From: Octopus sinensis
Taxonomy: Eukaryota
Reading direction: 5' to 3'
DNA: 64,000 nucleotides
Assembly (NCBI RefSeq): GCF_006345805.1
Contig: NC_042997.1
Coordinates: 132,432,001-132,496,000 of the forward strand
Shown: one piece after another, positions 1 through 64,000 of the stretch
Numbering within the stretch: position 1 is the stretch's first letter
How the letters are laid out: the number at the start of each line of letters is the position of its first letter
Notes under the pieces: generated by a model
The model's database searches: none
What the model saw: the letters and a program-made list of their open reading frames with translations, nothing else
Told to the model about the DNA's origin: nothing
Made by a program: the position numbers and the translations under genes

Positions 1-196
1 TGCTCGTATATTGTCTCTGTTTGCACAGAGTTAGAGAATACTCGGGAATGCAACAGTAACCATAATTGCGATCATTGACTTGGGGCTAACAGGAGACAGC
101 GTTGAACATGGCGCAGATAAAACAAATATTAAAGGATTTGAGTTGGGGGTTGGAGGTCACAGGTAGTACCTAGTGTGTGTGTGAGTCAGTGAGAGA

Positions 197-242
<46 letters not shown>

Positions 243-712
243 GGAAGGAAGATAGAGTAGCCGAGTTAGTGATTCGAGCAGTCATTGCTTGAGTATTGAC
301 TTTATTAGACATCAATAAACATCATGATGTATGGTGGCCATGTTCCGAGAAATATGAACACGTTGTCTTTGGCGTGTCTTTTTTAAAATTTTCTTTTGCT
401 TCAGTAGTTTATATCACTTGCATATGCCATATCATAAATATTTCATTACCTTCTCGGGTCCACGCGCTATACTAATTCTCTATAAGAATATATATATAAG
501 AATGTGTTTGTGTGTGTGTGTGTGTGTGCGTGTCTAGTTTTGGTTTCTAATAATATATGTTTTATAACCTTGAGAGCTAAAACTTCGTGATAATCTCTAT
601 AGCCGAGTATCATTCAATCCCAGAAAAGTTATAACTATAGTAGAAGACACTTGCCCAATGTGCTACACAGTAGGGCTGAATCCAGAACCATGTGGTTGGG
701 AAGCAAGCTTCT

Positions 713-714
<2 letters not shown>

Positions 715-795
<81 letters not shown>

Positions 796-980
796 TATAT
801 ATATATATATATACATTTATGTATATATACATACATAATACATATATATGTGCATATATACATGTGTGTGTGTATATGTATGTATATATATGTGTATATA
901 TATACATATTTATATTTACATATATGTATATATATACATATATCTACATATATGTATATGTATATATATATACACACACA

Positions 981-1030
<50 letters not shown>
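715..1030. repeat. (TA)n/(CA)n compound microsatellite, representative of dozens in the window
   Basis: Direct dinucleotide repeats; source of the YIYI/HTHT pseudo-ORFs. Confidence 0.98.
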
Positions 1031-1031
<1 letters not shown>

Positions 1032-1779
1032 GTATTAATATAAATATATTCTTTTATTTGTTTCCGTCATTCGACAGCAGCCATGCTGAAGCACTGCCTT
1101 TAGTCGAAGAAATCGACTCTAGGACTTATTCTTTGTAAACCTAGTACTTATTCTATCGCTCTATTTTCCCGAACCGATAAGTTAGGGGAACGTAAACGCA
1201 CCACCATCTGTTTTCAAGCGTTGATGGGGAGGACAAACACAGACACATACATACATCTTACAGAGAAGATCTCGGATAGAATACGTACATACGTACAAAC
1301 ACACATATAAATGCATGCACACATACAGAGATATATACATAGAACTGTAGAAGGCCAAATTAACATACCAAAACGTTTCCTAACAGTATAAAACTGACAA
1401 CACTGCCTTAGCAAAGAGGTATTGTCTCATAGTCTGTCGTAACTTGTACAAAGTAGACACAAGGTGACCGAAGCAATTCCTCCAAGATCATTGTGAGGCT
1501 AAGAATACAGTCACTAATGAGCAGGCAGATGGAGAGAAAAGAGTGTGGAGATATAGTGAACAAATTTTCTGAAATAAAGCTGTGTTGTCCGAAGCAAGAA
1601 CACACAAAAGAAACCTTCTCATAGTGTATGATTACAGAGAAGTAGTCGAATTCATTCTCCTCTCATATCTACTGAAATTACTGCTGTTGGTTGAGGTATT
1701 TGTTACGTTGTTGTCATTTGTTGCCATTGGTCCACAAACCTGATCTGCAATCCTTACACTTGTTACCGAGAGTGAAATT

Positions 1780-1975
1780 ATTGTCTCTGATAAATATTTC
1801 AAAGGGAATGTTCTAAGATGACGTCTGTGCTATTTATTTTGGCTTTATATCTACTGTTATATCATTTACGACAATCCACCTGTTATCTCTCAGGATCTAC
1901 AAAAGTAAGAGACACTAATGAAGTCCATAAATTGTTTATGGACGATCTAAAGATTTTTACAAAGCCGAAAAACAA
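1780..1975 (+). pseudogene. Degenerate non-LTR (R4/Dong-like) reverse-transcriptase fragment
   Basis: atatttcaaaggg (IFQG) near 1794 and ttgtttatggacgatctaaagattttt (LFMDDLKIF) near 1932 resemble RT motifs 4 and 5. Confidence 0.5.
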
Positions 1976-1991
1976 TTAAATATAATTATAA

Positions 1992-2398
1992 TAGGAGTGG
2001 CTGTGTGGTAAGTAGCTTTCGAACCACATGGTTCCAGGCTCAGTCCCACTGCGTGGCACCTTGGGCAAGTGTCATCTATTATAGCCTCGGGCCGACCAAA
2101 GCCTTGTGAGTTGATTTAGTAGACGGAAACTGAAAGAAGTCCGTCGTATATATGTATATATATGTATATGTATGTGTGTGTATATGTTTGTGTGTCTGTG
2201 TTTGTTCCCCCAACATCGCTTGACATCCGATGCTGGTGTGTTTACGTCCCCGTAATTTTGCGGTTCAGCAAAAGAGACCGATAGAATAAGTACTAGGCTT
2301 ACAGAGAATAAGCCCTGGGGTCGATTTGCTCGACTAAAGGCGGTGCTCCAGCATGGCCACAGTCACATGACTGAAACAAGTAAAAGAGAGTAAAAGAG
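1992..2398 (+). mobile_element. SINE family A (octopus OR-like, tRNA-derived head, CORE-like ccttgggcaagtg, internal TA/TG tract), full length
   Basis: A-box-like tggctgtgtgg, B-box-like ggctcagtccc, tail gactgaaacaagtaaaagag; more than 12 copies in the window. Confidence 0.9.
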
Positions 2399-3769
2399 TA
2401 TAATATTCTCTGCTGATATAGGGATGAAATTTGGTTTTTAAAATGTTCGTATTTAACAATTGAACGCAGAAAAACAATGCCCCAAACCCCAAATATATTC
2501 TTATATGCTAACTCTGTATCCCCCGTTCCACACAATGACAGCAACAATACCAAGGTATTAATGTAAATATATAATAGTTCGGTGCGGTGAACAAAGATCG
2601 AATAACTGAAGAACATTATATCAGACTAAAAAAGATATGACATTCAAAGCTTTTCTCATACAACCAGACAATATTCTATAATACATTTATAAAACCATTG
2701 CGAATACCAGCATTTGAAATACTTGGCCGATCTATAGCGGAATCTCCATGACATTAAAATCTCCATCGCATCCTGTGGGAGGAAATGCTGTTGGTAATAT
2801 GAAATGAAAGACATTACTTATGTTTCACTCTCCAAATCCAAGAGCTTTTCAGGGCTGCACTAAATTTAATCTTCCTGTGAATTTACGTTTAAATAAGAAA
2901 GCTTGGGTGACTAGGTTTTCCCCAACACTGGCTACAAACTTTTTCTTTAATTATTCTAAAAAAGCATTGTCACTTTTCGACAGTGTACCAAGTCACCTAG
3001 TGTATTTAAGTGATCTTTCTGATTGTGAGAGTAAAATATATACTAAAGAGCATAATATCTTTACTCCTACCGATAAATCAATTTTTCACAGATAACCCCA
3101 AGGCATATTATTTAAGATGAACTTTGGAAGAACCTATAAAAGAAATTGATAGGGAAGTTAAACCTATAGATAGAGACTATTGGAAAACGTTTAGCGTTTT
3201 GAATGTAGTGATAACACAGCCAGAACATGAGATGAAGTAATATACCCTCAGCCGTAAATGGTATTTTGCAAAACACAGCCATATTGTATTTAAGATTTTA
3301 CAGGTTTCATATCAGCAGAAAAGCTAGATCAAGTTTAGTGTTGTGACTGTTAAATGTAGGATCTGAAGAAATCATAGAAGTTGATGTAGTTGAGTTGCTA
3401 GGAACTCATAGAAAAAGTATGTCTAATGAGTTGATGATATTTGGATAAGAATAAATTTCAGGGTAAGAAGGGGATGCAGGAGATCCATTCACTATGTTTC
3501 ATTTGACTGCAAAGAATATGACCAAATAGTTGGCACAAAAAGTAGAAAGTCTGCAAGTCTGATAAAAAAAAAAACTAGTATGAGAAGAGGAGATCAATGT
3601 TTACTCAGTCTCTACACTGAGCTATATAAAAATAGGGTGCGCCGTACAACCTTTAGATAAGTCATTTACGGCTGGAGCTGCTGCCGATGGTGATGATGAT
3701 GGTGATTATGATTATGATGATGATGATGCTGGTCTATCGCACACAAGAATGTACACCCTATCCTCCGAA

Positions 3770-4283
3770 TCTCTATATATATAAAAGGCAAGTTGTCTGT
3801 CTGTGTGTCTGTCAGGTTGTACCCTCACCCTGACCACGGCTTTCAACCGATTCTGATGAAACTTGACACACACATAGCCCAATGTCATAATTCAAAACTA
3901 ACGCAGTGAAAATTTTGAAAAGTTCCCCAGTTCTGAATAAAATCGATAAATTCGACATGGGGTCGAGGATCTAAGCTTTTTATTTGCAACACATTTTCTG
4001 TTGTAGTTTTCGTAACTTGCAATCGATTTTCACCAAACTCATGGTGAAGCTTAATGTTACCCTAAGAAACTTAATTCTGACGTTAGTTTTCCATGCAATA
4101 CCTTACCATCAGAAAAAATCGATAAAATCATGCCATTTTGGGAAATCGCGTTCAAATTCAAGATGACATATTTTCGACAATATCGTTCTCAAATTGGCAG
4201 GAAATTTTTTAAAATTTGCAGCGAGCATCATGTCTGCTCCAGGGGCTCTTACATACCCAGGCAATGCCGGTCTATGCTGCTAG
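3770..4283 (+). mobile_element. Non-autonomous Helitron
   Basis: 5' TCTCTATATA start after A; 3' imperfect hairpin ccaggcaatgccgg then CTAG followed by T (A|T target, no TSD). Confidence 0.75.
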
Positions 4284-4295
4284 TAACTAATATTT

Positions 4296-5088
4296 TTTTT
4301 TCTACTTTAGGCACAAGGCTAGAAATTTTTGGGGAGGTGCACAGTCGATTAGATCGACCCTAGTACGCAACTGGTACTTATTTTATTGGATTCTAGAGGA
4401 TTAAAGGCAAAGTTGACCTCGGCAGAATTTGAAGTCAGAACGTAAAGACAGACGAAATACCTATTTCTTTACTACTTACAAGGGGCTAAACAAAGAGAGG
4501 ACAAACAAGGACAGACAAACGGATTAAGTCGATTATATCGACCTCAGTGCGTAACTGGTATTTAATTTATCGACCCCGAAGGATGAAAGGCAAAGTCGAC
4601 CTCGGCGGAATTTGAACTCATAACGTAGCGGTAGACGAAATACTGCTAAGCATTTCGCCCGGCGTGCTAACGATTCTTATTTCTTTACTGCCCACAAAGG
4701 GCTACACACAGAGGGGACAAACAAGGACAGACAAACGGATTAAGTCGATTATATCGACCCCAGTGCATAACTGGTACTTATTTAATCGACCCCAAAAGGA
4801 TGATAGGCAAAGTCGACCTAGGCGGAATTTGAAGTCAGAACGTGAAGACAGATGAAATACCTATTTCTATTTCTTTATTACCCACAAGGGGCTAAACACA
4901 GAGGGGACAAACAAGGACAGACATAGGTATTAAGTCGATTACATCGACCCCAGTGCGTAACTGATACTTAATTTATCGACCCCGAAAGGATGAAAGGCAA
5001 AGTCGACCTCGGCGGAATTTGAACTCACAACGTAACGCAGACGAAATACCGCTAAGCATTTCGCCCGGCGTGCTAACGTTTCTGCCAG
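4296..5088 (-). mobile_element. Head-to-tail array of SINE family B (tRNA-like head plus Nin/Deu-like domain cctttcatcctttcggggtcgataa), about 4 units
   Basis: Repeated unit ...cgaccccgaaaggatgaaaggcaaagtcgacctcggcggaatttgaactc... Confidence 0.85.
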
Positions 5089-5712
5089 TGTGTGTATGTT
5101 TGTGTGTCTGTATTTGCGTCCCCCACCCCCACGACATCGCTTGACAACCGATGGTCGTGTGCTTACGTCCCCGTAACGTAGCGGCTCGGCAAAAGAGACC
5201 GATAGAATAGGTACTAGGCTTACAAGTAGCAAGGCCTGGGAGTGATTTGCTCGACTAAAGGTGGTGCTCCAGCATGGCCGCAGTTACATGACTGAAAGAA
5301 GTAAAAGAAATATAAGAAAATTCGGTACTGAAATTTTTAAAAAAAGATATTTTTTGTGCAGAAAAAAAAAACAAGGTGTATTTCTTTATTTTTTGGTCTT
5401 TTTTTCGAAACGCATGGAACCCAGTGCTAAAACAGTTTTCTGGCCCGGAATTCTGCATAACATGCATGATTTACAGGAATTATGTCTTCGAATTTCAAAT
5501 GTGCTGAAACTATAATGAACTTTGTCACTACGGCTGATGGGAAGATTTCTGTGTTTATTTATCCTTTTTCATTTGTCCTTTTCCGTGAGCCGTTCCCACG
5601 ATCTATTTTCATTTTTCATACCTACATACATACATACATACATACATACGTACATGAAATACATACATAAATACATACATTCATACATTGAAGCATATAT
5701 TCGTACATATAT

Positions 5713-5761
<49 letters not shown>

Positions 5762-5978
5762 CATATATATATGCATAAATGCATACATACATACATGCAT
5801 GCATACATACATACATACATACATACATACATACATACATACATGCATACATACATACATACACACACACTTTCACACACGCATGTAAATTAGTTTTACA
5901 ACATGTTAAATGTATGAGTAGATTAAATATACTTTTCATTACAGCTAAATGTTTCGAGAGCATGGCTTTATAGTTAAC

Positions 5979-6143
5979 CAGGAGTGGCTGTGTGGTAAGT
6001 AGGTTGCTTACGAACCACATGGTTCCGGGCTCAGTTAGACTGCGTGGCACCTTGGGCAAGTGTCTTCTACTTTAGCCTCGGGCCGACCAAAGCCATGTGA
6101 GTGGATTTGGTAGACGGAAACTGAAAGAAGCCTGTCGTATATA

Positions 6144-6190
<47 letters not shown>

Positions 6191-6393
6191 ATATGTTCGT
6201 GTGTCTCTGTTTGTCCCCCCCAACATCGCTTGACAACTGTGTATTTACATCCCCGTAACTTAGCAGTTCGGCAAAAGAGACCGATAGAATAGGTACTAGG
6301 CTTAACAAAAGATAAGTCCTGAGATCGATTTGCTCGACTAAAGGCTGTGCTCCAGAATGGCCACAGTCAAATGACTGAAACAAGTAACAGAGT
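5979..6393 (+). mobile_element. SINE family A, full length
   Basis: Same head, core and tail as 1992-2398. Confidence 0.9.
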
Positions 6394-6394
6394 G

Positions 6395-6444
<50 letters not shown>

Positions 6445-7019
6445 GGGGAGGGAGAGTGATGTGAGATAACGTCCCTTTTAGTTTTGCTTCTTGTCCATTT
6501 CTCTCTGTTTGGACTGTTTGTCTGTCTGTCTGTCTGTCTCTCCTTCTTCCCCCTCTATCTCTCAGCATAAATATCATTCATTCTCCTTTTCGTAAGCAGA
6601 ATTCCTGGTCCTATTATGTTCAATTCTAATTGTTTCCCCTTCACATCTTCCTATTTCTCTCCTATTCCTACTTTCACATTCACCGCTTGCTTCCATTTAC
6701 CCATACCAATACGTAGACACAATCAAACACACCCACGTCACGTGCAGAGAGACACGCCCACCGACTTCACACTGCACCTACACTATAGTGATCAAGCTTT
6801 CTCGATACATTGTAGGCCAATCAACATCGCCACGTCTCTCCTCTTGCTCTTCTCTTCTTCTCTTTCTCCTATCTTCCCACATACACACACAAACACACAC
6901 ATACACACACACACATACATATACATACATACACACACATGTATTTATATATAGATATACATATACACGCACACAAGCATATATACATACATACATATAT
7001 ACATATATATATACATACG

Positions 7020-7083
<64 letters not shown>

Positions 7084-7301
7084 CATTCATACATATATAC
7101 ATATATATGTATATATGAATATATATACATACGCACATATATATATACACGTGTTTATGAAGATTTCTGTGTGTGTGTTTGTATGTGGGTGGGTGTATGT
7201 TTCTATGCATTTGCATGTCCATGTATGTGTACATGTGTAGATAAGTGTGCGTATATAAATGTGTTTGGATATATATATATGCATATATGTGTGTATAAAT
7301 A

Positions 7302-7375
<74 letters not shown>

Positions 7376-7759
7376 GTTTTCTCGCTTTTTCTCACACTCT
7401 TTAGCGTTTTCTTTACTCTCCTTTCTCTCTCCCACAGTCTCCCCTTCCATTATCTCTCTCTCTCTCTCTCTCTCTTTCGCGCTTACACAATTTCATATTT
7501 TTCTTTCTCACCCTCTCTCCTTCTAATCATCTCCACTCATCCTATCCCCACCTCTCTCTCCCTTCTGATGACCAGAAGCTCCATTATACGAAGTTATTAT
7601 TGTTGCATTTTATTCTTACCTTTTTCAAATTTCCCATGTGTCCCTAGACTAACCAAAAATCAAATGTTATATTTTCTGATGGACTGTTCACTCACGTGCC
7701 TAAGTCTCTCTTTCTCTCTCTCTCTCTCTCTTTGACATTCATTTTCTCCTGTTTTTACC

Positions 7760-8280
7760 CCTCCTGTCATTTTTCTTTCTCTGACTGTCTTTCTTCTCTT
7801 AATATTCGTCTTAGTTCTTTGGTGCTTTCGTTACTTCTTTCCTCCTCCTTGTCCTCTTCCTCGTCCTCGTCTTCGTCTTCGTATTCCTCCTCCTCCTCCA
7901 TCTCCCCCTCCCTCCGCTCCTCCTCCCCTTCGTCATCTCCCCTCCTCCTCCCTTCCTCCTCCCCTACACCTCCTCACCATCATCACAACCGTCTTCTTCT
8001 GCCCTTTCCTCTCAATCTGCTCCTCACCGCCTTCCCTGCTCCACCTCTTCTCCTTCTCCCTCTCTTTTTCTCCCTTCTTTCTCTCCTTTTCCTTCTTCTC
8101 CCTCTCCTTTTCCTTCTTCTCCCCTCGTTCTCCTTTTTGCCTTATCTTCTCTTCCTTCTCCCCATCTTATTCTCTCTCTCCTCCTCCTACTCTTCGTCCC
8201 CCTTTTCATCATTCTCTGATTCCCTCTTCTCGCTCTCTCCTCCTCTCCTCATTCTCTCTCCTCCTATCGTTCTCCTTCTA
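7760..8280. repeat. Polypyrimidine (CT/CCT/CTT) low-complexity tract
   Basis: Composition; explains the 234-aa S/L/P-rich ORF. Confidence 0.9.
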
Positions 8281-8559
8281 TCATTCACAATGTGCATTAT
8301 CTATTATTGTTACCGGAAACGTTTCTATTTTGGAAGGATAGATCGAAAGTGCAGAAGAAAGAGAAAAATAAAGAAACTAAAAACTGAATATGTGATCTGA
8401 TTTCCGATATCTTTGAGTCTGTCTTTACCTGTTAACATTCAAGGGTCATTCTTGTCAAGTCCTTACCTTGCTCTTAATAATGTACAAAAGAATTGGCCAA
8501 TAGAAAAACCAGATATTTGGGCACACTGGAAAATGGTACGCATTTAGATGCCCTTAAAT

Positions 8560-8825
8560 CAGTGGCCCTCAACCAGTTTTCCTATGGACCCCTTTGAATT
8601 CTATTCAGATGGATCCTCATGAATTCTATTGAGATGGATACATTCGATGTTTAAGAATCCTATTATATTTCTATAAGGGAATATTATTAGGAATTGTTTC
8701 TAAAAAATTGTTTAAACTATTTTATGTATCGTAGAAATATAACCAAATTATTGCATATAAATTTCAACAACAAAATCTTATATGAACCCCCCAAAGGTTC
8801 TATGGATCCCGGTTGAAAACCATTG
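8560..8825. mobile_element. hAT-like MITE
   Basis: Termini cagtggccctcaacc / ggttgaaaaccattg; degenerate 8-bp TSD ccttaaat/ctctaaat. Confidence 0.6.
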
Positions 8826-9602
8826 CTCTAAATCAATGACCGGAAGAGGTTCTGTTCGACCCGTGAATAGAGAAATACTTGCCAACAAGGTAAAGCCTAC
8901 ACAAATCTAGGATATGAGACATTTAACCGCCTATTTGGAATCGCTGACTTGACGCTGACTTTTTTGACATCAGATGTTTTAATGTTTCTTTCGTTCACTC
9001 CAGTCACCTGTATGCCTGTCTATGTTTATCTGTGTGAGCATCTAGTTTGTATGTATGTGTAATGTCTCTCTCTTACTCACTTTTTCTGTATGTGTATATT
9101 TATCTGCGAGCAAGTGTGCGCCTCTCCAGTGTCAAAAAGTGTTGTTGCCTAAACATATTGAATGTAAAGTCAAGCCAACCTGATATTTACAAGAGAGAAC
9201 ACGGCGAAGAAACAAGCCGAAATCAAAAAGACACCATTGCAACACTTATCATAGCAGTTTCAGAAACCACCACAAGAACAACAACAACAACCACCACCCA
9301 TTTGCACAGGAGATGGGAGAGAGGGAAAAAAACTGCCGGTAACAAAGAGAAAAAGGACTCCGAAGAAGAAGAGTAAATATCATGAATATGACCAAAAAGA
9401 GTGAGGAAGCACTCTTCCTCCAAACATCATCATGCGGCTCAGAATCGTGAGGCTGAGCAGAGAAGGGACAATAGAATTACCTATTTGAATGAACGATATA
9501 GTTTCGACGGTTTAGATGTTCTCGTGTAAATCGGTACTTCAACTCAGCAGACTTTTCGATCAAAAGGCAAAACGTATCCTATTTGAAAACTCTAACCCCT
9601 AT

Positions 9603-10008
9603 AGGCGCAGGAGTGGCTGTGTGGTAAGTAGCTTGCTTACCAAGCACATAGTTCTAGGTTCAGTCCCACTGCGTGGCACATTGGGCAAGTGCCTTCTACT
9701 ATATCCTCGGGCTGACCAAAGCCTTGTGAGTGGGTTTGGAAGACGGAAACTGAAAGAAACCCGTCGTACGTATGTATATATATGTATGTGTGTATGTTTG
9801 TCTGTCTGTGTTTGTCCCCCCATCGTTGCTTGTCAACCGATGCTGGTTCAACATCGTTGCTTGTCAACCGTAGCGGTTCAGCAAAAGAGAACGATAGAAT
9901 AAGTACTAGGCTTACAAAGAATAAATCCCGGGGTCGATTTGCTCGACTAAAGGCGGTGCTCTAGCATGGGGCCATGAAATGACTGAAACAAGTATAAGAG
10001 TAAAAGCG
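9603..10008 (+). mobile_element. SINE family A, full length
   Basis: Family sequence. Confidence 0.9.
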
Positions 10009-10239
10009 TATAGATAAATTAAGTACCCAAATGAAAAATGCTCGTGGGTTGGTATAATCAGCTAAAACTCAAAATAGAGATGCCATAGCATGGTTACAGT
10101 TAAGTCAGTGAAGCCAGTAAAAAATGGTTGCAAACACTAATTGTAAATCAGCAAGGATGCAACTGAATTCTGTAGTCGAAGGAGGTGAATTTGGATAAGG
10201 CATAGTTTGATTCCTAGAATGTTTTGGCAATGATAATAA

Positions 10240-10492
10240 AAATAAATGCACCCTTTTAAAGCCTAGCCAGGCTCATGGGCCCGGTTTCCCAGTTTCTATG
10301 GCGTATGTGTTCCCCAGCTGGATGGGACGCCAGTCCATCGCAGAGTTACTCATTTTTGCCCGCTGAGTGGACTCGAGCAACGTGAAATGAAGTGTTTTGC
10401 CCAAGAACACAACGCGTCGCCCGGTGCAGGAATCGAAACCACAATCTTATGATCATGGTGCAGACACCCTGACCACTAAGCCACGCGCCTCC
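10240..10492 (-). mobile_element. SINE family C (tRNA-derived head ggaggcgcgtggcttagtgg...gtttcgattcc)
   Basis: A/B boxes on the minus strand; close copy at 42535-42787. Confidence 0.85.
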
Positions 10493-11175
10493 TTTTTTGG
10501 TAATGATATCCACTAGAAAATTTTAGAAACATTTCCATAAATAAGATATCATTAATAATTCATTCTAATCATGGCACAAGGCCAACAGTTTTGAGGGATA
10601 CATCCAAATCGATTACACCAATATCTATAATTTATCAGGTATTTAAATTTATTGATCCCTGGACCCCTGAAAGGATGAAAGGCAAAGCTAACATGGATAG
10701 GATTAGAACTCAGAAGACAAGCCAGAAGAAATGCCACTAAGTATTTTGTCTCGTGTGCTAACGATTCTGCCAGCTCGTTGCTCTTCAGGGTATCACTAAT
10801 AGCAATAAGCATGTACATCAAACATGTTATGAATAAACGGCAAATAATTCTGTAGGCATACAAGAGAGAATTACAATAATCAATCTTAACTATATTAGAA
10901 GACGAATATCTCAAAGGAGCTTACTCCGCTCCTATTCTGTCAGACGTTACAAAAATGCGAAATCATCTTGGACTCGCATTTACAGGCTACAGAAGAGCAA
11001 TCTCATAAATAAATAAATATATATATATATATATATATAAGAAAATAGTAAAGTGTGAAAAAACGACAGAAGGCTTAAATGTTAAAAAATATATATATTT
11101 GTGTCAAAATGTCTGGAGAATATTGGAAAAATTTTTTTTCCTTTCCTTAAAATGACATAATTTAAAAAATTTTTA

Positions 11176-11215
11176 AAGAAATTACCGGTTTCGCGTGTAG
11201 CTTTTCAAATTTCTT
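11176..11215 (-). ncRNA. Minimal hammerhead ribozyme (U3-A8 variant) in the PLE 3' region, left arm
   Basis: Exact reverse complement of 13587-13626. Confidence 0.75.
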
Positions 11216-12459
11216 GTGACGTTATGTTTATATTGCATGGAATTATCGTTGTTTTTATTTCCAGGAGATTTCTAAATAAGGGGAGGTAGTGAGTGATTTT
11301 TTCCGGTGTAGGGGATAATCGCTTAAAATTTTTTTTCCCCTTTTCCTTGTTAATTTCTCTGTGTCAGTATGTTCGGATGGTTGAGTCTGGGTTTGTACTT
11401 TTCAATGAAGAATGTTTCCTTGTTCAGTCTCATTTGTGTTGATGATCCGAAAGCACATGGTAAAATGGGAAGATTAAAAATTGTGGCAGTAGTTGCTTTG
11501 CGCATTTCTCAATGTGCTCACTAAAAGGTATCATTCTATATTCTGGGAATGCAATCTGTTGTCGATGCAGTGTGCATCTGCGCCTGAGTGATAGTCCCGT
11601 GGAACCCACGTAGTCTTGGTGGCAGCCCGAGCATTTAATAACATAAATTATGTTTTCAGAGGCACAAGTAAAGTTAGATTTGATCTTAAATTTCTGTCCC
11701 TCTTTAAAGAAGAATTCTGATCCTTCCAATAGGTTAGGACATGTTGCACAGTTCGATCTACCACATTTTTTTACTTTTGCATCCGTATTTTAGAAGACAA
11801 TTTTGCCTTTGTGAGAATCTTTTTAAGTGATTTAGGCTGTTTGTAGCTTTTAATGATTTGGTGTATGTTTAGAATTCCTTTAATTTTGGGTTTTTATGAA
11901 GTATTGGTAAATTCTGGGTGATGATGGTGAAGGCTTCTTTGTTTCTGGGGTTGTATGTAGATATGTAAGGTAGTATTTTCGGGGAAGGTGTGTTGTTGTG
12001 TTGAACTTTTCTTAAAGTTTCTATGTTGATTTCTGTTGCACGAGCTGGGTAATGTCTGTCAATTAGGGTGTTTTTGAGTTCTTGCAGTCTAAAGTTCCTG
12101 GTATTTTGTTCTGACACTATTGTGCATATCCTTCTTGCAAGGTTGAAGGGGATGTTTGTTTTAGTGTGTCTTGGGTGGCATGAATTAAAAAGAAGGTATT
12201 GTTTGGCGTCTGTGGCTTTGTAAAAAATGTCTGTTTCTATTTTAAGGTTAATTTTTTTAAGGTTAATTTAAAGTTTGTTAGGAAATCAATCTCTTTGGTT
12301 GTCAGTTCCTTTTCATGGGTTTTAATTAGTGAAGATAGAGTTTTCATTATTTTTTGTGGGGTGTAGTTGGTAATTTTTTCATAATGTAGGTCTTCATCAA
12401 GCAAGGAAATTACAAGATTTCTGTAGTATGATGTATCCATTATTACAACTGCAGTTCAC

Positions 12460-13450
12460 AATATACAGTTCACAATGGAATACAACCAAAAGGAGCTCCC
12501 GTTCTTGGATATACTAATTAAAAAAATTAACCTTAAAATAGAAACAGACATTTTTTACAAAGCCACAGACGCCAAACAATACCTTCTTTTTAATTCATGC
12601 CACCCAAGACACACTAAAACAAACATCCCCTTCAACCTTGCAAGAAGGATATGCACAATAGTGTCAGAACAAAATACCAGGAACTTTAGACTGCAAGAAC
12701 TCAAAAACACCCTAATTGACAGACATTACCCAGCTCAACTCATAGAGGATGGGATCAGACGTGCAACAGAAATCAACATAGAAACTTTAAGAAAAGTCAA
12801 CACAACAACACACCTTCCCCGAAAATACTACCTTACATATCTACATACAACCCCAGAAACAAAGAAGCCTTCACCATCATCACCCAGAATTTACCAATAC
12901 TTCATAAAAAACCCAAAATTAAAGGAAATTCTAAACATACACCAAATCATTAAAAGCTACAAACAGCCTAAATCACTTAAAAAGATTCTCACAAAGGCAA
13001 AATTGTCTTCTAAAATTACGGATGCAAAAGTAAAAAAATGTGGTAGATCGAACTGTGCAACATGTCCTAACCTATTGGAAGGATCAGAATTCTTCTTTAA
13101 AGAGGGACAGAAATTTAAGATCAAATCTAACTTTACTTGTGCCTCTGAAAACATAATTTGTTATTAAATGCTCGGGCTGCCACCAAGACTACGTGGGTTC
13201 CACGGACTATCACTCAGGCGCAGATGCACACTGCATCGACAACAGATTGCATTCCCAGAATATAGAATGATACCTTTTAGTGAGCACATTGAGAAATGCG
13301 CAAAGCAACTACTGCCACAATTTTTAATCTTCCCATTTTACCAATGTGCTTTCGGATCATCAACACAAATGAACTGAACAAGGAAACATTCTTCATTGAA
13401 AAGTACAAACCCAGACTCAACCATCCGAACATACTGACACAGAGAAATTA
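12460..13450 (+). pseudogene. PLE RT C-terminus/thumb plus GIY-YIG endonuclease, frameshifted
   Basis: ORFs 12475-13167 and 13168-13377 joined across 1-2 nt indels. Confidence 0.85.
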
Positions 13451-13586
13451 ACAAGGAAAAGGGGAAAAAAAATTTTAAGCGATTATCTCCCTACACCGGA
13501 AAAAATCACTCACTACCTCCCCTTATTTAGAAATCTCCTGGAAATAAAAACAACGATAATTCCATGCAATATAAACATAACGTCAC

Positions 13587-13626
13587 AAGAAATTTGAAAA
13601 GCTACACGCGAAACCGGTAATTTCTT
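13587..13626 (+). ncRNA. Minimal type I hammerhead ribozyme (U3-A8 variant)
   Basis: aagaaat | ttgaaaa | gc-tacac-gc | gaaa | ccgg | ta | atttctt: perfect 7-bp stem I and palindromic ACCGGU stem III. Confidence 0.75.
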
Positions 13627-13801
13627 TAAAAATTTTTTAAATTATGTCATTTTAAGGAAAGGAAAAAAAATTTTTCCAATATTCTCCAGACATTTTGACA
13701 CAAATATATATATTTTTTAACATTTAAGCCTTCTGTCGTTTTTTCACACTTTACTATTTTCTTATATATTCACCCACGTGCTTTACCAAACAAATTTTCT
13801 T

Positions 13802-13867
<66 letters not shown>

Positions 13868-13892
13868 ATGTGTGTGTATATATATATATAGA

Positions 13893-14085
13893 TCGTTAGC
13901 TACTACACACCTTTTTTTTCTCTCCTTGCTTCTCTCCTTGTTTTTTTTCTGTGTATCTTTATGTAGAAGAGCGTAGGCTCAAAACGTAAAAGACTTTTTC
14001 TATTCCTGAGCGCTATACTAATACATCTGTTTGTTTGTACACCACCTGCCTTCGTTTTGTTTTATTTTCGTAAACTTTCCCTTTA
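13893..14085 (+). mobile_element. Short (TA)n-flanked pLTR-like element with degenerate HHR at 13956-13993
   Basis: Homologous to 59045-59227; tcttt|atgtaga|a gagc-gtag-gctc|aaaa|cg|ta|aaaga. Confidence 0.6.
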
Positions 14086-14098
14086 TATATATATATAT

Positions 14099-14136
<38 letters not shown>

Positions 14137-14319
14137 GGTCTGAAGTTGTATATTGCAGGTGGTTCCGTTACAGACAGTACACGAATTCGCTAGTTACTGA
14201 AATTAATTTCTCTTCAAGAAAAATGTGCCAGAGCAACCTCGAATAGAAGGAAATTAATAAAAGAACCATTAAAATCGTATTAAAGAAATAGACCGAAAAA
14301 AAAGAAAAGAACAAAAAAA

Positions 14320-14450
14320 TAAACAGAGATCAAATACGGATTTACAAATACTTAGAAATTAATGAACTAGTTATATTACAACACGTACAAATGAAGAAAA
14401 AATTACGAAGGAATGATAAAGATGTATTAGATTAATTCTTAAAGCTTAAA
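14320..14450 (+). pseudogene. Degenerate R4/Dong-like RT motif 7 fragment
   Basis: tacaaatacttagaaatt (YKYLEI), followed by an R.IRLILK-like segment. Confidence 0.4.
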
Positions 14451-15012
14451 ACAGTGCTTTGCTTGTTTAGTCATCACGTGCAAACAAGTATGACCTGGTG
14501 ACTTATACCACACTTTCGTTAATAGTTTTAGATATTTTAGATATAGTTTTAGATATCTATATCGCGAGCAGACATAGATATCCTCTTAGCTTCCCTTCTT
14601 TTGGTCTGGGAAGAAATCGAGGATATGAAAGCTGGAGGAAAAGGTTCAAGCCAACAGTCGGCTAGTACACATACCTGGGGCAGGCAACGTTCGGTCCAGA
14701 AATGAATCTATGATTGTGAGCCCAACGCCTTAACTCCGAGGCTACAAGTCTTCACAAATTAGAACTAAAATCAAATACTTATCTTCATAAATAGAGATAA
14801 AAGCAATTAATTTTCATAAATATTTATTTTCATAAAAAGAGCTAAATGCAAATAAATAATTAATAAACATTCCTATTACATCATGGCAATCCATTTTAAC
14901 CACTTAATATCACACAAAGCGTTAAAATTCACCTAGGATTTATTTCACGAGGTATTAAACTTTTCGTCGCGCAGCGGTAACCTGATCACTAACACACCCC
15001 CACTGTAGACAT

Positions 15013-15173
15013 AGGCATGACAGTGTGGCTAGAAAGCTCGTTTTGCAACCACATGCTTTCAGGGTCAGTCATATTCTGTGGCACCGTGGGCAAATGTATT
15101 TCGCTATAGCCCCGGGCGGACCAATGTTTTGTAAATGAATCTGGCAGATGGAAATTGTGTGGAAGCCCATCTT

Positions 15174-15209
<36 letters not shown>

Positions 15210-15425
15210 ATTTATTTGTATGTATGTCTTTGCATTTGTATTTGTTCCCCCACCGCTCGACGATCGGCGTTCGTTTGTTTACGTCCCTAAAACTAATAGT
15301 TTAACTAAAGAGACCAACAGAATACATACCAAACTTAAAGATAAGAACTGGAATCGACTTATTCGACCAAAATCGATTCCCCAGCATGGCTGCAGTCCAA
15401 TAACTGCAGCAAGTAAAGAATAAAA
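15013..15425 (+). mobile_element. SINE family A, diverged
   Basis: Recognisable head and tail with many substitutions. Confidence 0.75.
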
Positions 15426-16059
15426 ACGAAAAGACAGTGGAAAACTGCCTGAGACAAAAATGTTGATATCTCATTAAATAAATTTAGAATTTGAAGTGAA
15501 TTAAATAGCTTCGTGCGTTATTACATGGATGGACTGAATCTTCCACAATGTAATTATTTCCGTTTCCACAGATGTTCTCAGGTCAAGTAAAATTCTGGAT
15601 TTACTATTATTATAGATATTATAGTGATAGTTATTGCTGTAATATTGTAGAGTGTGAAATAAATTAATGAAACTGAACCAGAAGGCATGAAATATATTAA
15701 CTGCATTTGTAATACATCACCCTAACTCTAAAAGAGAATGATTATATTTGCAACGCATAGAAAGAGAGAGAGATATACAGGTCTTCGGCAACTCGAAAAT
15801 AATTGTAAAATATCCACTGTAGGAATATAATAAAGAAAACACACACACATAAGTTTTCTATCTTCAAGCAAGAAAACAGAAAATAGATATTGAGATAACA
15901 AAAAGTTGAGGAGAATGGAGAAGCAATAATTAACAATTAAGAGTTAATTGAAAAATAATAACTCTAGATACACAGATCCGTGGTCGTTAGAGTAGAGTAA
16001 ATATCAAAAAAAAAAAAAAAAAAAATTCAGAGCCTGGCTAATTATGGTTTCAAATTTTG

Positions 16060-17426
16060 TGGAAGGGATAGTCGATTACATCGACCTTAATTTTCAACTG
16101 GTGCTTATTTTATCGAGCCCGAAAGGATAAAAGGCAAATTGAACTTCGGCGGAATTTGAACACAGATCGTAAAGGCAGAGGAGATGCCTATATCTTTACT
16201 GCCCACAAGGGGCTACACACAGAGGGGACAAACAAGGACAGACAAACGGATTAAGTCGATTAAATCGACCCCAGTGCTCAACTAGTACTTATTTAATCGA
16301 CCCCTGAAAGGATGAAAGGCAAAGTCGACCTCGGCGGAAATTGAACTCAGAACGCAAAGGCGGATGAAATGCCGCTAAGCATTTTGCCTGTCATGCTAAC
16401 GATTCTGCCAGTCCGAACCTTAAGTGCCTGAATAATAATCTTTTCTATTATATGTACAAAGACTGAAATTTTAGGGGGAAGGGAATAGTCGATTACATCG
16501 ACCTTAATATTCAGCTGGTGCTTATTTTATCGACCCCGAAAGGATGAAAGACAAATTGGACTTCGGCAGAATTTGAACCCAGAACATAAAGAAGGGCAAA
16601 ATGCCGCTAAACATTTTGCCCAACGTGCTAACGATCAGACAGCTCGCAGCCCTAAGATCCTGAATAATTCTTTCTACTATAGGCACAAGGCCTGAAATTT
16701 GAGTGGGTGGGGGAACCAGTCGATTAGATCGACCCCAGCCAGTATGCATCCTGAAAAGATGAAAAGCAAAGTCGACCTCGGCGGAATTTAAACTCAAACA
16801 TAAAAACAGACGAAATACCTATTTCTTTACTACCCACAAAGGGCTAAACATAGATGAGACGGACAAGGACAGACAAACGGATTAAGTCGATTATATCGGC
16901 CCCAGTGCGTAACTGGAACTTATTTAATCGACCCCGAAAGAATGAAAGGCAAAGTCGACCTCGGCGGAATTTGAACTCAGAACGTAGCGGCAGACGAAAT
17001 ACCTATTTCTGTTTCTTTACTACCCACAAGGGGCTAAACACAGAGGGGATAAACAAGGACAGAAAAACAGATTAAGTCAATTACATCGACCCCAGTGCGT
17101 AATTGGTACTTAAGTTATCGACCCCGAAAGGATGAAAGGCAAAGTCGACCTCGGCGGAATTTGAACTCAGAACGTAGTGGCCGACGAAATACCTATTTCT
17201 TTACTACCCACAAGAGGTTAAATATAGAGGGCACAAACATGGACAGACAAACAGATTAAGTCGATTACATCAACCCCAGTGCGTAACTGGTACTTATTTA
17301 ATCGACCCCGAAATGATTAAAGGCAAATTCGACCTCGGCGGAATTCGAACTAAGAACGTAGCGGCAGACGAAATACCGCTAAGCATTCCGCCCGGCTCGC
17401 TAACGTTTCTGCCAGCTCGCCGCCTT
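16060..17426 (-). mobile_element. Cluster/array of SINE family B, about 7 units
   Basis: Repeated unit; head ends at gccagctcgccgcc near 17425. Confidence 0.85.
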
Positions 17427-17819
17427 AAGCATACAATAATGCCGATGGCACAAGGTCTGAAATTTTGGTAGAAGGGGGCTTGTTGATTACATCAAAGATG
17501 TAAAGCAAAGTTGAGCACGGCAAAATTTGAACTCAGAATTCAAATAGCGGAGAGAAATGCTGCAAGGCAACATCCCTATCGTTTTTGAGGATCTGCCAGG
17601 TATCCACATTGTTTCTTTATTAGCCACAAGAACTCGAAAGTTACAATAAAATAAAATACAATGAAGATTAAACAGAGGACTTACATAGTCTTGTGCGATG
17701 GAGCAAGCAAGTTATCTGAAGATGGAGGGAGAATAGAAAGACATTGAATAATTAAATATGGGGCAAGTTATAAATTCACAAAAACAACAAAATTGCCAAA
17801 AAAGCATACAATAATCTTG

Positions 17820-18030
17820 TCTACTATAGGCACAAGGCCTGAAATTTTGGGTGGAATGGGCAAGTCGATTACATCGACCCTAGTACTTAACTGGTACTTA
17901 ATTTATCGACTCCGAAAGGATGAAAGGCAAAATCGACCTCAGCGGAATTTGAACTCAGAACGTAGCGTAAGACGAAACACTGCTAAGCATTGTGCTCGGC
18001 GTGCTAACGTTTCTGCCAGCTTGCGGCCTT
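17820..18030 (-). mobile_element. SINE family B, single copy
   Basis: Family sequence. Confidence 0.8.
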
Positions 18031-18538
18031 AACAAGCATACGATAATGAAAATCAGATTTGTTCTAAAATGGAAGTGTTAATTAGGACAACCCATTTTTT
18101 ACTGATTAAATAACTTGTTTACGCCCTTCCTCTATTATTCATAACTGGAGGTCTCAGGATCTGGCGTAAAGAGCTCTTGGTTTACATTGGGTGGGCGAGA
18201 TCCCACTTTTGTCCTGTGGCTTGTGACATGTGACACCATGTAATGTTATTCAGAAATTTATTCCAATATTCTATCCTCTTCAGGATTCCTGAAGTGACTT
18301 CCTATTCCCATTTCCCACCCGGCAGTACAGTCTGGAAAGTCTTGGAGTATATCATGTAGGTGTTGATTGAGATATTTGTTAGCCTTGTAAAGAGCTGTGA
18401 ACTTATTTAATTTATGTTGGAGAAGGTTCCTTCACAAAGAAGTTGGGTTCTCCTTCACAGAAGGTAGCCTCCTCTTCACTAGAAAGGGGCTCCTGAGTCT
18501 GGACCGGTGTCATGGAAAATAGATAATAAACATATATC

Positions 18539-18580
<42 letters not shown>

Positions 18581-18902
18581 TATAATAATAATAATAATAA
18601 TATATATATATATATTATATATATATATATTAATCGTTTGGACTTTAGCTGTTGCTTCTAGCGTAAAGTAGTCCTATGATGGATACCTCTTAATGTGTTT
18701 AAATGTACACTGTATTTTATATGAACAATATATAGTCTATTGACTAATTTTTCTACACGCTATGCCACTGGTAGTAATGAAAGAAAGTCACGAATGACCT
18801 GTCCTTTTTTTACTGTTCTTCTGTTGTATTTCCTCTCCGTCTTTTGCATCGTTTATCTGTCCAGATGTTTTACCGTCCTCTTGCGTTTTTGTGATATATA
18901 TC

Positions 18903-19290
18903 TCTTTACTCTTTACTTGTTTCAGTCATTTGACTGCGGCCATGCTGGAGCACGGCCTTTAATCGAGCAACTCGACCCCGGGACTTATTCTTTGGTAAGC
19001 CCAGTACTTATTATATTGGTCTCTTTTGCCGAACCGTTAAGTAACGGGGACATAAAACGCCAGCATCGGTTGTCAAACAATTGTAGGGGGACAAACACAC
19101 ACACGCATATATATATACATACATATATGCGACGGGCTTCTTTCAGTTTCCGTCTACCAAATCCACTCACAAGGCTTTGGTCGGCCCGAGGCTATAGTAG
19201 AAGACACTTGCCCAAGGTGCCACGCAGTGGGACTGAACCCGGAACCATGTGGTTCGTAAGCAAGCTACTTACCACACAGCCACTCCTGCG

Positions 19291-19292
<2 letters not shown>
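18903..19292 (-). mobile_element. SINE family A, full length
   Basis: Reverse complement of the family sequence. Confidence 0.9.
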
Positions 19293-19352
<60 letters not shown>

Positions 19353-19354
19353 TA

Positions 19355-19725
19355 CAGGGTGATTCAGAAGTCGCTGTAAATAGAAATAATTTATCTTTTT
19401 ATAAGAAACAGTTTATAAGAACAGTTTTTTTAATATATAACAGGCTCTATATGGTTACCATTGTTTTGAATAGACATTGCAATACGTTTAACCCACTCAT
19501 TGTGAACTCATAATAGCACATCTGGTGATACGTGTGCAAATGAGTTGGTGAAGCGTTCCTTCAAATGATTTATGCCTTTTATTCTTCACTGATACACCAT
19601 GCCTTTCAAATGACCCCAAAGATAGAAACCAAGAAGGGTGAAATCAGGGAATCTAGGGGATCTTATAAACTGTTACTGATAAAAAAAATTTTTTTCCTAT
19701 GTATGAAGACTTTTGAATCACCCTG
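19355..19725 (-). mobile_element. Internally deleted Tc1/mariner (rosa-like) element
   Basis: TIRs cagggtgattca(g/a)aagtc with TA TSDs; minus-strand remnant PRFPDFTLLGFYLWGHLKGMVY resembles PRSPDLTPLDF.LWG.LK. Confidence 0.8.
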
Positions 19726-20154
19726 TATATTCGCGAATTTCAACGCGATGCAGCTCATAAGTATGGGTGTGTGTTAAGTCGTGACGGATCTTTCCTATTG
19801 ATACGAACATATCATAAATGATAACATCTCCGTCACCGTTAAGACACGCACATACACAAATACACTCAAGCACGTGCGTATACATGCACATATACGCAAG
19901 CACACACGCACAAGTGAGTTTTCACGCACGTACGCATTTGATTAATTGGACGTTTAAGATAGAATAACAACAAGCATGGATTATTCCATTTACAAACTGA
20001 AATTAGTGGAGTAGGTTGTTGAGAAGTTGTAATTAAATCTAAAGTGACATATAAAACATCCACTACTTATCCCTTACATTAGTGCCAACTTCATCATATT
20101 CTACTGTGAGGCAGTAAACGACTGCACAGACTTAATATACAAACACATAATATA

Positions 20155-20239
<85 letters not shown>

Positions 20240-20315
20240 GTATGTATATGTTAGTATATGTAAGTATTCGTATGTTGTATATATGTATATTTGTATTTAT
20301 GAGCTATCTGCGTAT

Positions 20316-20374
20316 ATTCCACTGATGAAGGCAAAGCATTTCTTATGCAGACTCAGAAATCCGGGATCTGGAAT
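20316..20374 (+). ncRNA. Type I hammerhead ribozyme with canonical CUGAUGA core
   Basis: attcca|ctgatga|stem II with gcat-ttctt-atgc|gaaa|tcc-g-gga|tc|tggaat. Confidence 0.7.
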
Positions 20375-20764
20375 TATCCAGTTATTTATTTGCTAGTTTA
20401 TTTTGTCTCTTTGTCATCACTCCTGGTGCTATATGAACATTTAATGTGGTTTTACAGTCAAGTTTTGGCTGTTATATCTAGCATGGTGGTATCTCTTAGA
20501 TACCCTTAATTATAATTTGAATAATAATTATTACCTTTGAGGTTTTTATTCCCATGCTATCCACCTTATAAGATCGATATTTAAATTAACGACCTTATCC
20601 TTATTTATATAAATTTTAAATTTATTTCGTCATTGTATTCACTGCGGTGGTATTTTGACCATATTGCACGAGGAATTTTAGGCGGGCAATTTAAACTGGT
20701 CGTGTACATACGTGCATATATATGTATGTATATGTTCGTATATGTAAGTATTCGTATGTTGTAT

Positions 20765-20816
<52 letters not shown>

Positions 20817-20817
20817 A

Positions 20818-20890
<73 letters not shown>

Positions 20891-20911
20891 ATTTATGTGC
20901 TATCTGTGTAT

Positions 20912-20970
20912 ATTCCGCTTATGAAGGCAAAGCATTTCTTATGCAGATCCAGAAATCCAGGATCTGGAAT
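20912..20970 (+). ncRNA. Second HHR copy with mutated core (CUUAUGA)
   Basis: attccg|cttatga|a gg..cc a|gaaa|tcc-a-gga|tc|tggaat. Confidence 0.6.
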
Positions 20971-21550
20971 TATACAGTAATTTTTTGCTAGTTTATTTTG
21001 TCTCTTTGCCTTCTCTCCTGGTGCTGTATGAACAGTTAATGTGGTTTTAGAGTCAGGTTTTGGCTGCTATTACTAGCATGGTGTTATCTCTTAGATACCC
21101 TTAATTATAATTTTAAATATATATATGTGTGTGTATATATGTATGTATGTATGTATGTTTAAGTATATGTATGTGTGTGTCTTTGTGTCTGTTTGTACCC
21201 CTCATCACCATGTGACAACCGGTGTTGGTATGTTTACGTCACAGTAACTAATCCTGTGAGTGGATTTGGTAGACGGAAACTGAAAGAAGCCCGTTTTATA
21301 TGAATATATTTAAGTGTGTGCGTCTTTGTGTCTGTGTCTGTCTCAGTCTCTCCATCACCGCTTGAAAGTCGGTGTTGGCGTGTTTATGTCCCTGTAATTT
21401 AGAGGTGCAGAAAGAGAGACCTATAGAATATACCAGGGGTCGATTTCTTCGACTAAAACCCCTTTAAGGTGGTACTCCAGCATGGCCGCAGTCAAATGAC
21501 TGAAACAAGTAAAAGAATAAAAGAAAGAAGAAAAAATATACACATATTTT

Positions 21551-21872
21551 AGGCGCAGGAGTGGCTGAGTGGTAAGTAGCTTGCCTACCAGCCACATGGT
21601 TCCGAGTTCAGTCCCACTGCGTGGCACATTGGGCAAGTGTCTTCTACTATAGCCTATGTGTGTGTGTGTGTATGTTTGTGTGTCTGTGTTTGTCCCCCTA
21701 CCATTGCTTGACAACCGATGCTGGTGAGTTTATGTCCCCGTAACCTAGTCGTTCGGCAAAAAAGACCGATAGAGTAAGTACTAGGCTTACAAAGATTAAG
21801 TCCCGGGGCGGTTTGTTCGACTAAAGGCAGTGCTCGAGCATGGCCGCAGTCAAATGACTGAAACAAGTAAAA
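21551..21872 (+). mobile_element. SINE family A with internal deletion, preceded by further partial copies at 21170-21520
   Basis: Family sequence. Confidence 0.85.
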
Positions 21873-21903
21873 AAATATACACGTATATACATTTTTATAT
21901 GTA

Positions 21904-21948
<45 letters not shown>

Positions 21949-22024
21949 GACACATGTATATATTTATGTATACATGTCTATATATGCATGTACACGTACT
22001 ATTTATCTTTCTCTCTTTCAACCT

Positions 22025-22073
<49 letters not shown>

Positions 22074-22074
22074 A

Positions 22075-23361
22075 CAGGGTGGGGAAGCAAAATTTACAAT
22101 GAACATTAAGTTGTTTTTTCTCTGGAGGCACTAAGTCAATTGTTTTGAAACCTAGCATATATTGATGTCATACTCATACCTAACACTATTATCCTTACCT
22201 TTTCAGAAACTTTTGCCCATATGAGTAATCAGGAAAGCAAAAGTCAAAGAATGTGTGATTTTCTGAATGCACTCGTCACACCAAAAGAGATTTCAAAACA
22301 CATTGTAGTGTCCATAAAGACTATTTATAATGTAAAGAATAGAATGACTATGAGCAAAACTATTACGAGGAAGTCTGGAAGTTGAGGAATCAACAAAAAA
22401 CGTACCAAAGCTTTTATTAAAACTCTCAAATCCAAAATCCCAAAGGATCCAACCAAATCCATGAGAAAAATGGCAATTGAACTTGAGGTAGACAACAAAA
22501 CCATTAGAAATGCTGTAAAATATGATTTGAAGTTAAAATCTTACACAAGAACACCAAAACATTTGTTGACAACAGCTATGAAGGAAAAGAGATTGGAGAG
22601 GTGCAAGAATATTATTACATGGTTCAAGAAAAAGTCCTCCATTGTAACGATCTTTTCAGATGAAAAGATCTTTACTGTCGATGCTGTTCTGAACAGCAGA
22701 AATGACAGGTTTATCGCAAAATCAACAGCTGAAGTGAAGGGGATATTCACAACAAAAGGTCCTGCTCAAGTTATGGCTTTTGGTGTTGTGGCTTCCGATG
22801 GAAAGAAAATGCCTATAAAATTCTACAAAGCTGATGAAAAGATTAATGTTAATACTTACTACAAGACTCTGAGATACGTGGTATTGCCATGGCTTAAAGC
22901 AAACTACCCAGATGGTAATTATGTATGGACCCAGGATGGTGCTCCAGCCCACACAGCTAGCAAAATACAAGATTTTTGCAAATCCAGCTTTAGTAATTTT
23001 TTGGACTCATGTTTATGGCCGCCTTCTAGCCCAGATCTAAACTCTCTGGATTATGGTATTTGGGGCGTTTTAGAACATGCTACCAATAGAACATCACACA
23101 GCAATGTCGACTCTCTTAAAGATATTATTAAAGAAGAATGGGAGAAGTTGTCTCCCGAACATTTGAGCAACACCTGTGCAAGTTTCAGGAAGCGTGTGAA
23201 GGCAGTTATTGAGAAAGGAGGAGGACACATAGAATAAAAGCATTTTCTATGTAAATTTTCTTGTGGCAAATAAATTCTCATGACTTTCAATAAACAAATA
23301 TGTCATACACTGTCATTCAATCCCTGCCTCAAAATATTGTAAATTTTGCTTCCCCACCCTG
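22075..23361 (+). mobile_element. Full-length Tc1/mariner transposon, DD37D (maT-type)
   Basis: Perfect 26-bp TIRs cagggtggggaagcaaaatttacaat at 22075-22100 and 23336-23361; inserted in a TA tract. Confidence 0.95.
22221..23237 (+). pseudogene. DD37D transposase, 338 codons with one premature TGA at 22383
   Basis: FSDEK / WTQDGAPAH / SPDLNSLDY with 37 residues between the 2nd and 3rd D; ATG 22221 is in frame with ORF 22461. Confidence 0.9.
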
Positions 23362-23453
23362 CATATATATATATATATATGTGTGCATGTATTCGTTAAC
23401 ATGTCTACAACCATGCATGTCATAAGTGTTCTGAGTTTAGGTCCCCTAATTAA

Positions 23454-25097
23454 CCCATCAATGCCCAACATATAATTTTATCATACGCTTCTTTGTTTCA
23501 AACGAAAATGTTCATATAAAATAATTTCATAACTTCAGGCATCAAAAGCCTTTCTGAAGATAAAGAATAATAATTTATCTAGCAATATTTGGCATCAAAG
23601 CCACACTTTGATCATTTATACATTGTGCTAGACTCATTTCTTTCAGTATCAAATTTTGAAGTGAGGAAGAAGTGCTACCGGTGGTAAGTTTTTTATTTGT
23701 ATGCTTTAAATGTTTTGTAATATTTTATTTTGCTTTTGTATTTTTTATTAAGTATACATTTCTTTTGCAAGCCAAACATGTCTTAGTAATCTGTGTAAAT
23801 AAAGTTTCGATTCATTAACGTTTGTATATGTGCGTATCATAAAACATAAGCTGGGAATTCGTGTGTACGTTTCATTCAAAATGTAGTTGAACATACAATC
23901 GTTGATTTTGTAAACAATAAGCCAAAAGACTATTGTAAATTAAAATATTTTGCTCTTGAATCTTAAATTTTCTATATCTATTATTTATTTTATTCATAAG
24001 AAAGTAACCTATTTCCTAGCAAACTAATGTTTGCATAAGGGTAAGTGAAATATATCTAATTCTTATTTCTAGATCGTTAAATATGTCTAAGAGAAAACTC
24101 GGTAGTGAAAGAGGCACTGAAGAAATCCTAAATATAATCGAATCTGGTGGTGATGCTGAATATTTTATTGAGGAAATTGATAATGCTAATGAGCTTCAAC
24201 TGGTACTTCGTCCACTAAACGATGGCAACGATTCAGATAAAGATGATGCTTCAAATGACTGCGAAGAATCTTCAGCAAAATTGCAAGACATTGTGTTGTG
24301 TGTCGTCGACACTGTTATGTCCTCCTTTGAACTCACTGTATATGCCATTTTATAACGTGGACTTATAACAAGCTTATAACAAAACAAATATAAATCTGAA
24401 ATTACACGTAACAAAAATTGTCTCCTCTCGACGGCTTCTATGACTGTCTACATAAAGCGCCTGCACACACCATGTTGTCTCTCACTGACAGTGCGCATGC
24501 GCCTGTATACGGTTTAGGACAGTTGACTTACTATCCCACTTGGGTGTCAGGATTTCACCATAACACATTGGTAGAGGTATTCCTTCAGAGAAAGGTGAGA
24601 TTTGAGCCTATAGTAAAGCTAGTGTTGAGGTTCTCGATGTAGACAAGGAGGTGACACCAATTCCTGCTAAGAAGTACTGTTCGCGCGCAATGAAAATTTC
24701 TCGCAAATGGAATAATAAGCCATTGAAACAATCCTCTGCAAAGTATGACAGTGATTCCAGTGTAACTGAACCTTCGATTACAACAAAATTTAGGGACAAG
24801 TGTGAGCCAACTGACGTCTTCAAGGAGTGCTTCTCTAATGATATTACGAATCGTATTTGCAGAGAAACCGTTAAATATGCCGCACAAAAGGGAGCTTTGC
24901 AGTCAACTTTGTCTGTTGAGGAGCTTTACAAGTATTTTGGAATTGTCGGGTACAATAAACTACCCTGCAGAAGATTGTACTGGGAGACTAGATCCGATTC
25001 AAACAACCGTTTAGTTAGTCATTCAACGTCTAGAAATACGCTTGAGAAAATACATCAATGTCTGCATTTCAACGACACAGACCAGATGGATTCTTAG
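23454..25097 (+). mobile_element. piggyBac (PGBD2/3-like) 5' remnant
   Basis: TTAA|CCC left end at 23450-23456; acidic N-terminus from ATG 24083; DDE_Tnp_1_7-like P.DVF..F.N.I...I..ET..YA / GY..LP..RLYW / SRN..EKI...LHFND. Confidence 0.8.
24294..24565. mobile_element. Solo LTR (272 bp) inserted in the piggyBac ORF
   Basis: TGTTGTG...CATAACA termini with 5-bp TSD cattg at 24289-24293 and 24566-24570. Confidence 0.75.
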
Positions 25098-25229
25098 TGA
25101 AATTCTATCCTTACACAGGTGCAGGGTACATAATTGCAGGTAAAACATTTGGTTCTTAAGTTACTGAAAACTTATGTTTAAATTTTGCACCAGTATGATT
25201 ATGCATTTATATGGTCAACCATTTCACTT

Positions 25230-26397
25230 CTCTACTTTTGAAGGATGCCTTATCAAGCAATGGTCTCTTTTGTGTTCTGGAGCTGATGAAGACCTTGAAT
25301 GTACTTTCAACATCAGTTTGATTTTTGAACTCCTTCTCTCGCTGGAAACCATCAAGGTGCTTGAAAAAGTGGTAGTCGGTAGTAGGAACGTCTATGGAAT
25401 AAGCTGAGTGGGGAAGAACTTCGTAGCCATGTTTACACAACTTCTGGAGCGTCACTAGTGAAATGTATGGTCGAGTATTGTCATGAAGAATGATTGACCC
25501 TCTTCTGTTGACCAGTCTGGGACGGAGGAGTTGCATTTTTTCGTTTAATTTTGGCTATTTCATGGCAATATGTTTCTGCAGTAATGATTTTCCCGGGTTT
25601 TATGAAGTTATAGTGGATGAGTCTAGCAGTACATCACCGAACAGTCACCATAATCTTCATTTTGAGGAGCTCGGGTTTAGGGAAGATTTTCGGTGCTTTA
25701 TTTTGGTCCAACCACTGCGAAGAACGCTTTTTATTATTGTACAGAATCCACTTCTCATCGCAAGTTACAATAAAGTCGAGGAATGGATCGGTGTGGTTAC
25801 AGAGAAGGAGCGACGAGCTAATTTCATATCTGAACATTTTCTGATTTTCATTCAAATCGTGTGGTATCCATTTCCCGAGCTGTTTTGATTTTGCGATCGC
25901 ATGCAAATGGTTACAGGCAGTTTTCTGGCTAACTTGAAGTCCTTTTGCCAGTTCTCGAGTGGTTTTATGTGGATCTTTCTCAATGATGGTCTTTAATTGA
26001 CCACCATCGATGACAGATGGACGTCCACTACGCTCACTTTCTTCAAGTCTCAGGTTTCCACTGCGAAACCGTTTAAATCATTTTCGAGCTGACCACTCAC
26101 TGATCATTTCCTCACCAAACGTTTTGTTGATATCGCGTGCACTTTCAGCAGCTTTACGTCCTTTTTTGAAGTTGAATAGCAAAATTGCTCGAATATCGCG
26201 CTTTGACAGTTCCATTTCAGATGATTGTAACAACGGCGAAAAAAAAAACCAATGTTAATTTATCGATGCATTTGGGCAAGTCTGTATTATCAGACAAATG
26301 CCAAAAAATGTCTAAAAATAATAAAAATTCAAAACTCAGCAAAATTCGGTACAAATTTTTCATGGTTCAAAACGTCGCTTACTTTTTACTCAACCTG

Positions 26398-26398
<1 letters not shown>
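25230..26398 (-). mobile_element. Degenerate mariner (DD34D, Mos1/Hsmar1-like), 3'-truncated
   Basis: TIR tcaggttgagtaaaaagt beside TA; MELSKRDIRAILLFNFKKG, WIPHDL, VTCDEKW, LHDN, YS.D..TDYHFF. Confidence 0.9.
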
Positions 26399-26433
<35 letters not shown>

Positions 26434-26664
26434 GTGTGTGTGCTTGAATGTGTATTCGTACATATGGGGAACGGCTTTCTTTTACAGGTGTTTCATTAAA
26501 TGTATTGCCACGTTCTTGTATAGCTTGTTATATTTTGATAATTTCGTATTTTATTATTCATATTCAGAATTGGGTTGGAACAATAGAGTTGCTAAATTCA
26601 TATTCACGGTTTTCAGAATTTCTCAGTTTCCTTTTCAAGAAGTGATTATACTTGGCTTAAAATC

Positions 26665-26980
26665 GCATGGCTTAGTGATAACGATATTTGACTCACGGTC
26701 GTAGGTCTTCAGGTCAATTCCAGGCGAGGCTTTGTGTCCTTAGCAAGACATTTTATTTCACGTCACTCTAGTCCATTTAGCTGGCAAAAATTTAGTAGTA
26801 CCTGTATTTCAAAGGGCCAGACTTGTCGCATTCTATGTCACAATGAATTTCCCTGAGAATTACGTTATGGGTACACGTGTCTGTGGAGTGCTCGGTCACT
26901 TGCATGTTGGCTTCACGAGCAGGGTTTTCTGTTGATCGGATCAACTGGAACCCGCTTCGTCGTAATTGACGGATGCCATG
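26665..26980 (+). mobile_element. SINE family C variant
   Basis: tggcttagtg head; body shared with 48510-48891 and 51355-51675. Confidence 0.7.
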
Positions 26981-27069
26981 TATACATACATACATACATA
27001 CATACATACATACATACATACATACATACATACATACACACATACACACACACATACACGCATACATAT

Positions 27070-27332
27070 ATTATATTAGAAGAAATAAGGTACTCAGAAA
27101 TCTGGATGGTTTTATATTTAGAGATTTTTATTAATATGTCACATGATTTTATAAATCATATATTAGCACTTGCATCTACTCTAGTAGAATCTCCAGATAT
27201 ATAATCTGAAGATTCTACTAAAGTAGATGCAAGCGCTAATATATGATTTATAAAAACATGTGACATATTAATAAAAATCTGTAAATATAAAACCATCCAA
27301 ATTTCTGAGTACCTTATTTTTTCTAATATATA
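27070..27332. repeat. Near-perfect 2 x 130-bp palindrome between microsatellites
   Basis: Arms 27070-27199 and 27203-27332 centred on ccagatatataatctgaag. Confidence 0.92.
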
Positions 27333-27356
27333 ATACCTGTACATCACCTCCAAACA

Positions 27357-27425
<69 letters not shown>

Positions 27426-27427
<2 letters not shown>

Positions 27428-28042
27428 GTAAAAACGGTAAGATAATAAAAGAAAGAGACCTCAATATTATGTAAATAGAGGAAATTTATCTGTAAAATAA
27501 TATGTGACAATTATACAATAGCCAAGATAAAACTCTGAGTTTCGGATGCCGAAGTGGAAATCCACAACACCGTCTCTTCGGTTATCTGGCCATCTGAAAA
27601 ACGCTATGAAAAAAGACCGTTATACAAAGGGAAATTACTGTGTTATAATTCCGCTACTTATATAAATTAAGGTTAAAAGTTCATAGTAAACACGTAAGCA
27701 TGCCTACTCATACGCTCACATGTGCGTTCGTGCACCCACGTGCGTACGTATACGTCACTATGAAAACGTACACATCTTCACTCACATTTTTCGCCAAATG
27801 TATACGCATATATATACAAACTCATACACACACACGCGTACCGTAAAGGTTCATACATACGTCTATATACGCACAAGCACAAGAAAAAACATGGTTAAAA
27901 GTAGCCACACAGAGAAAAAAAACATAAGGAAATATACAAAGCGTAGAACCACGTTCATATACGGATATGCCCTTATGCACGCATGACATCCGAAACTCAG
28001 AGTTTTATCTTGGCTATTGTATAATTGTCACATATTATTTTA
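27426..28042 (-). mobile_element. (TA)n-embedded pLTR-like element with HHR and a 56-bp inverted partial copy
   Basis: 27493-27548 is the reverse complement of 27987-28042. Confidence 0.7.
27525..27587 (-). ncRNA. Hammerhead ribozyme with CCGAAGA core (U4C)
   Basis: Minus strand: agataa|ccgaaga|gacg..gtgga-tt-tccac..catcc|gaaa|ctc-a-gag|tt|ttatct. Confidence 0.62.
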
Positions 28043-28214
28043 TATATATATATATGTGTGTGTGTGTGTATGTATATATATACAGATATACATATACATA
28101 TGTACCCACACTAACAAACGCATGCATACACACATATACAAACTTTCACACACACACATATGTATATATTGCTGACGTCATGAGAATTTATATACTTTCG
28201 AGAGAACGAGCAAT

Positions 28215-28328
28215 AATTTTCTTTTGGAACTGGTTCTCGAAGTACACATAAAACTATGAATGATAACATTCATACCTCATTATTTATAGCTTTATGTGTA
28301 CTTCGAGAACCAATTCGCCAAAGAATTA
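28215..28328. repeat. About 50-bp inverted repeat
   Basis: tggttctcgaagtacacataaa / tttatgtgtacttcgagaacca, with imperfect extension on both sides. Confidence 0.85.
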
Positions 28329-28443
28329 TATGTGTGTGTGTGTGTTTGTGCATCTGTGTATGTTAATGCGTATGTATGTGTTAGTGTGTATGAGTGTTGC
28401 TCTGTGTGTGTGTGTGTATGTGTGTGTGTGTTCGCTAACAAGC

Positions 28444-28512
<69 letters not shown>

Positions 28513-28516
<4 letters not shown>

Positions 28517-28675
28517 CAAAATAAGCAACAAGAATATCCAAAGGTAATGCATAAACATAATGCTTGTTTTGATTGTAACCACCCCATTTTGAATTATATG
28601 GATAATACCATACTAAATTCTGGTGTCTTTAACTTATTTATCATATTCAACTGAATCTAAATTTTACTGAACTTA
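28513..28675 (-). mobile_element. (TA)n-embedded family D element with short internal inversion
   Basis: Homologous to 47314-47720, 53515-53620 and 57764-58166. Confidence 0.7.
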
Positions 28676-29677
28676 TATATATATAAATATATATATATCA
28701 TTTTATTTTTTTCATTTTATCTAGTTTCAGCTCACTAGTCGTGGCCATGCTGGGGCACCGACATTTATATATATATATATATATATATATCTGCGCATTA
28801 CTTTCGCACTCTAGCATGAATAAATTCATGAATTCACTCGATATTGAAGAGCCTTGTCCCTCTGTGAAGAGATTGAAGACCACGAAGAACTTTAATAATC
28901 CGTTCTTTATTAGCCACCAGGGCCGACAAAAATAAGACTTTACAAAACATGAAGAAAAACTTTAATAACGAAAATGAAAAACTACATGAATAAATAATAC
29001 TTCAGAGAAAAGCGAGTAATCAAGAGCACAGTCGATGTTATGATGTATTTCGCTTTCAGGAACGGCCATGTCATTTAATAAAACTGTTGGTGGTAGAACA
29101 AGCTAATGTTTCCATGGGGGTTACTTGTTTATGCTTTGGATATCTATTGCAAATACAATTATCGTAAAGAAACTTCAGACACTCAAAGTATTTTCTTTAT
29201 TATTATTGTTGTTATTTAACCCCAGGTCAAGTCCTGATCGAGTAGACATTAAGATCAAAAGTGTTACAAACCATATCTGTCTTGTAATTCTCTTGTGTAT
29301 TGCTCACCTCGGACTGCATTATCTAATGTAGCCTTCACTGTTCATAACTACAGGGTGCAGTATGAGAGAGATTTGGCTGTTGCTTTTCGCAGATTGAGCG
29401 ACTACGTAGTGGTTCTTTGAGTTTTGTTGTTTGCACACCTACCGACATTTTCCTGAATTGTATGTATTTGACTCTGTTCTATGTTTGTCGAGTTTATTGT
29501 CAGAAGAGTCAGTTGATATGGACACCACACACACACACACACACATATACACACATTTATATACATAACGAGGAAGAAAGAGAAAGGCAGAAAACTTGTG
29601 AAAAAGGAGAGCGCCAAAGAGAGATTATCAGTATGTATAAGACAGAAGGTAAGCTAGCTAGATAGATAGGTAGATAG

Positions 29678-29712
<35 letters not shown>

Positions 29713-29859
29713 TGTGGTACAAGTGTATATATGAATGAAGGAGGGTGGAGTAGATATTTCGCAGTATAGAAAGCTCTGGAACTGCAAAGAATAACGAACC
29801 TAATTATAAGCTTCAAAACAAAAATGAGTAAAAATGACTGAGTGAGCGTCTGAGCATGT

Positions 29860-29903
<44 letters not shown>

Positions 29904-30281
29904 ATGCATGTGTGTATGTGTGTTCGCGCGCACGTAAGTGAAAAAGGAAATAGAGAAATAGAGAAAATGGCGTCAATTCACTACTTTTTAAATAAACGTA
30001 TTCGAAACAAGATCAATGACTGATTCCAAACATTTTAATATACTTTAGACTGATATTTCTTCGAATTGTATGATCCTTTTTAAATATTACAAGAAATCAT
30101 ACAAAACTCACTGGATCTACCTGAAATATGTGTAAACAAGATGCACAAAATACCGACATGACGATAGCTTAATTAAATCTAAAGATTTTACCAAACTCAT
30201 TTTATTTAGCTTCATTTGAAGAAATTTCAAAAATGCCTGCCTTGAGGCTGATGAAGCACTTGGAATATTCCATATAAATTA

Positions 30282-32160
30282 CTAGCGGTAGTACCCGGCG
30301 TTACACGGGTCTTAATAAATTACCGTTCAACTGTAGAAAGATGAGGCCTTATAATTTTTTGATCCCTATCACCTTGGCGCAATGCTCTTCTGATTTCGAC
30401 ACCTTACTCTTCAGACCAGCGCAGATTGGAACCATACACTTGCGAACGAAGCTATAGAATGAAGCTCACAGATAAACGAATGAGTTGAACAATTTCAGCG
30501 TTTCCTAAGAGGGAACAGTTTGAGCGACAGATTGCTCCCAAGAGGTTCATCCAGCACGTATCCGCCATGCGTTTGTAAATTGGTATCCTTTCCGTTGAAT
30601 TGGTCACTTTGATGTTATGAATAAACATACTTGAGGTAATCGACCGTAGAAATGTCCTCAAATATGCGATACCTAACCTGCCTTTCCGCTGGTCCGTTTG
30701 TAGCAGCTGTTTGACAACAAGTGTCTTTTACTATAGCCTCGGGGCGACCAAAGCCTTCTGAGTGGATTTGGAAGACGGAAACTGAAAGAAGCCCGGCGCA
30801 TATATCTATATGTGTGTGTGTGTATGTTTGTGTGTCTGTATTTGTCCCCCCAACATCGCTTGACAACCGATGGTGGTGTGTTTACGCCACCGTAACTTAG
30901 CGGTTCCACGATAGAGACCGATAGAATAAGTCCCCGTAACTTAGCGGTTCGGCAAAAAGAGACCGATAGAATAAGTACTAGGCTTACAAAGAATAAGTCC
31001 TGGTGTCGATTTGCTCGACTAAAGGTAATGCTCTAGCATGGCTGCAGTCAAATGACTGAAACAAGTAAAAGAGTAAAAGAGTGCAACTGCAACGAATCGC
31101 CACCCCTTTGCCATCATTGTAGCACCACACCAACGCCTTCCATAAACCCACAGAATGTGGAGAGGCAGGCGCCCTTTTCTGATGCTTCCGTTTGATATGG
31201 GAAAAAATAGTAAAGTATTTGATCGTACCCCGTTATATGCATGCATGGCGATGACGTACCCACTCCAGCCTTGGCAAATACTTAGCACTTCGTTCTAGAC
31301 AATGTTTCTTTTCTTCCCCTGACGTGTTAATTCAGACAGTCTGTCTCTACTGCCGACTCTGAAGCATGCAACGTACAGCTGGCCGTGAGAAAAACAAGGC
31401 TCTTCCAAGAGAAGTCCGGCTACAGAAAGAGTCTGGCCCTGGGATTTGATGACAGATATGGTGAAGCTGGACCAGAGCGCTAATTGCAGTCTTCTGGAGG
31501 CGAAAGGTATGTTTGCTCCCGAGGGAGTAAGAGGAATCCTTGGAATGAATACATTCTCACCTTTTCCGCATCCGGATAAGATGGTTGCCTCGACAACACG
31601 CTTCATCAATTTTTTTATAATCGAGTTTTTGCGAAAACCGAACATTGATCGAAGCAGTTGTTATGACTAAAACATGCCTCGGAACATACCTAATGCATAT
31701 CTGAAATTTCAATCGAATCGGTCTGGTGGTTCAGCGGTTTGGCCCGGCTTCACCCGAAAGCACTTGTACACGGAAACCGTAAAGAGCGCAAAATTGTCTA
31801 AATTATATTTGATTTAAGTCCCAACATAAATTAGATTGGTATTTCTCAAACCAAAAGTCTTGCAAGCAAGCAATTATTCAGAAAACGAAAATTTAGGCTC
31901 ATTAATTATACTTAATTATCAGTTTTCTATTTGCTTCGGAACAGATAAGTAGAATGATCGATATTTTCGAATTACATTATATACTAATTTTATTGTAGGA
32001 TGTTATTACAGGGGCAAATTTTGGATCAAAATAGCCAACGTTTTTATGGGAAATAATTTCAATGTTTAAGGCATACACATATACGTACATACACACACAA
32101 ATGAAATAAAGCAAAGGTAATAGGTGCATTCCATTTCCATTTGCAATTTTTAATTTCTAT
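30282..32160 (-). mobile_element. Helitron remnant, interrupted by a SINE A copy at 30718-31082
   Basis: Minus-strand 3' hairpin cccg..cggg plus CTAG|T at 30282; PIF1 helicase fragment inside; 5' boundary uncertain. Confidence 0.65.
31295..31610 (-). pseudogene. Helitron PIF1-like helicase C-terminal fragment
   Basis: VFIPRIPL, KSQGQTL and CFSHGQLYVAC.RV motifs. Confidence 0.9.
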
Positions 32161-32171
32161 AATATCTGTAT

Positions 32172-32795
32172 GTACGTGGTCTGATCACTATCCGGAATAT
32201 TGCTAATGTAACGAAGCTAAAGCATGAAGACTGAAGCCACTTGACACGAATTGACCTTAAACATTGCTGTGCATGCACACTAAGTTTTAACATTCTAGCT
32301 CACTTCCTCTGTTTACAGCAGTGCTTGAGGAAAGTGACAATGACGGAGAAAGTTCAGCAGAGAATCTTCATCAAATGTGAAAATCTTGGCGTTACTTGCT
32401 CAGAGTCTTACGCAAGGTCTTCAAACAGCTTTCATCGTTCTCGACACAATCAAGTGGATCTTGTGTAACTGAATCCCGAGTGTCTTTTTGGTCAGCTGAA
32501 AGCAGTTTAGGTATAAACTTGGCAGGCAAGCGTCTCCTGACCAAATATTCAATGATAATCGACTGAACTGAACCGCAGCTAATCTGCACATACTCTGATA
32601 ACTCATGGATGGAGATTTGACGATTTCCCTTCACAGCTGCAGGTACATCTGCAATGTTTTTCTCAGTTCTGCTTGTTGCGGGTCTCTCAGAATGTTCGTC
32701 AATATCGACATTTTTGTTGGCCATCTTGGAAACGTCTGAACCACTCGTACATTTTTGAGCGGCTCATACACTCCTCCCCATACACGTTCTGCACT
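32172..32795. mobile_element. Mariner 5' fragment with internal inversion
   Basis: Plus strand: TIR-like tacgtggtctgatca and MTEKVQQRIFIK; minus strand: VYGEECMSRSKMYEWFRRF..RPATSRT..AKFIPKLL. Confidence 0.75.
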
Positions 32796-33879
32796 GCGGA
32801 AATGCAGCGCCCCCTATTTCCACTCGATATTATCGATTACATTCAATATAATGAGTCCTTTTTTTCTTTAATTCTTTCTTTATATTTGCACATTACATAA
32901 TCCTTAAGCTTAACGTCAGTAGCCATCCCCTAGTTTATGAAAAAATACAAAAATCCTTGTATAGAACTGTCCGCTTCACAGTTCCAGCGACGCGGTATTT
33001 GGCTGTTGTGCGCATGCTCACATGCCCGAGATAGGAAGCTGCATGCTAGGGAGAGAGAGCATTGTGGTTCATACAGTACCGACCCTGGGTGAAAAGTAAT
33101 GTTTCTTTTTGACTCCGCACGTGTTGTGCTTAAAAACGCGTTTATATTCTTGAAATGTAATAAAGTGTAGAATTAGATTACTATTCTGCTTCCAGCTATA
33201 GAGTTATTACCAGGATTTGAAAAATAGGGCAGATCCTCCCCCCTTATTTTGTGATTTAGGGGGATTTTTGAAAAAACAAGTGGGAATTCACGGTGAGGTT
33301 CAGTGAACAAATTAAACAGACTACGCAGCAGTGGCTAAATCGCGAATCGATCAAGTTTATGTATAAATTTTCTTTTTGTATGTTTGTTTCCTTTCACACA
33401 ATATTAAAACAAGGGCTAACAATTTTATGAAGCATCATCCCCACCAATTTTATCTACGAACTGCCACTGCTGTAGGTTATGTTAGCATAGACAAGATTAG
33501 ATTATTTCATTTCTGAAAATATATAAAATATGATCTCGTTGGATTTTTTTCCTGAAATTAATATATAATTATATTTCTTACAGTTAATATACATGGAGAA
33601 ATGATTTTTATGCTACATTGATGTATAAATTAAGTGGAAGTGAACATGAAGATACTATTACAGAATACATTTTTCAAAGATTAAAAATAAAGACATAGCT
33701 ATGATATCACCATCTATAATTTGTGGCCTGAGTTGGAATTAAAATGATACGGAGTATTTAGAATGCCCATGCTATTGGCGTTCATTGAATTCAGTGTAGT
33801 CGCTGGCTATAAGAATAGCTTTTGTCTTATTAGCGGGTCCTTAAAATAGGCAAGTCGAACTCTAATGATTCTTCCTAAT

Positions 33880-34525
33880 TTTGGTACAAAACCATCAATT
33901 TTAAAAGAGGGGTGGTACATTACATCAAGCCCAGTGCTCAAATAGCTTTTATTTTATCGACCCCGAAAGCATGAACGAAGTTGACGTCGGTGGAAGTTGA
34001 ACTCAGAACGTAAAGAAGAAGAAGAAATGCCACTAAGCTTTTTGAAATCAAAACCTAAAGACGGACGTAATGCTGTGAGGCATTTTGCCCGACGCGCTAA
34101 CGATTCTTATTTCTTTATTGCCCACAAGGGGCTAAACACAGAGGAGACAAACAAGGAGAGACAAACGGATTAAGTCGATTACATCGACCCCAGTGCGTAA
34201 CCTGTACTTAATTTATCGACCCCGAAAGGATGAAAGGCAAAGTCGACCTCAGCGGAATTTGAACTCAGAACGTAGCGGCAGACGAAATACCTATTTCTTA
34301 ACTACCCACGAGGGGCTAAACACAGAAAGGACAAACAAGGACAGACAAACGGATTAAGTCGATTATATCGACCCCAGTGCGTAACTGGTACTTATTTAAT
34401 CAACCCCGAAAGAATGAAAGGCCAAGTCGGCCTCTGCAGAATTTGAACTCAGAACGTAACGGCAGACGAATTACTGCTAATGCATTTCGACCAGCGTGCT
34501 AACGTTTCTGCCAGCTCACCACCTT
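33880..34525 (-). mobile_element. Array of SINE family B, about 3 units
   Basis: Family sequence. Confidence 0.85.
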
Positions 34526-36096
34526 TAATCGGATACAAATAATGATTTAAAATTTTGGTACAAGGTCAGTAATTTTAAAGGAAGGGAGACAAATCGATAT
34601 TATCGTTCCCGAAAGGAAAAGATAAAATTGACCTCAGCGACATTTGAACACAGAATGTAAAGTCGGCAGTCGAATACAAATAATGACACGCAAGTTAGAA
34701 AAATTGATAAAGTGGTTTATGTGGAAATATAATAATGAAGTTGCATGTGTGCTAACCATATACTAACAAACATACATAAATCCACTCCAACAGCTCATAC
34801 GAAAGCCGTAAAACATAGAAAGAAAGCTAATAGTTGTGTAACAGTGTAAAATGTAAATCTAATTTCGAATATATTTATGAAGGTTAATGGTCAACTGGTA
34901 TTCAGTTGGGAGACTGCAAATTTATTTAACAGATTATAGTAAATGGAGTATACTTAAAATTTGAAGTTATATCGAAGAAAATGGCTTTGTGCGAGAAGTT
35001 AGATGACAAATTAGATCAAAATACTCGTTATTAATTGGTGAATCAATAAAACCCTGGTACTTGTGAAATATTTTCTTGTTTGTATCAATGAGTACAAAAT
35101 TTTAAGTATTGAATATAACGTTTGTATCAAGAAGTCTTTATAATATAATTGTACATTTTTAAAACAACGAATAATATTGCTATAAATTATTGCATGGGAC
35201 TTGAGGGCAGAAGGTGAATTATAGTGGACAATATAATCTGGTATTTTCACGAGTCAGAAGCAGGAATCCAAATTTTTGTTTATTTCATCTAGTTTCAGCC
35301 CACGAGCTGTGGCCATGCTGGGGTACCACCATTTTAAAGAAAGCTTTCTTATCCTCGTGGGACTCGAACGAACATCCCTTTGTTAACGTGACTAAGTGTT
35401 TTACACCAGCGAAATATTATATTTGCAAAACATATAATTCATATACCTGTTTTATATTGTCAAAAATCGTTTGCCTTCTAATTTAATTTTCCTGACATCA
35501 AAAAATAGCAAATCGGTTTACAGTAGCGTCCATCATCGAAATGATTACAAGGAAATTTATCAATAACGGATGGTAGAAACACACGCTACTGAACATTTGT
35601 TGGCCTAAAACATGACTCTATGATTGGTCAGAGAGAAACGTATAGAGACAGTCTAACAAAAATGGGAGAATCACAAGGCATATATTATGTCAGTTGTTGA
35701 AATGTATCACAATTAAAATGGCGTATGTATTTTCAATGATATGCTTGAAGACAGAAACTATAAATTTTGTCTTCCGTCTCGTATCTGTAGCTGCGCATGT
35801 GTGGATTAATTTCAGCAATGTAATTGTACTTTCCCCCATCGAACAGTATCTGCGTAAAATATCATTATACAATACGCACTATTAAGAAAATGAGTAAATG
35901 CGCGCGAAAATCCACGAATTCACAATAATTTTACTTTTTATTTTTCACTTTTCATTTCAAACTTCGAGATTTTCTTGGTTTAAGTCGTAACTTAGAGGTA
36001 TTAAAGCATAAAATATCATTATAAATTATCAGGAGTTTAAAATTTCGACTCACGATCAGGGCCTGGCTTATAGCAACATTGACCAGATAATTTAAA

Positions 36097-36339
36097 CACG
36101 GTCTTCAAAAAGTTTCTCCACAGTGAAATTTTTCTATCCTGACTCTCCAAGACATATTTCAAAACATGTGTAGAAGAGTCGACTTATGTACTGAAAATGA
36201 AAACGACACTTTCAACACCTCTTAGAAAGTTTTTTCAAGTCTCGTGAAGTCTAATATATTTTTTGTAGTCTTATATCATCTTATAAATATTTATTGTCTA
36301 ATAAAATACTTTCTTCGGAGAGACTTTTTGAACACCTTG
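36097..36339. mobile_element. Tc1/mariner-type MITE
   Basis: 23-bp imperfect TIRs (20/23), cacggtcttcaaaaagtttctcc / ggagagactttttgaacaccttg, followed by TA. Confidence 0.65.
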
Positions 36340-37059
36340 TACATACATACATAAATACATACATACATACATACATACATACATACATACGTACATACAT
36401 ACATACAAACATACATACATACATACATACATACATACATACATACATACATACATACATACAAGAAGATACGTCTCTTTGTATGTATTTATATCTGTAT
36501 ATATATGCATATATATGAGTGTGTGTGTATAATCATTCTTGAGATTTTAGAGAGTCGGATGTACTTCGAATGTTTCTTTGCTATTTGTAGCACTAACACG
36601 TATTTCATTATATACGTATATAAATGTGTACGAGCACATGTCTGTGTGTGTGTTTGTGGTTGTGTTGTGTGTGCGCGTCTGTTTGTGTGCCTGTGTATAT
36701 AAAAAATATATATCTATATATATATGCTTGTCTATGAAAACCTCTATAATTTATATACATACACACACCACACACACACACACAGGTAGATTTATATACA
36801 TGTATATGTATATAAACGCGATCTCAAAGCGTGCATGTTTGTGGGTCTGCTTCTGTGCAATTGATGTGTGCATGTGGGCGTGTTCGTGTGCATTTAACTG
36901 CATGGAATCGGTCATGCGCAATTTGCTATATATACATGTCAACATTGAGAATGCTTTACGTTTATAATACGTACAAGTGCGCATGCTTTATTAATCGTGT
37001 ACACCCATATATATATATTATATAGATAAGCTGTCATATATACTTACATTCATGTATAC

Positions 37060-37104
<45 letters not shown>

Positions 37105-37402
37105 TAACATATATACATATACATACATTTACGCATATACATAAATATATGTAATATAATATTATATATATAGTCTGTAGATGTTTGTATCTATATATAC
37201 ACAAATACGTACATAGATACAATTACGCATATATATATATATATATTATATTACGTATGTATATGTTTGCATCTATGTATATGCATATAATATATACATG
37301 TATATGTATGTTTGTATATATAGGAATGTATCTAAGAATTATACTTAACTATCGACATAAATATGAATATCATGAATATCATAAATATTAAACACGTATT
37401 TG

Positions 37403-37435
<33 letters not shown>

Positions 37436-38234
37436 TTATATGTATATATGCATATATATTTATATGCATGTATGTGTGTGTGTTTATGTGTATGTATATA
37501 CTTGCATACATACATGTATGCATACACACACTCACGCACACATATAGATATGCACACGCCACACACGCATGTATAAAAGTATATGTACATGTCTTAATTG
37601 TGTTTTGTGTTGTGTGCATGTACGTATATGGACGGTAACATGTGAATATTAGTCTAATTTCGTGCAATTTATATAATGCTATTCACATTTGGGGAAACAT
37701 AATGAGTGTTATTACTTGGAGCTTATAGATGTCTCCGAGAAATATACATATAGATAGATGTGTGTCTAATAAAGAGCTGGAGAGTGACCGGAAGGGAGAG
37801 AGAGAGTGAGAGAGGGGGTGAGAGAGTTAGAGGAAGAGAAAGAGAGAGAGAAAGAGAGCGTGTATTTGTGTGAGTCTGCGTGACATTGCGTTTAATAACG
37901 TGAGGGAGCGGATGTAGTGTTGGGAGTAGGAGTTAGAAAAACGTATAGGGAAAGCTAGAGAGTGAGCGAGAGTGAGAGGGAGAGAGAGATAGGGGGAGAT
38001 AGGGAGAGGTAGTGAGATGGAGATAGAGTGATAAGTGGGATAGAGTGAAACAGAAAGAGAGGAGAAAAATAAAGTGAAGTATCAATCTGGTCTACGATTT
38101 ATATGTACATGCTCTTGAATAAATATATATATATATAAACATACACGCACGTATATGTACATTTATATATAGGTACACGCACACACATATACATCCAGGC
38201 ATACATGTTAGCGCATACACACACACGCAGACAC

Positions 38235-38235
<1 letters not shown>

Positions 38236-38318
<83 letters not shown>

Positions 38319-38427
38319 GACTGTCTGTCTGTCTGTCTGTCTGTTTGCTTGTCTATCTGTCTGTCTGTCTGTCTGTCTTTCTATCTGTCTGACTGTCTGT
38401 CTGTCTGTTTATCTATCTATCTATCTA

Positions 38428-38464
<37 letters not shown>

Positions 38465-38494
38465 GTCTATCTACCTGTCTATCTACCTGTCTAC

Positions 38495-38560
<66 letters not shown>
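38236..38560. repeat. (TATC)n/(TGTC)n tetranucleotide array
   Basis: Direct repeats. Confidence 0.95.
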
Positions 38561-38847
38561 GAGTGTGTGTGTGTGTGTGTGTATTTGTGGATGCACGTGT
38601 CCGCGCACGCGCGTTTGTATGTGCTCTGCATGTGTATATAGCTAAAGAAAAAAAGTGCACATGTACGGAGATGACACCATGGCTTCACGTGCTCCGAGAA
38701 CTGACCAAGTAGTCGGAAGCGGAAACAGAGGCGAATATAAAGAAATAACACAACAATGCAAATGTGCAACATTTCTTTTCTTAACCTCTCTCTTTTATTA
38801 AATTTCTAAACTCGTTTGTCAACACCACCACCAAACACCAAGACCTC

Positions 38848-38848
38848 T

Positions 38849-38890
<42 letters not shown>

Positions 38891-39091
38891 CCAGCCACTT
38901 CATCATCGCCATTATCATTAATTTCGTCATCATCATGGCTGCCGGTTATCAAATATCTGAACCTCTTTAGATCCAATTTCCCAATATCAATATAAACACA
39001 GTTGTTACTAGCCAGATACTAGAAATATACAACCTCCTCGTCGTTTTCGTCGTCGTCATCACTATCTCTCTCCTCCTCCTTCTCCTCCTCG

Positions 39092-39140
<49 letters not shown>

Positions 39141-39420
39141 TCTCCTTCTCCTCCGTCCGCCCGCTCCTTCTCCTCCACCCGCTCGTCGTCCTCCTCCTCC
39201 CTCTCACCATCCCACCCTTCTACTCGCTCCTCCTCCCTCTGCCTCTGCCTCTCCTCCTCCTTCGTCCGGTTCTCGTCCTCCCGCTTCTCCTCCCGCTCCT
39301 CCTCCTCCTGCTCTTCCCACTGCTCTTCTCTGCTTCTCCTTCCCTCCCCTCCCACCCTCCTACTCGCTCCTCCTCCACCTCCTCCTCCGCGTCCTTGTTC
39401 TCCCTCTCCCTGTCCACCTC
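38848..39420. repeat. (CAG)n, (TCA)n and CT-rich low-complexity region
   Basis: Direct trinucleotide repeats. Confidence 0.9.
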
Positions 39421-40377
39421 TCATTATAAACATTATTGTTGCCCGACAATACTTAAAGTGACTTAAAGTCCATTTGTCTCCGTATCAGAGTCAAAATACT
39501 TGGTATCCGTTCCAGTCTACACTTTTGACTGTATTACAATTGTGATGTGTCCTGCTTGTCTTATAAACCAATTGAGAGGCAACAGCTTCCATTGAGGTTA
39601 CTCGTAAATGGCAAAATATCTGTACTGCTTCGATGGTGTAATACGGCCTGGCTATAGGTAGGAGCCGGTCTCGGGTTACATTTTGCAATTTAATTTAATC
39701 GTTATCTATTTCGCCTCAAGTGGAAGCGAAGGTTTCTAGTCTTGTCCAAACCCATTCCCAGTGAAGTGATATGTCTGCGTAGTTTGTGGTTGATGATGTA
39801 TTGGCATGCTATTTAGATGTAATATCTTCACAGGTACCAGAGCTGCTAGATGGTGTGGCTACCGTTTGTTGGGTTCATTTTCGAAAGTCTCCTCTCATTG
39901 AAACAACTTTGAAACAATTCTACTTCAAGCGTAAGGAGAGGATATGAACTCCCTTCTATTTTAGCCCTGAGACCACCAGACAGTACGGTTTCGACCTCTT
40001 TATGGTCATCCACGCTGATGGATACTCGTTCGCTAGATATAGCTGAAATTCATTCCTGCTCGCAATGTAACGAAAGTAAGTGAAATACAGTTACTCATCT
40101 TGCAACATGCAAACTAGCTAATAAGTTCTACCACCCGAAAATCTTTTGGAAGTCGTCCAACCTGAATCATCTTGTTCCAACCTAAACATTTCATGAAATT
40201 ACTGTTAGATTGTTTTCTTCGACACCCAGGATACACCCAGTTCATCTTCACTCATATCTGTCACTAAATCGCTTTAGAAAGCAAGGGCTGAAGTTCAACT
40301 GTCACTTTTTTCTGACTGGCATTGTAATGTGAATCCAAGCAAATTTGCAACCCATCCTCTCGTTACGCTTGGAGTAG

Positions 40378-41138
40378 AATTGTAACAGTACTCTGGGACA
40401 TGCCAATCAACACCGATAAATAAATCAAGGTAAACAGGCCGGACATTATCATCAAAGATAGGAGGAATAAGAAATGCTTACTGATAAATGTGACAGTAGC
40501 ATCAAAGAGAAATTAAAGAAATTGAGAAGTTATTTAATTACAAAGACCTAGAAATAGAATGACCAGATGTGGTGAATGAAAAACAGCACAGTCCCAGTGG
40601 TGATTGGAGCGTTAGGGCTAATTAAAAAGGGCCTTGATAAGCAGCTCAACAAACTTCCTTGCAGTGTTAACGTGGGAGAACTTCAGAAAATAGTGTTGCT
40701 AGGTTCCGCACATATTTTACGCTGTGTACTCTCCAAGATTAGTAAATATAAAGACCTGCTAATAGAAACTGAAAAAATGTGGCATCTCAAGACGACTACA
40801 GTACTAGTGATTGTAGGATCTCTAAGAATGATTAAAAAAAGGTACTGGAACCTATTTGAAAATGATTCCAGACTTACCATCCCTACAGGAAGTGCAAAAA
40901 ATCGTATTAACTGGAACAGCTCATGTACTGAGAGGAGCACTATCGCTGTGAAAATAACATCCATCCATGAATTTATTTATTTATTAATTTTTAAATACGT
41001 ATTTTATCTTTGAATTTGCGCGTGTTATATGGGAATGCATACAATGCCCTTCTCTGCCCTAGGTGTATGGAAAACACTCGGCGAGAAACGGAAGAAAATT
41101 TGAAGAAAGAAGGAAAAACATAACAATAATAATAATAA
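40378..41138 (+). mobile_element. R4/Dong-like non-LTR 3' ends (restriction-like endonuclease), two tandem remnants with (TAA)n tail
   Basis: LWDMPINTD..NRPDIII, then KYKDL..W..VPVVIGALG..LQKIVLLGSAHILR, with KYKDL..W..VIVGSL repeated from 40747; (taa)n at about 41119-41138. Confidence 0.8.
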
Positions 41139-41886
41139 TCTATATATTAGGGCATATATATGCGTGGCACCTTGGGCAAGTGTCTTCTGCTATAGCCCCG
41201 GGCCGACCAATGCCTTGTGAGTGGATTTGGTAGACGGAAACTGAAAGAAGCCTGTCGTATATATGTATATATATATATGTATGTGTGTGTGTTTGTGTGT
41301 CTGTGTTTGTTCTCCTAGCATTGCTTGACAACCAATGCTGGTGTGTTTACGTCCCTGTCACTTAGCGGTTCGGCAAAAGGAGACCGATAGAATAAGTACT
41401 GGGCTTACAAAGAGAATAAGTCCCGGGGTCGAGTTGCTCGACTAAAGGCGGTGCTCCAGCATGGCCGCAGTCAAATGACTGAAACAAGTAAAAGAGTAAA
41501 GAGTATAAATCTGAAGTTGTCTGTGTATGGCAGGTTTGGTAGCCTTCAACTAACACTATCTCCTCTGAGACCCTGCGGCGCAAGTTGACCAGAATTGAGA
41601 GTATGATAGAAGAAGGCGTGCTCTTCCTTTCGTAGAAGAAAAGATTCAAATCGGACCATGTTAACACCAACAATTATTTGCATCAAAAAAGTGGTTTTTT
41701 CTATGAAAATCCCTATTTTTTTTACGATTTTTTTACTGCTGTGCCGCAATTTTTCAGTGTATTTCAACCAGAAAAATGTTCACTTAAAGAGAATAACAAG
41801 CTACATAATGCAAAATGTTTACTTTTCAAAAATTCCAATTCTAAAGGGTCGAAACAAACCCGAGCAACGCCGGGCGATACTGCTAG
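41139..41886 (+). mobile_element. Non-autonomous Helitron interrupted by a SINE A copy (41161-41502)
   Basis: TCTATATA start; aagttgtctgt shared with the 3770 element; hairpin cccgagcaacgccggg plus CTAG|T. Confidence 0.7.
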
Positions 41887-42534
41887 TAATAATATAAAAT
41901 ACTTTGGCTAGAACACTTTATATTATTTTTTTATATGTTCGATCATAGCTGATCTTGAGTTAAACAATTTGCCCGTACTTTACCGCTTCTACCTTTTTGG
42001 GAATATTTTTTCAAACGCTTCAAATTAACTTTGTAACATAATAACCATCATTGACGTAACAACTATTATTAGCATAATATCCACATGTAATTGCGTTCCA
42101 ATAATAATGATGGTGGTGATGAAGATGAAGATGATAATGACGATGACGACAACAACAACAACAACAAGAACAACAACAGTAATTCGTAATTAAATTCGTA
42201 GTTTGTGTTTTAATACAATTAGTGAATTATCTCTAAATGTTTAATAAATTATTAAGTTTTTAACTATCCAATCGTTGTATATGAAAGATAATTTTACCTG
42301 CTAATAAAGCAACGCAAATAAATATGTTGAATTCGTAAGCATAATTTTAACGGCAACAACAATAATGCATTAACACAAGACCTGAGATTTGGGGGCAGGG
42401 AATTGATTCATTAAGTGGACTCCAGTATTTTACTGGTACTCTATTTTATGGATCCAAGGGAAATGAAAAGTAAAGTCTACTTCGGTGAGATTTGAGATTA
42501 GAAAGTAAAGAGTCATAACTACATATAAAAAATA

Positions 42535-42787
42535 ATAAATGCGCCCTTTTTTAAAACCTAGCCAGGTTCATGGGCCCGGCTTCCCGGTTTCAATGCGTAT
42601 GTGTTCCCCAGCTGGACAGGACGCCAGTTCATCGCAGCGTTACTCATTTTTGCCAGCGGAGTGGACTGGAGCAACGTGAAATGAAGTGTTTGGCTCAAGA
42701 ACACAACGCGTCGCCCGGTCCAGGAATCGAAACCACAATCTTACGATCATGATGCTGACATCCTAACCACTAAGCCACGCGCCTCCA
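42535..42787 (-). mobile_element. SINE family C
   Basis: Close match to 10240-10492. Confidence 0.85.
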
Positions 42788-43859
42788 CCATAACTACACA
42801 TAGCATAGCATTTTGCTCGGCGCTTTCACAGTTCTGCCAATCCATTGTCTTTTAACAATTGCTCCTAATATCAGCAAGAGACTTAAACTTCATGGAGAGG
42901 GTTTAGCTGATTAAATTCAATCCAGTATTTGACTTCCACGCTATTTTTAATCAACTGTTGATGGATGAGAAGCAATCAGACCTTGTTGGAAGGATTTTAG
43001 GTCATCTTTGTTTTTCATACTTTCAGGATCGCTAAAATAAGTACCAACCAAGTACTGAATTCAATACAATCGGCTAACCCCTTCCACTAAATTTGCTTTA
43101 TGCCAAAATTACACGACGCCTTCGGAAAGTGTCTTCCACTATAGCAAAAGGTTGACCGAGACTTTGTAAATGAAAGTAGCTAGAGGGGAAACTGTGTACA
43201 GGTAAACTGTTCTTGCAGTTGGCTTGTAGACTTAAAATGTTACCCGATTTATTTAGTGTAATCCACTCTCTTATAAGTACTTTTGTCTGTTTTCAGATCT
43301 TAGAACAATTTCTTCCCATCCGGCTATCAAAAGTTATATGTACAGACTTCCTCCTAAGAATGAACCGTTAGGAATTAAAGCACGACACTCTAAGGTGTTC
43401 AATAAAAAATATCTATGAATCACCTACATCAAGGTGATCCAAACGTTGTTTATATTGTTGTTGTTGTAGTCATCTAGCTCAAACATGCCTTATCATAAAA
43501 ACCTGTAACCAGAGGCGTTACAACCATGACAGTACAATTTTCAGATATGGTGGATTCATCCATAAAAGATGACCTCCATTATTTTTAAAGAAACGTAGTT
43601 TGTGATTTAAGGGAGTTGGCTGCTACTTCTTGTAGTTTCAGTGAGGTGTGCTTCCTACTGCATAACTGATGAGTGATTATTTTGTTCGCCATATTTATTT
43701 TAGATATCATCATTTATTAATCTTTTTGAGAGAGGTTCATGGATGAAGGCCAATTTCCACTGTTTTGACCCGGCCTCTCTTCCTGAGGACAAACACTTCC
43801 TTTTTGTTTTAAAGGATTTAGAGGATTTTGGATCATCCATTGCAGAACAACTTTCTTAT

Positions 43860-44255
43860 ACTCTTTTACTTGTTTCAGTCATTTAACTGTGGCCATGCTG
43901 GAGCACCGCCTTTAGTCGAGCAAATCGACACCAGGACTTATTATTTGTAAGCCTAGTACTTATTCTATCGGTCTCTTTTTGCCGAACCGCTAAGTTACAG
44001 GGACATAAACACACCAGCATCGGTTGTCAAGCGATGTTGGTCAGACAAACACAGACACACAATCATACACACACATATATATACATATATACGACGGGCT
44101 TCTTTCAGTTTCCGTCTACCAAATCCACTCACAAGGCTTTGGTCGGCCCGAGGCTATAGTAGAAGACACTCGCCCAAGGTGCCACGCAGTGGGACTGAAC
44201 CCGGAACCATGTGGTTTGTAAGCAAGCTACTTACCACACAACCACTCCTGCGCCT
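43860..44255 (-). mobile_element. SINE family A, full length
   Basis: Family sequence. Confidence 0.9.
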
Positions 44256-47060
44256 ACTATATATAACGTTGAAAAATCTTCATTCTACTTCCGTATGTCC
44301 ATAATAATAAGGTAATATTCAATATTTGAGTTCCCCAAATATATAAAGAAATTCCTGGTAAGCCATCTGCAAGACTCAGTTTGCTTTCTTTTGGAGATAT
44401 ATTTCACTTCATCCATGATTTGCTGGAAAAAGACATTAATCTCACAATCTCTCTCTCTGAGAGGTCTGACACGTTCTGCTTGAGCGAATGAAATGATAAA
44501 TTTGCAGTTTATTTGAAGAGATCTTTTGCAAAAATACACACACGCACACGGACACACTCACACTCACACATACACACATGCATGTATAATTAAAAAAAAT
44601 AATGACAATAATTAAAACAAAAAAAAACAATTCTAACAAAAACAACGTAAAACAACGTAAAACAACGTAATGATTTAATCTCGAGATAAACGTCTGCTTC
44701 AATCAATTACCGATTTATTCTTAACGACCACCAATTATTTGTGAAGCAATGTTGTCTATTGTTTACTATCTCAATTTTTTTTCTCCCCATCTCTTTCTCT
44801 TTCCCGCTTTCTCTTTCTCCCTTTCTCTCTTCTTCATCTTCTATTTTTCTTTGTGTGTCTGTGTACGCTCTTTTCTCTCTCTCTCTCTGTTTCTCTTTGT
44901 TTCCATCTGTTTATTATCTCTCTCTTTTTCTGTTCTCTCTCTCTTTTTTCCTTTCTTTTTTTTTCTCTCTCTCTCTCTGTTTTATTTTTTCTCTCTTTCT
45001 CACATGTTCTTCTTGTTTTCTTTTCTCCTTCTCTCTCTCTCCCTTTTTTTTCTCTCTCTCTTGTTTTTCAGTGATGGCTGATCAATGTAATTTCGTGGAG
45101 TTTCCTTGGGCCATTTCCAAGAAAATCAAGGAACAACAATAGAATATGAAAAAAATAGGTTTAAAAAAAAACCCAACATAAAACAAAACACTTATTGCAC
45201 ATTTGTATTAAACCATATTGTTCGGTGCGTTTCGTCATCGTATAGTTCTTCTCTAGTTTTATTAAAGCAGTCATGTAAGAGAACATACCAATGACCGAAG
45301 GTATTTTAGCAATGACGTTACCTTCTTCTTCTGCTTTCCGCTACAGCATATCTACAACTATATTATCCATTGTTTGCTTCTTTCGTTTTCAAAGGCAATA
45401 TATTGTGACATGAGAGAGAGATTTAGCAGCAGCGAGCTGCAGGTCAAATGACCACGGAAGCCCCACTCTCTAAGTTAAAAACTTGCGTACGAAATTACCA
45501 AGGTCATCTCTTTGAGCAACTCATTAATGTTTAGTCACGTCGATGAAGTGTTTAAGGACGCAGTGAAGCAACACTGGGTTTTGCAAGTGACGGAATTCGC
45601 CCAGGAAATCGATGAATTCATTTGAAGGGTTAATAAAGCTCTTCTGGTGGTGTATGCTAGTTTTTCAATTCCAAGAAGAAATGATTTCTACTCGACGGAC
45701 GACTACTCGTAGATATCGGGTGTTCATTAGTTACTTTTAAAATACCGTTCCTAAGGTTATTTGCATTTGCAACGGTATCCTCAGCCAATAATTTGGTTGT
45801 AAAACAATTACAAGGACGTATGCTATTGCAATAAAAAAAATGTCAACCTTAACGTTGTTTTGGGGGATTTCGTGACAAAAGTTACTTTCAGTTTGAACGC
45901 CCACTGATGCAAAGAAAGGTGCGACAGTTAACAAAATATAGTTAATTGTTTTCGTCACTCGTGACACTTTGGGATGGTATTGTATTAATTTTAAATAGCG
46001 AATGTCTCAGTGCGCAGCTGGTTTTGTTCAAAGCTTTTTTTTTGCTTTTTTAACAAAGTATTCCTAGCAGGAAACTTACGCATTGTAAAAAGGCTATTCC
46101 TACTTTCAATAGAAAATTGTAGCTATTCAGAATCAATATAAAACGTGAAGAGTTGGTGCAGTTTTAGGCCCTGCCTACCATTGACACTGAACGTCAAGAC
46201 GATAACCATGCAGAGTGTGTTAACCAGTTGAAGCATTTGTACAATAATAGAATTGACTTAGTGATTTGTTAGAGATGAGAATACAGGTAAGGTGAAGGCA
46301 CTTAGATTAGCGGTTAGGGTGTCGTACACACGATCACAAAATGGTGGTTCGACTTCGGAATAGGGCAGTATATTATGATCTTGAGCATAATACTTTATTT
46401 CACGCTTTCTCAGTCACTCAACTTGTTCTGTTCAGAGAGAGAGTGTTGTAATTTTAATTCTCTCACACTCCATAGTAATCAGGTACCCGGCTCTATGTGT
46501 TGTAGGAGTCGAGACAGTAATTCTTATGTTCAGATGTATCAGATTGGGGCAAATATAATTTATTGCCACCAGAAAATCTCATTCAGTTACAGAGTAGAAG
46601 AATAGCTCAAACTAAATTCAAACTTTAAACATAATTTGCCGGAAAGTTGTACACTTTTCACGTTTTTTGAAGAAAGTAAAGTTACTCATCTCACTTCTTA
46701 TCTTGTTCAGTTCAAGCTCTACCATGACCAAATTCACTTCTGCCAGACTCATTTTTATAACAGGTACCTAGCACCATGTAACCCAGTAGTTTGCCTTGTC
46801 GGGCGGGTAGATGGCAACTAAAAAGGTCACCCCTGCAAAATTTACTGGGTATGAAGAGCGTGTGGACACACAGCATACTAAAAATAAAACTCGTCAAAGG
46901 GAAAAACTTCACAGAGACACCCATTCAAAAGTAATATCCGAGAGCGGCCTTAGATGTACAGCATGTGTTTCGGTAGGTAAATAATTTCGTGGTGATCATC
47001 TCTGTGAAGTTTATATATATATATAATATATATATATATATTATAATTTTTATATTTCGT

Positions 47061-47105
<45 letters not shown>

Positions 47106-47231
47106 AACTCATCTATGTTATCGCTCGAAAATTGGCCGTTATTTCTAAAGGGCCAATCAAACAAGTCCATTTTTTTAAAGGTGTAGCGTTTGCAATAGTC
47201 TGAATAGAATTCACATATCGGTTCCATTCTA

Positions 47232-47278
47232 AAAACTGTCCGACGAACGGAAACGGGAAACTCAGAGTAACAGGTTTT
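47232..47278 (+). ncRNA. Minimal hammerhead ribozyme with CCGACGA core (U4C), inside the (TA)n-flanked 47104-47308 element
   Basis: aaaactgt|ccgacga|a cg-gaaa-cg g|gaaa|ctc-a-gag|ta|acaggtttt. Confidence 0.68.
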
Positions 47279-47313
47279 GTTGAATTTTCTGGTGCTTTAA
47301 ATAAAGTATATAT

Positions 47314-47720
47314 ATAAGTTCAGCAAAATTTAGAATCAAATGAATATGGTACTTAAGTTAGATGCACCAGAATTTTGTATGGTGTTATCCATATAAATTC
47401 ATGGGGTGATTATAATCAAAATAAGCAACAAGAATATCTTCGGTAAGTTCAAAATAACTTAAAGAATATTCTTCAGTCAGAAGATAAATTCTACTACCTT
47501 AATGTTCTTAAAATTCAAATCGACATCTCTGTCTATATATCTACCCTCTCTATAATATTATCAATTAATATGAAAATATTTATTAATGGAAGACCTCTAT
47601 GAATGGCTGATGATTGCTCAACATTTTAAAACTGCTGTAATACTTACAATGTTTAATAAAATGATGTAGGCTGAAGCGATCGTACCAAATTACCGAAGAT
47701 ATTCTTGTTGCTTATTTTGA
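47314..47720. mobile_element. Family D element with 31-bp inverted repeat
   Basis: 47416-47446 is the reverse complement of 47690-47720; TA-flanked. Confidence 0.75.
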
Positions 47721-47740
47721 GTATATATATATATATATAT

Positions 47741-47774
<34 letters not shown>

Positions 47775-47780
47775 GTGTAG

Positions 47781-47811
<31 letters not shown>

Positions 47812-47816
47812 GTGTA

Positions 47817-47860
<44 letters not shown>

Positions 47861-48509
47861 ATAAATGTGTCCTTATCCAGGTGACTAACCATCAAAAGTT
47901 AGCAATCACCTTGATATTGTAAGGAGAGGTGAGTTTTGCCATTAATATTACTATCCACCTACTGAAGAAAAGAAAAGAGAGAAAAAAACGAAAAACTGAA
48001 AACACAAGGCATCGGAGAGTTGATACATATTCTGCGTGCAGATAAATTTTTTCGCAAATTAACGTGTGGCTTACAATGCGTTGCTTATTCATGCTTTTTA
48101 ATTGAACTGAATTCAGCTTTGAAAGTATTTGACTAAAAGAGGATTAGAAGCCTAATTTTTTCGCTATACCTGCCATTCAGGCTGTATGCTGCTTATTGTT
48201 ATCCAGATCAATACTTCTGATTAGATGATAGTTAAAAGTAGACTTAATTGATATCTTCGCCAAACACATATGAGTAAAATTTGCATATGACTAAATTTGT
48301 GATTATTCAAATAATAACCATAAACCAAATGAAATACTTAAAAAAGATTGCATAGAATGTGAGAAGTGTTTTTTCAACGTCTTTCAGTGATAGCAGGCGA
48401 ATCAAACGTTCGTTCAAGGATATAAATAATATGACCGCTTGCTTATCGGGAAATTTGTGAGTTCGATTAAAAACAAAATTATTAATTTTTTTTTAAAGTA
48501 TTACCATTA

Positions 48510-48891
48510 TTGGAAGCACTCCGTCGGTTACGACGACGAGGATTCCGGTTTATCCGAATCAACGGAACAGCCTGCTCGTGAAATTAACGTGTAAGTGGTT
48601 GAGCACTCCACAGACACGTGTACCCTTAACGTAGTTCTCGGGGATATTCAGCGTGATACAGAGTGACAAGGCCGGCCCTTTGAAATACAGGTACAACAGA
48701 AACAGGAAGTAAGAGTGAGAGAAAGTTGTGGTGAAAGAGTACAGCAGGGATCACCACCATCCCCTGCTGGAGCCTCGTGGAGCTTTAGGTGTTTTCGCTC
48801 AATAAACACTCACAACGCCCGGTCTGGGAATCGAAACCGCGATCCTATGATCGCGAGTCCGCTGCCCTAACCACTGGGCCATTGCGCCTCC
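48510..48891 (-). mobile_element. SINE family C variant, full length
   Basis: Minus head ggaggcgcaatggcccagtggttaggg...gtttcgattccc. Confidence 0.85.
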
Positions 48892-49251
48892 ACAATTACC
48901 ATTATAGACATTTATACTCCGGTGAAATTAAGAATTCAACTCAAATAAACGAAATCCTCGAATCCATCACTGTATACACACACATGCACTCACACAGTCG
49001 CATATCTATGCATGTATTTATATATGTATGTGTGTATGTATATTGGTATGTATGTATGTACCCACACATTTCTATGTGTATAGGTACACTATGATCTATA
49101 CACACGCAGACGTGGATCGAATCAATATATATATATATATATATTTATGTGTGTGTGTGTTTTAATTATTGTCATTATTTTTTAAATAATAAATGCATGA
49201 CTGTATGTGTGTGTGTGTATGTGTGTACACATGCAAGAGTTAAGTAATGAA

Positions 49252-49562
49252 ATAGATAAGATCCGGGTTACATATGTTTCACAGCGAGCGGAACGTTTGA
49301 AGTGGTAAATATCCAAGCGAGGTGTTTACCGTAGGCTACTCTTTAGGCCAAGGATATCTTGATTAAATGAAAGTTTAGATTGTCGAAGGAAGTAACCGTT
49401 AACACATGGAAGATTCAGTCATGACTCTTTCATTTTATTTTTCATTCAATCAAGAAATTGTTGGTCTAAAGAATAGCTTGGAGTATACACCACGCTTGAA
49501 TATTTATCACTTTCGAGGTTCTGCTCGCTATGAAGCATATATAGCCCGGATCTTATCTGTTC
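49252..49562. repeat. Diverged foldback/MITE with about 125-bp arms
   Basis: agataagatccggg..agcgagc / gctcgct..cccggatcttatct. Confidence 0.8.
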
Positions 49563-49774
49563 AGTTCGATATTCTTATTCGCATACCCGGCAACCCTGGT
49601 TGCCCACCGTGAAATATAAAAAGACCTTTTTTTCAATTTATTGTACTTCGATAAGAAAAACATCCACAACCTTCCGTCTCAATAAACCAATATTGTCCCT
49701 GAAAGTTGTTTTTTTTATATTTATTGCAGTTTGCTTGAAACTAACTTTCTCCCTACTCCTTGATCGATGGATCA

Positions 49775-49822
<48 letters not shown>

Positions 49823-49899
49823 GTACTGTTCCATGATGGTCAGATCAACAAGAAAAGGGCTCCATTTGGTGAGAGATAAATAGTATTTAATTGACATAA

Positions 49900-50202
49900 T
49901 ACATGTTTTTATGTGCTAGTAATAGGTCCTTGTGCTGAGAACATGCCAAAACGATGCATACCTTGTGTGCATATAAATTCATTTGCAAAACATCTGCACA
50001 CTCAAAACATTTTGATTTACCCGTCAGCTAGTTTTGAAGATAACGAAACCAAATTTTCATCATTTGGAGCCACTCATTCAAAGAGTATTTCTGCCAAATT
50101 TGGTGAAAATTCGTTCAGCCGTTTTCCAGTAATTTTGCACACAGATAAACAGACAAAGACGAGTGATGCATTACCCTGCTTTCGCTTATGCTCGCAGGGT
50201 AA
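49900..50202 (+). mobile_element. Possible Helentron-associated (HINE/DINE-like) remnant
   Basis: ccaaatttggtgaaaat..cagataaacagacaaa, then terminal palindrome ttaccctgc/gcagggtaa. Confidence 0.45.
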
Positions 50203-51354
50203 AAATAAACAAAGTAATATGCAAATTTGCATCGGTTATGAAGCCCATGATAGATCATGGCCCAGCCATAGGAACGTTTTTAAGAAATATATTTTGGTGG
50301 AGATGATGGGTATGTAAAGTACACATTGAAATTAATTTGTGGTAACCTTTGTAACCCGGAATCCTATTGCTGATACTTGCAGCTGAATCTGCATAGAGAT
50401 GGCTTTTTTTTAGTTTGCTACAAATACTTTGATTCTGAATAATTCGACCATGGTTAATAAACATTACAAATACAAAATAATTTCTTTTCCACTTAATAGT
50501 CTTAGAGGGTTTTAAAAAAAGCTATGAGAAGAAATGGATTCAGAATTATTGATCTGGACAAGCCATAGGCAACATGCAGCCTGAATGGCAGGTCCAGCGA
50601 AAAATTAGCTTAAATTCTTTTTAGTATTGTAACCCTCCTGATGATGAGTCATGTTTAGCATAACCCGCTTTTCGAGAAAGGTTGCCCATGCCTTATCTAG
50701 AGCAGCACACAGCCAATTTTGGATATATTTATTGTATCGATCATACACTCGTATAGATATTACTGACATTTCATTCAATGAATTGTACGATAGACTGAAT
50801 AAAAAGCAAATATAGCAAGGAGACGATTTGAATTCAAGACTTGTGTCATAAAGCACCGTACCCATCCATTAATCGCTAATTCACTGGTTCTAAGATAATT
50901 TATTTTTAAACATTGGCATATGACTATAGATTATGTCATGCTCATAAATCCAATAAAGTGAATTATCTAAAACCAAGAAACGAAGTCGGTTTGTAGATAT
51001 GGTTTGCTAGATGCTTATTCTTATACTTCACCGCTCTATCACACTAAAATTTCAACAATTAATTGATTATTGTAAAAATTTACTGTTTCATTTCTGTACA
51101 ACGCTTCAAAAAGCGCAGCAAATCATCAATGCTATGATCTGGAAATTTCTATTCGCTGTATTTAACCAATTTCATCAACCGCAAACTATATTTCAGATTA
51201 GCAACATTGATATTATGTAATCAAATTAGGTCGGTAGAGCGGAAGGAACGCCATTGTGCCCGTCTTCAGTATCAAAATACGGCTTTTTATCTCCTGAGTT
51301 CAAATCCTACAAACAGTGATTTTGTGTATTCATAAAATAAATACGAGTCACATT

Positions 51355-51675
51355 GAAGATGTTAGAGTATTCGGCTCACTATCGTAACGTCATGAGTTCG
51401 ATTCCCGGTGGCGTGTTGTATTCTTGGGCAAGACATTTTATTTCTCGTTGCTCCAGTCTCTTCAGCTGGCGAAAGTGAGTAGTACCAATATTACAAAGAG
51501 CTATCCATATCACATTCTGAGTCACGCTAAATCTCCCTGAGAACTATGTTAAGGGTGCGCATGTCCGCGTGTCTGTCGGGTGCTCAACTACTTGCACATC
51601 AATTTCACGGGACGGCTGTTCTGTTGATCAGACGAACTGGAATCCTCGTCGTCGTAACAGACAGAGTGCCAGTTA
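51355..51675 (+). mobile_element. SINE family C variant, diverged
   Basis: gagttcgattcc B box and shared body. Confidence 0.65.
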
Positions 51676-52513
51676 ACCAGTCACATGCTGTTTTATTATT
51701 TGCCTACCTTAAAATCTAATTACTAGTTCATGAAAGAAGAGAAGTGAGACCTAGAATCAATTCTGATTTGCAGTATTTATCAACCCACTTCATCTAGTAA
51801 CATATACAGGAAGGGCACAAGTGCTACAGTATCCCATTTTCCCCACCCGAACCTTTTAGAAGTTGAATTTAGTGAAATAATCTGATCTAACTCGGGTACA
51901 TATTGACCTGTGTCGGCTGAGAGTAATGTAGACGAATAATCTATTTCAATATTTAATTGGCATTTATGTAATCGATCCACAGGACAATAAAACGAAACAC
52001 CAACCACAGCATAATTTGAACTCAGAAAGTAGATGCATTTAAATAACGAAACGAATTCTAGGTTCAGTGTTCTAAACTCTACAGTCTTGTTACAAATATC
52101 CCAGCCAGTTCTGGACCGTAGTTTGACAGTGACTTAGTCTTTGTCTCTCTCATCACTCACAGAGGTCCTGAAATTAGCAGTGCCTTTCTTACTCTGATTA
52201 AGTAATTAAAAAGAGAACGTGAAATTACTGGGCCAGATATTCGCTACAGGCATCAACGTATCTTGGAATCGCAGGAATTTGCAAAAACGTTGATGGCTTT
52301 GAAACCTATCCCTACCACTCAGAAAGTGATCTATTTCAGTAGAACAGAGGCACCGATCAACAGAATGGCCGCAGCAATCTACCCTTTTTTGCTTCTTATT
52401 TTCCTTGCATATTGTGTGTGTGTGCGAGCCTTGGGCAACAAGTGTCTTCCACTGCAGCCTCCGGACAACCAAAGCCTCGTAAGTGGATTTGCTAGATGGA
52501 AACTTCGTATATA

Positions 52514-52552
<39 letters not shown>

Positions 52553-53327
52553 AAAATTAAGTTCAAATAAAGCAATTCAAACTTTTTGAGAGATCCAAAA
52601 AGATAGTAAAAATTATTTCTAATAAAGATTCATCATATTCATAAAAACAGCCAGAGCAAGTAATAAGAATGAGAAAATAATAGTTGAAACATTTCGTTAT
52701 AGGTATGAATATACCATAAACAAGCATAAAAGTTGGAGGAAAAAAAGATGTTGAATCAAAATTAGATTTAATACAAAATTGGATTCAATACATACGCACA
52801 TTTCGAAAGACAATACAAATATGTAAGAAAATATTATAATCATAGTAATTATAATTAAATTTATGCATTGTCATTCTCATCAGTGTGAGGAATTTTTGGA
52901 AGAACATAAATAAAGGTTTAATAAAATAAGATATAATAAGGGACAATTCAGATGGGTAATAGGGTAGAATCGGATAGTTACAAACAAGTTGTAAAAGAGA
53001 ATAATAATAATAATAGTGAGAGAGGCGAAAAAGAAAAAGAAAGAAAATCAATGTCGATGCAAGTCAAGTAGTAAAACTATAACATAAAATAAAAATCTAA
53101 CGGAGATGTTTTAAGAAATAGTAGCAGGTCGAGACGAATGTAACAAACAAGCAGATTAAAAGTAAGTAACAATAATATTAAAGTGAAGATCAAATAAATA
53201 GTGAGTGTAATAATGACAAAATGACTCTGCCAAAATGTATCTTTAATGTCTTTTTCTTTCACCCTCCTCGTCTCTGCAAACATTGGTAACACCCGCCATT
53301 TCTAAAGTTTTATGAATATCTAGTAAA

Positions 53328-53427
53328 NNNNNNNNNNNNNNNNNNNNNNNNNNNNNNNNNNNNNNNNNNNNNNNNNNNNNNNNNNNNNNNNNNNNNNNNN
53401 NNNNNNNNNNNNNNNNNNNNNNNNNNN
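53328..53427. other. Assembly gap (100 N)
   Basis: Run of N. Confidence 1.
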
Positions 53428-53617
53428 TGAGATTGCTCTACCTTTTAAATTGATGTAATGTTGCATTGTTCAATTTAATGGAGTCTCATGAAACGATCGT
53501 ACTGCATTTCCTCTGGATATCCTTGTTGCTTATTTTGATTATAATCACCTTATTTTGAATTATATGGATAATACCATACTGAATTCTGGAGCCTTCAACT
53601 TAAGTACCATATTCTTC

Positions 53618-53663
<46 letters not shown>

Positions 53664-54227
53664 CACACTCACATTCTCGTAGGCATTGACATTTCCAAAC
53701 AAAATAGGACTTTCCTACATACAGTGAGTAGTTTCATGGACATTTATTTCTTTATATATTGAAATAGATATTCTCGCCCATACATAGATTTATTTGAAGA
53801 GCGGGCGCTCATATATCTGTGTGTATGTGTGCGAATATATGCGTGTGTTGTATATGTTTATGTGTGCATGTGAAAATAACAGCTTTTCTTTGAAATATGA
53901 ATTATTAAAAGACACTTACGCCCTGTTATAATCTGAAGGTTGTCTACGTTTCCTTCTCAGCGCCTTATCTTCTGGTTTGCACCATTAACTTCCCAAAGTT
54001 CTTCGATGCTTCAAGATCTTCTAATTTTTATCTCTTTTTTTTTATCTTCTTCACCAAATGATTTTTACTGTAGTGAAAATGCTAGGTCAGTCACATTTAT
54101 GGTAAAATTTAGCTCAACCACATGGTAAACCACATTTATGGTCAAAGGCATTCCAACTGCGACCCTCCTGAAAATTGACTAGACACACAGTACTCATGAT
54201 GCTCTTTTTGTGCAGGATGTTGAATAA

Positions 54228-54627
54228 GCGCAGGAGTGGCTGTGTGATAAGTAGCTTGTTTACCAACCACATGGTTCTGGGTTCAGTCCCACTGCGTGCC
54301 ATCTTGGGCAAAGTGTCCCCTACTATAGCCTCGGGCCGACCAAAGCCTTGTGAGTGGATTTGGTAGACGGAAACTGAAAGAAGCCCGTCGTATATATGTA
54401 TATATATATATGCGTGTGTGTGTTTGTGTGTCTGTGTTTGTCCCCCTAGCATTGCTTGACAACCGATGCTGGTGTGTTTATGTCCCCGTCACTTAGCGGT
54501 TCGGTAAAAGAGACCGATAGAATAAGTACTGGGCTTACAAAAGAATAAGTCCCGGGGTCGAGTTGCTCGATTAAAGGCGGTTCTCCAGCATGGCCGCAGT
54601 CAAATGACTGAAACAAGTAAAAGAGTA
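54228..54627 (+). mobile_element. SINE family A, full length
   Basis: Family sequence. Confidence 0.9.
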
Positions 54628-55156
54628 AGGTTTGATGGAGTTCTAGAGTTCTAGAATGTCGAACACTGACACTTATGGCTGGCTGGTTGGCTGGTAGTTA
54701 TATTTTTACTACTTAATTTCGTGTTCTTTCGTTTTTCTTTCTTGCTTTAACCATCGCCTGTTAAGTTGGGCAGGTGTTTCTAAGTATAAAATGGCTGGTA
54801 GCTTAAAAGCTTGTTTTTCTAAATTTCGCAATCACCTTGCGTGCATGTCTTCTAGAACTACTGCATCGAAGTGATTTGACCCAACCTTTTTGAATGGAAA
54901 GTAGTTAAATTAAGCATTCCATTCAGATGTGCCCATAGAACGGGCTGGTCGATTCATGGGATCGCTGGTCAAAAAGTTTGTTTTCCAATTCCACAATCGC
55001 ATTAGGTACCTGTCTTCTACCACAGCTTCGACTCGTCGCAAGCCTTGTTACCGAAAACATTTTATACTGAACTTTCCATTCGACTGTATATTTAAATTGT
55101 TCCTGTGATTCACAGGTCTAGTTTTTCCACACGTAACATTGATTATACCTGAATAT

Positions 55157-55510
55157 TCTTTTCTACTCTAGGCACAAGGCCCGAACTTTTGGGGGAGGGG
55201 GCAGTAGATTAGATCTACCTCAGTACGCAACTGGTACTTAATTTATCGAACTCAAAAGGATGAAAGGCAAAGTCGACTTAGGCAGAATTTGAACTCAGAA
55301 CGTATCAGACGAAATACCTATTTCTGTACTACCCACAAGGGGTTACACACAGAGGGGGCAACAAAGACAGACAAACGGATTAAGTCGATTATATCGATCC
55401 CAGTGCGTAACCGGTACTCATTTAATCGACCCCGAAAGGATGAAACGCAAAGTCGACTTAGGCGGGATTTGAACTCAGAACGTGCTAACATTTCTGCCAG
55501 CTCGCCGCCT
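55157..55510 (-). mobile_element. SINE family B dimer
   Basis: Family sequence. Confidence 0.8.
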
Positions 55511-55910
55511 TTATTATACTTGAATATTACGCTAAAACTGGAAGCTGACTGGAAATATCAATCTTATAGATACAGTAAACCTCTGGCCAAACACTTGTCC
55601 GTTCAAATTGAAGAGAAATTTCATTATATTTGTGATATATCTCCACTTTCTGATTTCTGAATAAACATGGCCGAAAGCGAAATTGAAGCTCAGATTACTT
55701 TAGCAATGTCTCAATGTTTAGAGGACATTAGCGATAAGACATATTAAAAACATTTCGAGACGAAATGAGTAGACAAATATACACATACAAAGCAACAAAA
55801 GTTAGTACTTGAAAAATTCTCAGACTGCAATATGGTCTGCAGCAACCAACGATAAAATATTAATGTGTGAAAGTGAATAAGAGCAATGTGGTTAGTATAA
55901 TCGACAACAT

Positions 55911-56338
55911 GCGTAGGAGTGGCTGTGTGGTAAGTAGCTTGTTTACCAACCACATGGCTCCGCGTACAGTCCCACTGCATGGCACCTTGGGCAAGTATCT
56001 TCTACTATAGCGTCGGGTCGACCAAAGCCCTGTGAGTAGATTTAATAGACGGAAACTGAAAGAAGCCCGTCGTATATATATATGTATACACATATGTGTG
56101 TGTGTGTATGTGTGTGTGTATGTTTGTGTGTATATTTGTGTGTCTGTGTTTGTCCCTCCAACATCGCTTGACAACCGATGCTGGTGTGTTTACGTCACCG
56201 TAACTTAGCGGTTCGGGAAAAGAGACCGATAGAATAAGTACTAGGCTTACAAAGAATAAGTCCTGGGGTCGATTTGCTCGACTAAAGTCAGTGCTCCAGC
56301 ATGGCCACAGTCAAATGACTGAAACAAGTAAAAGAGTA
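55911..56338 (+). mobile_element. SINE family A, full length
   Basis: Family sequence. Confidence 0.9.
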
Positions 56339-56981
56339 ACAAATTATTTTTTTCAAAAGTTAACAATCTGTCTAATTATGATATCCAATTCATAAGAAAT
56401 AAAAAAAATTATACTCATTAATTAAACAGCTAGTAGAATATTTACGGCTGTACATACACAAAGAGAAATATTTCATTTCACTATATAGAAGGAGATTTCA
56501 CTAGAGCTTGTATTTATTGAACTGTAAAAGTCCACAAACCCAATCATCTCCCGCCTGTAATTTACTAACCAATACAAAAGGTCGTTAGTGAACGAATTAT
56601 AGAATATTATTAAGCGGTGTAGATCGGGGAGGTAACTGTAAGTGCGACTATTTTCACAGATAGTTTGATGCAGATATTTATTTATGCATAAGCCACGCCG
56701 TATCAGTAAGTACTTATTATCTAGCCGTCAACCTTATATTATTATATGAATAAATTTATGCCTAATAACAATATGTGTTTAACTTTTAATAAGTAGTCTT
56801 TAGCTACCATCATTATCTGCTTGGGAAAGGGAGGTGAGTGAATCCTGATAAATGGTTTGATAATTACAAAATTGGTTGGTTGCATCTTCCACCCCAAATT
56901 ACCAAAAGAAGCCATTGCGAGGGCAAGTTCGCTGTAAGACTTTATCGTAACACATACTGTATTGGTACTGTAGTAATTAGT

Positions 56982-57200
56982 GGAGGTACATGGCCTAGTG
57001 GTTAGAGCAACGGACTCACGGTCGAGGGATCGCGGGTTCGAATCTCAGACCGGGCGATGTGTGCGTTTATGAGCTAAACACCTAAGCTCACCTGCGACGA
57101 ACCGGCGTCCCGTCCAGGGTGGGGACCTATACGCCAAGGGAACCGGGAAACCGGCCCTTATGAGCCTCGCATGGCTCGAGAAGGAACAAACAAACAACAA
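56982..57200 (+). mobile_element. tRNA-derived SINE related to family C, with (CAAA)n tail
   Basis: tggcctagtggttag and ggttcgaatc A/B boxes. Confidence 0.75.
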
Positions 57201-57528
57201 ACTGTAGTAATTGGGAAATATATATTCAACGGATGGGATCTTAAGTATTTTTGGGGAATGCGACCAAATAGGCGATATCTTTACTTTGCATGTATCTTTT
57301 ATCGGTTGTTTCAGTTATTGGACTGCGGCCATACTGGAACATCGCCTTGAAGTGTTTAATCGAACAACTTGACAACAGTACTTATTTTTTAAAGTTTTGT
57401 TCTTATTCCGTTGATCTCTTTGCCGAATCACTATGTCACGGTGGCGTAAACAAACCAACAATTGTTGTTGAGCGGTGGATGGGGAACAAACACAAGCACA
57501 AATACATAATACATACATACATACTAAC

Positions 57529-57587
<59 letters not shown>

Positions 57588-57617
57588 AACATATACATAC
57601 CTAGACACACACACACA

Positions 57618-57677
<60 letters not shown>

Positions 57678-57763
57678 CTGTATACTCATAGACACACACA
57701 TGTATAACATACAGATATACAGATGTATGTATATACATACGTATATATATATATATATATATA

Positions 57764-58166
57764 CATAAGATCAGCAACAATTTCGATTCAAATGAATATG
57801 CTACTTAATTTAGATGCACCAGAATTTTGTATGGTATTACCCATAAAAATTTGTGGGGTTTTTATAATCAAAAATAAGCAACAAGAATGATTCCGGTAAT
57901 TTGGTACAATTGTTTCATACTACTACATTTTATTAAAAGCTGTAAATATTACAGCAGATTTAAGATGCTGTGTACTCTTCAGCCAATTTACATAGGTTTT
58001 CCAATAATATAAAAGCTTTCAAATCAAGTAGTAACATTTTAGGGAAGGTAAATATACCTCAGCATCTTAAATCTGCTGTCATATTTACAGCTTTTAATAA
58101 AATGTTGTAGTATGAAACAATTGTACCAAATTACCGGAATCATTCTTGTTGCTTATTTTTGATTAT
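57764..58166. mobile_element. Family D element with 107-bp inverted repeat
   Basis: 57864-57970 is the near reverse complement of 58060-58166; TA-flanked. Confidence 0.8.
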
Positions 58167-58219
58167 ATATATATACATACATATATATTATATTTATAAA
58201 TATATATTATATATATATA

Positions 58220-58263
<44 letters not shown>

Positions 58264-58278
58264 CATACATTATATATA

Positions 58279-58331
<53 letters not shown>

Positions 58332-58338
58332 CATATAG

Positions 58339-58387
<49 letters not shown>

Positions 58388-58700
58388 GACGGGCTTCCGC
58401 ACAGTTTTCTGTTTGCCAAATTTATTCACAAGGCATTAGTCGATACGGGCTTATAGTAGAAGACACTAGTCCAAGGCGCCTCACAGGAGGATTGAACCCG
58501 AAAATATATGGTTGCAAAACGAGTTTCTCAATCACACAGACATTTCTCTAACATTTCCTATTAAATTATACTGAAAAAAGGAAACATCAGTGTTAATTCC
58601 TTTCGTGAGCAGGCATCCTCAGGAAATTACTGCTATTTACATACTTAGGGTGATGAAATAGCTATAAAGTATTTAATCAATTCCACATTTGCAGTGGCTG

Positions 58701-59012
58701 TGGTTTAAGAACTTTGCTTCCAAACCACATTGTTCTTGGTTCAGCCCCATTGCGTGGCATCTTGGACAAGTATTTTCTAATATAACCTCGGACAGATCAA
58801 AACCTTGTGAATAGATTTAGTGGACGGAACCTGAAAGAAACTTGTTATATATATATATATATATGTTACAGGTTTCTTTCAGGTTCCGTCCATTAAATCT
58901 ATTCACAAGGTTTTGATCTGTCCGAGGTTATATTAGAAAATACTTGTCCAAGATGCCACGCAATGGGGCTGAACCAAGAACAATGTGGTTTGGAAGCAAA
59001 GTTCTTAAACCA
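58701..59012. repeat. Local inverted duplication of a diverged SINE A head around a TA tract
   Basis: 58701-58841 versus 58872-59012, with one mismatch seen. Confidence 0.92.
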
Positions 59013-59044
59013 TATATATATATATATGTATATTCGCCATGATA

Positions 59045-59227
59045 TATCGGTAGCCACTACTCACATTGTTTTCTCTCCTTGTTTCTTTCTGTGTTCCTTT
59101 CAGTGGAAGAGCATAGGCTCGAAACGTTAAAGACTTTTTCAATTCCCGAGCGTTACACTAAGATATCTATTTTTGTTTCCTACACCACCTGTCTTCGTCT
59201 TTTGTTTTTTTCGTGAATTCTTCCCCT
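59045..59227 (+). mobile_element. Short (TA)n-flanked pLTR-like element with degenerate HHR at 59097-59132
   Basis: cttt|cagtgga|a gagc-atag-gctc|gaaa|cg|tt|aaag; homologous to 13893-14085. Confidence 0.6.
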
Positions 59228-62200
59228 AATATATATATATGTGTGTGTGTGTGGGGGGGTTGTGTGTGTATGTGTGTGTGTTTGTGTTTGTCCTCCAGCA
59301 CCACTTGACAACCATTGTTGGTGTGTTAATGTCCTCATAACTTAGCAGTAAAAGAGAACGATAAAATAAATACAAGACTTTAAAAAATATAAGTATTGGC
59401 GTTGATTCATTCGACTGAGAATTCTTCAAGGTGGTGCTGCAGCATGGCCACAGTCTAATGACTGAAGCAAGTGAAAGATGAAAGATAGTAAAGCATAAAG
59501 CTACAGATGACATAAGGTACATGATGGACAAACGAAAAACGATCAGGAAACTAAAATGAGACAAAGAAACTAATTATATTGTCCACATTAAGATGGAACG
59601 TAGTTTCGGCAAAACAGAAAGCGGCTAAACAAATCAATTTATATATTTAAGAATGGGTCTTTATATTACGTCCGTTAAAACATTCTGAAATACTAATTAA
59701 TGTCGACACATGCCTGGTGATAGTGAATATTCATTATGTGAAACTTCGGAAGAGGCATTAGATTCTCTTCTGCTAAATATGCTTTAAGATGTAGTGAATA
59801 AAACAAAATCTAATTACATGAAATAAGTGACATGAAGAAAACATATAGTTTAGCTGTATGATATACAAATATGCGTTTAAGAAAGAGGGAAAAATATAAT
59901 AAACAGCATAACACACTAGACATTATATCCAAACAGAAACTAGTTTATATACTATATTGTAAGAAAAAACAACACAAAAATATCGGAACATGTTCCTACA
60001 AGTATGAAAACACAAAAGCTTGTAAACTTTATGACTGAAAAATTCTTTTAACTTCGCTGGATCTTGGAAATTTATTGATCCATATATCTATCATAACGCA
60101 TAATCGTGTATCCTGTTTCTCTATTTTACTAGCTCCAGCTAGAAGATTATAGCCATACAGAATCATCACCATCAAATATTTAGCAGCAGCTCATGACTAA
60201 GCCCAAGTGCTTTGCCAGGATCAAAATAGATTCTTGTTCTCGTGTAAAGGTCTGAAAATCCACTATAGCAACCCACTTACACTTTGCTAGAAATTGAGTA
60301 ATAAGTACATAAGTACACGGAATGAAACATTGTTTCTCATTCTAATTCCAACGTTTTGCCCTGCATCTGACTCTAGGAATCATCTATCCTATCTTCTAAA
60401 TTGCTGCTCCACTTCCTGAATTAGAAACCATATTTCCCGTACTGCACCCCCCCGCCCAAATCATTAGATGTATATATTTCGAATTCAACATGCTTCTATT
60501 CGAAAGGTACTGCCTTGTTACACGCTGTCACGCTTAGAATTACGTTACGGACATACATGTATGTGTGAGGGCGCACGACCTCGTCATTAGGATCTTGCAT
60601 ATACGATCGTAAGCTCGTAGCTTCAAACACTGGATCGGCGGTACGTTGTGCTCTTGGGCAAAACACTAATTCACTTGGCTCCACTCCGCTCAACCGTTAA
60701 CGAATTCCTGTAATAGCTGGGAAATCAAGCTTGCGACGGACCCAACGTCTTGTTCAGGTAGGGAGTGTTGTGTTAGTCACTTACATGCCTTGGAAAGCCT
60801 AAGAGTTCTAAGGCTCAAGACCGACGTAACACATGCTTGTGAAATGCTCAGTTACCTACACGTGAATTCAAAGAGCAGGTGCCTTCTTTAATTGTTGTAC
60901 TGTCGAACTACAAAGATCCATCATGCGTGAATGGAAGTTATTCGAGACTTCCATCAAATTCCACGTTCTTTAAACTATGATTAGCGGATTTTCTTTATCA
61001 ACATTTGTGTTTATTCTTTTGGCAACGTTGGCCCCTTGCTTTTTGTCCCTGTACATATTTTCTTTTCATTTTTCTTTTTGTTTTCATTGAAATTCTCACT
61101 GACCTTAGCTATGCCTGTGTTTTGTACTCTTAGCATATTTTTTCTCTCCTTATACAAGCGTGGCCTGATGACCAGGATGTTGCATTCATGATCGTAAGAT
61201 CGGGCGGTGCATTCTTAAGAAAAAAAAAACAACAAAAATCATTTCACGCTCCTCAATTTCCCTCGGCTGTAAATGAGTTCCAGCAACGGCTGCAAAATTA
61301 ACCCTGCGCCGGACCGGCTTCCCGTTCTGGAGGGAGGTTTATGGCACGAAAACCGGGTGAGTATCCGGCCTTATCGATCCTAGGGCTCATGACAAACCCC
61401 TGTCCTAATTCCTATGGGGTTGTCAAACTGAGTTAGCTGTGTAGTTGAATTTATAGAAGTACTTGTAACGTAATCAGATTTTGTATTTCTGAGGTTTTAG
61501 TGATTTTCTTCATGCCATTCAATAGATCTACTGTCGGTTTGACCAACGTATACAGGCGAATAAATGCTTTTCTATTTTTGCTTTTGTGTCTGTGTTAATC
61601 ACCTTTGGAATCCGAAGCTCTACAAGGTATCTCCAAGATATCTTCATACAATATGGTCGTTAGCAGATAGAACTACATTAATCCGTGCCTGCAGAAGGAA
61701 AAGAAAAAAAATCTAATCTTCTTTACGTTCTAGTATTTCTTCAAAATTTACTACACACGCAAGAACACAAAATAATTCAAAGGATGGTTGCTGAAAAGAA
61801 TGCTTCTGAAACCGATGAAGAAAATAAAATAAAAAAATATAAATATGTTATTACAAGTGTTCATAGAATCCAGGTACACTATTTATAATAGCAGCTCTAT
61901 TCAAAATGATATCATGCAAATGTAGTTACTATTGCGACGAACGTAAATGCATCTTGTAATATGTTTTGCAAATTCTGTTATCTTCATCCTCATACACAAC
62001 TTCTCTTTACAACTTACATTGATTTAAAACACTGAGTTAGAATCTAAAATGAATTTAAGTGTTTATCGTGATATTAAAAGTGTAGGCTTTCTTGAAGAAT
62101 CTTCGAAAAAGTTATTAAATACACAACCAACATGTATGTCACACTTAAACAGTCAAACCTAAAATTTATTACTTAAAAGTGAAATAGAAACATACGCACA

Positions 62201-62660
62201 CATTCAGTCATAGGCACATACATAACACACATGCACACAGACCCACACTTACCAACACACACATACATAAACACGCACATCATGGTTGTAGGTTCTATAT
62301 ATAGTTGCCTGGATAAAATTTGTTGATCAAAATTGACACGGAAAATACCCGAGATGTGGTGATGTTCCTGGAGAACACATGGTCAAAAATATTTCAGCTT
62401 TTATTTTATATCTAGTTTAACAATTGGCCCATGCGTCCTCTATATTTTGGATGGCAGGATGCGATTAGAGCAAAGTTAGCTGTTATTTTAGGCATGGCAA
62501 GAAAGAAAAGTATAGGAAAGCCTGCTAGTAGTTGTCTTGGTGTTTATATATATATATATATAATATAAAACTACTCTTTCTAGCAAGTCAGATGTCCTGT
62601 TATGGTAATCACTTATGTGTTTAAATGTACACTGTATATATATATATATATAATATATAT

Positions 62661-62697
<37 letters not shown>

Positions 62698-64000
62698 AAT
62701 ATATATACATATATATAAATATATGTATATATATATTTAAAATGTATATGTATATATATTCATGCATAAGTACACATGCATGCATGCATACATGTACACA
62801 CATGAACATACGTATATACATGTATGTACATACACATATATCCGCACATATATATATATTCATACATATATAAGAGTGATATTGTGTGTGTGTGTGTGAA
62901 TATGTAAGTGTGTATGCATGTGTGCGTGTGAACTTATCTCACCGCGTTCAAATCTATTCACATTCATTTTTACTTCTTTTCGAAGCCGGAGATTATTTTC
63001 TTGTACATCGATAAAATGTTCGCATCTTAATCGAATCTAGATATTATGCTTTGAAAACGTGAGTAAAATTTTCTGATAATGCATTTCGGTAGATGCAATT
63101 TTATATGTTCTGTTAAATTTACTTTTCCAAACTGAATTGAATAATTTTTTTTTAATAGAGACCTAAAAAGTAAGTCTTAAGCATTTCGTTCTGAATTGAA
63201 TCCATACACCCATATATGCTTCCATGCAAATATATGGATATCCGTCAGTTTTGATGGTGAATATTTCCAAATATTCAGTAAACGGAAGGATCTATCCATT
63301 GAGTGATTATTCTAAGGATACGAGTACGTCATCTTCCTCAGGATGAATCGATGTGGAATGGTGTTTGACAAAGATTAGCCTATTGAAAATTTTCCAGCGT
63401 TTACCACTTCACCTCGTCATGGCTTAACAGCCCTCACCGTTTGTTTTTACTGTTTTGTTCTTACTGTCCTGTTCTTGTTACACTTTAATCCTCCGCAAAA
63501 AATCCCAAATTTTATTTAATTTGCTTTGCGGGAAGGAATGCTTTAACGAAGTTTTAATGTCTTGTCTCCACCTTCGAAACGCGGAGTAGATAAAACACAG
63601 AACAACTGATGAAGGGAATGTTCTGTATGTTTCCTGTCTCGTTTCCGTTTTCTATATTTGTGTTTTTATGTTCTCGTCTCTCATTTTGTTCACGTTTTTT
63701 TTGACGTCCTGTACCCATATATAACGGAGGCGTAAATGAGGGTAACGGCATCAAACTTCATTCTTCACCAAATGCCACATATTAGAGGAGGCTCTCAATA
63801 ATAACAGTGTAGCAAAACGGTGGTGCCCCAGCATGGCCGCAGCTTTGAGCTGAAACTGATAAAAGACATATGTATGTATAGCGGCTGCTCTAACTGGAAT
63901 TTTGGTGAATTACCTATTGGAGCACTCAGAACGAATACAAGAAGAATCTTGTCCAAGGTGCCACGCAGTGGAACTGAACCCTGAACTACGTGGTTGGGAA

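What the first reader, a model, noticed from the sequence alone, without database searches (positions are those of the whole stretch)
13587..13626. PLE hammerhead with compensated U3-A8 core (UUGAAAA)
Seen: a perfect 7-bp stem I encloses UUGAAAA, a 2-bp stem II (GC-UACAC-GC), GAAA, palindromic ACCGGU and a GUA cleavage triplet, about 140 nt after the GIY-YIG ORF. It is identical in the inverted arm (11176-11215). Established: C3 and G8 form a tertiary Watson-Crick pair in the HHR core. Inference: the double change C3U/G8A keeps that pair, which points to selection for function rather than decay.
Basis: partly seen in the sequence, partly recalled or inferred. Interest (0 to 1): 0.75.

Follow-up and report, generated by a model that had tools for sequence, protein, structure and literature searches.

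The report
Penelope hammerhead with inherited U3-A8 core
This is one of about 850 genomic copies of a hammerhead-shaped RNA motif at the end of a Penelope-type jumping gene; its unusual U-A core pair is an already published variant shared by many such elements in this genome, and it likely cuts RNA only slowly and only as a pair of copies.

Summary
The 40-mer at 13587-13626 (+) and its mirror at 11176-11215 (-) form a minimal type I hammerhead 135 nt after the RT/GIY-YIG ORF of a young Neptune/Nematis-type Penelope-like element. It is not decay: of 846 genomic matches, 98 of 100 listed read UUGAAAA, and no copy with this stem II has G8. It is not new either. U3-A8 in Penelope hammerheads, including UUGAAAA itself, is published (PMC4209133), and this scan noted it in other genomes. 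U3-A8 is also not a recent double change: it makes up 10,306 of 11,143 ACCGGU-type core matches here and is ancestral in the lineage. Stem I covaries across 18 lineages (65 of 90 pairs, 27.5 expected), which supports selection on the fold. Against strict selection, a sister clade with U3-G8 and a shortened stem I still amplified. The identical mirror arm is no evidence, because the whole arms are identical. The motif likely needs a dimer or the element's protein. Seven loci begin at the predicted cut, two as tandem arrays, which hints at cleavage in vivo; the enrichment over controls is inconclusive. Verdict: ordinary new member of a known kind.

The parts
13587..13626 (+). Minimal type I hammerhead motif with U3-A8 core; predicted cut between 13619 (A17) and 13620
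   Evidence: fixed in the family
13594..13600 (+). Core box U3-U4-G5-A6-A7-A8-A9; U3 = 13594, A8 = 13599
   Evidence: numbering; same heptamer in the PMC4209133 supplement
13613..13618 (+). Palindrome ACCGGU, predicted to form stem III between two copies
   Evidence: cofold of two 40-mers gives the double hammerhead as the minimum-energy fold
11176..11215 (-). Identical hammerhead motif in the inverted arm
12460..13769 (+). 5'-truncated PLE copy: RT thumb, linker, GIY-YIG region with frameshifts, 3' UTR/pLTR; spans -1162 to +150 relative to the cut
   Evidence: 99.0% to the near-full-length copy L034
11033..12260 (-). Inverted 5'-truncated PLE copy, head to head with the + arm (-1104 to +150)
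   Evidence: weak GIY-YIG Pfam hit, E 0.014, below cut-off
12266..12457 (-). Further RT fragment of the inverted arm (-2049 to -1858), joined across an internal deletion
   Evidence: 99.5% to L034
13039..13065 (+). CX4CXXC linker motif (CGRSNCATC) between RT and endonuclease, a mark of Neptune/Nematis PLEs
   Evidence: definition in PMC8557442
13771..13812 (+). About 41-nt PLE 'tail', present at one end only
   Evidence: tail described in PMC8557442
11015..11039 (.). (TA)n target microsatellite, left flank
13806..13850 (.). (TA)n target microsatellite, right flank

Best explanation
The motif is the minimal hammerhead in the pseudo-LTR of a young Penelope-like retrotransposon, with an inherited U3-A8 core pair, and it likely cuts slowly, only as a double hammerhead or with help from the element's protein. 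Shown: the motif, its fixation in the family, its place 135 nt after an RT/GIY-YIG ORF, its presence in both pLTRs of near-full-length copies about 4.0 kb apart, stem covariation across lineages, and that U3-A8 is ancestral. Inferred: in a tandem transcript two copies pair through ACCGGU to build stem III; U3-A8 replaces C3-G8; cutting after A17 frees a 5'-OH RNA that starts 190-200 nt before ORF1. Inferred: most integration templates are uncut at the 3' motif, because intact copies keep both sides of the cut and run 150 nt past it, so cutting is a minor or regulated route. The window locus is a truncated, frameshifted two-armed insertion and is probably inert.
For: Family: 846 matches, 0 in the reversed control; 98 of 100 listed are UUGAAAA; 0 matches with G8; U3 and A8 in 72 of 72 held copy rows (a few rows may be duplicates). 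Element: 837-aa frame with RVT_1 hit E 2.9e-7; its homologues carry RT, and many of the 120 listed also GIY-YIG; tandem pLTRs each with the motif. Selection on the fold: 65 of 90 Watson-Crick pairs in stem I over 18 lineages, against 27.5 +/- 5.2 when strands are swapped, 0 of 20,000 shuffles reaching it; U-A lineages alone 38 of 50 against 18.5. Positions 3 and 8: C-G 159, U-A 10,306, C-A 327, U-G 351; odds ratio about 15 after subtracting controls. One retrozyme family has both C-G and U-A forms in the same flanks. Cofold gives the double hammerhead at -15.5 kcal/mol against -4.0 for the monomer. Literature: U3-A8 is natural and reported active in vitro (PMC3088659); minimal PLE hammerheads cut weakly and only as multimers (PMC4209133); the Anolis one needs the element's protein (PMC11167929).
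Against: No cleavage was tested. A monophyletic sister clade (support 100) has U3-G8 and one base fewer in stem I, yet gives 47 of 100 listed U-G matches and includes copies with pLTR plus ORF1. C-A and U-G matches each outnumber C-G, and copy counts are not independent events. The minimum-energy dimer adds a U3-A17 pair, which would compete with U3-A8 as C3-G17 is presumed to compete with C3-G8 (PMC3884650). Stem II has only 2 bp and no loop contact was identified. Several of the 18 lineages have 0-2 of 5 stem I pairs, each lineage is one copy, and not all were linked to a PLE ORF.
Confidence: 0.72

Rival explanations
1. The motif is a catalytically dead or near-dead hammerhead kept as a structural element, for example a dimerisation or protein-binding site. 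A/U-rich mutation bias moved C3-G8 to U3-A8, and cutting is not needed for spread.
For: The U3-G8, short-stem-I sister clade amplified. The predicted U3-A17 pair would block the core. All intact copies were made from RNA uncut at this site. In Anolis, hammerhead mutants did not affect insertion in vitro and no RNA ends were found at the cut (PMC11167929). Naiad PLEs spread without canonical hammerheads (PMC8557442).
Against: UGA-N-A-A, GAAA and the U before the cut are kept in families whose linked proteins are only about 45-60% identical, though these letters were part of my search patterns. Positions 3 and 8 are associated. Seven loci start at the predicted cut.
Confidence: 0.2
2. The hammerhead is an efficient, obligatory processing site that releases unit-length RNA for circularisation and rolling reverse transcription, with strict selection on the 3-8 pair.
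For: Two independent loci are tandem arrays of deleted units that start at the cut, within 1-2 nt of microhomology: about 1.85 kb at three junctions and about 0.39 kb repeated on both arms. Re-ligated circles would restore an intact site in genomic copies. The model was proposed in PMC4209133.
Against: The amplified U3-G8 clade; the weak in vitro activity of minimal PLE hammerheads; junctions at the cut are rare, 7 loci beside about 850 intact matches; the matched-design search gave 1 row at the cut against 3 rows at a control position.
Confidence: 0.06
3. The UUGAAAA core is mutational decay of a canonical core in this one copy, or a chance look-alike.
For: C to T and G to A are common transitions; the 40-mer folds no better than shuffles; Rfam gives no hammerhead hit.
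Against: Fixed in the family, ancestral on the tree, and stem I covaries.
Confidence: 0.02

Closest known systems
U3-A8 minimal hammerheads of Cercyon PLEs, Schistosoma mansoni (Cervera and De la Pena 2014, PMC4209133; main text parts 1-2 of 4 read, supplement file 2 part 2 of 3 read, file 1 not searchable)
   Same: Type I minimal motif in PLE pLTRs; U3-A8 core; the supplement lists a PLE-linked UUGAAAAA row; palindromic stem III region; predicted dimer.
   Different: Stem II here is 2 bp rather than 7-8 bp; stem I is 7 bp rather than 4-5 bp; there is no extra base between positions 9 and 10.1; stem III has a 6-nt palindrome. U3-A8 is 94% of ACCGGU-type core matches here after control subtraction, while the paper gives about 1,300 U3-A8 against about 2,000 canonical motifs (different descriptors).
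Natural U3-A8 hammerheads (Perreault et al. 2011, PMC3088659; section 8 and passages read)
   Same: Same covariation, reported as natural and previously shown active in vitro; 2-bp stem II noted as common.
   Different: Not described for PLEs in the passages read; this one lacks a self-closing stem III.
Hammerhead of Poseidon PAc, Anolis carolinensis (PMC11167929; first part of the main text and passages read)
   Same: PLE pLTR hammerhead; copies end inside the template downstream of the motif and carry a tail.
   Different: PAc has C3-G8, is Penelope/Poseidon clade, and its ORF starts inside the motif; here the motif lies about 190-200 nt before ORF1 and the element has the CX4CXXC linker.
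Neptune/Nematis EN+ PLEs (Craig et al. 2021, PMC8557442; Introduction and passages read)
   Same: RT, CX2-5CXXC linker, C-terminal GIY-YIG with two inner cysteines; pLTRs, inverted 5'-truncated copy, one-sided tail, (TA)n targets.
   Different: Neptune versus Nematis was not resolved with a reference tree.

Membership tests
Minimal type I hammerhead of metazoan PLEs | Core boxes with a 3-8 Watson-Crick pair, GAAA and NUH | tested here: met
   U3-A8, GAAA, GUA; U3-A8 is a published variant
Minimal type I hammerhead of metazoan PLEs | Stems I and II, with G10.1-C11.1, supported by covariation | tested here: met
   7-bp and 2-bp stems; stem I covaries across 18 lineages; A-U to G-C change in close outgroups
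Minimal type I hammerhead of metazoan PLEs | Palindromic 15.1-16.1 region allowing a dimer | tested here: met
   ACCGGU; the double hammerhead is the cofold minimum
Minimal type I hammerhead of metazoan PLEs | Extra base between positions 9 and 10.1 (consensus feature, not universal) | tested here: not met
   A9 is followed directly by G10.1; some published rows also lack it
Minimal type I hammerhead of metazoan PLEs | Located in both pLTRs of the element | tested here: met
   L031, L032 and L034 have the motif twice on one strand, about 4.0 kb apart
Minimal type I hammerhead of metazoan PLEs | Self-cleavage at the NUH site | not testable with these tools
   Only indirect genomic junctions, inconclusive
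EN+ Penelope-like element | RT followed by GIY-YIG endonuclease in one frame | tested here: met
   P0001 from L034: RVT_1 above cut-off; GIY-YIG weak on the window arm and annotated on many homologues
EN+ Penelope-like element | pLTR tandems, inverted 5'-truncated copy, one-sided tail | tested here: met
Neptune/Nematis clades | CX2-5CXXC linker between RT and EN | tested here: met
   CGRSNCATC
Neptune/Nematis clades | Placement in an RT tree with reference elements | not tested
   No named reference PLE sequences were on hand
Non-LTR retrozyme | Short non-coding tandem unit of about 170-400 nt with an intact hammerhead | tested here: not met
   The unit is about 4.0 kb and protein-coding

The most novel reading that the evidence does not exclude
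This U3-A8 hammerhead cuts in the germ line, and the genome records it. Seven loci start at the predicted cut, and two are tandem arrays of internally deleted units joined at the cut, as expected if the cut RNA's 5'-OH end was ligated to a broken downstream end and the circle was copied round by the element's RT. With U3-A8 dominant, and a natural U3-G8 sister clade that still spread, this lineage would give an in vivo read-out of how much 3-8 pairing and cutting a Penelope element needs.
Probability: 0.35. Interest if true: 0.55.

Novelty: new member of a known kind. Interest (0 to 1): 0.24.

Why it matters
The core variant itself adds little, because it is in print. Two things are useful. 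First, searches that demand CUGANGA would miss most ACCGGU-type minimal hammerheads in this genome (10,306 U-A against 159 C-G matches). Second, the role of hammerheads in Penelope-like elements is open, and this lineage offers natural variants on a near-identical RT (U3-A8 with full stem I, U3-A8 with shortened stem I, U3-G8), plus a few insertions that begin at the cut. These allow a direct test of whether cutting matters.

Tried and rejected
Rfam scan of 9000-16000 at E<=10: no hammerhead family among 13 matches. Monomer folding: no signal over shuffles in 3 of 3 lengths. Splice-donor idea (the GUA triplet overlaps G|GTAATT): no joint from that site in the contigs laid, and sister subfamilies read GTC; rejected as unsupported, though contigs cannot show absence. 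Expression: no RNA holder listed on record; only contigs were available, which cannot show RNA ends. Protein tree was distorted by frameshifted copies, and the tree by truncated rows; both were set aside for the 18-row tree, which left out truncated copies. Whether the window clade regained or kept the base after the cut is unresolved. Enrichment of copy starts at the cut: matched-design search 1 row against 3 control rows at 2 loci; looser search 7 loci against roughly 4 expected from that control; neither shows clear enrichment. RT stalling at the ACCGGU duplex, or AT-rich microhomology, could give the same junctions. Back-splicing for the two arrays was rejected because the skipped parts do not start with GT. 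The primary papers on 3-8 mutants (PMC1986816, PMC4447102) and the Terminon paper (PMC5850863) could not be read; what is said about them comes from papers that cite them. Only motifs with ACCGGU in stem III were surveyed.

Full report
Observation. The 40-mer at 13587-13626 is as described, and its reverse complement at 11176-11215 is identical. The 26-nt core occurs twice in the window and never in 100 shuffles. The numbering gives U3 = 13594, A8 = 13599 and A17 = 13619. The monomer folds no better than shuffles (z -0.37), its stem III cannot close, and Rfam gives no hammerhead hit. The second copy is not independent evidence: the two arms align with 1223 identities and no mismatch, only indels.

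The locus. The window holds a head-to-head insertion in (TA)n: a + arm at 12460-13769, a - arm at 11033-12260 with a further fragment at 12266-12457, and a 41-nt tail at the right end only. Both arms are 5'-truncated and frameshifted. This matches the structure described for Penelope-like elements (PMC8557442, passages). A near-full-length relative, L034, has an ORF1, an 837-aa frame with an RVT_1 hit above cut-off, a CX4CXXC linker and a GIY-YIG-type end. The linker marks Neptune or Nematis; I did not place it with a reference tree. In L031, L032 and L034 the motif stands twice on one strand, about 4.0 kb apart, once in each pLTR. Because the window's arms face away from each other, a transcript of this locus would carry one sense copy and its antisense, so this locus is probably inert (inference).

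Is UUGAAAA fixed? A pattern with positions 3, 7 and 8 left open has 846 matches and none in the reversed control; 98 of the 100 listed are UUGAAAA and 2, one locus, have C3. A pattern demanding G8 has 0 matches. U3 and A8 stand in 72 of 72 held copy rows at 93% identity or more (a few rows may be duplicates). No other letter was listed in the core in contigs of four public runs (weak, since contigs drop rare variants). Decay is excluded.

Is it a compensatory double change? Counting XUGANYA, 5-22 nt, GAAACCGGUH over the genome gives C-G 159 (control 43), U-A 10,306 (101), C-A 327 (60) and U-G 351 (49). After subtracting controls U-A is 94% and the odds ratio is about 15. Copies are not independent and overlapping matches can count twice. 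U-A occurs in many families, some with linked proteins only about 45-60% identical to P0001. On an 18-row tree of the upstream region, outgroups and the window clade have U3-A8, and a U3-G8 clade is nested inside with support 100. So U3-A8 is inherited, not new in this family. A retrozyme-like family in the same genome shows C-G, U-A and C-A forms in the same flanks, which is the closest view of the switch itself.

Evidence for selection on the fold. With one copy from each of 18 lineages, 65 of 90 first-five stem I positions are Watson-Crick pairs, against 27.5 +/- 5.2 when the strands are dealt out anew; 0 of 20,000 shuffles reach it. The 10 U-A lineages alone give 38 of 50 against 18.5. I chose the lineages by eye, some have few pairs, and not all were linked to a PLE ORF.

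Evidence against strict selection. The U3-G8 clade also lacks one base of stem I; in one of its forms the predicted dimer leaves no free base at the cut. It still accounts for 47 of the 100 listed U-G matches and includes copies with pLTR plus ORF1. In the window motif the minimum-energy dimer adds a U3-A17 pair. The analogous C3-G17 pair is the presumed reason why G17 hammerheads are slow (PMC3884650, passages). That U3-A17 slows this motif is my inference.

Mechanism. Two copies fold into the double hammerhead through ACCGGU (-15.5 kcal/mol; -14.1 without the extra pairs). Published minimal PLE hammerheads do not cut as monomers and cut weakly as multimers (PMC4209133). The Anolis motif cuts only with the element's protein and is not needed for insertion in vitro (PMC11167929). 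Here intact copies keep both sides of the cut and end 150 nt beyond it, so their templates were uncut or re-ligated. I commit to slow, dimer- or protein-assisted cutting as a minor or regulated route (0.72), ahead of a non-catalytic structural role (0.2).

Possible traces of cutting. Among 37 of 40 ORF1-bearing hits examined, 10 independent 5' ends fall between -60 and +20 of the cut and 3 of them at 0 to +2 (binomial P 0.005-0.02; range chosen after seeing the data). A genome-wide pattern gave 17 rows: 10 rows at 7 loci are true junctions at the cut, 3 of them those already seen, and 7 rows are point or indel variants. Two loci are same-strand tandem arrays of deleted units that restart at the cut within 1-2 nt of microhomology. 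This fits a circle made from cut RNA, as shown in vitro for retrozyme RNAs with RtcB (PMC7229834, passages). Against it: the matched-design search gave 1 row at the cut and 3 rows at 2 loci at a control position; the looser search exceeds that control only about twofold; and RT stalling at the ACCGGU duplex predicts the same position. This is a hint, not a result.

Comparison with what is known. U3-A8 was reported as natural covariation in 2011 (PMC3088659, section 8 read) and in PLE hammerheads of Schistosoma in 2014, about 1,300 hits (PMC4209133). That paper's supplement lists a PLE-linked UUGAAAAA row and a UUGAAGAA row, so U3-G8 is in print too. Searches for 'hammerhead' with 'U3-A8' or 'U3 and A8' returned only these two papers. 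A search for octopus, Penelope and hammerhead listed no paper on this motif (listing only); earlier scan notes call this genome octopus, which I did not check. Supplement file 1 of PMC4209133 could not be searched and may list more. The scan has noted U3-A8 PLE hammerheads and cut-site junctions in other genomes (unchecked notes).

Verdict. A real motif, correctly read, in an ordinary truncated PLE insertion; a new member of a known kind. Interest 0.24. The side results (U3-A8 dominance, the natural U3-G8 sister clade, the arrays that start at the cut) make the lineage a convenient test set but do not change the class.

Noticed in passing
L034:3335-3345 (- strand) and many other held loci: ORF1 overlaps the RT frame at a conserved TTTTTTA heptamer followed by a G/C-rich stretch, likely a programmed -1 frameshift (47 of 48 rows, loci overlapping). 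A frameshifted ORF1 is mentioned for PLEs in the Fig. 1 legend of PMC8557442.
   Followed up: partly
L103-L107, L168, L169: Sister clade with a U3-G8 core and one base fewer in stem I, monophyletic and amplified; a natural test of whether cutting is needed.
   Followed up: partly
L201:3146-5130 and L202:3012-7257: Tandem arrays of internally deleted units (about 0.39 kb and 1.85 kb) that restart at the predicted cut site.
   Followed up: partly
L045-L056, L101, L117, L135, L137: Retrozyme-like repeat with about 355-nt spacing; C3-G8, U3-A8 and C3-A8 cores occur in the same flanks, and copies show inverted arms like PLE insertions.
   Followed up: partly
L063-L082, L110-L114: Further high-copy PLE families with U3-A8 cores; one has 583 matches; one linked ORF ends about 2 kb before the motif (L114).
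   Followed up: partly
L136, L094, L102: A repeated family with a CUGAUAA core box and GAAACCGGUC but no stem I in the copies seen; possibly a degenerate hammerhead or not one at all.
   Followed up: no
window 10548-10773 and 16017-17995: Cluster of about ten diverged copies of a short interspersed repeat, 60-90% alike.
   Followed up: no
window 11033-13769: The two arms differ only by indels and by no substitution over 1223 positions: a very young insertion, gene conversion, or assembly errors in homopolymers.
   Followed up: no
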